Positions 1 to 64,000 of a stretch of 64,000 nt of DNA are shown in pieces (the first letter of the stretch is position 1; every line of letters begins with the position of its first letter). Position numbers and translations under genes: made by a program. Under the pieces are notes generated by a model. The model did not search any database. It was given only the letters and a program-made list of their open reading frames with translations, and was not told the DNA's origin. This stretch comes from Convolutriloba macropyga (taxonomy: Eukaryota): assembly GCF_964194025.1 (NCBI RefSeq), contig NC_134468.1, positions 72,230,001-72,294,000 on the forward strand, read 5' to 3'.

Positions 1-3000
1 TGAAACACAAAAAAAATACTATTGTCAAAACAGAAAGAAGTGATTCCTCTTTATCGAATAAAAACGTCAGGTCGTGGCTCTGGTCAGAGTTATTCATAAA
101 TATAAGGCTCAAAGGCCATTCACTGCTAATATTCAGCTTGACTGACAAACTACAGTCAACACCTAAGGATAAAAACAGTTTTTGTGATAGGATCTTTTAG
201 GTGGCCCACTTTACCCCACTTTTTGGGATTCATTGTGTTTTCTCTTCAACTATTCCTTGAAAAAGGGTTAAAAGATGAGCAAATCAACAATGGCAGCTCG
301 TTATGAATCACAGCTCAAGAAATAGCCGTTGTAAGTCATCTTAGAGCAACATTTGCTGATGTGGTTATTTCGGCTTTTCAGTCTGGGTTGTAGTTCAATA
401 TGTTTTAGCAGGTTCTCCGTAAAAATTCTGTCAAAAACTTGTCAAAAAACGATTTTATTCAATTTATCCCTACATTTGTGTGAATTCACTTAGGAGAAGC
501 AAGTCAAAACGCTAGAAGAACTTGTTCCTTGCTTTTCCGGTTATGAAACTCAAAAAAAATACTATTGTCAAAACAGAAAGGAGTGATTCCTCTTTATCAA
601 ATAAGAACGTCAGGTCGTGGCTCCGGTCAGAGTTATTCATAAATATAAGACTCAAAGGCCATTAGCTGCAAATATTCAGCTTGACTGACAAAATACAGTC
701 AACACATAAGGATAAAAACAGTTTTTCTGAGAGGATCTTTTAGGTGGCCCACTTTACCCCACTTTTTGCGATTCATTGTGTTTTCTCTTCAACTATTCCT
801 TGAAAAAGTGTTAAAAGATGGCCAAATCAAGAATGGCAGCTTGCTATGAATCACACTCAAAGAGTTAGCCGTTGTAACAAATCTTAGAGCAATATTTGCT
901 GATGTGGCTATTTCGGCTTTTCAGTCTGGGTTGTATTTCAATATGTTTTAGCAGGTTCTCCGTAAAAATTCTGTCAAAAACTTGTCAAAAAAGATTTAAT
1001 TCAATTTATCCGTACATTTGTGTGAATTCACTTAGGAGAAGCAAGTCGAAACGCTAGAAGAACTTATGCTTTGCTTTTCCAGTTATGAAACTCAAAAATA
1101 AATACTATTGTCAAAACAGAAAGAAGTGATTCCTCTTTATCAAATAAGAACGTCAGGTCGTGGCTCCGGTCAGAGTTATTCATAAATATAAGACTCAAAG
1201 GCCATTAGCTGCAAATATTCAGCTTGACTGACAAAATACAGTCAACACATAAGGATAAAAACAGTTTTTCTGAGAGGATCTTTTAGGTGGCCCACTTTAC
1301 CCCACTTTTTGCGATTCATTGTGTTTTCTCTTCAACTATTCCTTGAAAAAGGGTAAAAAGATGACCAAATCAAGAATGGCAGCTCGTTATGAATCACAGC
1401 TAAAGAGTTAGCCGTTGTAAGTAATCTTAGAGCAACATTTGCTGATATGGCTATTTCGGCTTTTCAGTCTGGGTTGTAGTTCAATATGTTTTAGCAGGTT
1501 CTCCGTAAAAATTCTGTCAAAACTTGTCAAAAAAGATTTTATTCAATATATCCGTACATTTGTGTGAATTCACTTAGGAGAAGCAAGTCAAAACGCTAGA
1601 AGAATTTATTCCTAGCTTTTCCGGTTATGAAACACAAAAAAAATACTATTGTCAAAACAGAAAGAAGTGATTCCTCTTTATCGAATAAAAACGTCAGGTC
1701 GTGGCTCTGGTCAGAGTTATTCATAAATATAAGGCTCAAAGGCCATTCACTGCTAATATTCAGCTTGACTGACAAACTACAGTCAACACCTAAGGATAAA
1801 AACAGTTTTTGTGATAGGATCTTTTAGTTGGCCCACTTTACCCCACTTTTTGGGATTCATTGTGTTTTCTCTTCAACTATTCCTTGAAAAAGGGTTAAAA
1901 GATGAGCAAATCAACAATGGCAGCTCGTTATGAATCACAGCTCAAGAAATAGCCGTTGTAAGTCATCTTAGAGCAACATTTGCTGATGTGGTTATTTCGG
2001 CTTTTCAGTCTGGGTTGTAGTTCAATATGTTTTAGCAGGTTCTCCGTAAAAATTCTGTCAAAAACTTGTCAAAAAACGATTTTATTCAATTTATCCCTAC
2101 ATTTGTGTGAATTCACTTAGGAGAAGCAAGTCAAAACGCTAGAAGAACTTGTTCCTTGCTTTTCCGGTTATGAAACTCAAAAAAAATACTATTGTCAAAA
2201 CAGAAAGAAGTGATTCCTCTTTATTGAATAAAAACGTCAGGTCGTGACTCTGGTCAGAGTTATTCATAAATATAAGGCTCCAAGGCCATTCACTGCTAAT
2301 GTTCAGCTTGACTGACAAACTACAGTCAACAAATAAGGATAAAAACAGTTTTTGTGAGAGGATCTTTTAGGTGGCCCACTTTACCCCACTTTTTTGCGAT
2401 TCATTGTGTTTTCTCTCCAACTATTCCTTGAAAAAGGGTTGAAAGATGACCAAATCAAGAATGGCAGCTCGTTATGAATCACAGCTAAAGAGTTAGCCGT
2501 TGTAAGTCATCTTAGAGCAAAATTTGCTGATGTGGCTATTTCGGCTTTTCAGTCTGGGTTGTATTTCAATATGTTTTAGCAGGTTCTCCGTAAAAATTCT
2601 GTCACAAACTTGTCAAAAAACAATTTTATTCAATTTATCCGTACATTTGTGTGAATCTAATTAGGAGAAGCAAGTTAAAACGCTAGAAGAACTTTTTCTT
2701 TGCTTTTCCGGCTATGAAACTCAAAAATAAATACTATTGTCAGAACAGAAAGAAGTGATTCCTCTTTATCAAATAAAAACTTCAGGTCGTGGCTCCGGTC
2801 AGAGATATTCATAAATATAAGTCTCAAAGGCCATTAACTGCTAATATTCAGCTTGACTGACAAACCACAGTCAACACATAAGGGTAAAAACAGTTTTTGT
2901 GAGAGGATCTTTTAGGTGGCCCACTTTACCCCACTTTTTGCGATTCATTGTGTTTTCTCTCCAACTATTCCTTGAAAAAGGGTTAAAAGATGACCAAATC

Positions 3001-6000
3001 AAGTATTGCAGCTCGTTCTGAATCATAGCTAAACATTTAGCCGTTGTAAGTCATCTTAGAGCAACATTTGTTGATGTGGCTATTTCGGCTTTTCAGTCTG
3101 GGTTGTAATTCAATATGTTTTAGCAGGTTTTCCGTAAAAATTCTGTCAAAAACTTGTCAAAAAAATTGTATTCAATTTATCCGCACATTTGTGTGAATTC
3201 ACGTAGGAAAAGCAAGTCAAAAAGCTAGAAGAACTTTTTCCTTGCTTTTCCGGTTATGAAACTCAAAAACAAATACTATTGTCAAAACAGAAAGAAGTGA
3301 TTCCTCTTTATCAAATAAAAACGTCAGGTCGTGGCTCCGGACAGAGTTATTCATAAATATAAGGCTCAAAGGCCATTAACTGCTATTATTCAGCTTGACT
3401 GACAAAGTACAGTCAACACATAAGGATAAAAACAGTTTTTGTGAGAGGATCTTTTAGGTGGCCCACTTTACCCCACTTTTTGCGATTCATTGTGTTTTCT
3501 CTCCAACTATTCCTTGAAAACGGGTTAAAAGATGACCAAATCAAGAATGGCAGCTCGTTATGAATCACAGCTAAGGAGTTAGCCGTTGTAAGTCATCTTA
3601 GAGCAACATTTGTTGATGTGGATATTTCGACTTTTCAGTCTGGGTTGTAATTCAATATATTTTCGCAGGTTCTCCGTAAAAATTCTGTCAAAAACTTGTC
3701 AAAAAAAGATTTTTTTTTCAATTTATCCGTACATTTGTGTGAATTCGCTTAGGAGAAGCAAGTCAAAACGCTAGAAGAACTTTTTCCCTGCTTTTTCGGT
3801 TATGAAACTCAAAAATAAATACTATTGTCAAAACAGAAAGAAGTGATTCCTCTTTATCAAATAAAAACGTCAGGTCGTGGCTCAGGTCAGAGTTTTTCAT
3901 AAAAATAAGGCTCGAAAGCCATTAACTGCTAATACTCAGCTTGACTGACAGACTACAGTCAACACATAATGATAAAAACAGTTTTTGTGACAGGATCTTT
4001 TAGGTGGCCCACTTTACCCCACTTTTTTGCGATTCATTGTGTTTTCTCTCCAACTATTCCTTGAAAAAGGGTTAAAAGATGACCAAATCGAGAATGGCAG
4101 CTCGTTATGAATCACAGCTAAAGAGTTAGTCGTTGTAAGTCATCTTAGAGCAACATTTGCTGATGTGGCTATTTCGGCTTTTCAGTCTGGGTTGTAGTTC
4201 AATATGTTTTAGCAGGTTCTCCGTAAAAATTCTGTCAAAAAATTCTCAAAAAACGATTTTATTCAATTTATCCGTACATTTGTGTGAATTTAATTGGGCG
4301 AAGCAAGTTAAAACGCTAGAAGAACTTTTTCTTTGCTTTTCCGGTAATGAAACTCAAAAATAAATACTATTGTCAAAACTGAAAGAAATGATTCCTCTTT
4401 ATCAAATAAAAACTTCAGGTCGTGGCTCCGGTCAGAGTTATTCATAGTTATAAGGCTCATAGGCCATTAACTGCTAATATTCAGCTTGACTGACAATTTA
4501 CAGTCAACACATAAAAATAAAAACAGTTTTTGTGAGAGGATCTTTTAGGTGGCCCACTTTACCCCACTTTTTGCGATTCATTGTGTTTTCTCTCCAACTA
4601 TTCCTTGAAAAAGAGTTAAAAGATGACCAAACCAAGAATGGCAGCTCGTTATGAATCACAGCTAAAGAGTTAGCCGTTGTAAGTCATCTTAGAGCAACAT
4701 TTGTTGATGTGGCTATTTCGGCTTTTCAGTCTGGGTTGTAATTCAATACGTTTTAGCAGGTTCTCCGTAAAAATTCTGTCAAAAACTTGTCAAAAAAAGA
4801 TTTTTTTTCAATTTATCCATACATTTGTGTGAATTCACTTAGGGGAAGCAAGTTAAAACGCTAGAAGAACTTTTTCCTTTTTTCAGGTTATGAAACTCAA
4901 AAAAAAATACTATTGTCTAAACAGAAAGAAGTGATTCCTCTTTATCAAATAAAAACGTCAGGTCGTGGCTCCGGTCAGAGTTATTCATAAATATAAGGCT
5001 CAAATGCCCTTAACTGCTAATATTCAGCTTGACTGACAAACTACAGTTAACACATAAGGATAAAAACAGTTTTTGTGAGAGGATCTTTTAGGTGGCCCAC
5101 TTTACCCCACTTTTTGCGATTCATTGTGTTTTCTCTCCAGCTATTCCTTGAAAAAGGATTAAAAGATGACCAAATCAAGAATGGCAGCTCGTTATGAATC
5201 ACAGCTAAGGAGTTAGCCGTTGTAAGTCATCTTAGAGCAACATTTGTTGATGTGGCTATTTCGGCTTTTCAGTCTGGGTTGTAATTCAATATGTTTTAGC
5301 AGTTTCTCCGTAAAAATTCTGTCAAAAACTTGTCAAAAAAAGATTTTTTTCAATTTATCCGTACATTTGTGTGAAATCACTTAGGAGAAGCAAGTCAAAA
5401 CGCTAGAAGAACTTTTTCCTTGCTTTTCCGGTTATGAAACTCAAAAATAGATACTATTGTCAAAACAGAAAGAAGTGATTCCTCTTTATCAAATAAAAAC
5501 GTCAGGTCGTGGCTCCGGTCAGAGTTATTCATGAATATAATGCTTAAATGCCATTAACTGCTAATATTCAGCTTGACTGACAAACTATAGTCAACACATA
5601 AGGATAAAAATAGTTTTTGTGAGAGGATCTTTTAGGTGGCCCACTTTACCCCACTTTTTGCGATTCAATCTGTTTTCTTTTCAACTATTCCTTGAAAAAG
5701 GGTTAAAAGATGTTCAAATCAAGAGTGGCAGCTCGTTATGAATCACAGCTAAAAAGTTAGCCGTTGTAAGTCATCTTAGAGCAACAATTGTTGATGTGGC
5801 TATTTCGGTTTTCAGTCTGGGTTGTAATTCAATATGTTTTAGCAGGTTCTCCGTAAAAATTCTGTCAAAAACTTGTCAAAAGAAAATTTTATTCAATTTA
5901 TCAATACATTGCGTGAATTCACTTAGGAGAAGCAAGTTAAAATGCTAGAAGAACTTTTTCTTTGCTTTTTTGGTTATGAAACTCAAAAATAAATACTATT

Positions 6001-9000
6001 GTCAAAACAGAAAGAAGTGATTCCTCTTTATCAAAGAAAAACGTCAGGTCGTGGCTCCGGTCAGAGTTATTTATTAATATAAGGCTCAAAGTCCATTAAC
6101 TGCTAATATTCAGCTTGACTGACAAAGTACAGTCAACACATAAGGATAAAAACACTTTTTGGGAGAGGATCTTTTAGGTGGCCCACTTTACCCCTTTTTT
6201 TGCGATTCATTGTGTTTTCTCTCCAACTATTCCTTGAAAAAGAGTTAAAAGATGACCAAACCAAGAATGGCAGCTCGTTATGAATCACAGCTAAAGAGTT
6301 AGCCGTTGTAAGTCATCTTAGAGCAACATTTGTTGATGTGGCTATTTCGGCTTTTCAGTCTGGGTTGTAATTCAATACGTTTTAGCAGGTTCTCCGTAAA
6401 AATTCTGTCAAAAACTTGTCAAAAAAAGATTTTTTTTCAATTTATCCATACATTTGTGTGAATTCACTTAGGGGAAGCAAGTTAAAACGCTAGAAGAACT
6501 TTTTCCTTTTTTCAGGTTATGAAACTCAAAAAAAAATACTATTGTCTAAACAGAAAGAAGTGATTCCTCTTTATCAAATAAAAACGTCAGGTCGTGGCTC
6601 CGGTCAGAGTTATTCATAAATATAAGGCTCAAATGCCCTTAACTGCTAATATTCAGCTTGACTGACAAACTACAGTTAACACATAAGGATAAAAACAGTT
6701 TTTGTGAGAGGATCTTTTAGGTGGCCCACTTTACCCCACTTTTTGCGATTCATTGTGTTTTCTCTCCAGCTATTCCTTGAAAAAGGATTAAAAGATGACC
6801 AAATCAAGAATGGCAGCTCGTTATGAATCACAGCTAAGGAGTTAGCCGTTGTAAGTCATCTTAGAGCAACATTTGTTGATGTGGCTATTTCGGCTTTTCA
6901 GTCTGGGTTGTAATTCAATATGTTTTAGCAGTTTCTCCGTAAAAATTCTGTCAAAAACTTGTCAAAAAAAGATTTTTTTCAATTTATCCGTACATTTGTG
7001 TGAAATCACTTAGGAGAAGCAAGTCAAAACGCTAGAAGAACTTTTTCCTTGCTTTTCCGGTTATGAAACTCAAAAATAGATACTATTGTCAAAACAGAAA
7101 GAAGTGATTCCTCTTTATCAAATAAAAACGTCAGGTCGTGGCTCCGGTCAGAGTTATTCATGAATATAATGCTTAAATGCCATTAACTGCTAATATTCAG
7201 CTTGACTGACAAACTATAGTCAACACATAAGGATAAAAATAGTTTTTGTGAGAGGATCTTTTAGGTGGCCCACTTTACCCCACTTTTTGCGATTCAATCT
7301 GTTTTCTTTTCAACTATTCCTTGAAAAAGGGTTAAAAGATGTTCAAATCAAGAGTGGCAGCTCGTTATGAATCACAGCTAAAAAGTTAGCCGTTGTAAGT
7401 CATCTTAGAGCAACAATTGTTGATGTGGCTATTTCGGTTTTCAGTCTGGGTTGTAATTCAATATGTTTTAGCAGGTTCTCCGTAAAAATTCTGTCAAAAA
7501 CTTGTCAAAAGAAAATTTTATTCAATTTATCAATACATTGCGTGAATTCACTTAGGAGAAGCAAGTTAAAATGCTAGAAGAACTTTTTCTTTGCTTTTTT
7601 GGTTATGAAACTCAAAAATAAATACTATTGTCAAAACAGAAAGAAGTGATTCCTCTTTATCAAAGAAAAACGTCAGGTCGTGGCTCCGGTCAGAGTTATT
7701 TATTAATATAAGGCTCAAAGTCCATTAACTGCTAATATTCAGCTTGACTGACAAAGTACAGTCAACACATAAGGATAAAAACAGTTTTTGTGAGAGGATC
7801 TTTTAGGTGGCCCACTTTACCCCACTTTTTGCGATTCATTGTGTTTTCTCTTCAACTATTCCTTGAAAAAGGGTTAAAAGATGTTCAAATCAAGAATGGC
7901 AGCTCGTTATGAATCACAGCTAAAGAGTTATCCGTTGTAAGTCATCTTAGAGCAACATTTGTTGATGTGGCTATTTCGGATTTTCAGTCTGGGTTGTAAT
8001 TCAATATGTTTTAGCAGGTTCTCCGTAAAAATTCTGCCAAAAACTTGTCAAAAAAAGATTTTTTTCAATTTATCCGTACACTTGTGTGAATTCACTTAGG
8101 AAAAGCAAGTCAAAACGCTACAAGAACTTTTTCCTTGCTTTTCCGGTTATGAAACTCAAAAATAAATACTATTGTCAAAACAGAAAGAAGTGATTCCTCT
8201 TTATCAAATAAAAACGTCAGGTCGTGGCTCCGGTCAGAGTTATTCATAAACATAAGGCTCATATGCCATTAACTGCTAATATTCAGCTTGACTGACAAAC
8301 TACAGTCAACACATAAGAATAAAAATAGTTTTTGTGAGAGGATCTTTTAGGTGGCCCACTTTACCCCACTTTTTGCGATTCAATCTGTTTTCTCTTCAAC
8401 TATTCCTTTCAAAAGGGTTAAAAGATGTTCAAATCAAGAATGGCAGCTCGTTGTGAATCACAGCTAAGGAGTTAGCCGTTGTAAGTCATCTTAGAGCAAC
8501 ATTTGTTGATGTGGATATTTCGGCTTTTCAGTCTGGGTTGTAATTCAATATGTTTTAGCAGGTTCTCCGTAAAAATTCTGTCAAAAACTTGTCAAAAGAA
8601 GATTTTATTCAATTTATCCATACAATTGTATGAATTCACTTAGGAGAAGCAAGTTAAAACGCTAGAAGAACTTTTTCTTCGCTTTTCCGGTTATGAAACT
8701 CAAAAATAAATACTATTGTCAAAACAGAAAGAAGTGATTCCTTTTTATCCAATAAAAACGTCAGGTCGTGGCTCCGGTCAGAGTTATTCATAAATATAAG
8801 GCTCAAAGGCCATTAACTGCTAATATTCAGCTTGACTGACAAACTACAGTCAACACATAAGAATAAAAACACTTTTTGGGAGAGGATCTTTTAGGTGGCC
8901 CACTTTACCCCTTTTTTTGCGATTCATTGTGTTTTCTCTCCAACTATTCCTTGAAAAAGGGTTAAAAGATGACCAAATCAAGAATGGCAGCTCGTTATGA

Positions 9001-11372
9001 ATCACAGCTAAAAAGTTAGCCGTTGTAAGTCATCTTAGAGCAACAATTGTTGATGTGGCTATTTCGGTTTTCAGTCTGGGTTGTAATTCAATATGTTTTA
9101 GCAGGTTCTCCGTAAAAATTCTGTCAAAAACTTGTAAAAAGAAGATTTTATTCAATTTATCAATACCTTGCGTGAATTCACTTAGGAGAAGCAAGTTAAA
9201 ATGCTAGAAGAACTTTTTCTTTGCTTTTTTGGTTATGAAACTCAAAAATAAATACTATTGTCAAAACAGAAAGAAGTGATTCCTCTTTATCAAAGAAAAA
9301 CGTCAGGTCGTGGCTCCGGTCAGAGTTATTCATTAATATAAGGCTCAAAGTCCATTAACTGCTAATATTCAGCTTGACTGACAAAGTACAGTTAACACAT
9401 AAGGATAAAAACAGTTTTTGTGAGAGGATCTTTTAGGTGGCCCACTTTACCCCACTTTTTGCGATTCATTGTGTTTTCTCTTCAACTATTCCTTGAAAAA
9501 GGGTTAAAAGATGTTCAAATCAAGAATGGCAGCTCGTTATGAATCACAGCTAAAGAGTTAGCCGTTGTAAGTCATCTTAGAGCAACATTTGTTGATGTGG
9601 CTATTTCGGATTTTCAGTCTGGGTTGTAATTCAATATGTTTTAGCAGGTTCTCCGTAAAAATTCTGCCAAAAACTGGTCAAAAAAAGATTTTTTTCAATT
9701 TATCCGTACATTTGTGTGAATTCACTTAGGAAAAGCAAGTCAAAACGCTACAAGAACTTTTTCCTTGCTTTTCCGGTTATGAAACTCAAAAATAAATACT
9801 ATTGTCAAAACAGAAAGAAGTGATTCCTCTTTATCAAATAAAAACGTCAGGTCGTGGCTCCGGTCAGAGTTATTCATAAACATAAGGCTCATATGCCATT
9901 AACTGCTAATATTCAGCTTGACTGACAAACTACAGTCAACACATAAGAATAAAAATAGTTTTTGTGAGAGGATCTTTTAGGTGGCCCACTTTACCCCACT
10001 TTTTGCGATTCAATCTGTTTTCTCTTCAACTATTTCTTTCAAAAGGGTTAAAAGATGTTCAAATCAAGAATGGCAGCTCGTTATGAATCACAGCTAAGGA
10101 GTTAGCCGTTGTAAGTCATCTTAGAGCAACATTTGTTGATGTGGATATTTCGGCTTTTCAGTCTGGGTTGTAATTCAATATGTTTTAGCAGGTTCTCCGT
10201 AAAAATTCTGTCAAAAACTTGTCAAAAGAAGATTTTATTCAATTTATCCATACAATTGTATGAATTCACTTAGGAGAAGCAAGTTAAAACGCTAGAAGAA
10301 CTTTTTCTTCGCTTTTCCGGTTATGAAACTCAAAAATAAATACTATTGTCAAAACAGAAAGAAGTGATTCCTCTTTATCCAATAAAAACGTCAGGTCGTG
10401 GCTCCTGTCAGAGTTATTCATAAATATAAGGCTCAAAGGCCATTAACTGCTAATATTCAGCTTGACTGACAAACTACAGTCAACACATAAGAATAAAAAC
10501 ACTTTTTGGGAGAGGATCTTTTAGGTGGCCCACTTTACCCCTTTTTTTGCGATTCATTGTGTTTTCTCTCCAACTATTCCTTGAAAAAGGGTTAAAAGAT
10601 GACCAAATCAAGAATGGCAGCTCGTTATGAATCACAGCTAAAGAGTTAGCCGTTGTAAGTCATCTTAGAGCAAAATTTGCTGATGTGGCTATTTCGGCTT
10701 TTCAGTCTGGGTTGTATTTCAATATGTTTTAGCAGGTTCTCCGTAAAAATTCTGTCACAAACTTGTCAAAAGAAGATTTTATTCAATTTATCAATACATT
10801 GCGTGAATTCACTTAGGAGAAGCAAGTTAAAATGCTAGAAGAACTTTTTCTTTGCTTTTTTGGTTATGAAACTCAAAAATAAATACTATTGTCAAAACAG
10901 AAAGAAGTGATTCCTCTTTATCCAATAAAAACGTCAGGTCGTGGCTCCGGTCAGAGTTATTCATAAATATAAGGCTCAAAGGCCATTAACTGCTAATATT
11001 CAGCTTGACTGACAAACTACAGTCAACACATAAGAATAAAAACACTTTTTGGGAGAGGATCTTTTAGGTGGCCCACTTTACCCCTTTTTTTGCGATTCAT
11101 TGTGTTTTCTCTCCAACTATTCCTTGAAAAAGGGTTAAAAGATGACCAAATCAAGAGTGGCAGCTCGTTATGAATCACAGCTAAAAAGTTAGCCGTTGTA
11201 AGTCATCTTAGAGCAACAATTGTTGATGTGGCTATTTCGGTTTTCAGTCTGGGTTGTAGTTCAATATGTTTTAGCAGGTTCTCCATAAAAATTTTGTCAA
11301 AAACTTGTCAAAAAATGATTTTATTCAATTTATCCGTACATTTGTGTGAATTCACTTAGAAGAAGCAAGTCA
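1..11372. repeat. Tandem satellite, ~543-bp monomer, ~21 copies, continuing beyond the left window edge
   Basis: The monomer start 'tgaaac(a/t)caaaaa..atactattgtcaaaacagaaag' recurs at 1, 544, 1086, 1628, 2171, 2715, 3257 and onward. The motif 'ggatcttttaggtggcccactttacccc' is in essentially every unit. The array stops abruptly after 'agaagcaagtcaa' at ~11372. Confidence 0.98.
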
Positions 11373-11375
11373 ACG

Positions 11376-12255
11376 ACCCACAGAGTTTCCAATATTCAAG
11401 AAGCATTTTGAGCCTATAACTCTTGAGTGCGCTATATCTACTTTGAACACAATATCCATAAAAATTTTAAATCATTTTGAATGGGGCTCTTTTTTAAGGT
11501 GTTTATCAGCCACCGCATAAATTTCCAATCCTGACAACCAACGTATGGTCCTTTGAGCTTACCAGACTGTCTTTTAAATGACAAAAACAAAGAAAAAAAA
11601 TGTACAAACCTCACAAAACAGTTTCCTCGGTAACGTGTTAGATTCTCTTATATTCTCCAGCTATGAGTTTTTTGCGCAAATAAACACTGATTTTGATTTA
11701 AAAAATGAGGTTTTCTACAAATTATACTTGACAGTCACTCAAAATCAGCGTTGGAAAAAAGGGTTTTGCGGGAAAAATTTAGGTGGCCCACTTTACCACA
11801 TTTTTATCATTTTAAAGTTTTATCTTTTGTTTTTATCACTGAAAAAAGCCCAAAATTGTATGAGAATCCAATTGAGAGAACATTCTTGTGTTCTAAAAGA
11901 AATTGGGATGAGTAAAATACCCACAGAGAATGCATTATTCAAGAAGCTTTTTGAACCTATAACTCTTGAGTGCGCTACATCTACGTTGAATACATTATGC
12001 CTTGAATTTTTAAAATCTTTTTATTGGGCTCTTTTTGTTGGGTGTTTAGTCCATTGAAATCAACATTGATTTCACGTATAGTACATTGAAATAACCAGAC
12101 TCTGTTTTGAAATGACAAAACAAAGAAAAAAATGCACTTTATACCCAACTTTTTCAATTTAAAGTATTATCTCTGGCTTTAATCACTAAAAAGAGCCCAA
12201 TGTAGCATGAAATTATCATGGATAGCTCAGCCGTCTGTTCTAAAGGAAATTAGGA
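11376..12255. repeat. Diverged ~544-bp tandem units at the satellite edge
   Basis: 'aagcattttgagcctataactcttgagtgcgcta' (~11401) recurs as 'aagctttttgaacctataactcttgagtgcgcta' (~11944). 'aaatgacaaaaacaaagaaaaaa' occurs at ~11576 and ~12110. The satellite motif 'ttaggtggcccactttacc' is retained at ~11779. Confidence 0.8.
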
Positions 12256-12304
12256 CGAGGAAAAAATCTGAATTTTCTATAAAAATTGCTTCATTTCCTC
12301 ATAC

Positions 12305-12387
12305 ATTCATTCACACGAAAAATCGTGTAATTTTTCATCACACGAGGAAAAATCGTGTGATTTCACACGAGAGATTTTTAGAGTGTA
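12305..12387. mobile_element. Possible right terminus of a CMC/EnSpm (CACTA-like) DNA transposon with subterminal repeats
   Basis: Clustered direct and inverted 'cacacga / tcgtgt' motifs end in 'tttttagagtg|ta' (reverse complement CACTCTAAAAA). No matching left end was seen in the window. Confidence 0.35.
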
Positions 12388-13597
12388 TATATGAAATAAA
12401 ATATCCTAATTCATTTGATTTGGAGAATAACTTTTATAATACGCATTTTATATAGCGTGTTCTGACTGTTGGCTTCACTAGCTTTTGTTAAAGTAACTAT
12501 TAATTGCTTAGATTTTGACGCCTTATTTCTTCTGTTTTCCGCATATATTTCACGAAATGTAACTGTCTACCATGATAATCGTTTTCTTGCATAACCTTCT
12601 TTTCACATTTGTGTTAAAAATAATAACATAAGAGAGAATTTTAAGGTGAGTAATATATGAGTCATGTTACTAAGAGACTTTTTCTTAAACATTAAAAATC
12701 TGTCACGATGGAAACGCGAATATTTTCTTCACGCTTAAACAAAGCCATCAAGCCTTGAGCATTGGGTAATCAAATTATAGAAGCTCACGAATAAGGCAGG
12801 TTGTTCAGCCTGGTTTAAAGGGGGCAAATTCACATTTTTCAAAACAAAATTAGTACAAGAGAGTTCAATTAGCGCCTGTTGTAGACGGTCGCTTTTTCGC
12901 TTTTGTTGATATAAAAGATTTCATACTTTTCAAGCTCAAGATTGCACAATCAATTAGATAGGAGGAAAATTCAAACCACTTCAAATCAAATTGTTGATTT
13001 TACTTCAAGGTAGTACCGATAATGTGAAAATTTTGCACATTTGCACATTTTCATTTCTTGAGATTCTACACTTTTTATGTTTAGGCTAAATCGATGCCTG
13101 TTCTGCGGTGATTAATTTTTTGTACTAGATTTTGTTATATCTGTTTTTGTTGCTGCTAGATTTTTTAAAATCAGTTTTAGATGCCTCATCATTTTATTGT
13201 GGTCGAATGTATTCAATTGTTATCATCAGATAATTCAGAATAACTGACAACATATGTGTGCTATTCAGTAAAGACAGTTTCTGTAAATTTCTAGGCTCTC
13301 TGAAAAAATTCTAAACTTTCGTATTTTGTTAGGATTTTGTAACTTCGATTTCAACAAACTGTTTGCCCAATATGGCTAAATCTTGGCAATCAATTTCACG
13401 TCAACGCATGCTTGACATTTTTGGAAATTCGGCAACAAATATCTAACGACGCACAAAATTATCAATTGAGGATAAAAATGCGTTGAGCTGTTCCCTGTTA
13501 AAAACCGTTACGAAGAGCTAATCGGAATCATTAATCATCTGTTTTATTAAACAAAAATTAGCACTGTTGATTTACTTTCCAGTTTCAACTGTTATTT

Positions 13598-13696
13598 ATG
13601 AGTAGTTTTATTGAACAGTATCTGAGACGCCCACTTAAAACGATGCCCTGTGGGCACAAAGTTGGGAAAAGCAACCCAATCTTGTCTCTTCTAACT
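13598..13696 (+). CDS. Putative first coding exon of an orphan Ser/Arg/Pro-rich protein (33 codons)
   Basis: Acceptor 'tttacttttccag' ends at 13582, ATG at 13598, and a consensus donor 'ACT|gtaagt' at 13696/13697 is in phase 0, matching the phase-0 acceptor at 15178. A possible upstream UTR-exon donor 'aag|gtgagt' lies at 12645. Confidence 0.55.
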
Positions 13697-13760
13697 GTAA
13701 GTAGTCTTCCATACCGAAACCCAAGTCAAAATCAGTACTGGACAGGTTGGGAAAACCAAT

Positions 13761-14120
13761 TCGTAATTGAGTTATATTAGCGGCTCAAGAAGGAAAATTT
13801 CAGGAGACCCGGTCAAGTTGAAGAACTGGCACTCTCTGACAACCCAGAGATCTTGTATCGATTCCTATTTCTTTTTCTCCTCCAAAATTAAAATTTGACG
13901 AAAACATGACAAGCCTAAGTAATCATTCTAGTAAGTCATCATAGACTGATTCATGTCACCTGTTAGGCTTGTCGTGCTTTCATCAAATCTAATTTTGGAG
14001 AAAAAAAAGGAAATAGGAATTGATGCAAGATCTCTGGGTTGTCAGAGAGTGCCAGTTCTTCAACTTCACGGGGTCTCCTGAAATTTTGCTCGTTGAGCCG
14101 TTAATATAACTCCATTACGA
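13761..14120. mobile_element. MITE-like foldback element with ~155-bp inverted arms, in the predicted intron
   Basis: 'tcgtaattgagttatattagcggctcaa...gttgaagaactggcactctctgacaacccagagatcttg...acaagcctaa' is mirrored by 'ttaggcttgt...caagatctctgggttgtcagagagtgccagttcttcaac...ttgagccgttaatataactccattacga', with a ~45-bp spacer. Confidence 0.85.
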
Positions 14121-15178
14121 GCCAGCGCACCTACCAATTAAAGTTGACCATTTCGTCCAATTTACCTCTTTAATCCCACAAAACCATTCTTAATACGTGT
14201 AGAAAGGGCCTTACTGGTGGGATATGGTGAAAAAGGAACGATTATACTAGATTGGTATATACTATATTATAGATACAGATACTAATAGATTATAGTTAAA
14301 TTATACTTTAATGAAACATTATATTTGGCATTGGACGTTACAATGCCTTTGTCTCAAAATTCCACGAAATAGCGCAGTAGTAATTAAAGTCTTTTAGTAG
14401 GGGGGGGGGGGTTTGGGGCTGACTCGTAATGTCAAAATAGCGATCGTTGAGCGAGAAAGCGAGGCAAAATGATTTACAACAGTTGTGCAGTACTGATTTG
14501 CCTTTGGAGTTATTTATGAGCTACGCTACATCACTTACACGCGGAAACACCAACATCTTTTCCATACTCCAGCCAGCATTACGATCCTTAACAACTTTTC
14601 CTGGAAATTTTCCTCAGCTGATAATTTACCCAATTATAAATAGTTTTCTACTAGTTGGCAATGTTTCACAATCTGGATAACCGATATTCCTCCCCCGGTT
14701 ACAAAAAGAATAATATCCAGAAGTTTAACTACCCGGGTGAGAAACCCAAATTCCCGCAGTTTGAAGTGAAGATTTTTTCTAAAATTTACATAAGAATTGA
14801 AACGAAAAGCTCTGAATTTTTGAAAAATTAATTTAAATCAAACAATTCCAATATTTACATAAAAAGGGCTTATAATGACCAAGCAATTAAATTTTTGCTC
14901 AAATGGGATCATTTTAATAATGCCATGTAGTTATAAATGGCCCTTAACATTTTTTTAATTATAGAAAATTTGTGGCTACATACTGAATGGAAATGTAGGA
15001 TAAGTAGTCCTAAAAATTCAAAAATGTTCACCATACGTGCACAATTATTTTTATTGTAATATTTTCAGCCGATGAAATTCGTTCAACATTGCACTGATGT
15101 TTAGAATAGCAACTATCCAGATTGCACATTGTAACTATAAACCCGCTCAATTTTCAAATTCAAATTCTTTGTTTTCAG

Positions 15179-16270
15179 AAACCTCTCGTTGACCAAAAGC
15201 TACCAGACATCTCTACAATTTCACCCGCTGGATTCCTCCAAGTTCCATCAGCCGGATTTGGAGATGCCAAGTTCTCCCGCAACAAATCCAAAAGCCTCCG
15301 AGAAAGCAAATTGCACAAGTCTGCGTCACCAATTGACGGCGCCAATTCTAGCCGGAAACGAATGAGCCTGGATCGATTTTTGACGAGTCAATGCCAGTAT
15401 TGTGTCGCTGAGTTGATGACCGATCCAAAAGGAAACACGTCATCCATCGTTCCAACGAGTCCAAATTTGCGTGGTGGACCGCAAGGTGGCATCTCTCCTG
15501 GTGGTGTTCCTCAAGGTTCAACATCACCAAAGCCTGGTACTTCAGCAGCACGCGAATTCCGTTCTGTACATATTCCAACTCTCCCCCATGAGTCGCACAA
15601 ATATTGCGATTTATGCGTCACAGAAAGTCTGGAAGCATCAACCCCAAAAACTATGACCAAAAACTCGTCTCAGAATAGTTTCAAAATGAAAAATGTTTCC
15701 ACTAATGACCAAAAACATTTGTTCAAAAATACATTTGTATATCAATCTAGTAGAGTTAGTGCCGTCACAAGAGACAGACTTACCTCGAAGCCAAGTTTTG
15801 AGAACAGTCAGTCGTCTATGGATCGATGCAACGGCAATCGGTGCTCCGACAAACGACGCTCAGCAAGCCACCTACGCTACCCTAAAAGTTCACCCTCAAA
15901 CAGTTTAGGCGGAGAACAAGCAACCGAAGCCGAGCAATTTTCCAACAATTATCTCTTAAACCCCAATGCCAACGTCAGGCGAACCCGGAGCACGCGTGAA
16001 CGAAGAAGGTCCCGACATTGCAATCCGAATGATCCGAATGGCGAGAAGAGGATTTCTCCGACTTCACCTCGTGGTGGAAGTTTCCGCGACAGACGAACAA
16101 GTACGAGTACTAGGAAGAAACTGAGTCCTCGTTTGACAAGTTTCGAAGACTTCCAAAACTTCAGTTTGCTCATGGCAGGTCACAAAGTGGAAATTCCGGC
16201 TTGGAAGAAACACGAAGCGTTTATGAAAACATTTTACAACAGTAGCAGAGATGCAGACGTTTCGTCATAA
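15179..16270 (+). CDS. Large terminal exon (363 aa) of an orphan, probably disordered protein with two CxxC motifs
   Basis: 1.1-kb stop-free frame with raised GC in an AT-rich context. Acceptor 'ctttgttttcag|AAA' at 15178; ends TAA TAA. Motifs QCQYCVAE and YCDLCVTE, plus many RxxS and SP sites. No family recognised. Confidence 0.8.
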   Translation, partial: KPLVDQKLPDISTISPAGFLQVPSAGFGDAKFSRNKSKSLRESKLHKSASPIDGANSSRKRMSLDRFLTSQCQYCVAELMTDPKGNTSSIVPTSPNLRGGPQGGISPGGVPQGSTSPKPGTSAAREFRSVHIPTLPHESHKYCDLCVTESLEASTPKTMTKNSSQNSFKMKNVSTNDQKHLFKNTFVYQSSRVSAVTRDRLTSKPSFENSQSSMDRCNGNRCSDKRRSASHLRYPKSSPSNSLGGEQATEAEQFSNNYLLNPNANVRRTRSTRERRRSRHCNPNDPNGEKRISPTSPRGGSFRDRRTSTSTRKKLSPRLTSFEDFQNFSLLMAGHKVEIPAWKKHEAFMKTFYNSSRDADVSS

Positions 16271-16889
16271 TAAACTTTAATCTCCTATAGGAGCTATAAC
16301 TCATAAACTCACTTATATTTTCACTGAAGTTAATTTGAATGATTTTCATTTTCTTTTTCTTATTTTGAAAATCATTTTCTGTATAAATTGAGCGGTTACA
16401 ATCTGAAGTTTTAGTGGGAAACTGTTTTTGATTTACACCCGCTAGTGGAAAATTCTGTAAGATTTGACGCAAAAATCACGAAAGAGAATTACGATTTGAC
16501 GTGAATTTGTGAAACAAAGAGGATGTAACAAATCCTGAAGATTTGTGAGCTCTGCGTCATTCTTTAGAAGTCGCCTTGAAACACTATTTTATGTTTTAAT
16601 ACAACCCAAACTGAGGTCCTAGACCTAAAGTAGGCATGTTCAGACCGTCCCAGACAAAAAATATCTATGTCCAGACAGTCCAAGACGGAAATACCTATTT
16701 CCCGACATTCGTGCGTTCAAAAAATTTCGTACTTTCATCATGCATTCAAAAGACCCTATGTCCAGACCTTCATGCCTTCAAAACACAAATTCATGCGCTC
16801 CAAAATTGAAAAATTTGTGCGCTCATGTCCAGAATAACGCATGTTCAAAATGGCCTATGTCCAAACTTTCGTGCGTTCACTTTCCTTTC

Positions 16890-17115
16890 CAGCGCGTGTA
16901 CTTGTGAACGCGCGACGTCACTCTGCTCCGTTCATTTTGGACTGGAGATATCGACTTTCGATCTGGCACCTCACCCTGGTAATGCAAAAATTGAGCCCTA
17001 TTTTGGAAGATTTCGAAAATTTAATTTTCTCATGGTAGGTCACAAATTGGAATGTTTATGAACTTATTTTTACAACAGTAGCTGAGATACGGACTTCGAG
17101 TCATAATAAACTTCA
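16890..17115 (+). pseudogene. Decayed tandem duplicate of the 3' end of the orphan exon
   Basis: 'ctcatggtaggtcacaaattggaa..gtttatgaac..ttttacaacagtagctgagatacggac..gtcataataaactt' matches 16168-16277 'ctcatggcaggtcacaaagtggaa...gtttatgaaaacattttacaacagtagcagagatgcagac..gtcataataaactt', with deletions and frameshifts. Confidence 0.8.
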
Positions 17116-17555
17116 GTCTTTTATTAGTGATCACATAATGATTGCAGTGGACTTAAGTTCATTGCTTTTTTAATCATTTTTCCAGCTTTCCAAGGTGTCA
17201 AAATGGAATCAGATTGGCTGTGTTCGGTGACATGCCCTTACCTAGTCCTAGGCCAACGGTTATCTTGCAAGATTATACAAAATCATACCACAGTCTTAAA
17301 AGACGTGCAAAATAACCGCCTTTCTTTCAAGATTCTTGCAAGAAAGCATTCTATCATGCATAATTATTACAGGACAACAGTTTTTTTAGGATTCTAGTTC
17401 AAATATTTAGAGCTACAAAAACAAATAGAGCACTTAGTTTTTGGAGTACTTTAGTGAACCCGGACTGAATGCCAAGTCTTAATCAATACTGAACAACTGC
17501 ATGCCATGGATCGGGACTGTATAAGGTGTCTGATCATGTCAATTTTTAGATTTAG

Positions 17556-18123
17556 CACGTCTTGAATCAATTCCTAAAACTTGGCAAGTCTTGGGTCAAT
17601 TCGTTAGCAGTTTTTTTTGTGTTTTTTCGTGTCGCAACAAAAAACCGCCACAATGACTAGCCTTCAGAACTCTCCAAAGTGAAAAAGAAGCACAAGAAAA
17701 CGTGAGCACGTACACAAATTTCATTTGACATAGAATAAAAAATATTTTCGACATCACCCAAATATACCAATCATGGCTTCTCCTTTTTGCGCATTGGAAA
17801 CGTTTTCTCAGTGAACACATGGGATATTATAAGTTGGTTGACGCCCATGTCAAAAATAGGTTCATTAGATTAACAAATTTCGCATAAAAATCTTACCATT
17901 TTTAGCTCAAGTTGAAATGCATTAATTAGCATCTTCTCAAAACTCTACTTTGCTAGTAGCATTACATTTACTTGGCAAGTGATTTGGTCAAGAATTGGCT
18001 TGAGACTTGCCATGTCTCAGACAGGACTTGACTCAAGATTCGCCAAAATTGACTGTGACTTGATTTAGGCTTGATCAAGTCTTGACAAGTCTTCTCAATA
18101 CGTAGGAATTGAAATAAGACGTG
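17556..18123. mobile_element. Putative non-autonomous DNA element with ~21-bp imperfect TIRs
   Basis: 'cacgtcttgaatcaattccta' at 17556 versus 'taggaattgaaataagacgtg' at 18103-18123. Subterminal 'cttggcaag / caagtcttg / gacttg' motifs occur at both ends. Confidence 0.5.
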
Positions 18124-20047
18124 ACCTGTGGTGACTTGCCATTTCAAGACGTGTGTTTCATTGCGGAAGTACTGATGAAGACTTGAAACTCATTCCAGGG
18201 AATCGGGAAAACTCAGTGGTGACCAAGTTAAACGAAACCTGATGACCATGACCCAACCCTGTATGATCTTGAATCTCGTGAAAAAACTAGAAATCATGAA
18301 TGAAAATTTTAATAACCCAGCACTTCCTTAACATCTTGACAAGATCTTGAAAATTTCCAGTAAATATGGTAAAATTGAATGCCAATTGCTAAACTTTGAT
18401 TTTTGCACCCTCATTAGACTAATAGAAAAATTAAAAGGATGCTTCGCAATGAATTTGGAGATATAGAAATTGAAACAACAAAGGAAAGGGCCGAGCAAAA
18501 GTCGGAGATCGATACTAACTATGAACTCAATTTTAGTCCTATGGATTGTTTTAACCATTTCTTAAACACTTGCAAGGACCTTGAATGTTTGAACTTATCA
18601 TAATGTATTTTTACTTGTACAACAGAAAATTCTTTACACAATAAAAAATTTTCAATTTTTCTATTTTCAGAAATTCAGGACTATAAATTTTCGGTTTTCA
18701 GGCAGCACTAAAAAACTTAGAGCTAACAGTCAGCAGCATTTGAATAATTCTAATAGTTCGTATTGAAAAATCTTTTTCATTTTGATTTTTCTAGGAAACT
18801 CGGGTTTACCTGAATTTGTTCCAAAATACTAAAGATTTGCTTAGTTCAGCAAAATATAATCATTGCACTGAACCAATTTGGAACATCATATTAGCAAATT
18901 TTGCTGAAAAAGAGGCATAAAAGTACTTAAAGTATGACATCGAAGATTTGTTTTCATGATTAAGTGTGACAAGACAAACTGAAAGTCTAAAGTTTAAAAG
19001 AAGGAGAGATTGATTTGCTATTGATGCTATTTGAATTGATATTCGAATTTTGAAATTGACGCTCTGCCTTCTAAATCTTTGAAGTCAACAATTATTCTCC
19101 TAATTTCTAGTACTTTCCTTCAATATTTTTCTGCTGAATATTTTTCTTCTTTAGTTGGCTTGTTGTTTTATTCAGTTTTTTTATTGAGTATTCCAATTGC
19201 AGAAGTTTGAAACAGCCGGGAGTTCCACTAATAAGACTTTTGTTTTCAAAGCTTCCTTTAGATTGCTCCAAACGATACAGAATGAAGATTATATATAGCT
19301 TAAATGCCACAAATTAATTGTCTTGATAATTCTTTTTTGAAGTTATTCTGGTACGTTGGTGGCCTTAATAAAAAATTGTAAAATTTTGGGAGAATTGAGA
19401 TTTTAGAAATTATATAAATGGCATTTTGTGTTGTGAAGTAAGCCCCTTTGTTATTTGTCCACCAATTTTCATCAGTTTTTGTCGCTTTTCACCGTCTTCA
19501 GCGCTTGTCCCTCAAATAAATACTGAATCACACAACAGAGACCTCAACTTTAGGATCCTCAAGAAATAATCGCGCAATACTTTTTATAAATATTATCCCG
19601 AGTTGTATCATAAAACAACATTACCGATTTAATGGCATTTCGTAATTCAAAAATAACAAAGTAAAATATATAATGCGTAATAGTTCTCATTTTACGTTTT
19701 TAGAATACATAGTGCTCCTCGAGATGTGACTGTCGAAAAATGCATCTGTCAAACGAAACTATAAATGTGTGAATTCAGTTTAGTCGTCATTTCTGATTTA
19801 TAAGCTGTATTCAAATTTTGGAACTCAGTTAATAACTGGCGGCTGCGATGCTCTTTAAATATACCCTTAACTGTTTTTTCACCCATTTAACAATGATAAC
19901 TATTCTTTTTTTGGTTTTCGGCCTAACTCCCTTTTGGCAAAATCGACTATCACATCTCTATATATACCAATTTGCTTTTGCAAAATTTGTTCGAAATCTG
20001 TTTGATGGTGTACAAAAAGTGCAAAATTAAGACACTATAGAAGTCAC

Positions 20048-20360
20048 TCAAATAAATTTGTGAACAATTTCGTCCTCTCCAAATGTCTTTCTAGTCTTGG
20101 CATCGTATTTTTCAGCCATTTCCTTTGAGAACTTGCTTGTCCAGCCGTTCATTTGACCTTTATTGATCATGTCCTTCTCTATACCGTCTTTTTCGTACCT
20201 AGTCTTCATTGAGTCAACCGACGTTGCAGCTTTCAGAGCTGCGCAGGCCTCTGATGTCATTGGTTCGAGACTGAGGAAGGCACTTATTTTTGACAAGGTT
20301 TCTTCAAAATTTTGGTGTAGGTCTTCGTAGTGGATCATGAGGTTGTTGTCAGGATACTCT
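20048..20360 (-). CDS. Cytosolic-type sulfotransferase paralog A, exon 2 (terminal)
   Basis: Acceptor 'ctgatttcag|A' at 20361/20360. Encodes (R)EYPDNNLMIHYEDL...INKGQMNGW...HKFI*, containing the SULT 'YEDL' motif. The spliced CDS is 873 nt (290 aa). Confidence 0.92.
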
Positions 20361-20851
20361 CTGAAATCAGAAACTAAAACTTTGAGCAAAATTGTTTTCC
20401 ACGTTTTAATCATAACTTTTTGAGAACTAAGATTAATTATCAAAATTATATATTTGCATTGATGTTTTATTGTTGGTTTGCATAGCATGAAACGAGCCAG
20501 GAGTAGCCCAAACGATTTGTAAACACTAGCTATGTAAAGAAATTTCGGTAATGCGTTTATCGGCTATCTAATGCCCGGTAAGCGTATTACATAGTCGATT
20601 TCTACCGAATTTAGGTAAACCAAAACACCTCAATCAGGTCTAACAAGGGTAATGATATATATAGTTTCTCGACTTGAGGATGCATTAAGTCTTTCTGTTT
20701 TGATAACTGAGCGAGGAAAAACCGGAAGTTCAACGAGTGAATAAAGCTTGAAAAAGTTGTTGTTGTGAACAGCCGAGAAAAGAGAGGATTTTTGGGACGA
20801 CAAGTATTGGGCGATAACTCGATATAGGCAAAGCCAATTTTGCTGGTGACC

Positions 20852-21196
20852 GGACAATAGATCGAAAGGACAACAGATCGAAAACAGAAAAGTTGGGACA
20901 ATAGATCAAAAATCAATCTCTAATCTCTGTTGGTTGAAATTGAGCATTATCTGCGAGCTGCAATATAATTACCACATTATGGCCATGCCTTGCGAGCCAT
21001 GGCAATGCCTTAGCGGCCCGTGGGACTTGATATGAATCTATCACAACCGAACAAAATATCACAACAGAACTTGTTATATGCTGTATAATAAATGAGCACT
21101 CAAATCTGATTGGCTCAAACGCAACTTGATCAATTTAATTTTCAATCTATTGTCCCAATTTTTGCTTTCGATCTGTTGTCTTTCAATCTATTGTCC
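20852..21196. mobile_element. MITE-like element with inverted, internally repeated ends, in the SULT A intron
   Basis: 'ggacaatagatcgaaaggacaacagatcgaaa..ttgggacaatagat' is mirrored by 'atctattgtcccaa...tttcgatctgttgtctttcaatctattgtcc'. Confidence 0.7.
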
Positions 21197-22355
21197 TAGC
21201 ACATCTATTGTCCCAGCCCATTAGGCTACATTGTCAGCTAACATTGTGTAGAAATTAGTGAAAGCCAAATAGGCCGTATAGATGGTACTTCAAAATCCAC
21301 TCGATACCTTAAGGTACTTTGTCTTAAGGTACGTGATAACAGCTTCCAAATCAGAGTAAAAACTTTTATAAATATATTGAGCATTTGCGGCATCTCAATT
21401 TATATCCGTCACCAAACTATGTCAACCTCTTTCTCAAAGTTTTCCCCAAACCTCCACCTATTTAGAAAAAAAATTGTTTTCATGTTCACTACTTTTTCCT
21501 CAGTAACGTTTGCCAAAATCTAATCATTCTCTCAGATATTTCCTTGTTGTAGAAATGGTGTAATAATTTGAGAAATAAATATTACCAGCACTTTATTGAC
21601 TCATTTTAGCGTAAAGACAATTGTTAGTGATACTAATGACTCATAGCGTTAAGTGGCTACTCAGTTTCTGTAATTGTGCTTTTAAGCTGTTCTTTCTAGT
21701 TTTGAATGATTCTGTTGTTTTAAAAGCCATGGTAGTTTCATGATAGTTATACCCAGGTTGATTCCATTTTGAAGCGTTTTACTAATTAAATGGAGTCTTA
21801 CGCTAATTTAGATCTTTTTAAAGTATATTGCGGATTTTCATACCATTTTAGCTCACTGTATTGTGTTATTGACTTTATTGGTAACTGAATTTCTGCCCAA
21901 TGCTCGTAGACATTTTCTATTACAACTTGAAGAGAGTTTTTTTGCGTTATAAAGCAGTTTTTTAAATGAAATTTGACAAAAAAATAAAGAAATTGAGTTC
22001 AGTTTTTTTAATCAATTGCATAGCTTCTCTATTTTAAAAACTAAGAAATGGTTCTGATTTTATTATGGCTTGCGTAGTTTTGTCAGAGCTATTTTATAAT
22101 CTCGATTATTTATGAAATCCTATTTTGTGTTTCTGTGTCTACTTTTTACTCTAAAATTGTAACTGATTTTGCCTTAATCCTATATTTAAATTACTTTTTG
22201 GCTAATTTTTCTTTTGTTAGTTCACTTAAGATTGTTAATTTCTCTGCTTTGAAGCGTGATGCCAGTAGATACTTGTTATTTGAAAGGCTGGTGTTTTTGT
22301 TGGTGGAGACTACTTCGAGTCGTTTCCGGAATTCTTCTGGCATTCAGTTACATAC

Positions 22356-22915
22356 CGGCATTTGTCCACCCATCCCTTAGTCCACTTCCACCAGCTGCCG
22401 TAGAACACTTTCTCATCCAGAAATATCTCGAGAAACTCATTCTGGTTGTCAGTCTTTTTGAACCCAACCAAAGTGGGTTCAGTTTGGTAGAACTTGAAGT
22501 AGCTCAATGCTGTATCTTTAGGGTTCCGAACCACGACTATGTTTTTCCTTTTGTGCGTGAATATTTCACGTGGCGCTAGGTGACTGGGCAGATGATTCTT
22601 CATCAACCGCGGCGATCGCGTCATCTGATAAGCTATTTCGTAACCACGACCTTGATCTGAGAAATTTATTTCCATATAAGGAAATATGTATCGCATACCA
22701 ACTTGACCAGTGTTTTTCAGCTCTTCAAGGCCAAAAATCATCCCTACAAGGATATTCTGAGTCCAAGTAGTTCCAGTTCTGGGATAAGTTGACAAGTGAA
22801 TGTCGTCCTCGCGACCTTGGAAATTCTTAGTTGCTAGAATTGATTCTTCTGTATAAGCTCCCTCGAAAAAAACGTCTTCAAAAATAAAAGAGTTCTGTAC
22901 TAATGGTGCTGACAT
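22356..22915 (-). CDS. Cytosolic-type sulfotransferase paralog A, exon 1
   Basis: Sulfotransferase_1 motifs: 5'-PSB loop TYPRTGTTW, catalytic His in KNHLP, 3'-PB RNPKDTALSY, and YGSW. Donor TGC CG|gtatgt is phase 2. Confidence 0.95.
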
Positions 22916-23687
22916 TATTGATATTTATACAGGAGTACTCTTAGATTAGTTGAGTGCAAAAATAAACTAAGTTTAAGTTAAATAACTGTAGCTTTTATTA
23001 TACAAGTTATTAACAAAATACGAGATTCAAGCGAAAGCTATGAGTGAGCAAAGATATGATTAATCATTCACGATAAAGAGCTGCAAAAGTAAATTTATCA
23101 AAACGAGTTTTGTTGGCTACACAAATAAGTCACCATCAATCTTGACTCTCAAAACTATTGTCAGCTTCGTACCCCGATTACTCCTAGAATTGCACTATCA
23201 TAAAAATATAAGTTAGACCAGCTGCATAATTTTGTTCATTTAGAACACTTTCTGAGCAAAATTAAGTTTGATTATATTAGAATGTCAAATAAATCAGAGC
23301 GAACATCTTCAAAGACACTTACAGATTTCCCTGAAATTGATTTCGAATTTCAATAAATATCCGCTTAGCAAACAATCCACTTCTTTGTTAGCTATTGATT
23401 TTGTGATTCGCTTCATTGAATTTTGTTTTAATAATAATAATAATAAATTGTTTCCATCAGTCAATAAGTAGTTTTTCACAATTACTTGTACAAATACAAT
23501 CACATATTTGACTGTGGGAGAGCACTATTGGGCCGATGGCCCGTTCTCAAGTGTCTCGTTCAGTTTATCTGGATGAAAGTGATTCAAAATGAAGAAAGAA
23601 AAAAAAAGAGGAAGCACTATTTCTCAAGGTAGCATTAAACCTACTGAAAACACTATTCTGGTTATGGAACGCCTTTGAGTTGTGATA

Positions 23688-25335
23688 TTAAAACTCATAC
23701 AACAGTCTGACTATGTCCTCATTACCCAAAATATAATTATCTAGATATTGATGACAGAAATTTTTTGTTTCGGCAGTAGACATGTTTTCAATCTTTTCTA
23801 TTATTTCATCATCGTAACCTAGAAGCATTCTTAAGACTCGCCTTATCCTAACTATTATTGAAAAACTGTGAAATAGATTTTTACCTTGCGTTATTTTGTT
23901 TTTAATCAACCGCTTGCTTTTTTAAGGCAATTTTGCATTGAGAAACCCTTTGAAATTGGTGAAATATTACATTGTCCCCTTATGTTTTTTAGTGTCTGCT
24001 TAAGTACCTCATTGGGATGTAACTCCGAGGCTAAATAGATCCTATGTTTTACTCTTTCTTCGTAAATGCTTTCAAACTTTTTTCGATGAAAAATTAGCCG
24101 CACGATACGTTTGATAACTTTGTCTATTTCCCTAATAGTTGTGATTGTTGTTGACCCGTATATCAGGACTCCGTATTGTACTATTGGCTGTATGTATGTT
24201 TTAAACGCTTTTATCATCTGTGATTCTCTCAAAACATTTCTTAGTTTATAAAAGATAGAACAAATCGACAAAAGTTTTGTGACCACATGCTTTGAGTGCT
24301 TTGTGAAACGTAGATCGTTATCTATCGTGATGCCCAGGTATTTGAAACTTTGTTTTTCTTCAATTTCAGTGTTTTTTATGAATGTTCTTGACACATAATT
24401 TTTTTGATTTTTCTTTACAAAAAGCATGCTTTTTTTTCCTTGTTCAGTGTTAGATTATTTTTTATGAGCCAATCATTGACGTTATCTAGTGCTCTGTCGT
24501 GATCATCGTCAATTTTCGATGCAGAACTTCTGCTCTTCACAACAGTGTCATCGGCGTATAAAATAACATTTGATTTTTTCTGGGACAAACTTAAGTCATT
24601 CATGTAGATAATAAACAACAGTGGGCCAAGAATTGATCCCTGTGGCACGCCTAGTTCTATAAGATTCAGTTTGGAATTTTTATCTCCAATTAAAGTATAT
24701 TGCGTTCGTTTGGACAAATATGATTTTAAAATGTTGTATATTGGACCACGCAGACCATATCTATAACACATTTGCAGTAAAATCTTGTGATCGACAGTAT
24801 CAAAAGCTTTCTTTAAGTCTAGAAAGGTGCATTTGGTTTTTTCACTGTTGTTGTGGAGATTTGATCTTATTTCCTCTATTAAGGTTGCTATGGCATCAAC
24901 TGTGCTCTTCCCGTGCCTGAAGCCAAATTGTGAATCTGAGAGTATTTCGAAAACGTTTAGGTAGTTTTGAATTCGATCAAATATAATCCGCTCAAAGACT
25001 TTCCCTATAATTGGTAGCAACGAGATGGGCCTGAAATTTGATGGGTCATCTTTATTTCCATTTTTGAAGAAAGGTATAACTTTTGCTATTTTCAAACTCT
25101 CTGGCTTTTGTCCAAGTTCGTTGCATCTGTTAAACAAGAGTTGAAAAGGAGCTGTTAAACAGTCAGAAACTTTTTTAATGAAAAAATAGTTCAAGTTATA
25201 GCAATCAAGACTAAATTTGTTTTTACAGTTGTTGATAGCGTACATTACGTCATTTGCAGATATCCATTTTAGAAACATACTTTGACTCTGGTTTTCTATC
25301 GTAACGGCACTTCTTGTTAAAAATTCTGCATTCAA
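23688..25335 (-). pseudogene. LINE ORF2 reverse transcriptase and C-terminal region, frameshifted
   Basis: Three overlapping ORFs (24415-25335, 23906-24427, 23688-23909) form one RT plus C-terminal domain, broken by frameshifts near A-runs at ~24420 and ~23910. Confidence 0.9.
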
Positions 25336-28073
25336 TTTTTTCCCAATGTTTGCGAAGAACTCGTTAAACTCATCTACTTTATTATGCGAGCAGACAAATT
25401 TAGAGGACTCTGAATTGCCAGCTAAAGATCTGTAAAGCTCGAAAAAAGATTTTTTGTTTTGTACCGAATCGGTTTTAAGTAGATTTTGACAAAAAGTTTG
25501 TTTTTTATATCTGATGAGAGATTTAAGGTTTTTACAAGTTTTTTGAAAATTTCCGTGAATTTGTGGACTTCCAGTTGAATCTGCCAGTTTCTTAAGACTA
25601 CGTTATTTCGTCGCTAAGTTTTTAACCTCATTATCAATCCAATTTGTGTTCTTTTTTTGTGTACGATATTTTTCAGGAAGGTGACTGTTTAATGCTTCTG
25701 TGAGCAATTCGTGAAGTTTTTTGAAGGCTTTGTCAATTGGTAAGAGTTCTAAACTACTTCTGTGGACCTCAAATTGATACCTGAGATCCTTTTCGAGTCT
25801 TTCTTTTGTAATTGGATTATCTAGGTTATGCCAATTGCGGCTTTTTAGAGCTTTAAAATACTTTTCTGGACTGCCATCGAGGTCAAAGGAACCTTCTACC
25901 GTGTGACGGTCTGTTATGCTGGTTGATTTAACTTTTGTTTCTATGAAAAAGTTAGAAAATATTGCGTCAATGAGCGTACCTCAGCCATTTGATACCCTCG
26001 TTGGGTCGTTATTGCTTGATATACTGAGACCGTTTCCGGCTAAAAAGCTTTTTAAGCTTTCGGCTTTTTTGCTGTTTACTAAAAAATTAACATTAAAATC
26101 CCCACAAAGTACGTGTTTTGTTTCTGGGTCAACCATTAGGCTGTCGAGATATCTTTCAACCGTCACGAAATTGGCTTCATTAGTGCAATTTGGTGGCATG
26201 TAAATACATGAGAAACAGATTTCTTCTTTTATGGTTTTGATGGCGACTGTTAGTAGTTGAACGGAATTCGTTTCTAATTTTTTAACTATCTGACAATTTA
26301 TGTTATTTTTCAAGAAGAATGCAACACCTCCACCTCTTTTTTTACGATTGCTGGATATAATTACGTCAATTGCAGATATCCATTTTAGAAACATACTTTG
26401 ACTCTGGTTTTCTATCGTAACGGCACTTCTTGTTAAAAATTCTGCATTCAATTTTTTCCCAATGTTTGCTAAGAACTCGTTAAACTCATCTACTTTATTT
26501 TGCGAGCAGACAACTTTAGAGGACTGCATTGCCGGCTGAATTGCCGGCTAAAGATCTGTAAAGCTCGAAAAAAGATTTTTTGTTTTTTACCGAATCGGTT
26601 TTAAGTAGATTTTGATAAAAAGTTTGTTTTTTAGATCTGATGAGAGATTTAAGGTTTTTACAAGTTTTTTGAAAATTTTCGTGAATTTGTGGACTTCCAG
26701 TTGTATCTGCCAGTTTCTTAAGACTTCGTTTTTTCGTCGCTAAGTTTTTAACCTCATTATCAATCCAATTTTTGTTCTTTTTTTGTGTACGATTTTTTTC
26801 AGGAAGGTGACTGTTTAATGCTTCTGTGAGCAATTCGTGAAGTTTTTTGAAGGCTTTGTCAATTGGTGAGAGTTCTAAACTACTTCTGTGGACCTCAAAT
26901 TGATACCTGAGATCCTTTTCGAGTCTTTCTTTTGTAATTGGATTATCTAGGTTATGCCAATTGCGGCTTTTTAGAGCTTTAAAATACTTTTCTGGACTGC
27001 CATCGAGGTCAAAGGAACCTTCTACCGTGTGATGGTCTGTTATGCTGGTTGATTTAACTTTTGTTTCTATGAAAAAGTTAGAAAATATTGCGTCAATGAG
27101 CGTACCTCTGCCATTTGATACCCTCGTTGGGTCGTTATTGCTTGATATACTGAGACCGTTTCCGGCTAAAAAGCTTTTTAAGCTTTCGGCTTTTTTGCTG
27201 TTTACTAAAAAATTAACATTAAAATCCCCACAAAGTACGTGTTTTGTTTCTGGGTCAACCATTAGGCTGTCGAGATATCTTTCAACCGTCACGAAATTGG
27301 CTTCATTAGTGCAATTTGGTGGCATGTAAATACATGAGAACCAGATTTCTTCTTTTATGGTTTTGATGGCGACTGTTAGTAGTTGAACGGAATTCGTTTC
27401 TAATTTTTTAACTATCTGACAATTTATGTTATTTTTCAAGAAGAATGCAACACCTCCACCTCTTTTTTTACGATTGCTGGATATAATTACGTCAATTGCA
27501 GATATCCATTTTAGAAACATACTTTGACTCTGGTTTTCTATCGTAACGGCACTTCTTGTTAAAAATTCTGCATTCAATTTTTTCCCAATGTTTGCGAAGA
27601 ACTCGTTAAACTCATCTACTTTATTTTGCGAGCAGACAACTTTAGAGGACTGCATTGCCGGCTGAATTGCCGGCTAAAGATCTGTAAAGCTCGAAAAAAG
27701 ATTTTTTGTTTTTTACCGAATCGGTTTTAAGTAGATTTTGATAAAAAGTTTGTTTTTAGATCTGATGAGAGATTTAAGGTTTTTACAAGTTTTTTGAAAA
27801 TTTTCGTGAATTTGTGGACTTCCAGTTGTATCTGCCAGTTTCTTAAGACTTCGTTTTTTCGTCGCTAAGTTTTTAACCTCATTATCAATCCAATTTTTGT
27901 TCTTTTTTTGTGTACGATATTTTTCAGGAAGGTGACTGTTTAATGCTTCTGTGAGCAATTCGTGAAGTTTTTTGAAGGCTTTGTCAATTGGTAAGAGTTC
28001 TAAACTACTTCTGTGGACCTCAAATTGATACCTGAGATCCTTTTCGAGTCTTTTTTTTGTAATTGGATTATCT
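25245..28073 (-). repeat. Head-to-tail triplication (~1116/1126 bp) of the LINE endonuclease-linker segment
   Basis: Units begin 'ttacgtca(t/a)ttgcagatatcc' at 25245, 26361 and 27487; the third is truncated at ~28073. The copies differ by SNPs and a 10-nt insertion. Confidence 0.92.
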
Positions 28074-29269
28074 ATGTCGCCATCTATGTCTACTAACTTT
28101 TTAGATATAACAAGACATCAAAGACTTCATGCAGAAGACAAACTACGATACATAGCAAAAATCTGCCAAGATTTTGCAAATCAACATGGTGTTTGGACGA
28201 GCTATTATAAGGTACGCAATCAGAAGGAAAAATTTGAAAATCAAAAAATTCTAAGACTGATTTTGTTGATAGTACTGTTTGAGGGCAGAGTTCAAGTTTG
28301 AGCTGTTTTTCTTAGCCATGTTTTCACACGAGAGGCATCAGGCAAATGCTCAAAAAATCAAAATAATATGGTAACATTAACCAATGACAAAAGATTACAG
28401 TCAAGAAATCATCCATTTCTAATTTTTGATATATCAGATGAATATATAAATGTCATATATAAACTAAATTGTTTTCAAATTGGCTATTAACAAAAGTTAA
28501 TTTTTTTTAACAAAAAGAACTTGAAAAAATGCATTTTTTAAAAAAAAAATAATAAAGTTCGTAATGTCAAAAGTTTGCAAACCGTTCCATTGCTTCCAGG
28601 AAATATGCAGTAAACTGTTCCTAAAGCCTAGAGGAGGTTTTATGTCCTCTAAGGCTGGAAAACTAAAAAAAAACGACAAATTTTCTGCAAAAAACTTGAA
28701 ATCAATTCCTAAAATTAGTATCATTTTTCGTGTTTATGTTTGCAGTACCTATACATATACCTCAAAAAATGGTCATGAAAACTCATTATTTCTTGCAAAA
28801 GACCTCTATAAACTTTGGCAATTGCCAATTTAAGACTAATCAAACAAAAAGACTCTAAAAAAGTGAAAAACGTGAAAATTGAACCTTTTTGGGCTCAAAG
28901 TCTCCTAAAAATGACCATTCAACCTTAAATTGAGGCCTTCTCAGCAGCAGCACCACTCTGAGTTCTTGAACCAAAAAAAACTGCGCCCCAGTGGAACCCA
29001 TGAAATTCTTGGATTGTAGTAAATGCTTTTCAATACCGGAAGAACTTTGAAAACATAAAAAAGTGAAATATAGGTGTTGTTTTTCAGTTCTTATGTTTGC
29101 TCTTGTTCTTGATTTTTTCAATTGGTGTAGCGAGCCAGAAGAAGCAATATTTATTTGTTCAAATGGACTTTAAAAATTTCTGCTGTTACAAGCGTATTTA
29201 ACAATGATAAATTTGCATTTTTGAGCTTTATCCCAACAACAATACTTTGCAGCAAAATAGCAAGACGTG

Positions 29270-29469
29270 NNNNNNNNNNNNNNNNNNNNNNNNNNNNNNN
29301 NNNNNNNNNNNNNNNNNNNNNNNNNNNNNNNNNNNNNNNNNNNNNNNNNNNNNNNNNNNNNNNNNNNNNNNNNNNNNNNNNNNNNNNNNNNNNNNNNNNN
29401 NNNNNNNNNNNNNNNNNNNNNNNNNNNNNNNNNNNNNNNNNNNNNNNNNNNNNNNNNNNNNNNNNNNNN
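29270..29469. other. Assembly gap (200 N)
   Basis: Run of N. Confidence 1.
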
Positions 29470-31855
29470 TGTAATGTCAAACAATTCGAATATGTATTTC
29501 CTTTCATTTCCCACATAGTAACTCAGTTCAATATCATTTGATCAAGTTCACAAAAAATCTCAATTCAAATACAGTGATGAACTAAATAAAGCTATCGTAT
29601 ATGCGCATTGACAGAGATAGGATTAAATGAAGCGTTTGGTTTTTGACATTAGAAATCTATTCTTCAATTTAGTTTGGTATAAATCCCTTATAGTATAAGT
29701 TAATAGGAGGGAGATACATGAAAGAAAAGCGAAAATAAAGTTACGTTTTATGAAAAAGCTCTGATTATAAGAAGTTATGAACGAAATAGAGCGTTAACAT
29801 TTTTGAGAACACATTTCTACTTCAACTTTTCTGTTCAAACCAAATAAATTTTACACAATTGTTTTTTTAACTTTTTACATTATGCTTTCTTTACAAAAAA
29901 TTAATGTTTGTGACTTAAACTCTCTACAAGCTAACGTATAGAGAAATACATGGTATGAAACGGAGTATTAACTTTTTGACAATAATTTTACTTCAATTTT
30001 TGGTGCAAACTGAACAGGATGAATTGTCAATTTTGTACCAGATATATTACGATGGTAAGAAAATAGATACGGATGCAAGTTATGCATCCGTGGTTTTAGA
30101 GTGGTGGTAATAAACTCAAGTGTGCTCGTACCACCCGTTACCCAAGTAATACATATGGACATTGCTTGCTGCTTGGTTGGCTCCGCGCGAGACCATTCAA
30201 CTTTCATCAAACATTTGTTGCTTCCCAACTTCCCAAATTTATTCACAATTCATTCACACGTTCCAGTACAAACAGCATAATAGAGCAGAACAAAGAGTTA
30301 GAGACAAAGGGATCACACTAACCAGTGGATAGATTTATAATAACAAATTGGAGAGAAAGGAAAGAGTTGTTGCTATATTGGAGCAAAACAAAAGAAGGAA
30401 GCACGCGTGTATTTCCCAAAATAACTGGTAAGATAATTTTGAAAATTGTGTATGGCGACTCGTTAGTTTTGTATAGATATGGGTTTCTTCAGCAAGCAAT
30501 TATTATATAATCAGTTTCCGGTACAAAAAAGCGTTATTTTTGAAAAATTTCTTCAAGATTTCAGCAATCAGCAAGATCTCCTAATGACTTTTCTCAATTT
30601 CTACAATCAATTTAATCATTTCTCGTAGCAATAACGAAGTTGCTATGAATTGCTATGAGTGGTGAGAAAAAAGTAGCAGAAAAATCTAGTCTAACCAGCT
30701 GCAGTTTTTTGTCAGTTATGCATCTGTTGTATTCCCATAAAGAGTTGATTGAAAAAACGGTTGTTATTGCCCTCTCCAAGTAATTCCACGGATCGGCTCC
30801 GCCTCGGAGTTTGATAACTTCTCGGTGGCAATAACAACCATGTGGCATAGTTCATTCCTTGTCTTGAACAAGCTCATAAAATGATGAAAGCAGCTCCTCA
30901 AGTATTACAATGGTAATTGATCAAATTTTTGTAATGATGATTAAAAATATTTCTAAAACGCAGTGGTGTCGTGAAGTGTAAATCAAAAGATGAATAACAC
31001 GCCTTCAGCAAAAATATAGTTATCAAATTTCACTGATTCATAACATGATAGTTTTGAATCTCTTAACATCATGCGGCACCACTTTTGAAAAAAGACTAGA
31101 AAAACATTTTTTTTCGGAAAAATTTATGAAAGATGAGACAAAAACATAAGAACAAAAGAAGGCGCATTCGAGCAAAGAATGCAAGTGAAATTTGTTCAAA
31201 TCCTGTTATTAGAAAAAAACTTTAATTGTCACGGTTTCAGTAGCCAAGCGGCGAGTAAATTGGTGACCATTTATAGATTCTAACTCTTTGATCTCGTCGC
31301 CGACTCTAATCTAGTTTTTTGATTAGGGGGACCAGTCACCAACTTAAGCATTCTTACTGTCATCACAATTCGCATCAAAGATTTAGTCATTTTTGTTTCG
31401 ATTTAATTACGTTTTGTCAACAAGGTTCGCTTTATCACTGATTTCAGCATATGTGGTTTTCACAACGTAATGTTAAATAATGTTTGGTTCCTTCTTTTTC
31501 ATGTCCACAGGTATCTCTTGTAGAATATTGCTCATCTGTTATCTGTTCTTTTAGAGTTTTTTCTAACGCTCAATACAAGATAAGGTTTTCGTCTTGCATT
31601 GTTCTGTGTTCTGACACACCATTTTCGCAAAATCTTTCAATTTTTGCAGGATTCTCCATTTACAATTTTGAAAGTGTATCTATTACATTGATTAGATGTT
31701 TTCAGTTATATTTATGCTATAAAGCTATTGAAGTTTTCATTCCTTGAGTTGAACCAATTAACTACTATAGTTTTTCTATGAGGTTGAATTTCATTTTTTG
31801 CTTCAGGATGTTAAAGTGTCAGTGCAGTTTGGTGTTCAACATTTATAAACCCATA

Positions 31856-34800
31856 TTATTGTTCCGACCCCACTTGTGGGGGAAGGAACTATATACTCAA
31901 ATGGGTTTTTTTTTTTTGTTCAGTGAATTTTGGCCGATCGATATATTCGTCGTAGAGAAATGTGAGTGGTATCATTAAAAAGCTGGTCCAGCGTAGAATT
32001 CAAAAGTAAAAAGATTTTTTTGAATTTCGTTTTTTTCGAGGAGTTATCGAGGATTGAAGTTTTGTGTGAACAATGGGATCTTTAGCATGATTGTTCACTT
32101 TTAGTACAATTTTCTTCAAACTAAGATCTTTTTTACGAAAACATTAATTCAAATTTCTATAAAAAGAATAAATTTTGAGTTCGTAAAAGTTGAATGCAAG
32201 GCGATAGAAAGACTAGTTCTGGTCTCATAGGGAAGTTCACTATCAAAAAAAATCGAACTCTAATTGAGAGCCCTTTTTTTAATAAAACTTTTCTCTTTTT
32301 TGCTTTTTTAAGTCACCTAGAGACAAGTCACATTTTATATCGACGTTCTATTAATGACAAAACTCCTTTATAGTCGAATGAAGCGCAATGAACAAAAAAC
32401 GTCGTTTTCAAGGAATTGCTCATGTTTTTTTTTGGCTTCGATTCTGAGTTTTCGTAATTTTGAATGAAATTTTGAATTTCCTTTTGAAGTTTTACTATTT
32501 TTTTTGGAGTCCTATGGTAGGGATTCATTGACTAACAGTGCAATATGTTCCATAATGAGCATTAAGTGAACATGTCTATTTCATTGAGGGGGCGGCTAAT
32601 GGCTGTTAAGACTTAAAAAATAATTTTTCGAATTTTTTTTTGAATATTAAAGAATCATAATCTTATTATAGTGAATTGTAAGTCAGTCCAGGGGTGAGAG
32701 CACCCTCTTCCTTCCTACTGCAACCAAAATTAAACTGGTTAGCGGTTTTATCTTCTATCTATTGGTTATATGACTTCAATGACAAAAAATTTCAATTTTT
32801 TAAAATTTTTTTTGATTTTTACGTATTATTGGTTACTTTTGAAATCTTATCACATTATCCAAATATTGACAGTTCCCATTAGCTTAAAAACGATGTTCTG
32901 TGGATGACCAATAAAAGTTTTAAACAAAAATTTATGGTTTAAATGGCTTCGACACGTTCTTCTTGCACTTTTCTACTGATTTTTTGGTTTTCTCCTGTTT
33001 TTTTTTTGTTGTTTTAATAGTCATTATACTTACTGTGATCTCATAATGAATACCTATGCATGACAAACATAAATGTACTGCCACCGGGGCATCTTTGAGC
33101 GTTTTTATTGACTTCCGTTGAAAGCTATTGAATTTAATGTCTGTTAAAATAAAAATCATTTTTCGAAAATTTTATTTGAACAATAACAATTCCTAAATTT
33201 TTCTTGAACTGTTAGTGAGTTTCAGTATTGACTGGACCCACTTGCTTTTTACTGCGACTAAAAATATTCTGTTTAGCTGTTTTATCTTCTAGCTATTGGT
33301 TATATGACTTCAATGACAAAGATTTCAATTTTTTTAAATTTTTTTTTTGGATTTTTTGAATTATTGGTCACTTTTGAACTCTTTATCACATTATCCAAAG
33401 ATTATTGTAATCCAATTGGCTTAGAGAGGACGTTCAGTGGATCACAGAGAAAGTTTTCAGAGAATAGCTAATGGTTTAATTGTCTTCGACACTTTCTTCT
33501 CGCATTTTTCTACTGAATTTTAGTTTTTGCTGTTTTTGTTATTGTTTTCTGTCATAAGACTTATTGTGATGTCTTTTTAACTATCTATGCATGACAGACA
33601 TCATTTTCCTCCCTATGGGTTATATCTGAGCATCGTCATTGAGCTCCGATGAAAGATTGAGTTTACTGGCTGTTAAGGGTTTAAAAATAATTTTTCGAAA
33701 CTTTTTTGAAATTCAACCATTCCTAATTTTTTTTCGTGAATACTCTTGGTCATTGTTGGTTCTAACAGAATCCATTTCCGTTCTACTATAGCCAAAATTA
33801 ATCTGGTTAGCGGTTTTATCTTCTACCTATTAGTTTTAAAACATCAATGCCACGAGAATTCATATTTTTTTTGGGTACTTTATTTTGTTTTTCGATCCTT
33901 TTGAAATCTTATCACATCATCTTACTGCTGAGAGTCCCTATTGGTTTAGGGAAGAAGTTCAACGGATCATAAATAAAGTTTTCAGGGAAGAGCTTATGAT
34001 TTGAGTTGCTTCGACATTTTCTTCAGGCACTTTTCTACTGAATTTGTGGTTTTTGCCTCTCTCTGTTGTTGTTTTCATAGTCATTAACTTGTTGTAAGGT
34101 CTTATTGATGAAATACGATTGGCAAAAAAACTTATTGTCCCCTCGAGGCATCATTTATTGTATATACTGGCTTCCGTTGAAGGCTAATGAATTTAATGGC
34201 GTTGATAATACGTGTTTTCCCGCAATTTTCGTGCGTCTAATGTATTTGTTTATATTTGTTGATTTTTTGAAATTATATTGATAAAAAAGGTTTTCCCATT
34301 GCTCCTGAAAAATTAATTTAAAATTGAAGAGTGTTTAGTGAAAAGTTCATTTTTTTAATGCCTTCGACCCTTTTGTCGCTCAATTTTTTTTCCTGAATTC
34401 GCTGTTTTTGTTCTTTAGGTAGCCGTAAATTGCTCACAGATCTCATAGGCTTGTAATTGAGGACTGAATGAATGATGTTGCTCGAAACATTCAGTATATA
34501 GCGAATAGGTTCCTTTCGTCAAATTTAACTTCTATTCATCAATCAGATGTCCCATCGAATTTCGTGTATTTCAAGAAATAACATATATATTGATATTATG
34601 TGCCACTGTTGTTTCGTTTTTCTGAACGTTTATTGAATGGCCATTTTTTGCGTTTCTTTTTCTCTTCCTTCAGAACAATCGCGTAATAACAGATCCCAAT
34701 GGTTTTTAAATGTGGCCCAAGTAAACTTATTTAATCTTTCAGTATAAATCCTTCAACTGAAATAGCAGAAATAACAACTGAATTAAAAATACATATTCAG

Positions 34801-35434
34801 ATGATAGCTATTGATTTTAATGGTAGCAAAGGTTTGTGTTTTCGCAAATCGTTTGTAATTTTTTGAGTTTCTCTTTAGTTTGTTTCTATGGCATAGTCTG
34901 ACCACAGACGGGTGCTTTTGGTTTTGTAATGACTTTTTAGTAATTTATCAAGGATTTTTTTATTAAAAACCAATGTTTTTTAAGATTTTTGAATTTTCTT
35001 GGTGCAAAAAATGTTGATTAATTTTTAAGTTTCGCCTCACTGTTCGTTCTTTTTGTCGGCTTGTTACCTAGTCTCGTTAAGAAAACTTTTCATCTGCTGT
35101 ATAGTTAGTAAAAGGTAAACTTGTGTAGTTAAGGTTTTATCTGACTGCATTTTGACGTTGTTACCAGGTGCTTTTAAATTTAGATATTCATTTTTTGCCG
35201 CTAAAATTTTGTTGGTGCTATTTTTTTTCTAGTCTCTTCAATGTCAGGTCACGTTGGTGCTGTAATGAAGCATGGCATTAGTAATTCAATTAGTAGATAG
35301 AATGTGTAACGATTGTTTTAAACTCAAACATCTATTTTTGTTATCTCTTGATTTGGTTGACATTTTAGTCAAAAATGTAGATGAGCTCGGGTCGGAACAT
35401 CATGTGCGAACGCACATTAACGAGCCGCCTTGTT
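31856..35434 (+). mobile_element. Helentron/DINE-1-like non-autonomous element (HINE), copy 1, complete, with central tandem repeats
   Basis: 5' subTIR 'tgttccgaccc' (31860-31870) followed by a 'cccac-tt-gtggg' hairpin and a partial IR 'ggaac'. 3' subTIR 'gggtcggaaca' (35389-35399) followed by the stem-loop 'atgtgcg-aa-cgcacat' and a T-rich end. Internal ~535-bp repeats start at ~32743, ~33278 and ~33811. Confidence 0.8.
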
Positions 35435-36377
35435 GTAAATAAATGTCTTGGAGGACTGATCGGCTAACAGTTATGCAAAAAGTTGCGCCCATCCATTGCG
35501 AGTTTTGGGGGCGTCCACGTTTAACAGAAGTTAGCAGTCCAATATTAGCAGTCTTGAAAACTTTAACAGAGTTTTAAAAGATGGGGGTATAATTTCGTCT
35601 AGGTGTTTGTTTTGCATCAATGGCACGTGCAAATAGTAACGGGCTACACAACAAAACATAAGTTGTAAGTAGGGCGTAAAATCACTGAGGGGGCAACAGA
35701 ATAGAATGATTTAATTAAACTGCAGTTGGATCTATTTTGTTTCTGGGGGCGTTAAATACACTGGGTGGGGGGGGGGGTTAAATACACTCCCCGTCGATTC
35801 CAATCAATCTTTCAAAAAAAAACTCCCTCCGCCCTGCCCTCTCCACCCCTCCTTTCCTCCCTTCTTTCTTGTTACATAACTATTCTTGGGCTCATATTAT
35901 TATTAGGCATAGTAGTTGGTATCATGGATTGGTTTGTTTTGAAATTGAGTATACCAAAAACGTTTCCCTGTGGTAAGTGCGTGAACATTTCAATTAAAGA
36001 AACCGGGTCATCGGATCTCGACCGGGTCAGACATTTGAGTGTTAACTTTGTGCTGTATGTAAAATTGTGAAGCCTATTTGCAAGGTTAGTGACAATATAG
36101 CTTTTAACAAAATATCACGCGTGCATTTCACTTGAGCTATTCGACCAATAAATGCATATTGTTCAATTAGTGATCTTGCTTCTCGTTTTTTATATTTTTT
36201 GTAAATTTGCCGATTCCAAGGAACAGTGACTTTATTAACCTTTTAAATTTGTACTTTGTTTTATTTGGTAAATACAAAAGGTTAGCATGTTTTAATTATT
36301 ATAAGCTATGTTTTGAATTTATTCAAAAACAATGGGTCAAAATGATTGTGAGTGCGTGTGTGCGTATGTATGCGTTT

Positions 36378-36561
36378 NNNNNNNNNNNNNNNNNNNNNNN
36401 NNNNNNNNNNNNNNNNNNNNNNNNNNNNNNNNNNNNNNNNNNNNNNNNNNNNNNNNNNNNNNNNNNNNNNNNNNNNNNNNNNNNNNNNNNNNNNNNNNNN
36501 NNNNNNNNNNNNNNNNNNNNNNNNNNNNNNNNNNNNNNNNNNNNNNNNNNNNNNNNNNNNN
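36378..36561. other. Assembly gap (184 N)
   Basis: Run of N. Confidence 1.
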
Positions 36562-38632
36562 TCTTGATGATGGTGGGCATTTCCCAACCTTAGCAGAAGG
36601 AACTTTTTAAGAGGAATCAATAAAGCTCAGATTGCTTCAAGCTGATGGAGGTCCCAGCCAGAAACCATCTCTGATCATATCATTCTAGCGACAAAAAAGA
36701 TCCTGATCAGACCGTCTCAGGTTGGATTGACATTTGATGAGACCCAGGGATGGTCGAATAGGCTTCTGACCAGAACCACTGTGTTCAAATGCTCAGAACA
36801 CAGTGAATTTAAATTTGTTTCTGATCAGAACAATTGAGGCTCAAAATCACACTCATTACGCGCAGGTAAACTTAAATGAATTGTGCAGGTATTTTGAAGT
36901 TTCTGTATACTACCTGCACGGTACTAAAACGTACTGCAATTGCAGTTAATTTTGCTTGAAATGTGCAGGTAGTCCTCCTGCTGAGTTCACCTGAAATTTA
37001 CCTGAACAGGCCAAATTTAAGGAAAATTTAACTGCACAAGTTACCTTTATTGTTCAGGTAATTTAGCTTTTCTCTATTCAAATTAAGGTTGGGGACAATT
37101 TGGGTTGCTCATACGTTTAAATCTCTGAAAGATTATGAAAAATTTGGTGTTTCAGTTATCGGCAAAAAGCCTGATGATATTTCAGTCAACAAACTAGCTC
37201 GCATCAAACCACGAGAATTGTAGTCTCATATTCACCTAAAGTTGAGGACAATAACTTTGCTTACGACCACCGGAAAACCAATTTTTCAAATCTGTCTTGG
37301 GTCAAATTTTCTCTCGTCAGGTTCTCTCTATTCAATCTGCGATCAAGCAAGCATCTTTGGGCCCATGCCCATGCCCACAAACTCTTGTTAATGAAAATAA
37401 AGCTAACAACGAATACGTCTAGAAATGACCCACATTTCTATCGGTTAATTATAAAAAGAATTGTTGGCCTTTTCTCGCCAGACTGCAGTGTGAAAAATAT
37501 TTCTCTAATTTAGAAGTTTTCATTAGGCCATTCAATATCTTCAAGAGAGCAATGGTATCTAGGTTATCATTTTTTGGTTCGCAGAGCAGTGGATACTTCG
37601 GCTCACGTGTTTTTGCAGACAGACAAAAAATTTGATAAATAGCTCAAAAAATAAGAAAAGTTTTGTACTGTTGTTCACCAGTACTTCTTTTAATTTAAAT
37701 AAAAATTTTATACTGATTAGAAAGAAGTCCCAAAGCACGATGAGAAATTACAGAAGAGGAAAAGAAGTAGTTTAATAATAAAAAATGGAAACTTAATAGT
37801 GTTCATTTCTTGCTAACTTTGGAAAAATCATATAGAAGCTTCATGAAAACGTTTTTCCTTTTCAACAAGATAACTTACAAATTTCGTTTACAAAATGCAG
37901 TTTTTCTGGAAATTTTTTTCTTTAAATTTATCTATTCGATTTTTATTTAAAAAATTACAGCAATTTACCTGAACGGTGTGCAGATAATCAATCTTGAGGA
38001 AATTTGTGTAGCTAAATTTTACCACTGCACATGGTGGCTAGACATTATTTAGAGTGCATCTCTAGTCAAACTATCCTGCGTTCAAACTGGTGACTGCCCC
38101 AGATAGACTGATCAAAACAGCTTTATCCTTAGGTAAATCATTTAAAAAACAAAATATTTATTTCTATATTATTGAAGTTTAAAGCAAGACATTGATCTGA
38201 AAGTCGAGTTATATTGAAACAATTTTTGCCTCTGAAACCCAACATTCGAAACGTTGCACTTTTATGTAGCCGAGGTTTAATGTAGCCAAAAACAATTGCA
38301 GAAACTTAAAATATCCGGGTAAACTTTTATTCAACAGTTACCCGTAAACTGTATCTATCGGCTGGACTTCTTGTTTCTGATCAGAGCCAAATGATCCATT
38401 CTTTTGTGTATTTTTGGCTGTTTGTTGGGCCAAAAACACTTAATCAAACAATTAACATGAAGTTTTCTTCTGATAAAGAAATTTTTTCCAAGCCAAATGC
38501 GTCAGATCACACTCAATTACGTTCAAAATTTTCGCTGAGCAGACTCAACGGCAATCAAATCTGCCCCACCTCTGATCAGACTGTCCTGAGCTCTTGAGAT
38601 AATCGAGACCACAATTCTTTGAGCGTACTAGT

Positions 38633-40879
38633 AACAATAAAGCTCGGCAATGTGCGTTCGCACATGATGTTCCGACCCGCTCATCCGCATTTTTGATTTA
38701 ACTGTCAAACAAATGAAGATATTAGAGATATAAACAAACAGACATATGAGTTAATAGAATTGTTACAAACCCTATCTCCTTAATGAATTATATAATGCCG
38801 TGCCGCATTAGGGAGATCACGATACCTGCAATTAAAATGACTACGAGACAATACAGATGACAAAATAAACAAAAACAAAAAAATTAATTATGGCAAAAAA
38901 CTCAATATCTAATTTTAAAAGCACATCGTAACAAAGTCAAAATACCATCAGAATCTAAACTACCTAAGTTCATATCCTTAGCTTCAAAAGTTATTTAAAA
39001 AAGTTATTAAGAAACTATTAGCTTTTAGCTGAAAAATTATGATTTAGTCACTTTCAAATCCTCAAAAGATCTGTTTTTGGCGATGACTTGCCATAAATCA
39101 GCACTCCAAACTAAACTGACTAGAGATACAGAAACAAAGAAATATTTAAAAACAGTTCACGAACACTGAAAGTTTTAAAGCCGTTAAAGTCATCAGATAT
39201 CGTCAGAATTTTACATATTATCATTTCCAACCTTTTTTTTATAATTTCTGTTTTTATATAAACGAGAAAATTTTTTTATTTATTTTGGGGTCTCATTTAA
39301 GAATCAATATGACTTATTATTAAGTCAAAAAGGACAAAATAAGGAGACACCAAACTGATCACTCCAAAGATTTTAAAGAAAACGCACAGTGTTAACGACC
39401 TAAAACATCAATTTAAACAAATAGGGATGAATCAATTAAGAAGAGAAGAAAGTTGAAGAGATCTCTCATTGAGGAGACTGATTTTCAAATTGACAAAAGA
39501 AGAACAAAAAAGGGAACGTTCAAAAAATTGCACAATTTTACGGAACAAATAAAATCGAAGTCATCGAAAACATTAGCTGTCAACTGACTGCATTAAACAA
39601 GTTAATTAGGTTTTTCAACAGAAGCTATTTATAGTTGTCAATAAACAAAAAAAAATTCCGCGACTATATAGAGCAACAATTACAGGGGCTAAAAACCAGA
39701 AAATAATATGAAAAATGGAGAAAAATGTGTCTACTTCATTCGAAAATTAAGCAGTTACTGAAAAGTTTTGGATACGTTAAATTATTTTTTATCAGGATCA
39801 ATGCGGTTATTCAGTGTTTTGTTAAAGAGAGTCCACAGTAAAAAAAATGAAAACCCATTAAAAAATTGACAAAAATGAACCGATAAGTTAAAATTTATTT
39901 TTTAAATATATTGGAAATCAATGAGGCCTTTCATTAATCAGATTAAGCCTCACGACGGCAAAAAAGGAGAACAAAAACAAGCAAAACCTAAAATTCAATA
40001 GAAAAGTTCAAGAGGAAACTGTCGAAGTCATTAAAACCTCAATCTATTTGCCGATGACTTCCTCTATATTCATGTAAGAGTCTATTTAACGCCAATGGGA
40101 GCTTTCAATATTGTACTAACATTGACAAGACATCAAAAAATCTCAATTTTCTACAGATATAAAAACATTTTAAAGTTTTGTGTAAACTCCTAGCGTCAAA
40201 ACAATAAAACCATCAGTTAGAATATAAAAATGGTAACCGAACTAATTTTTGATCCAAAGCAAAGCATATAAGATCTCCCATTAGTAGGATCAACCTACGG
40301 GTTCATAAAAATTAGTAATTCGATTGCTTTTTCAGTCAACAAGACTAATCCATAGAACTGTTTATTGGGCCTCATTTGACCGTAAATAGGCTCTGGCACA
40401 CAAAAAAAACTTAGCCTGAAGTTTGTTTTTTCTAATTGACATAAAAAAACAACATGAAAAATGTGAAAAGATTTAAAATAAAGCGCTGCAAAAGAGTTCG
40501 AATCCTTTCACAATCTCCGATGAGACCAAAACTAGCCTACTGATTGCTGCTAGTCCGAGAATAACACTTAATTGTTCCATATTTTGGCGAAAAAGTATAC
40601 TTTGTAACAACAATTTGATCAAAAAAATCTTAAATTGGACAAAATGGAACTAAACGTGAATTAACTATCAAATATTTACGAACAACTTAAACTGCGATAA
40701 CTCCTTGAAAAACAGCAAATTCAGAAAATCTTTTTCGTTCCAAATTTTACGCTTGAAGAGCTTGCTAATGTTACCACTCAAGATTCTACGATGAATAAAT
40801 CAACCGCTCAAAATTGACTGAACAAAAAAACACATCTGAGTATATAGTTCTTCCTCCACTAAGTGGGTCGGAACAACAA
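38633..40879 (-). mobile_element. HINE family copy 2, complete
   Basis: 3' end 'aacaataaagctcggcaatgtgcgttcgcacatgatgttccgaccc' (38633-38678) and 5' end 'tgagtatatagttcttcctccactaagtgggtcggaacaacaa' (to 40879) are reverse complements of the copy 1 ends. Confidence 0.8.
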
Positions 40880-41067
40880 GTTTGCGCTCTAGTTAGGCTG
40901 ATCTGAAGTTGATTCGAACGTTGCTTGGAACGTCAGTCTGGGACTTATCGATTTGCAGCATAGTTGTTGATATGATTCAAACTCATAGTAAGTAATATAT
41001 CATCAGATATTCGTGGGAGCTCTTAGAATGCTTTATTGGGTCTCCCGGACCGAGGAATTTGGCCAAA

Positions 41068-41254
41068 ATTATGTGAGATCAGCGGCAACTAGCGTTGACA
41101 AGTCGGAATATTCACCGCAATTTTCTTACATAATTTTGCGTTGAATGCGTTGTATTTAAAGACAAAAATTCAACGCATTCAGCGCAAAATTATGTAAGAA
41201 ATGGCGGTGAATTTTCCAACTTGTCAACGCTAGTTGCCGCTGATCTTACATATT
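41068..41254. repeat. Short palindrome with ~85-bp arms at the left edge of the foldback structure
   Basis: 'atgtgagatcagcggcaactagcgttgacaagt...tgaatgcgttg' is mirrored by 'caacgcattca...acttgtcaacgctagttgccgctgatcttacat'. Confidence 0.9.
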
Positions 41255-41365
41255 TAGCGTTGAATTTAGCGTAGACCTTACATATTTAGCGTTGAATTTA
41301 GCGTAGATCTTACATATTTTTGCGTTGAATTTAGCGTTGATCTTACAAAAAATCAACGCGTAGAA

Positions 41366-41437
41366 CGCTGGGTATGGGACTCGAACCACTGACCTCCTGT
41401 TTACTTGTCGCCACTTTTACCATTGCGCCAACGTACC
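41366..41437 (-). ncRNA. tRNA-Thr(AGT)-derived Pol III unit / SINE-like head, copy 1 (not a functional tRNA)
   Basis: Reverse complement of copy 3, with A box TGGCGCAATGG and B box GGTTCGAGTCC. Confidence 0.7.
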
Positions 41438-42586
41438 AGGGTTTCCTTAAGAGCCGCAATCCTTATAAAGCGTAGATCTTACATATTTTGCATTGAATTT
41501 AACGTAGAACTTGCATTTATTTTGTTGAATTTAGCCTAGATCTTACATATTTTTCGTTGAATTTAGCCGAGATCTTACATAATTTCAACGTATTCAACGC
41601 ATTTATCATGTGAGAAGTACTGGGAAAAATTTAAAATTTTTTTAAGTTTTGAAAAAAATTTGAATTCCTAAATTGGTCTGAATTTAATTTTGCACCGTAA
41701 GAGAGCAAATGGTTATTTTTTGCTGACTTCATTTTTCTCAATTGAGCAGTATAGGGTTCGAAATAGTGAAAAAATTAATTTTTCGAAAGAAAACTTGAAT
41801 AAGTTTTGAAATCGTAAAATGGTCTGAAACGGATTTTGCACAATAAGAGAGCACTAAAAATTAATTTTTCTCTGACTTCACGTTTCTCACCTTTGAAGCA
41901 TAGGCGTCGAATCAGTGAAATTGATTTTTCGAAAAAAACTTGGAAAAGTTTTGAAATCGTAAAATGGTCTCAAATGGATTTTGCACTATAAAAGAGCACT
42001 AAAAACTGTTTTTTTGCGGACTTCGCTTTTCTCAACTGTGAAGTATAGGATTCGAAACAGTGAAAAAATTGACTTTTTGAAAAAAAGCTTGAAAAACTTT
42101 TGAAATGGAATTCATAAAATTCAACCTTAATTTTTTAAGATCTAAGCCAAAATTCTACGCAAAATATGTAAGATTGGTGTTGAAAGCGTTGAAATTATGT
42201 CAGATCTACGCTAAATATGTAAGATCTACGCTACAATTCAACGCTAAATATGTAAGATCTACGCCAAATTTCAACGCAAAATATGTAAGATTGGCGTCGA
42301 ATGCTTTGAATTTATGTAAGATAAACGCTAAATTCAACGCTAAACATGTAAGATCTACGCTAAAATTCAACGCTAAATATGTAAGATTTACGCCAAAATT
42401 CAACGCAAAATTATGTAAGATTGGGGTTGAATGCATTGAATTTATGTAAGATCTACGCTAAATTCAACGAAAAATATGTAAGATCTAGGCTAAATTCAAC
42501 AAAATAAATGCAAGTTCTACGTTAAATTCAATGCAAAATATGTAAGATCTACGCTTTATAAGGATTGCGGCTCTTAAGGAAACCCA

Positions 42587-42658
42587 GGTACGCTGGCGCA
42601 ATGGTAGAAGTGGCGACAAGTAAACAGGAGTTCAGTGGTTCGAGTCACATACCCATCG
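42587..42658 (+). ncRNA. tRNA-Thr(AGT)-derived Pol III unit / SINE-like head, copy 2
   Basis: GGTACGCTGGCGCAATGGTAGAAGTGGCGACAAGTAAACAGGAGTTCAGTGGTTCGAGTCACATACCCATCG, with upstream TATAA and downstream T6. Confidence 0.65.
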
Positions 42659-44116
42659 TTCTACGCGTTGATTTTTTGTAAGATCTACACTAAATTCAAC
42701 GCTAAATATGTAAGATCTACGCTAAAATTCAACGCTAAATATGTAAGATCTACGCCAAATTTCAACGCAAAATATGTAAGATTGGCGTTGAATGCGTTGA
42801 ATTTATGTAAGATTTACGCTTGAGCGTAGATCTTACATAAAATCAACGCAGTCAACGCAAATCTTACATATTTTGCGTTGAAATTTGGCGTAGATCTTAC
42901 ATATTTAGCGTTGAATTTTAGCGTAGATCTTACATATTTAGCGTTGAATTTAGTGTAGATCGTACATAAATTCAACGCATTCAACGCCAATTTTACATAT
43001 TTTGCGTTAAAATTTGGCGTAGATCTTACATTTTTAGCGTTGAATTTTAGCGTAGATCTTACATATTTAGCGTTGAATTTAGCGTAGATCTTAAATAAAT
43101 TCAATGCATTCAACGCCAATCTTACATAATTTTGGGTTGAAATTTGGCGTAAATCTTACAAATTTAGCGTTGAATTTTAGCGTAGATCTTACATGTTTAG
43201 CGTTGAATTTAGCGTTTATCTTACATAAATTCAAAGCATTCGACGCCAATCTTACATATTTTGCGTTGAAATTTGGCGTAGATCATACATATTTAGCGTT
43301 GAATTGTAGCGTAGATCTTACATATTTAGCGTTGAATTTAGCGTAGATCTGACATAATTTCAACGCTTTCAACACCAATCTTACATATTTTGCGTAGAAT
43401 TTTGGCTTAGATCTTAAAAATTTAAGGTTGAATTTTATGAATTCCATTTCAAAAGTTTTTCAAGCTTTTTTTTCAAAAAGTCAATTTTTTCACTGTTTCG
43501 AATCCTATACTTCACAGTTGAGAAAAGCGAAGTCCGCAAAAAAACACTTTTTAGTGCTCTTTTATAGTGCAAAATCCATTTGAGACCATTTTACGATTTC
43601 AAAACTTTTCCAAGTTTTTTTCGAAAAATCAATTTCACTGTTTCGACGCCTGTGGTTCAAAGGTGAGAAACGTGAAGTCAGAGAAAAATTATTTTTTAGT
43701 GCTCTTTTATTGTGCAAAATCCGTTTCAGACCATTTTACGATTTCAAAACTTTTTCAAGTTTTCTTTCGAAAAATTAATTTTTTCACTATTTCGAACCCT
43801 ATACTGCTCAATTGAGAAAAATGAAGTCAGCAAAAAATAACCATTTGCTCTCTTACGGTGCAAAATTAAATTCAGACCAATTTAGGAATTCAAATTTTTT
43901 TCAAAACTTAAAAAAAATTTTAAATTTTTCCCAGTACTTCTCACATGATAAATGCGTTGAATACGTTGAAATTATGTAAGATCTCGGCTAAACTCAACGA
44001 AAAATATGTAAGATCTAGGCTAATTTCAACAAAATAAATGCAAGTTCTACGTTAAATTCAATGCAAAATATGTAAGATCTACGCTTTATAAGGATTGCGG
44101 CTCTTAAGGAAACCCA

Positions 44117-44188
44117 GGTACGTTGGCGCAATGGTAGAAGTGGCGACAAGTAAACAGGAGGTCAGTGGTTCGAGTCCCATACCCAGCG
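44117..44188 (+). ncRNA. tRNA-Thr(AGT)-derived Pol III unit / SINE-like head, copy 3
   Basis: A box and B box are intact. 'AGTAAACAGGAG' matches the anticodon loop and 3' arm of eukaryotic tRNA-Thr(AGT). TATAA at 44087-44091 and T6 at 44202-44207. The D and anticodon stems cannot pair. Confidence 0.7.
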
Positions 44189-44443
44189 TTCTACGGGTTG
44201 ATTTTTTGTAAGATCAACGCTAAATTCAACGCAAAAATATGTAAGATCTACGCTAAATTCAAGATGGACTTATAATTTTTACGCTCCCCAGATTCAGGTG
44301 CTTCATTTTACATAGAGTAATGTGCTACTATATAATAAGCTTTTTTGATTATTTTCACATCCAACTTTCAGTAGTACAATTTCTTTCGGTTTCAGTAGTA
44401 CAATCCTAGAAGTCAAAGCATATACAAATACATTGTAATCACA

Positions 44444-44650
44444 ATGGGCAACCTATTCTCAAAAGATAAGGAAACCAAACCCGAAGATACCAAACCAGCT
44501 GAAGAGACAAAACCCGCAGACGAAGGAGCTGCCCCCGCGGGTGATGCACCGGCCGAGGCTGCTGCCGGCGAATTCCAGTTTCGACTGAACGAGATTTCGC
44601 CCGAAAGATACGAGTGTTCAGACGCATTCCTCTCGAGCAGAAATTATTAG
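44444..44650 (+). CDS. Small acidic Ala/Glu/Pro-rich ORF with an N-myristoylation signal (BASP1/MARCKS-like composition); probably a first coding exon ending near 44567
   Basis: MGNLFSK fits the MGxxxS(K) consensus, with A at -3 and an upstream acceptor 'ggtttcag' at ~44395. GC-rich codons encode repeated (E/D)TKP. Composition changes after AEAAA at 'GCC G|gcgaat'. Confidence 0.6.
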   Translation: MGNLFSKDKETKPEDTKPAEETKPADEGAAPAGDAPAEAAAGEFQFRLNEISPERYECSDAFLSSRNY

Positions 44651-46742
44651 ACGTGGCACTTGAGTTCATCTCATGGAATCGGCACTTAGCCGATGTGCCT
44701 TATGAAAACACTAGTATATGTAGTCAATCATTAAACTCATATTTTGAGTGAGAACGGTTTCTAGAATTGTTTCATTTGGTTAACCAGCCCACAAATGGAT
44801 CTTTTCCGCTAGCCCCCTTTTCCAAAAATAATTAACTTTTTCAGAAGAGGTGTAAGTTATGCTCGGGCAATAAATTGCTTGCTTAAATTCTATTCAAGAA
44901 GTGCCTAACCCTTTGTACTTGGGGAAGAGAAGGTTGAAAAGATCCAAATTTTTCCTAAGCGCGATCACAAAATCACAAAAATGTTTAGAAAAATGAAACA
45001 ATTTTAGGTTTTTATTTAAAGAGTACCTTTATATCCTATTATATGTTGCTGGGTTAAATTGGTATGGAGTCATTTTGGGTTTCCAGCTTTCAGTTTGTAA
45101 CAGCTGCCATTGAAAACTGTTTGTCGCACAAGATCAGAATAATAATAATGATGAGTATTAATTAATTGCCAGGTGCAGAACTATGATCATATTATTCACG
45201 ATATTTTGGGACAATCTATCACATTAACATAGCTAACAGTAATATTTTGTTAATTCACGTTCGCAAAAGTTTTAATTTTTTTTAGAAAACCGAACACCAG
45301 GTTCGTTTCAGTTTGTTTCAATTCTATAGTCCCAAATATTTACGTCCAAAATATGTGAGGATTTACGGTCAAGGTTAAAGAAAAAATTGCTAAGTATCGA
45401 AAACATTGAAGTAACTTAGAAAATGTCAACGAACAAAAAACGATCATATTAGTTAAGAATTTAAATATAGAGATCGAACGATGAAACGTAAGATCAATTT
45501 GTTTCCTTGATCAAGGAATAGTTAAACGTTAGAAGTTAAAAAAAGAATAGAAATAGTACTAATTTCGAAAAGTTGCAGTTCATTCATTTCTTTCATAACA
45601 GAACGGAGACACATGGTTTTTAAACATCAAATCATTCTTTGGGAATTTTCAAAAAATATAGAGTATTTCAATTTTCGATTGGTATTGGTGGCGTTTCTAG
45701 CGGGGAAGAAATTTTTCTTGTCAATTGAAGACTAAATTGCATTATACAGCTACATATAATTCAGTGTCAAAAACGAGAGCAGGAGTAGTTTGAATGGAGC
45801 CCAGCTATTTGCAAAAGATAATATTTAAGGCATTTCCCATTTTCAAAATTTCAAAAAATAACTAAAATCTATCAGCTTGTTGACATACGGAAAACAAAGT
45901 GCGTAATAACTGCTGCCCTTCAAAATTCTCAGTTGATTTGACGAAATGTGAAATTGTGCGAAAAATTTGTTGCCTGTTTGATAATAATATCCATAGATAC
46001 AGCTAACGCGGCTTTCTTAAAATCTAGATTCCCAATAGTCACCGAGACATACATAATAATTACAAAACATTTGGTTTTTTGGATTGGTTTATTCATAAAC
46101 GGTATTCTCAACACAGCTCAATAGCTTTCCAAACAAATCTGAAAAAAAGCCTCACAATTAGGTAGTATTTTGCCGCCAAAATGCTTCATGGCTCTTCGTC
46201 CGAACTCTGTGAACTCTATTTTCAAAAAACAATTAGTCCATAAAACCGTTCTGTGTATGCTTCCGTTATGTAGTTCTTTATGACCTTTTTTAGAAAAAAC
46301 TCCGTATCCAAATTACTATTTCATGGAGATTTTTGAATTTTCATTGCAATAAAATATACTCATTCGACAAAAAACATACTGGAATCATTATTTCTTGCTA
46401 TAGAAGATGAAGCAATTTCTGTGCTGTGTTATTTTGACAAAAACCATATTCTACTAAAGAATTCATCAACTGAAAAAAAATCATTGAATTTGGAACATTA
46501 ATTATATTTAAAAAATAGGCCAAAATACAGCTCACAACAGAAAACAATCAGCAAGATTATCTAATAAGGATAAATTTGCAGTCAATGAATTTCGGCTTGA
46601 TTTTGTTTGGTTAGTAAATTGTGTCTCATTGTTACGTTTGAATGCATTTTAATTTTTTTACAAACTTGAAATTTTTCTGAGAATTACATCACAACTTAAT
46701 TTTTAATTCAGTTTTGAATTTTGTAAAATATGAAAACACTTT

Positions 46743-48558
46743 TGTTAGAGTATACACTCTAGTAAATAAGTTGTGATCATAAGATTGAGCTTGAAATGAT
46801 AGCTCAATATAAGAGATCATAGTAAGACTCTCGTAGTGTGGACCAGTTGGCTCAATAGAGAGCACAGGATTGCAATCAATTGAGAGATTGTGGGGTCGCA
46901 ACCCACATAGGTCCCAAAACTTTACTCTCACTATAATGATGTTGACATAGAATCAATATAACGAGCAAAAGAGTTGCTCTAATAGGTTATGGGCCCAGCT
47001 TAACGCTCTAACCAGAAGTTGAAAGTGAGGAGTTACATTGCACAACTTAAGGAGGTGTGTTAGAGTATACACTCTAGTAAATAAGTTGTGATCATAAGAT
47101 TGAGCTTGAAATGATAGCTCAATATAAGGGATCATAGTAAGACTCTCGCAGTGTGGACCAGTTGGCTCAATAGAGAGCACAGGATTGCAATCAATTGAGA
47201 GATTGTGGGGTCGCAACCCATATAGGTACCAAAACTTTACTCTCACTATAATGATGTTGACATAGAATCAATATAACGAGCAAAAGAGTTGCTCTAATAG
47301 GTTATGGGCCCAGCTTAACGCTCTAACCAGAAGTTGAAAGTGAGGAGTTACATTGCACAACTTAAGGAGGTGTGTTAGAGTATACACTCTAGTAAATAAG
47401 TTGTGATCATAAGATTGAGCTTGAAATGATAGCTCAATATAAGAGATCATAGTAAGTCTCTCACAGTGTGGACCAGTTGGCTCAATAGAGAGCACAGGAT
47501 TGCAATCAATTAAGAGATTGTGGGGTCGCAACCCACATAGGTCCCAAAACTTTAATCTCACTATAATGGTGTTGACATAGAATCAAAATAACGAGCAAAA
47601 GTGTTGCTCTAATAGGTTATGGGCCCAGCTTAACGCTCTAACCAGAAGTTGAAAGTGAGGAGTTACATTGCACAACTTAAGGAGGTGTGTTAGAGTATAC
47701 ACTCTAGTAAATAAGTTGTGATCATAAGATTGAGCTTGAAATGATAGCTCAATATAAGAGATCATAGTAAGACTCTCGCAGTGTGGACCAGTTGGCTCAA
47801 TGGAGAGCACAGGATTGCAATCAATTAAGAGATTGTGTGGTCGCAAACCACATAGGTCCCAAAACTTTACTCTCACTATAATGGTGATGACATAGAATCA
47901 AAATAACGAGCAAAAGTGTTGCTCTAATAGGTTATGGGCCCAGCTTAAAGCTCTAACCAGAAGTTGAAAGTGAGGAGTTACATTGCACAACTTAAGGAGG
48001 TGTGTTAGAGTATACACTCTAGTAAATAAGTTGTGATCATAAGATTGAGCTTGAAATGATAGCTCAATATAAGAGAGCATAGTAAGACTCCCGCAGTGTG
48101 GACCAGTTGGCTCAATAGAGAGCACAGGATTGCAATCAATTGAGAGATTGTGGGGTCGCAACCCACATAGGTCCCAAAACTTTACTCTCACTATAATGGT
48201 GTTGACATAGAATCATTAAACGAGCAAAAGAGTTGCTCTAATAGGTTATGGGCCCAGCTTAACGCTCTAACCAGAAGTTGAAAGTGAGGAGTTACGTTGC
48301 ACAACTCAAGGGGGTGTGTTAGAGTATACACTCTAGTAAATAAGTTGTGATCATAAGATTGAGCTTGAAATGATAGCTCAATATAAGAGAGCATAGTAAG
48401 ACTCTCGCAGTGTGGACCAGTTGGCTCAGTAGAGAGCACAGGATTGCAATCAATTCAGAGATTGTGGGGTCGCAACCCACATAGGTCCCAAAACTTTACT
48501 CTCACTATAATGGTGTTGACATAGAATCAACATAACGAGCAAAAGAGTTGCTCTAATA
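46743..48558. repeat. 315-bp tandem repeat, ~5.8 copies
   Basis: 'gacatagaatca' recurs with its tca at 46953, 47268, 47583, 47898, 48213 and 48527. The copies are nearly identical. Confidence 0.97.
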
Positions 48559-50648
48559 ACTTTTAAATTTGAAACAATGATTTCGAACATTGGATGCCGC
48601 CTTTTAATGTTTTCAGCGTGAAATTAACGAACAAAAAACCTACATTGAAAAAAGTTTTTAATGATTATTGATCACAAAAAACTGTATAATACGTTTAGAA
48701 TTGCGTAAGTGGCTCTATAATAAATCTAGTTTATGGATGTTCACTAAAGGATGCATAACCCATTAAAAATAAACAATCCAAAAAAAGTTAAGAAAAAAAA
48801 GAAAATACAAGTCAACGTCTACTATTATAAAAGCAAAACAGAAAGTCAAAGTCATCGTGAAAACTGGATGAAAATTTGATTGAACTTTCTTTGGTTTTCT
48901 TTCATCTTGATAAAAAATTGTATCGATAACGAATTTCGAGGATATGATCTTACCTGCATATTCCTGGTTGTATCACTTTAACAACTTTGTCGTTAAGTCA
49001 CTTTGTGGTCCCATTTTATACCGCTTTAGGAAACATTTTCTGAAACATGAATTTTTGATTGAAAAAAAAGCTGGCTAGCACGTGTCAATTGTTTCAATGT
49101 ACTGATAGCTTAAAATCAAGTGATATCGCCATCTAAAATTCAAAAACTTGTCCAACAATTTTTTCTCAGTTCATAACCGCAATTAAGGTCTATAAAAATG
49201 ATGCCTGAGCAAACTAATGAAAAAAAAAACAAATAAACTATAGCGTGACCAATTGAGGAAACAACACGTAGCGTTATTTGAGTTAAAAGTTTATAGTTCA
49301 TGCGCAAGCTGCCTAATGTTTACCTTAAAATTGTGCTGAGTAAGATTTACCAAAAAAAAGTTAATACTAAAACTTGATTTTAATTTGCTGCACGTTCATG
49401 AAGAATAACTGTGAATATCCAAAAACATTTTGACACCCCAAGTTTCTACTGTGCTTCGAGTTTGCAGGCATCAAAGAAGTGACAATAACTCCAAATATTA
49501 CGCTCTACCAATATATTAAAGAGCAAAAAGCACAAGGAACATGAAATTGAATCGAAATAAAAATTGATTTCAACTTTTTTCCTTCTAACTAGTCATTTAT
49601 TGCGGCTGTTCTTTTCTCTTATTTCTTTAAATGCTTTTAATGAGAAAGAAAAAGATAAATCAACGTCTACTATAATATTTTTGAGATAACATTCTAAGAG
49701 ATGTGACTGCAAACAAGATTCTTCAACAGACCTTGATATGCATTGTCTCTTCATTCACGGAATGAAACTTATCAATTTTAAGATTTTTTAACTTTGAAGA
49801 AGTGAACAAAAAATAGGAGCACATTTTTTCGTTTTTATCGTATAATTGTGCAAAAAAAGGGGAAAAGAAGCTTTTTTATTTAATATTTCTAAAAAAAGCC
49901 CCATTGAATGAGAAAATAATCGAAAGAAGACAAGAAAAAATTTTTTTCCACTTTTGTACTTTAGTATTTTATGAAACTTGAGTTGTAAAAAAGTTGTACA
50001 AAACTGCAAAAGTGCGGTGGAACAATACATATTTTTTACTAGGTTGTTTCTACTGGATTTCACCATTCAAATATTCCAACTAAAAATAAATTTGCCTCAC
50101 AATTTAAGTTTTGCAGTTCAAAAAATTTTATGTTTTCTGAAGGTTGCAAGTTTAAAGAGTACGGATTCGTTGGCATTTTTGTTGTTCTATTTAGCAGGCT
50201 CATCCATCAAAAATAGATTTACACACCACTAGGGTTAAATATATTTTCTGAGAAACACGCATTTAAAATATGTACCGATGCTCTATTTTTCATATGAAGA
50301 CTCACAACATTTCTTTTCGAGGCCATTAAAACAGAAAAATTGAGAAAGATGTGAGATTAATACCAAAATTGTTTGAGAAAAAATGCGAAAGTGGAAAACT
50401 CTCTGAAAGCGGATTTCAACCAGCCAAAATTTGAATATATTTTATTAGAAAAAAAGTGATTAAAATGGTCAAAATTAAGTCAAAAAATTATTGAAATATT
50501 AGAAAAGCTAACTGCAGAAACTAAAGTACACAAGCCGACAAAAAATTGTTCAAAAAGACAAAAAGAAGGTATTTGCCACAAAATTTTCCAGAAAAGTGAG
50601 TTAAAACGAAAAAGTTGCAACAGAGCGCTCTTGCACCAAAAACTTTTC

Positions 50649-50833
50649 NNNNNNNNNNNNNNNNNNNNNNNNNNNNNNNNNNNNNNNNNNNNNNNNNNNN
50701 NNNNNNNNNNNNNNNNNNNNNNNNNNNNNNNNNNNNNNNNNNNNNNNNNNNNNNNNNNNNNNNNNNNNNNNNNNNNNNNNNNNNNNNNNNNNNNNNNNNN
50801 NNNNNNNNNNNNNNNNNNNNNNNNNNNNNNNNN
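50649..50833. other. Assembly gap (185 N)
   Basis: Run of N. Confidence 1.
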
Positions 50834-52904
50834 TCTGACATGTGATTAGAAGTGAATTTGATCCAGCGTTGCGCACCTCCTGAATTTAATTGGAAAAATT
50901 TTTTCTTCAAACGAAAAATGTTTCTTGATAAGTTCCACACTCCACACGTTACAAGATGTTTTCTCAGTTCGAAAAAATATTCTTGTAATTTGAACTATAC
51001 AATGCCAAAACAAAAACGAGAACGTTTTCCATCACTGCAATTACTGAGTTCTGAGTTTTTAAACAATAGATCCCTGTTCCTTCCCAGATTTCTCATTAGA
51101 ATTTTATACTCTAAATCCTTACTTAATAGGTATTGAATCAAATATTGAAAATATCAAACTATTGTCACAGTTTTTGTTTTCGAAAAACATTGTTGAAACA
51201 TTTTAAATTTCCAGCTCCTATTAATCAAATACACAATATGCAACATGCTAAAGCAGCGCTAATTATTGTTTTCACTTAAGTTTTCGGTTTTGCGTTTGAC
51301 GTCAATGTAAAATGAAGAACCGTTAAAGTATCATAAATTCTTGTTAAATTTACAAACTAACTTTTTTTACCATATCCAGCGAAACAACACCCCATAACAA
51401 GAACTTTGTAATTGCCAGGGATGATTTTAAAAAATTCTCAACTGCATTTGATACGAAATTTAAAGAAAAAACAAACAAAACTTAAAATCATTTAACTTTA
51501 AATGTCAAATTATGAAAAGCCCAAACTCAGCCAAAAATTGCTAAGAAAAAGCGAGTTTGGCCCAATTAGCCCAAAAAAGATTTTAGGCTACCTAAATAAT
51601 TCTTGATGGAATTTTTCTCGACCCAATGTGTCATGTTGGACCTTAGCTCCAATCTTTTTATACGTTAGAATTTTAATCAACCCAAAGAGGTTTTGCATGC
51701 GTTTTGCTTGACTTAAATTTTTCAAACTGAACTTTATCTAGATGGTGTACGTTTGTACGCTGGACTTCTCCTGGGCACAATGTCATGAGCAACTTTTCCA
51801 CAGAAAGCGTAATAACAAAAAATGCATGTTTCCGTTCATTCAATTAATGTGGCAAAAAGAGCAAGTGCGACAACTGATTTATCATAAGTTTTTCTCTTTT
51901 GAAATTTTTCCAAATGTATCTTAAACTAGATTGCTTTGGTGCAATTACGTTGAGCCTTCCTCCGTTTCTGCTTCAGTTTAGAAAGAAGCAAAACAAATAA
52001 TGAAAAAATTTTCAAAAATGCGAAAAGGCAAGCCTACGTAAAATTTTTTGCTCAACCCGTAAAACAGACCTTGATCAACCGGTAATTTGACCATAATTTG
52101 GCCGTTGAAACGCTATTTTGTGATCATTAAAAAGACCATACTCTGCCCAAAATATCCTGAAAGGTTCCACTATCCTAAAATATCCTAAAATCCCACTACG
52201 CGCATGAAGACTACAGGCTAGTAAAGCAAAAAAAAAACGAATATTTTTGCTCTGTTCATAAGTTGAGGTCTATAGCTGGGTAGCCTTCTTTTCAGGCGCC
52301 ATGTCAAACGGAAAAATTGAGGAAATTTTTCTTCGGTTATGTCATTAACATCTAGTTGTATTCATCGTGTCTGCTTTGAGTACTATGTCATTTCTGCAAT
52401 GTTTTTAAGTATTCACTGCCATGCTCCTTCAGCAGAACTTGGAGTTAAAATTTCGTCTTTTAAACCGACATTCAAGCCATAAAAAGCGTTCAAACTAAAA
52501 CATTTAAGCACTGTAGAAAACAGTTTGTATACTATAGAATAATAGAATGTATACGGTCGGTTCATGCAAAACATAAAATACTACAAACCAACTACCAAAC
52601 CGTATATTAAATACATGTTTAGCTCTTTAACTGCGTTTAGTTTCACCGTTTGGTGTGTATAGTTGATTAGAGTGCAACCAAGTTCACGCCAAAACCTCTG
52701 AAAGCTGAAGAGCTTTGTTTGCAGCTTACGCTTTTATCCGGAGAATGAAAGTTATTTAGATTACTCAGTTGTCATTTAAACTCTTCGTGACCTTCAATTG
52801 CCCAATTTTTTGATATAATTTTGAACAGATAAGAAATTTGACCACCAGTTGTTTAAATTATTCCAATTTGAAAATTCATCTTATATGATTAAAAGTTCTC
52901 AACA

Positions 52905-53464
52905 ATGGCTGATTCTCTGCAGAACTCATTCACACTAGAAGGTGTTCTTTTTCAAGGACCATTTACCGAACAATCAATTCTAGAAGCCAAAAATTTCCAG
53001 AGCCTCCCTGATGACGTATTCCTCTGTACTTATCCCAGAAGCGGAACAACCTGGGTGCAAAATATCATAATTGGACTCTACTTTGGAGTCGATAAAGTAA
53101 AAGCATCCGGAGCGATGGATGTCGTTGCAGCATTCCCCTACCTGGAATTACAGTTCCCAGGTGGGAAATTCGGACACCAAATAGCTGAGAAAATTCCAGA
53201 AGGTCAACAAAGGTTACTCAAAAGTCATCTCCCGCCCCACTTAGCCCCTAATGATATCTTCGCAAAGAAAAGGAAAACAATTGTTGTTGTTCGGAACCCG
53301 AAAGATTTGGCGCTGAGTTTTCACGAGTTTTATCAGTCGAATCCTCGCCTCGTTAAGTACTATGACTGTGATGGTTTGGAGTCTTTCTTAGATAGATTTG
53401 TGAAAGGTGATGTCCTTTGTGGAAGCTGGTGGGATTGGACGAAGGCGTGGGTCTCAAAATGCAG
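52905..53464 (+). CDS. Cytosolic-type sulfotransferase paralog B, exon 1
   Basis: Motifs TYPRSGTTW, KSHLP, RNPKDLALSF and GSWW. Donor TGC AG|gttact is phase 2, at the same position as in paralog A. Confidence 0.95.
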
Positions 53465-54071
53465 GTTACTTTTTTCTTGATTTTATTTTTTATATACAAA
53501 TTTGAAAACTTCTTTATTTCAATATACTCAGGTAGTCAAGGGACTTAAATTGAGTTTCGAGATAAAAACAAATCAATCTAGACATAATTGAACAAATAAG
53601 AGAAAGATGCATTAATGTGCTTGGTTGAGCTGTCAACACTAAGAATGTACGAATGCCAAAATTAAATTGAGTTGCGTCATATCATGACTATGTTTAGAAC
53701 AGACGGGCGCACGATAAAATTGATGAAGGAAAAATTGTCGTCTCAAAAGCACTTGAAAGTCTTTTAAACAGGAGAAATCCCAAGCAGTCTTAGCCAGTTT
53801 TGCATGCGCTGATTGTTATCTTCATCACCACGAACAAAATAGCACTTCTTAATTTCAATAAGAATCAGTATTTGCCACATTTTTTATATTTAAACAAGAG
53901 AATTTTGTCTAAAACAACTCAGCAATATTCTTTGAGACCGGATGTAACTAATTAGAAGTCGAGTAGACTTTAAAAGTGCATTCCGTTTGTTGCAAAAAAT
54001 GATTTGATTAAGTTTCACCAAAACGGACAGAAACTGAAGTAATTAAAGAGGTACTGGCTATTAAATGTTTT

Positions 54072-54232
54072 TTATCGTCCTTTTCCCCTCCTCACAATTA
54101 AGTAAACGTAAAAGATGTTTGGAATTTTCACCCTTTTCTGTTTGTTTTCCTACACAAAAAAACAGAAGAGGATGAAAATTCCGAACTCAATTTACGTTTA
54201 TTAAAATTGAATGAGGGGGAAAACGGCAATAA
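54072..54232. mobile_element. ~160-bp palindromic MITE-like element in the SULT B intron
   Basis: 'ttttcccctc..taaacgtaaa..ggaattttcacccttttctgttt' is mirrored by 'aaacagaagaggatgaaaattcc..tttacgttta..gagggggaaaa'. Confidence 0.7.
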
Positions 54233-54359
54233 GGTGTTTAAAAAAAACCTTCAAGTTTTTGTTATTTCGGCTAAAAATCGTCCTAATACCAACAACCAGT
54301 GACTTTAAATAGAAAAATTTCAAGGTCAGGGAATATATCATCTGTTTTGTGTTTTTCAG

Positions 54360-54669
54360 GGAAAACCCAGATTCAATGCTCCTTATACACTATGAAGACC
54401 TGCAGAGCAGCTATGAAGAAATTGTCGACAAAATTACAGATTTTTTGAGCCTAACGAAGAGAACGCCTGATCAACTATCAGAACTGAAGGAGGCCACGAA
54501 TGTGGAAGAAATGCGGACAAGATACAAGCCAAGTGTGTTCAGTTTCATCATCAACAAAGGAACCGCTGAAAGGTGGAAAACTGAGTTTCCAGAGGGTTTT
54601 GTGGAAAAGTTTGACAGCCTAACCCAAGAAGTTTTTGATGGAGATGAGGTGCAGCAGAAATTTTTATAG
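54360..54669 (+). CDS. Cytosolic-type sulfotransferase paralog B, exon 2 (terminal)
   Basis: Acceptor 'gtttttcag|G'. Encodes (R)ENPDSMLLIHYEDL...INKGTAERW...QKFL*. The spliced CDS is 870 nt (289 aa). Confidence 0.93.
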
Positions 54670-54911
54670 ATGTCAGTGAGATGTTTTTCTGCAACCATTA
54701 ATTAAAAATTTTGTTATAAATTTTGATTTTGCTTCCAACGACTACACTCACGAGAAACTATGGTAAAATATAATCGTTGTAATTTTTGCTTTTATTGAGA
54801 ACTTCTCCCCGGACTGAATATTGTCATACATTCAACTACTAGTCACTCAGTAAAAATGCAAAGGGTGATGCAATACTGTATACAAAATCTGTTTTAAATC
54901 AGACACGTAAA

Positions 54912-55700
54912 TGTTCTGCCCACTTTAGTGGGGGGAGGAACTATTTACTCAAATAGGCTTTTTTTATTCAGTCAATTTTGGCCCATTGATATAATCATCG
55001 TAGAGAGCTGTGAGTGGTATCATTGAAAACCCGTTCAGCGTAGAATATGGAATTAAGAAGATTTTTTGATTTTCGCTCGGTACAAGGAGTTATAGAGGTG
55101 TGAAATTTTGTGTATAAGAGACAATATTCCGTTGTTTTTTTTCTAATTTTCCGTATTTTTGATCAAATTTTCGTGAATTTTCCTAAAACATATTAAAATT
55201 GTTAACGGCAGTGGGATTGCTTTTATCTTTAAAGACAGAGGAGGGTGGTTGAATTGTTCAATCCGAGTTTTTTGGCCAGAATTTATGCTTCATTTATCAA
55301 AATTCAGACTTTTTTCGTCAAAAATGTGACCAATTATAATTTTTTATCCCATTTTCTTTAATTTTTCCGAATTGACACCTGAAAACTGCAGCCATATTCT
55401 TTGCCAGTACAACAGAAGAGCCAGTTGTAGTCCCATTGGCTTTAGGAGTCTTCTGGAATTGAAACTTTGCCAGTTGTTTGCAAATTTTATCTCAAAAATT
55501 ATGAAAAACGCATTATTTTTTTTGATTTTAGAAACAGTTTCGAATAAAAAAAGATCTATTACGCAACCATTTGAAAAACTGAGTGTTTTATAGATGAGCA
55601 GGAATACCAGGGCTGATTTTGATCTTACCATTTATTCTTACGTAAAAAAAATTAGATTTTAATGGGCCGCGGACTTTTTTTTTCAAAGTATTTCCGCACT
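54912..55700 (+). mobile_element. HINE family copy 3, 5' part only
   Basis: 'tgttctgcccactttagtggggggaggaactatttactcaaat...tcgtagagagctgtgagtggtatcattgaaa...cagcgtagaat' is homologous to 31860-32070. No 3' subTIR or hairpin was found, and the right boundary is approximate. Confidence 0.7.
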
Positions 55701-55879
55701 TATGGATTTTATGTAAGTTACTAACAAGAATTTAAAAACGGGGCTGTATCATCCACTGATACTTTTCTCAAAAAAAAGAGACTGAACAAACATTTTATAG
55801 GTTGCAGAGTAAAGCTCATAATTTTTATGGCTCTGATCAATTGTTTTCGTAAAACTTTACGGACTTCTTATGTTTTGCT

Positions 55880-57560
55880 TTCATTTGTATTACTTTTTGT
55901 AGTCCAATGACTTAATCTTCTCAATCAAAGATCCAATTTGCATTTTTAAGAAAAATCAGCCAGCTTTTTCTACAAGTGAGTTAAGATATTCCGTTTTACA
56001 TCCATTTGTCTCAACTTGGACCCGAAATGAACAGAAAAACCTTCTTTTTTAACAGTTTTTGTAACCCAATGACTTAGTCCCCTTGATCACGGCCCAATTT
56101 GCTTTTTTAAGAGGTTTGAGCGAGCCTAGAAAAAGATTTTAGTTTTCATCTAATGAATCATTTGACTTCAAATATAATGGTTTTGAGGAAATGTCGGTCA
56201 ATTTTTGTACTTTGCCACTATTTTATCATATTTCTTTCAACTCCTAGCGTAGTCTCATGAAAAAACAACCAGAAACTCAATTTTTGAGAGTTATAATTCA
56301 ATTTCTGGAGCAGTTTTATATTTAACTAATGATGTGTTTGTTTTGATACTACGAGTTCTCGTTCTTTTTTATTTCTCAGCAGAATTTCAATTTTTAAGAG
56401 TCCATTTTGTTTCCTTGTCGATTTACCACCTTATGACAGGTCCAATTGAAGGGAAGCGTAGTCAGGAAAATACACAGCTTCGAAAAAGGTTTATTTGAAT
56501 TTTTTAGTTGTTTTTTTTTTGAATAGTTCATTCTTTGGACTGAGACACAGTTCTCTAGCAAAATTTAGCGGATGAAATTTCTGCCTTTAATTGTTTTTCT
56601 TTTAATTGTTCTGCGATATATACTCCGCAATGACAAATTTCAATTGCTTCTCCAGGACATATTACATTTTACTGAACCTAATTAAAGTTTCTATTATAAA
56701 GCAATTTGTTTTGAAACTTTCAAGTTATTTGAAAAAAAAAAAACATTATAAAACTGTCTCCTATTTGCTCTCATTTTTGTAGTCATATACTCACTCTCAC
56801 TATTGTTAAGTCTCGAAACCTTTCATATTTTTCATGTAAAATTCCAATTCTACATGTGAATCAAGATATTCTGTTTTCACATCTACTTGTCTCAACTTGG
56901 ACCCGAAATGAACAGGCAAACCCACATTTAAAAGAACTGTTGAGAGCTTTGTAGTTGGTGAGAACTTCTCATGAAATTCTATTCCACAACATGAATAGAG
57001 CCCTGAACCTTGCTTTATATCTACACAGTGCTCCCATCGGCCATATTTCACACCGAAATGCTATCCAGTAATCAATATTTCAACCAGTTACCAAAGTTTA
57101 ATTTCTCTCAGGGAGTTATCTTTGACCGCCTTGTGTTTTATCTAGTTTTCGTTCTCGATGGAATCTTGACATTTTCAGAGAGAAGGTTTGGGTCGAATTT
57201 GTCGCTTATGAAAGCTACTTCATTCATTTGATTGCTCACCGCATTTTCTAATTTCCCTGCTCAGTGGCTCCAAAGTAATATCTGCTCTCAACGAATCTTG
57301 CAATCCTTGTTTTTCCGACCCTACTTTCACCTCGTCCATTCTCATTTCCAATCAGGAGAACCTTTCTATCACGCGCATGATCTAGAAATTTTCCTTTCGT
57401 CGATTTTCTATCTATTTTGTTTCTTAAAATTTTTCTATTTTGTTTCAAAATTTTTCTAAATAACGATAAGCGACACAACCGTAACTTTCAAGTTTCAAAC
57501 TTCTAAACTTCCTTTTCATACGAGTGGTTGTAGAAAGACGAGAGCAAGGACTGAAATATT
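55880..57560 (-). mobile_element. Highly decayed Ty1/copia LTR-retrotransposon pol remnant
   Basis: Frameshifted copia motifs in order: 'YGCVAY' and 'KIDRKSTKGKFL' (post-integrase region), then 'GIEFHEKFSPTTKLST' and 'QVDVKTEYL...EFYM...GF' (RVT_2), then 'IKGTKSLG' near 56070-56095. No LTRs were seen. Confidence 0.75.
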
Positions 57561-59553
57561 TGCACTCTGGCTTCATGATAGCAAATGCCCTCATCAAGGG
57601 GTTAGGGAAAAATAAACACGCTAAGTTTTGGTAGGCTCTGCTAGGTGACACCCAACCCAAATGAGGGGTGAAGAAAGTCAAGAATGACTTCCGGTAACTT
57701 CCGATTTTTGATTTGAGTTCAAATCCAGATGGTACATAATCAAAAACATTCTGCTTGGCACAGAGTTTTAAAAATATTAACCCTAAATTTTAACCCAAAA
57801 TAGCGACGAACATTAATAAGCCAAATGCTTATGTGTTACAGTTTGGACTGTAGTTTTTGTTTGAAAACGAATGAATCAGTAAATAATGCCTATGTCATGA
57901 TGAAACGGTTTTCACTGCAATCAGGGAGCTAAAAATATGTTGTGTCCAATTCTCAAAAAAACTTTTTAAAACCCTCATTCTAAAAGCCTTAAAACAAATC
58001 GAATTTCAGATCGAGTTTTTCAACTATTATTAAGTGCTACTTCAGTTTCGTTTGCATTGTTAAGTTTCCATCTTCAGTCTACAAATTGATGTAAAACTAT
58101 TAATTAAAAGTCTTGTATTTGAGAATCGAGGAGGCGTCATCAGTCAGTCACACATAGGCCAGTATTTCCAATTGTATTGTTTCATGTTGATTACCACATT
58201 GATGTCTTCATGTGCTTCTGCGTTTTTAATGGTTTATATTTGACGAGTGGCAACTTTTCACAATACCTCGCTTGAATACCTCAGAGAGCGCCATCTTTTT
58301 ACAAAAATTGACAAAAATTTTTTGAAGCTATTGAATGAGACAATACAGTTTATTAAAATATTTTACAGTTAATATAGTAAAATATATTAAATATAAAATT
58401 TTAGATGATTGAGGGCATATTTTAGAATCCAACGGATCAAAAGAACTAAAATGTTAGCGGGTCCAATAACTACTAAAATTATTCTAGAAAGCTTTAACTC
58501 ATTTATCTTTATCCAGCTCTTTAAATGAAATCGTTTAAACCTCTTATAATTGGTCGATCAGAAATTTTTTCTTAGGCAAATTCTTTCCGCCATTGTTTTT
58601 TTGATATAGTTTCCGTTTTAGCTTTGAGAACACGTTCACTGAATAAGTTCTTTGCTTCTGTAAATGCTACAGCAGACATAAACAGGAACCCTGAACGACA
58701 TGATTACAGGACAATCCATATGAAGAAAGTTACAACGATTCAAAAAAGACACCCCCCCCCCCCCCAAAAAAAAAAAGAAATTAACCACTTGTCACAATTA
58801 AGCCATTTTGTCATACAGCTTTGTTATTGGATATTAAATTGATTAAGTGTTGTAGTTATTAACCCCATTAATTATGAACCTAGTGCTGTAATTATCATCT
58901 TTGAAATTTTTGGTTTTATTACAGTCTGTTAATGGGCTTCTTCAAAATTGCGACAGATGAGCTAAACTTCATCAACACAGAGACAAAAAAAACTTTTTTC
59001 CTTAATATTTGCAAAGCTCTACCATATTTCTGATTGAAACAAATTTCCAGGCGTGTTATTTTGGCTGATCAGAAGTTCAGTATGATCTTTTGGATTAAGA
59101 CCTTTTCTAACGCAACAAAAATGGGGTCAAGCAAAATTGCAAAGATAGTTTAAGTCGAGCTATAGTCTTTTCATGGCCAATTTGGATCAAGCATGGTCTT
59201 TTCATGGGCTATATCTAAACTATGGCTGGACCAGAGTCACTTTGGCCTATATTGGTATCAAACATTGATAACATTGGCTGCGTGTTTGGATATTGATAAT
59301 AATTCTAAATTCAGCAATCAGATACTTCATATCAGGTGCTTATACCCCACACATCAAGTAGATAAATACAGAACTTCAGCAGCTATTTAAAGGTAACAAT
59401 TAGAATAAAACAAAGTTTCACAAAATTGGTTTATTCGAACTAAACTCGTTATTCTTTGGACGGAACAAAAATCGAATCGAATTAATTCTGCGTCTTATAA
59501 AGTCAATTCAAAACTTGACAGAATATTGAAGGAAAATTTAGGCTAAGTGAAGA

Positions 59554-60107
59554 ATGGCTGAAAGGCTGAATTCGTTTTCACTGGAAGGTGTCAAAATTGA
59601 AGGTGCGTATTCAGTGGAATCCTGTTTGGCAACCAAGAACTTCCAAGGACGCGAATCAGATATCCACTTGACCTCGTACCCCAGAACTGGAACTGCCTGG
59701 ACTCAAAATATTCTTGTCGGAATAGTTTACGGTTTAGATTTGTTGGAAGACCTCGATTCCCCAAAAATGCGTCCGCTGTTTCCTTATTTGGAAATGGATT
59801 ACGTGGATGGATTAAGTGGTTCCGAGGTAGCCAATCAGAGCACGAGAAACCCCAGGATGTTGAAAAACCACATGCCACCAAATCTGGCGCCTCAAGAAAT
59901 ATTTTCACTAGGGCGAAAAAATATCGTGATAGCTCGTAACCCGAAAGACACAGCGTTGAGCTACTTTAAGTTCTACCAAACCAACCCAAACTTGATGAAA
60001 TTTTATACATCGAACGGACTTGAAGATTTTCTGGATAAGTTTTTGGAAGGAGATGTGGCGTATGGCAGTTGGTGGATTTGGACAAAAAGCTGGATTGACA
60101 AATGCAG
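59554..60107 (+). CDS. Cytosolic-type sulfotransferase paralog C, exon 1
   Basis: Motifs SYPRTGTAW, KNHMP, RNPKDTALSY and YGSWW. Donor TGC AG|gtaaag is phase 2. Confidence 0.95.
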
Positions 60108-60990
60108 GTAAAGAAGCTTCGATAGCAGTTTTGAGACTGTCCAATATCTCATGAAAAGCGCAATACATGGACTGATAGAACAGATAAGCAGATTAAGTGG
60201 CATCTTCAATCGAATCCGAAAAATTAATAAGGCCCATTAAAAACAATGGACATAGCGCGTGTCCAATAAATTCGAAACAATCAAATGTTTCAAAAACGAC
60301 AAGGCGGAGTTCAAAAGTCAAATTTCAAATTTAAAACGTGTATAGAAAACGAGATGAAATAAATTTTAAGGGAAGAGATTTTGACATTCAAATCACCACA
60401 TTGATGCTCAATTGCATGTCTTTCAGGTTTTCGACCGATCGATTATTTCTGCTTCATGGGACAAGTTGACAATAAATTAATTTTTTGGAAACGTTGTAAA
60501 GCAAATCAGCTTCTCTTAATGACGCTTCTTGCACTGTACTGGTATGAAATTATCTCTACTTGATTACTTTATAAGCAAAACCATTGGTTGAGTAAGAAAA
60601 CAACAAAATAACTATTGAGAAGTTTTGGCGAAAACAACTTTTGTGAAGCGCTTCATTCGTCGATTGAACGTCCAGCCTAAAATTTTAATCAAGGTCTTTT
60701 TCAGTTGAACAAAACTTTGCAATTATAATTATTTGAAAAATAGAAGAACATTTTATGAGATACCAGTGCTAGATTAACGGTGAACCATTTTTTGACGTAA
60801 ACTCAGAAAATACGAACAGTGGAGCTGCGTAATATGTATTAGCACAAAACGTTTGTTAGATGCCAAACACCCGTCAAAAGCCAAACAATGTGCTATAACT
60901 TGAAAAGGCAAAATCTGATTAAATTAGATGCAGATCAATTTTTCATTTGATTTATGCCACATTTTGAACCCAATATGAACTCAAAATGAT

Positions 60991-63669
60991 AACAAGGCGG
61001 CTCGGTAATGTGCGATGGCACATAAGGTTCCGACCCCGCCCATCCACAATTTTGGCACAATTGTCTACCAAATGAGGAACAGATAGAAAAACCCAAAAAT
61101 TATTTTTTGCGAATCCCAAAAAAGCCCAAGTCTTTTTCAAAAAATTCTGTATGAACGATAAGATAGCCTCCAAAGCAAATAACTCAGTGGAGTAAAAATT
61201 GATGCATTAGATTGCTGTAATATGTCAATATTAAGAAAGCGAGTCAAGACGAACAGCAAAATCAAACAACAACAACAACAAACATTAATTACATCAAAAA
61301 ATTTATGTCCCTCTTAAAAACTAAATTTAATAACAAAGTCAACATACCATCAGATAAACCTAAAACTAAACAAAAATAACTTATAAATCACCAAAAAACA
61401 TATGCGACCAGTCCATAAAAAGGTTTGGTAACAATTATACAAAAAAAGAACAAAAACAGTAAAGTAAAAAAAATTAATTTATTTTTTTGAAACAGTTAAC
61501 TTCAAAGTAATAAATACCATTAGGAATCAATTAATATTACCACAAATTTACGATTACCACTGCGTCTATAGAAGGGCATTAGGACCTTCCATATTCATTT
61601 TTTAAAGCGGCTAAAAAGAACAACAAAGAACAAACAAAATTTCAATTGAAACTTGCCAGAAAACGCTGTCAAAACCGTCAAGCCAAATTTTGGCACTCCA
61701 AATATATTTGATTGCGCCTTCTTCGAACAGCTATAATGCAGTACGTGGCCATTCATTATTAAGACAAGGTAACAAGTAGACAAAAAAGCGAAGTGCTAAA
61801 GTATGTAATACTTTTAATTTTTTTTTTCGAAACAAAATTACATTCAATGTCATGAAAGGCATTATTTACAAAAAAAGCTATTTATATAAGGTCGTTTATT
61901 CATAAAAAAGAAGCCCTCGAGACCGGTAATTATCCAGAATATTTCTTGCATCTACAAAAAGAACGTCAAATATGACAAAAATCAAATTAATTTACTTTTT
62001 TTTTGTGAAAAACCGGTGTCGAAGCCAGTAAAGTCATAACAAATTCTTTAAAAAAAAGATTTTGGGACACCAATCCCTTTTATTCCCTTGACACCCATAA
62101 TGTCATATTTGACCTGTAATTAACTAACGAGATTAGGTAACAAAAAGAAACATAAAAAGAACAAAATTGCGAAGTTAAAAAGTTTTTTTTTTAATTTTGG
62201 AAAACGATTGTTTTCAAAGTCATGAAAGCCATCAGCTATCTACTAATATCAGAATATTGGTTCTTCTATTCTTCCATGACAAGCCAATGAAAGCTATCAC
62301 TATACTGGAAATTTCATACGACCGAAACGACAAAGTATAAATGACAGTTAGAGACAAAATTGAAAAATTCAATTGATTTCTTCAAGAAAGAGGCGTCGAG
62401 GCCGTTAAAACGATGATGTCTATCTTTCAGGATTTTAATATGCTCAACTGAATCTTATTCTGAATGCTAATAAGGTGACATGAGAACTGTCAATAATGTG
62501 ATAATGTGACAAAATTAGAAAACGTGAAAAACTGGCAAACATCAAAACAAACAAAAATCTGAAATCTTGTAGTATCAAAGACAGAAAGCAATAACTTCAG
62601 GCTTAAAACTGCAACCGTGAATAAATGTTAAATCAGTGGAAAGAAGAAGCAGTCTTTCTTTGCCGACACTAAGCTGGAAGTTGAACAAATTAAGAAAAAG
62701 CAGAGGAAAAGTTAATTAAGCCACTATTTTTTGAAAAGTCAATTATTTTTAAAAAAAGAAACGACCATAAACTTTCAATTAAAAAACTAAATGCATTAGC
62801 TTGGAGCTACTTAGCAAGCGAATTGGTTGGACCTATCATTAGTGAGCTTTGATTTGAAATGTTCTGTTATTTAATTAATATATAAAAAAGATCGAAATTT
62901 TTTCATAAAAAAAAGACCGACTGATTACAACCCGATTTTTTTCGGATTGTAACAGTCCAAGAATGACCCAAAACTAGCCCTGCTAATGCTTATTGTCCGT
63001 TAGGAACGATTGATTTTTCGAATGTTGTAGATATAGATAATTTGTTAGTTGAAAACTCAAAATAAATTCTGCATTTTTGATAATCAACGAGTAAAGTTAA
63101 CAAAAAACGGCAAACTTTTAACTACAGTGCACTCTCAGCGGACTCTGAAGTAGAAATAGCCCCCCTCTGAGTCTACAAAGATTGTATGAGTGTTGTTTGG
63201 GGGTGTACTGTCGGCAAATTTAATCAAAGTGGACTAAAGTAGCTTATTTCGGGCTGTTTTTGATAAAAAAAGGCTAAATTTTATCCAGATTTTTTGACCA
63301 AAAAAATTAAATCAAAACAATCAACAATGCTTGTTCGTCTTCAAAAATAAAATCAACGACACTATTTTTAAAAATTATAACAAATTTTAGCAAAATTGAC
63401 GAAAATTTAGGCAAAAATTCCGGAAAATGTGAATAAAAACAACGTCAATTCACTCTTCTTTTCTCAGAAGTTTAAACCTCGATAACTCCCTGTAGAAAAC
63501 GAAAATTTAAAAAATCTTTTTAATTCCATATTCTACGCTGGACGAGCTTTCAAATGATACCAGTCTCAACTCTCTACGATGAATATATCGAGCGGCGAAA
63601 ATTCACGGAACAAAAAAAAACCCATTTGAGTATATAGTTCCTCCCTCCTCAATAGGGTCGGAACAATAA
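60991..63669 (-). mobile_element. HINE family copy 4, complete, inside the SULT C intron
   Basis: 3' end 'aacaaggcggctcggtaatgtgcgatggcacataaggttccgaccc' at 60991 and 5' end 'cccatttgagtatatagttcct...gggtcggaacaataa' to 63669. Confidence 0.8.
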
Positions 63670-63728
63670 TATGGTCAGGTAACTGCTTTTTGACATCATG
63701 ATCTCGCCAGCTTGTTTGTTTATTTCAG

Positions 63729-64000
63729 AGCTCACCCTGAAAATCATCTTCTCATCCACTACGAAGATATTCATCAAAACTTTCTTGCAACTGTCCAGAA
63801 ATTAGTTCAGTTCTTGGATATCTCTCCTATGAGCGATGAATCGATCGCTGTCTTGCGAACTAAAACGTCAGTTGAAAATATGAAATCACGATACGAGCAA
63901 GATCCCAAGCAGAGATTTATAATCAACAAAGGGGAAATGCATGGTTGGAGACGAAGTTTCCCCGAAGGCTACTCTGACAAGTTTGACAAATTGACAATTG
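63729..64000 (+). CDS. Cytosolic-type sulfotransferase paralog C, exon 2 (runs off the window; absent from the ORF track)
   Basis: Acceptor 'tatttcag|A'. My translation (R)AHPENHLLIHYEDIHQNF...MKSRYEQDPKQRFIINKGEMHGWRRSFPEGYSDKFDKLTI is collinear with exon 2 of A and B. Confidence 0.92.

What the first reader, a model, noticed from the sequence alone, without database searches (positions are those of the whole stretch)
41292..44262. Foldback element carrying three apparently complete tRNA-Thr-derived Pol III small-RNA units
Seen: each module has TATAA at about -30 (44087-44091 for a start at 44117), A box TGGCGCAATGG, B box GGTTCGAGTCC (GGTTCGAGTCA in copy 2) and a T6 run ~15 nt after the tRNA-like body, predicting a ~90-nt transcript. 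The core AGTAAACAGGAG matches eukaryotic tRNA-Thr(AGT), but the D and anticodon stems are lost. A shifted terminal helix is possible instead (ACGUUGG with CCAGCGU), as is GUAGAA with UUCUAC. There is no poly-A or LINE-like tail and no obvious TSD; the module sits inside the minisatellite arms and was multiplied with them. Known: type-2 Pol III promoters use A and B boxes and terminate at T-runs, and TFIIIC-bound B boxes can act as chromatin boundaries. Inference: this may be an undescribed composite element that spreads at the DNA level while carrying its own Pol III gene, either producing a small RNA or acting as a portable insulator.
Basis: partly seen in the sequence, partly recalled or inferred. 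Interest (0 to 1): 0.75.

Follow-up and report, generated by a model that had tools for sequence, protein, structure and literature searches.

The report
DNA transposon carrying a tRNA-like module
The stretch is an old, locally duplicated and one-end-truncated copy of a very abundant non-coding cut-and-paste transposon of the acoel worm Convolutriloba macropyga. Every standard copy carries one tRNA-derived piece that still looks like an RNA polymerase III promoter, but nothing yet shows that the piece is used.

Summary
Three tRNA-like modules with TATAA, A box, B box and T6 lie where stated, inside a real foldback.

The unit is not a local curiosity. It is one rearranged copy of a dispersed family:
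- The two end types occur 770 and 789 times in the genome.
- Both ends carry the same 12-bp inverted repeat, CCCGGGCCGAGG.
- 15 of 16 complete copies have a 2-bp target-site duplication.
- Copies are 1.4-6.6 kb, built only of 33/129-bp and 145-bp satellites.

A standard copy is asymmetric. It holds one 105-bp insert (TATAA plus a 70-nt tRNA-like body) 350-480 bp from one end. The window copy really starts at 41044, lacks its right end, and tripled the module by local inverted duplication; all three copies share private changes.

So [quoted passage not shown] is supported. "A small-RNA gene or insulator" is not:
- ARAGORN and Rfam make no tRNA call.
- The predicted RNA folds worse than shuffles.
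- There is no covariation, and the proposed terminal helix is complete only in this locus.
- The B-box segment is the least conserved of three equal-length segments counted, and it is broken in the one old copy found.

No RNA data could be reached. Word searches of the scan's notes found no earlier report of this element.

The parts
41044..41055 (+). Terminal inverted repeat of the element's 'A' end (CCCGGACCGAGG, 11 of 12 to the family's CCCGGGCCGAGG). This is the true left boundary of the element.
   Evidence: the only match in the 64-kb window; the same 12-mer at both ends of the family copies.
41077..41245 (.). Subterminal near-perfect palindrome of about 170 bp, a constant part of the A end.
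   Evidence: sequence; only sub-threshold hairpin hits to plant miRNA models; the same piece in other copies.
41242..41347 (.). 33-bp minisatellite, 3.3 units, between the A-end palindrome and module 1.
41365..41469 (-). 105-bp insert, copy 1: TATAA, a 70-nt tRNA-like body with A and B boxes, followed by T6 (predicted RNA 41437 down to 41347). It points outward, towards the A end, as in standard copies.
41473..41585 (.). Degenerate 33-bp repeats.
41649..42106 (.). 145-bp satellite, 3.1 units.
   Evidence: present in most family copies.
42115..42555 (.). 33/129-bp satellite array.
42555..42659 (+). 105-bp insert, copy 2, the extra inner copy. Its B box reads GGTTCGAGTCA. Predicted RNA 42587-42677.
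   Evidence: repeat I4, 42426-42706, is the inverted copy of 41318-41598.
42657..42986 (.). Central palindrome of the local inverted duplication (arms 42657-42820 and 42823-42986, 2 nt apart).
   Evidence: repeat I7.
42823..43437 (.). 129-bp satellite, 4.8 units, inverted relative to 42115-42555.
43446..43904 (.). 145-bp satellite, 3.1 units, inverted copy of 41649-42106.
43969..44085 (.). Degenerate 33-bp repeats upstream of module 3.
44085..44189 (+). 105-bp insert, copy 3: TATAA 44087-44091, A box 44124-44134, B box 44167-44177.
44202..44207 (+). T6 run, a possible Pol III terminator. It lies in minisatellite-like sequence, GCGTTGATTTTTTGTAAGATC.
44190..44262 (.). Remnant of the 33-bp minisatellite. 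The element is truncated at 44262: no terminal palindrome and no terminal repeat follow.
   Evidence: (L001 row). DNA contigs of 4 runs cross this junction, 44235-46770.

Best explanation
The region 41044-44262 is one old, rearranged copy of a high-copy, non-autonomous cut-and-paste (class II) DNA transposon of Convolutriloba macropyga.

The standard element:
- It is 1.4-6.6 kb long and has no coding capacity.
- It is bounded by the 12-bp inverted repeat CCCGGGCCGAGG and makes a 2-bp target-site duplication.
- It consists of subterminal palindromes, oppositely oriented arrays of a 33-bp unit (also organised as 129 bp), and a 145-bp satellite.
- It carries exactly one 105-bp insert, 350-480 bp from the 'A' end and pointing outward.

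The insert holds a TATAA and a 70-nt tRNA-derived body. Its anticodon loop, variable region and B box resemble tRNA-Thr(AGT). Its A box sits at the tRNA position, and its stems are lost.

Inferred origin of the insert: a tRNA gene fragment or a SINE head entered the minisatellite of the family's ancestor. The flanking 7-bp repeat TCTACGC may be its footprint. It has since been copied as a passenger whenever a transposase supplied in trans moved the element.

Inferred history of this locus: one copy of an older lineage underwent a local inverted duplication, plus an extra partial duplication, and lost one end. That produced the foldback and the three modules.

The consensus module has every sequence signal of a type-2 Pol III gene, so some copies may bind TFIIIC or be transcribed into an unstructured RNA of about 90 nt. 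I put that at roughly 40-50%. The data give no sign that such RNA or binding is selected for.
For: Family and ends:
- The 136-nt module region gave 1020 first-look candidates. All 40 that were scored are 95-100% identical and lie on many chromosomes.
- In 27 of 27 independent loci the repeat ends sharply 300-450 bp downstream of the module, at ...CCTCGGCCCGGG.
- The far end carries the same 12-mer, followed by different sequence.
- 15 of 16 complete copies, and also L023, have identical 2-bp flanks of varied sequence.
- The elements are wholly satellite.
- No second module or second A end lies within 10 kb in 8 of 8 complete copies.

Genome counts of 37-mers:
- A end: 770.
- B end: 789.
- Junction of minisatellite and insert: 734.
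- A-box/anticodon part: 655.
- B-box part: 480.

Local origin of the triplication:
- The three window copies share four changes absent from the family consensus.
- The window's variant of the 37-mer occurs without mismatch only in this window.

No RNA-level signal:
- No tRNA call.
- Minimum free energy is weaker than for shuffles.
- No covariation: 234 of 500 shuffles match or exceed the observed pairing.

One old, diverged copy (L031:3586-3996) keeps the termini at about 93% identity but the insert at 78%. Its B box reads GTTTGGAGTCC and its TATAA is lost.

The right junction is real DNA in 4 runs.

The genome is identified by total length and scaffold count: 1,175.98 Mb in 4,694 scaffolds (against PMC13650328).
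Against: - No transposase-bearing partner was found, so the superfamily and the claim of mobilisation in trans are inferred.
- No empty site or excision footprint was examined.
- The A box, the B box, their 32-nt spacing, TATAA at -30 and T6 are all intact in the family consensus, although the cloverleaf is gone. That is the pattern expected of a sequence once selected for Pol III transcription (a SINE head), so the module may be more than inert.
- The 27 sampled copies are too alike to compare decay of boxes and flanks: 0.46% from consensus in the insert. They were also picked by similarity to the module.
- The evidence from an old copy rests on a single copy.
- The 7-bp direct repeat could be an accident of the periodic minisatellite. 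It is not seen in the old copy.
Confidence: 0.8

Rival explanations
1. The module is a working Pol III gene or TFIIIC site kept by selection. On this view the transposon family distributes about 650 small-RNA genes or chromatin-boundary elements, to its own benefit or the host's.
For: The consensus has a complete set of type-2 Pol III signals at tRNA spacing, plus a terminator. The module is present in most elements: 655-734 against about 780 ends. The boxes are intact while the stems are lost, as in SINE heads. Retroelements with a small-RNA-derived Pol III promoter are an accepted class (PMC10886601).
Against: A cut-and-paste element needs no RNA template, so there is no known reason for it to keep a Pol III promoter. 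The predicted RNA is less stable than shuffles and shows no covariation. The B-box 37-mer is the least conserved of three equal-length segments counted. In the one old copy found, the B box and TATAA have decayed more than the termini. High retention is explained by the module lying only 350-480 bp from an essential end. There are no expression data.
Confidence: 0.15
2. An ordinary tRNA-derived SINE inserted once at this locus and was then duplicated together with the local minisatellite. On this view the association is a one-off.
For: A 7-bp direct repeat flanks the 105-bp insert. The three window copies are local duplicates.
Against: The same insert sits at the same place in the same context in all 27 other loci on many chromosomes. 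The junction occurs 734 times in the genome. The insert has no A-rich or LINE-like tail, and it includes 35 nt upstream of the tRNA-like start. A single insertion is plausible only in the ancestor of the whole family, and that is already part of the main explanation.
Confidence: 0.03
3. The foldback is an assembly artefact of a repeat-rich region.
For: The region is built of high-copy repeats. Short-read contigs break inside it (table 8).
Against: Contigs from 4 DNA runs cross both outer junctions (41000-41072 and 44235-46770). The assembly is from HiFi reads (PMC13650328). Comparable multi-module arrangements occur at other loci, for example C3:64098342, 64098812 and 64101151. No read spans the whole 3.2 kb here, so the inner arrangement is not independently confirmed.
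Confidence: 0.02

Closest known systems
Foldback (FB) elements of Drosophila, and other transposons whose arms are arrays of short tandem repeats
   Same: There is no coding capacity. The body is built of tandem sub-repeats lying in opposite orientation on the two sides. Length is highly variable through gain and loss of repeats, and copies are prone to palindromic rearrangement.
   Different: The target duplication is 2 bp rather than 9 bp (the 9 bp for FB is from my own knowledge). The two sides are not mirror images. There is a unique 145-bp satellite, and a tRNA-like insert on one side only.
TRIMp3 elements (Cassandra, Helenus, Ajax): non-autonomous LTR retrotransposons with a tRNA- or 5S-derived Pol III promoter (PMC10886601)
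   Same: A non-autonomous mobile element carries, as a fixed part, a small-RNA-gene-derived piece that keeps its promoter boxes but cannot form the RNA's structure. The proposed origin is a SINE or small-RNA gene inserting into the ancestor.
   Different: Those are retroelements with LTRs, a primer-binding site and a polypurine tract, and the promoter makes the template RNA. This element has inverted terminal repeats and a 2-bp duplication, so no RNA template is needed and the module has no evident role in movement.
tRNA-derived SINEs (SINE2)
   Same: A tRNA-like head has A and B boxes at tRNA spacing and degraded stems.
   Different: It has no tail, no target duplication of its own at each copy, and no free-standing copies at high similarity. 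It is never at the 5' end of the mobile unit.
DNA transposon groups that make 2-bp target duplications: ISL2EU and other Harbinger relatives (PHIS), and Mirage and Plavaka within the CMC(T) clade (PMC12730594)
   Same: 2-bp target duplication (literature). Many subterminal repeats share a short motif.
   Different: CMC(T) termini are mostly 5'-CA..TG-3'; here they are 5'-CCC..GGG-3'. No transposase is linked. The Harbinger-type DDE domain PF13359 has only 4 hits, all on small unplaced scaffolds. The superfamily is therefore unassigned.
MITE-like elements with internal satellite cores (bivalve 'pearl'-type elements, Xenopus Xstir)
   Same: A short terminal structure encloses tandem repeats that also expand as arrays (the review PMC6947457, lists TE-to-satellite cases).
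   Different: This element is larger (1.4-6.6 kb), has two different satellites, and carries the tRNA-like insert.

Membership tests
tRNA gene | Cloverleaf recognised by tRNA finders or covariance models | tested here: not met
   ARAGORN makes no call on the module in the window or in the 47 family loci scanned; the one tRNA it reports there, a tRNA-Met in L039, lies outside the element. Rfam finds no tRNA hit at E up to 10, even on the 108-nt stretch alone.
tRNA gene | A and B boxes at canonical spacing, with a T-run terminator | tested here: met
   The A box starts at +8 and the B box at +51 of the predicted start. T6 begins 13 nt after the body.
tRNA-derived SINE | Free-standing dispersed copies, each with its own target duplication and a 3' tail | tested here: not met
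   All 27 independent loci are embedded in the same transposon. Junction count 734 is at least the core count 655. No tail is present.
Class II (TIR) DNA transposon, non-autonomous | Terminal inverted repeats | tested here: met
   CCCGGGCCGAGG at both ends, in inverted orientation.
Class II (TIR) DNA transposon, non-autonomous | Target-site duplication of constant length | tested here: met
   2 bp, of varied sequence, in 15 of 16 complete copies and in L023.
Class II (TIR) DNA transposon, non-autonomous | Many dispersed copies with sharp common ends and no transposase gene | tested here: met
   770 and 789 ends. Sharp boundaries. The body is all satellite.
Class II (TIR) DNA transposon, non-autonomous | An autonomous partner with the same termini; empty or excised sites | not tested
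145 further copies of the 12-mer, followed by C or G, are candidates.
Drosophila-type Foldback element | Long, mutually inverted arms made of tandem sub-repeats | tested here: inconclusive
   The 33-bp arrays on the two sides are inverted relative to each other, but the sides differ in content and length.
Drosophila-type Foldback element | 9-bp target duplication (from my own knowledge) | tested here: not met
   2 bp.
MITE | Small size (below about 800 bp) | tested here: not met
   1.4-6.6 kb in the complete copies read. One end pair about 0.9 kb apart appears in the lists but was not fetched.
TRIMp3 (Helenus-like) | LTRs with a primer-binding site and a polypurine tract | tested here: not met
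   The ends are 12-bp inverted repeats. There are no direct long terminal repeats.
CMC(T) clade (Mirage and relatives) | Termini 5'-CA..TG-3' with a 2-5 bp duplication (PMC12730594) | tested here: not met
   The duplication length fits, but the termini are CCC..GGG.
PHIS (Harbinger/ISL2EU) | DDE_Tnp_4-type transposase in an element with the same termini | not testable with these tools
   Only 4 PF13359 hits, on small scaffolds. Their flanks could not be fetched.

The most novel reading that the evidence does not exclude
This would be the DNA-transposon counterpart of SINEs and TRIMp3 elements. A cut-and-paste family would have seeded the acoel genome with about 650 portable, TFIIIC-bound or Pol III-transcribed units. 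These would act as small-RNA sources or chromatin boundaries, for example module 3 lying 250 bp upstream of a putative start codon at 44444.
Probability: 0.15. Interest if true: 0.6.

Novelty: new variant of a known kind. Interest (0 to 1): 0.35.

Why it matters
Mobile elements that carry a small-RNA-derived Pol III promoter are known among retroelements (SINEs, Cassandra, Helenus, Ajax). There the promoter makes the RNA that is copied.

Here the same kind of piece rides in a cut-and-paste DNA transposon, which needs no such RNA. The family therefore offers a natural test of two things: what a bare A/B-box unit does when scattered about 650 times through a genome, and whether it decays neutrally.

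The family is also a young, very homogeneous, previously undescribed repeat of a newly sequenced acoel genome whose genome note contains no transposon analysis. It matters for annotation, since these hairpin-rich copies will attract false miRNA and tRNA-like calls. If the module is inert, the finding is an ordinary repeat family with a captured fragment.

Tried and rejected
- tRNA gene or pseudogene call: ARAGORN and Rfam find nothing.
- Structured small RNA: folds are weaker than shuffles.
- Symmetric foldback as the family unit: rejected. In 8 of 8 complete copies no second module or A end lies within 10 kb.
- piggyBac-like element (CCC...GGG ends): rejected. Flanks show no TTAA, only a varied 2-bp duplication.
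- Harbinger-type partner: PF13359 gave only 4 hits on small scaffolds, which is inconclusive.
- Expression: no RNA run was listed. The four runs found are DNA, shown by a continuous contig across non-coding sequence.
- Comparing decay of boxes and flanks in 27 copies: no power, because the copies are 99.5% identical to consensus and were chosen by module similarity.
For the same reason the real tRNA-Thr genes could not be read in full.
I did not pursue reading genome letters that way.
- Paper searches for a DNA transposon carrying a tRNA-like Pol III unit found no direct precedent. That is not proof that none exists.
Full report
**What is in the window**

The 37-nt core (A box through the anticodon-like AGTAAACAGGAG) occurs at 41394-41430 (minus strand), 42594-42630 and 44124-44160 (plus strand). 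None is expected in shuffles.

For copy 3:
- TATAA is at 44087-44091.
- The A box TGGCGCAATGG is at 44124-44134.
- The B box GGTTCGAGTCC is at 44167-44177.
- T6 is at 44202-44207.

The A box therefore begins at +8 and the B box at +51 of a start at 44117, which is tRNA geometry.

The foldback is real. Arms 41292-41661 and 43893-44262 are 97% complementary. Arms 41622-42101 and 43452-43931 are 96% complementary. A central palindrome has arms 42657-42820 and 42823-42986. The arms consist of a 33-bp unit (also organised as 129 bp) and a 145-bp satellite.

ARAGORN finds no tRNA in the window or on the module in the family loci. Rfam gives no tRNA hit at E up to 10, even when only the 108-nt stretch is searched.

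**Which genome**

The window's genome has 1,175,981,408 bases in 4,694 pieces. That equals the published assembly of the acoel Convolutriloba macropyga: 1,175.98 Mb in 4,694 scaffolds, txConMacr16.3 (PMC13650328). Earlier notes of this scan had named that species, and the match confirms it. The genome note contains no transposon analysis.

**It is a dispersed family, not a local oddity**

The 136-nt module region gave 1020 first-look candidates in the genome. The 40 scored are 95-100% identical and lie on many chromosomes.

In every one of 27 independent loci, the module is embedded in the same 33-bp minisatellite with the 145-bp satellite upstream. In each, the shared sequence stops abruptly 300-450 bp downstream of the module, at a conserved end ...GGCCAAATTCCTCGGCCCGGG.

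Eight copies were followed for 10 kb inward. They end 2.3-6.6 kb away at a different terminal sequence that finishes with the same 12 bases in inverted orientation. So the element has 12-bp terminal inverted repeats, CCCGGGCCGAGG.

In 15 of 16 complete copies the two bases outside the left end equal the two bases outside the right end (TC, CA, AA, TT, TA, AC, GA, AT, TG and others). The 1.4-kb copy in L023 does the same. That is a 2-bp target-site duplication without sequence preference, and it marks the family as a cut-and-paste DNA transposon.

The elements are satellite DNA throughout; TRF covers the 6.6-kb copy almost entirely. They are therefore non-autonomous.

| 37-mer counted in the genome | Copies | Mismatches allowed |
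|---|---|---|
| 'A' end (module side) | 770 | 2 |
| 'B' end | 789 | 2 |

**Anatomy of a standard copy (module on the plus strand)**

In order:
1. B-end repeat.
2. Short palindrome.
3. 1.2-5 kb of the 33/129-bp array in one orientation.
4. 0-5 units of the 145-bp satellite.
5. A few 33-bp units in the opposite orientation.
6. The 105-bp insert.
7. 6-9 more 33-bp units.
8. A palindrome of about 170 bp.
9. A-end repeat.

The element is foldback-like in that its two sides carry inverted arrays, but it is asymmetric and has one module. None of the eight complete copies has a second module or a second A end within 10 kb.

The insert runs from TTTATAAGG to CCCAGAGT. It sits between two copies of TCTACGC, which may be a target duplication of an ancient insertion into the minisatellite. 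This is weak evidence, because the motif recurs every 33 bp and is not seen in the old copy. The T6 lies in minisatellite-like sequence, not in the insert.

**What the window copy is**

The only terminal repeat in the 64-kb window is at 41044-41055 (CCCGGACCGAGG). It is followed by the A-end palindrome at 41077-245.

On the right, similarity to the family stops at 44262. That is only 73 bp after module 3, with no palindrome and no terminal repeat (L001 row). That end is truncated.

Reading from the left:
- The window holds one element in reverse orientation, from its A end into the 129-bp array.
- Next comes an extra fragment with module 2.
- After the palindrome centre at 42821/42822 comes an inverted copy running back out through the 145-bp satellite to module 3.

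All three modules share four changes against the family consensus: CCAAGG to CCCAGG or CCCTGG, ACGG to ACGT or ACGC, GAAGAGG to GAAGTGG, and CAGAGT to CAGCGT or CATCGT. The window's version of the 37-mer occurs without mismatch nowhere else in the genome.

The foldback and the triplication are therefore a private rearrangement of a single insertion. That insertion belongs to a lineage older than the main burst: window copies differ from the consensus by 3.5-5% and from each other by 2-4%, while 27 family copies differ from the consensus by about 0.5%.

Similar multi-module clusters occur at other loci, for example three within 3 kb on C3 at 64.098-64.101 Mb, and pairs about 200 bp apart. Such rearrangements recur in this palindrome-rich family.

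Contigs of four DNA runs cross both outer junctions. No read here spans the inner arrangement.

**Is the module a tRNA-Thr derivative?**

The genome's own tRNA-Thr anticodon arm, CTGTCTAGTAAACAGGAGATC, has 267 matches at up to 2 mismatches, 17 of them exact. The module shares AGTAAACAGGAG, the following variable region, and a perfect B box with it.

The 5' half (ACGGTGGCGCAATGGTAGAAGAGGCGAC) does not look like what I recall of tRNA-Thr. That is my own knowledge.

I take the module as tRNA-derived, with the 3' half plausibly from tRNA-Thr(AGT). The 5' half may be chimeric or heavily mutated.

Intact boxes with ruined stems is the pattern of SINE heads. That suggests the piece once lived under selection for Pol III transcription. 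This step is inferred.

**Is it a working Pol III gene?**

The signals are all present in the consensus, so transcription or TFIIIC binding is possible. Every test I could run for function came out neutral or negative.

- *Structure.* The predicted 91-nt and 74-nt RNAs of the consensus and of all three window copies fold more weakly than their shuffles, with z from +0.68 to +1.75.
In the family consensus it is 5 of 7 (ACGGUGG/CCAGAGU).
- *Covariation.* Across 11 distinct variants, neither that helix nor GUAGA/UCUAC shows covariation. 234 of 500 shuffles match or exceed the observed pairing, and 400 of 500 the covariation score.
- *Genome-wide conservation.* Among equal-length 37-mers at up to 3 mismatches, the B-box segment is the least conserved:

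| Segment | Copies |
|---|---|
| Junction plus TATAA | 734 |
| A box to anticodon | 655 |
| B box | 480 |

- *One old copy.* The only old, diverged relative in the sequence I hold is L031:3586-3996. It keeps the terminal 110 bp at about 93% identity but the insert at 78%. Its B box reads GTTTGGAGTCC and its TATAA reads TGTTAA. This is a single copy.
- *Sampled copies.* Within the 27 young copies, variation is too low to compare boxes and flanks: 0 of 297 cells differ in the A box, 1 of 297 in the B box, and 0.46% in the whole insert. The sample was also chosen by module similarity.
- *Expression.* No RNA run was reachable. The four runs listed are DNA.

**Free-standing copies**

The junction between minisatellite and insert is at least as frequent as the module core, 734 against 655. 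So at this level of similarity there is no population of stand-alone modules.

It gave only the old in-element copy and two insignificant tRNA-like matches. One of these, L025:2380-2465, has its own A-like box, the B box GGTTCGAACCC and a T5. It may be an unrelated tRNA-derived repeat.

**Superfamily**

A 2-bp duplication of any sequence is reported for ISL2EU and other Harbinger relatives, and for Mirage and Plavaka within the CMC(T) clade. The latter mostly have CA..TG termini (PMC12730594). The termini here are CCC..GGG, so CMC(T) fits less well.

The Harbinger-type DDE domain has only four hits in this genome, all on small scaffolds. I could not fetch their flanks.

The same 12-mer occurs 145 more times followed by C or G. 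The one I could read is a B-end variant. The commoner form, CCCGGGCCGAGGC, is unexamined and is the first place to look for a partner. The superfamily stays open.

**Comparison with what is known, and verdict**

In architecture the family works like Foldback-type and satellite-cored non-autonomous DNA transposons. In carrying a fixed tRNA-derived promoter-like piece, it parallels SINEs and the LTR elements Cassandra, Helenus and Ajax ("TRIMp3", PMC10886601). In those, a SINE insertion into the ancestor is the proposed origin, and the promoter makes the template RNA.

It is a member of neither group. It has inverted terminal repeats and a 2-bp duplication, no LTRs, no tail, and no RNA intermediate to make.

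My searches found no description of a cut-and-paste family with such a module. I therefore rate it a new variant of a known kind.

The functional inference (small-RNA gene or insulator) is untested, and on present evidence is less likely than a passenger relic.

Noticed in passing
G000 C13:31.08-31.17 Mb and C12:3.39-3.42 Mb (outside the window): Very large clusters of tRNA-Thr-like anticodon arms, often about 275 bp apart. Anticodons AGT, CGT and TGT are mixed, with many single-base variants. There are 267 hits to the 21-mer at up to 2 mismatches, strongly strand-biased (30 forward, 237 reverse). They look like tandemly amplified tRNA-Thr gene arrays.
   Followed up: no
window 46689-48439: A tandem repeat of about 315 bp, at least 5 units, each unit carrying an open frame of about 97 codons on the minus strand. 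DNA depth rises sharply again from about 46713, so this is another high-copy repeat.
   Followed up: no
window 41077-41245 and 42735-42908: The element's long near-perfect palindromes give sub-threshold Rfam hits to several plant and animal miRNA precursor families, for example MIR7504 at 57.6 bits against an 83-bit threshold. These are generic hairpin matches and a likely source of false miRNA annotation. If transcribed, they could feed small-RNA pathways.
   Followed up: partly
L025:2380-2465: In the unique flank of another copy lies a separate tRNA-like unit: GGTGGCGC..., the B box GGTTCGAACCC, and T5 about 27 nt later. It has only weak similarity to the module (72% over 53 nt). It may be a member of a tRNA-derived repeat family.
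   Followed up: partly
G000, 145 places, e.g. C1:7337520, C1:66395086, C7:26533837: The same 12-bp terminal repeat CCCGGGCCGAGG, followed by C (most) or G. This is a third type of terminus: either a related family or the missing transposase-bearing partner.
   Followed up: partly
G000 C3:18833490-18833895; C7:22278171-22278441; C3:2855014-2857611: The insert and its neighbouring minisatellite are themselves tandemly multiplied at some loci, with spacings of about 170-200 bp and 1281 bp.
   Followed up: no
window 44444-44650: An open frame starting MGNLFSKDKE..., with a glycine at position 2 as in N-myristoylated proteins, begins 182 bp to the right of the truncated element end. Module 3 points towards it from about 250 bp upstream.
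   Followed up: no
L039:5974-6045: A genuine initiator-type tRNA-Met gene has a (TA)n/TATAAAAAA tract directly upstream and a T5 3 nt after its end. This is one example of how real Pol III genes look in this genome.
   Followed up: partly
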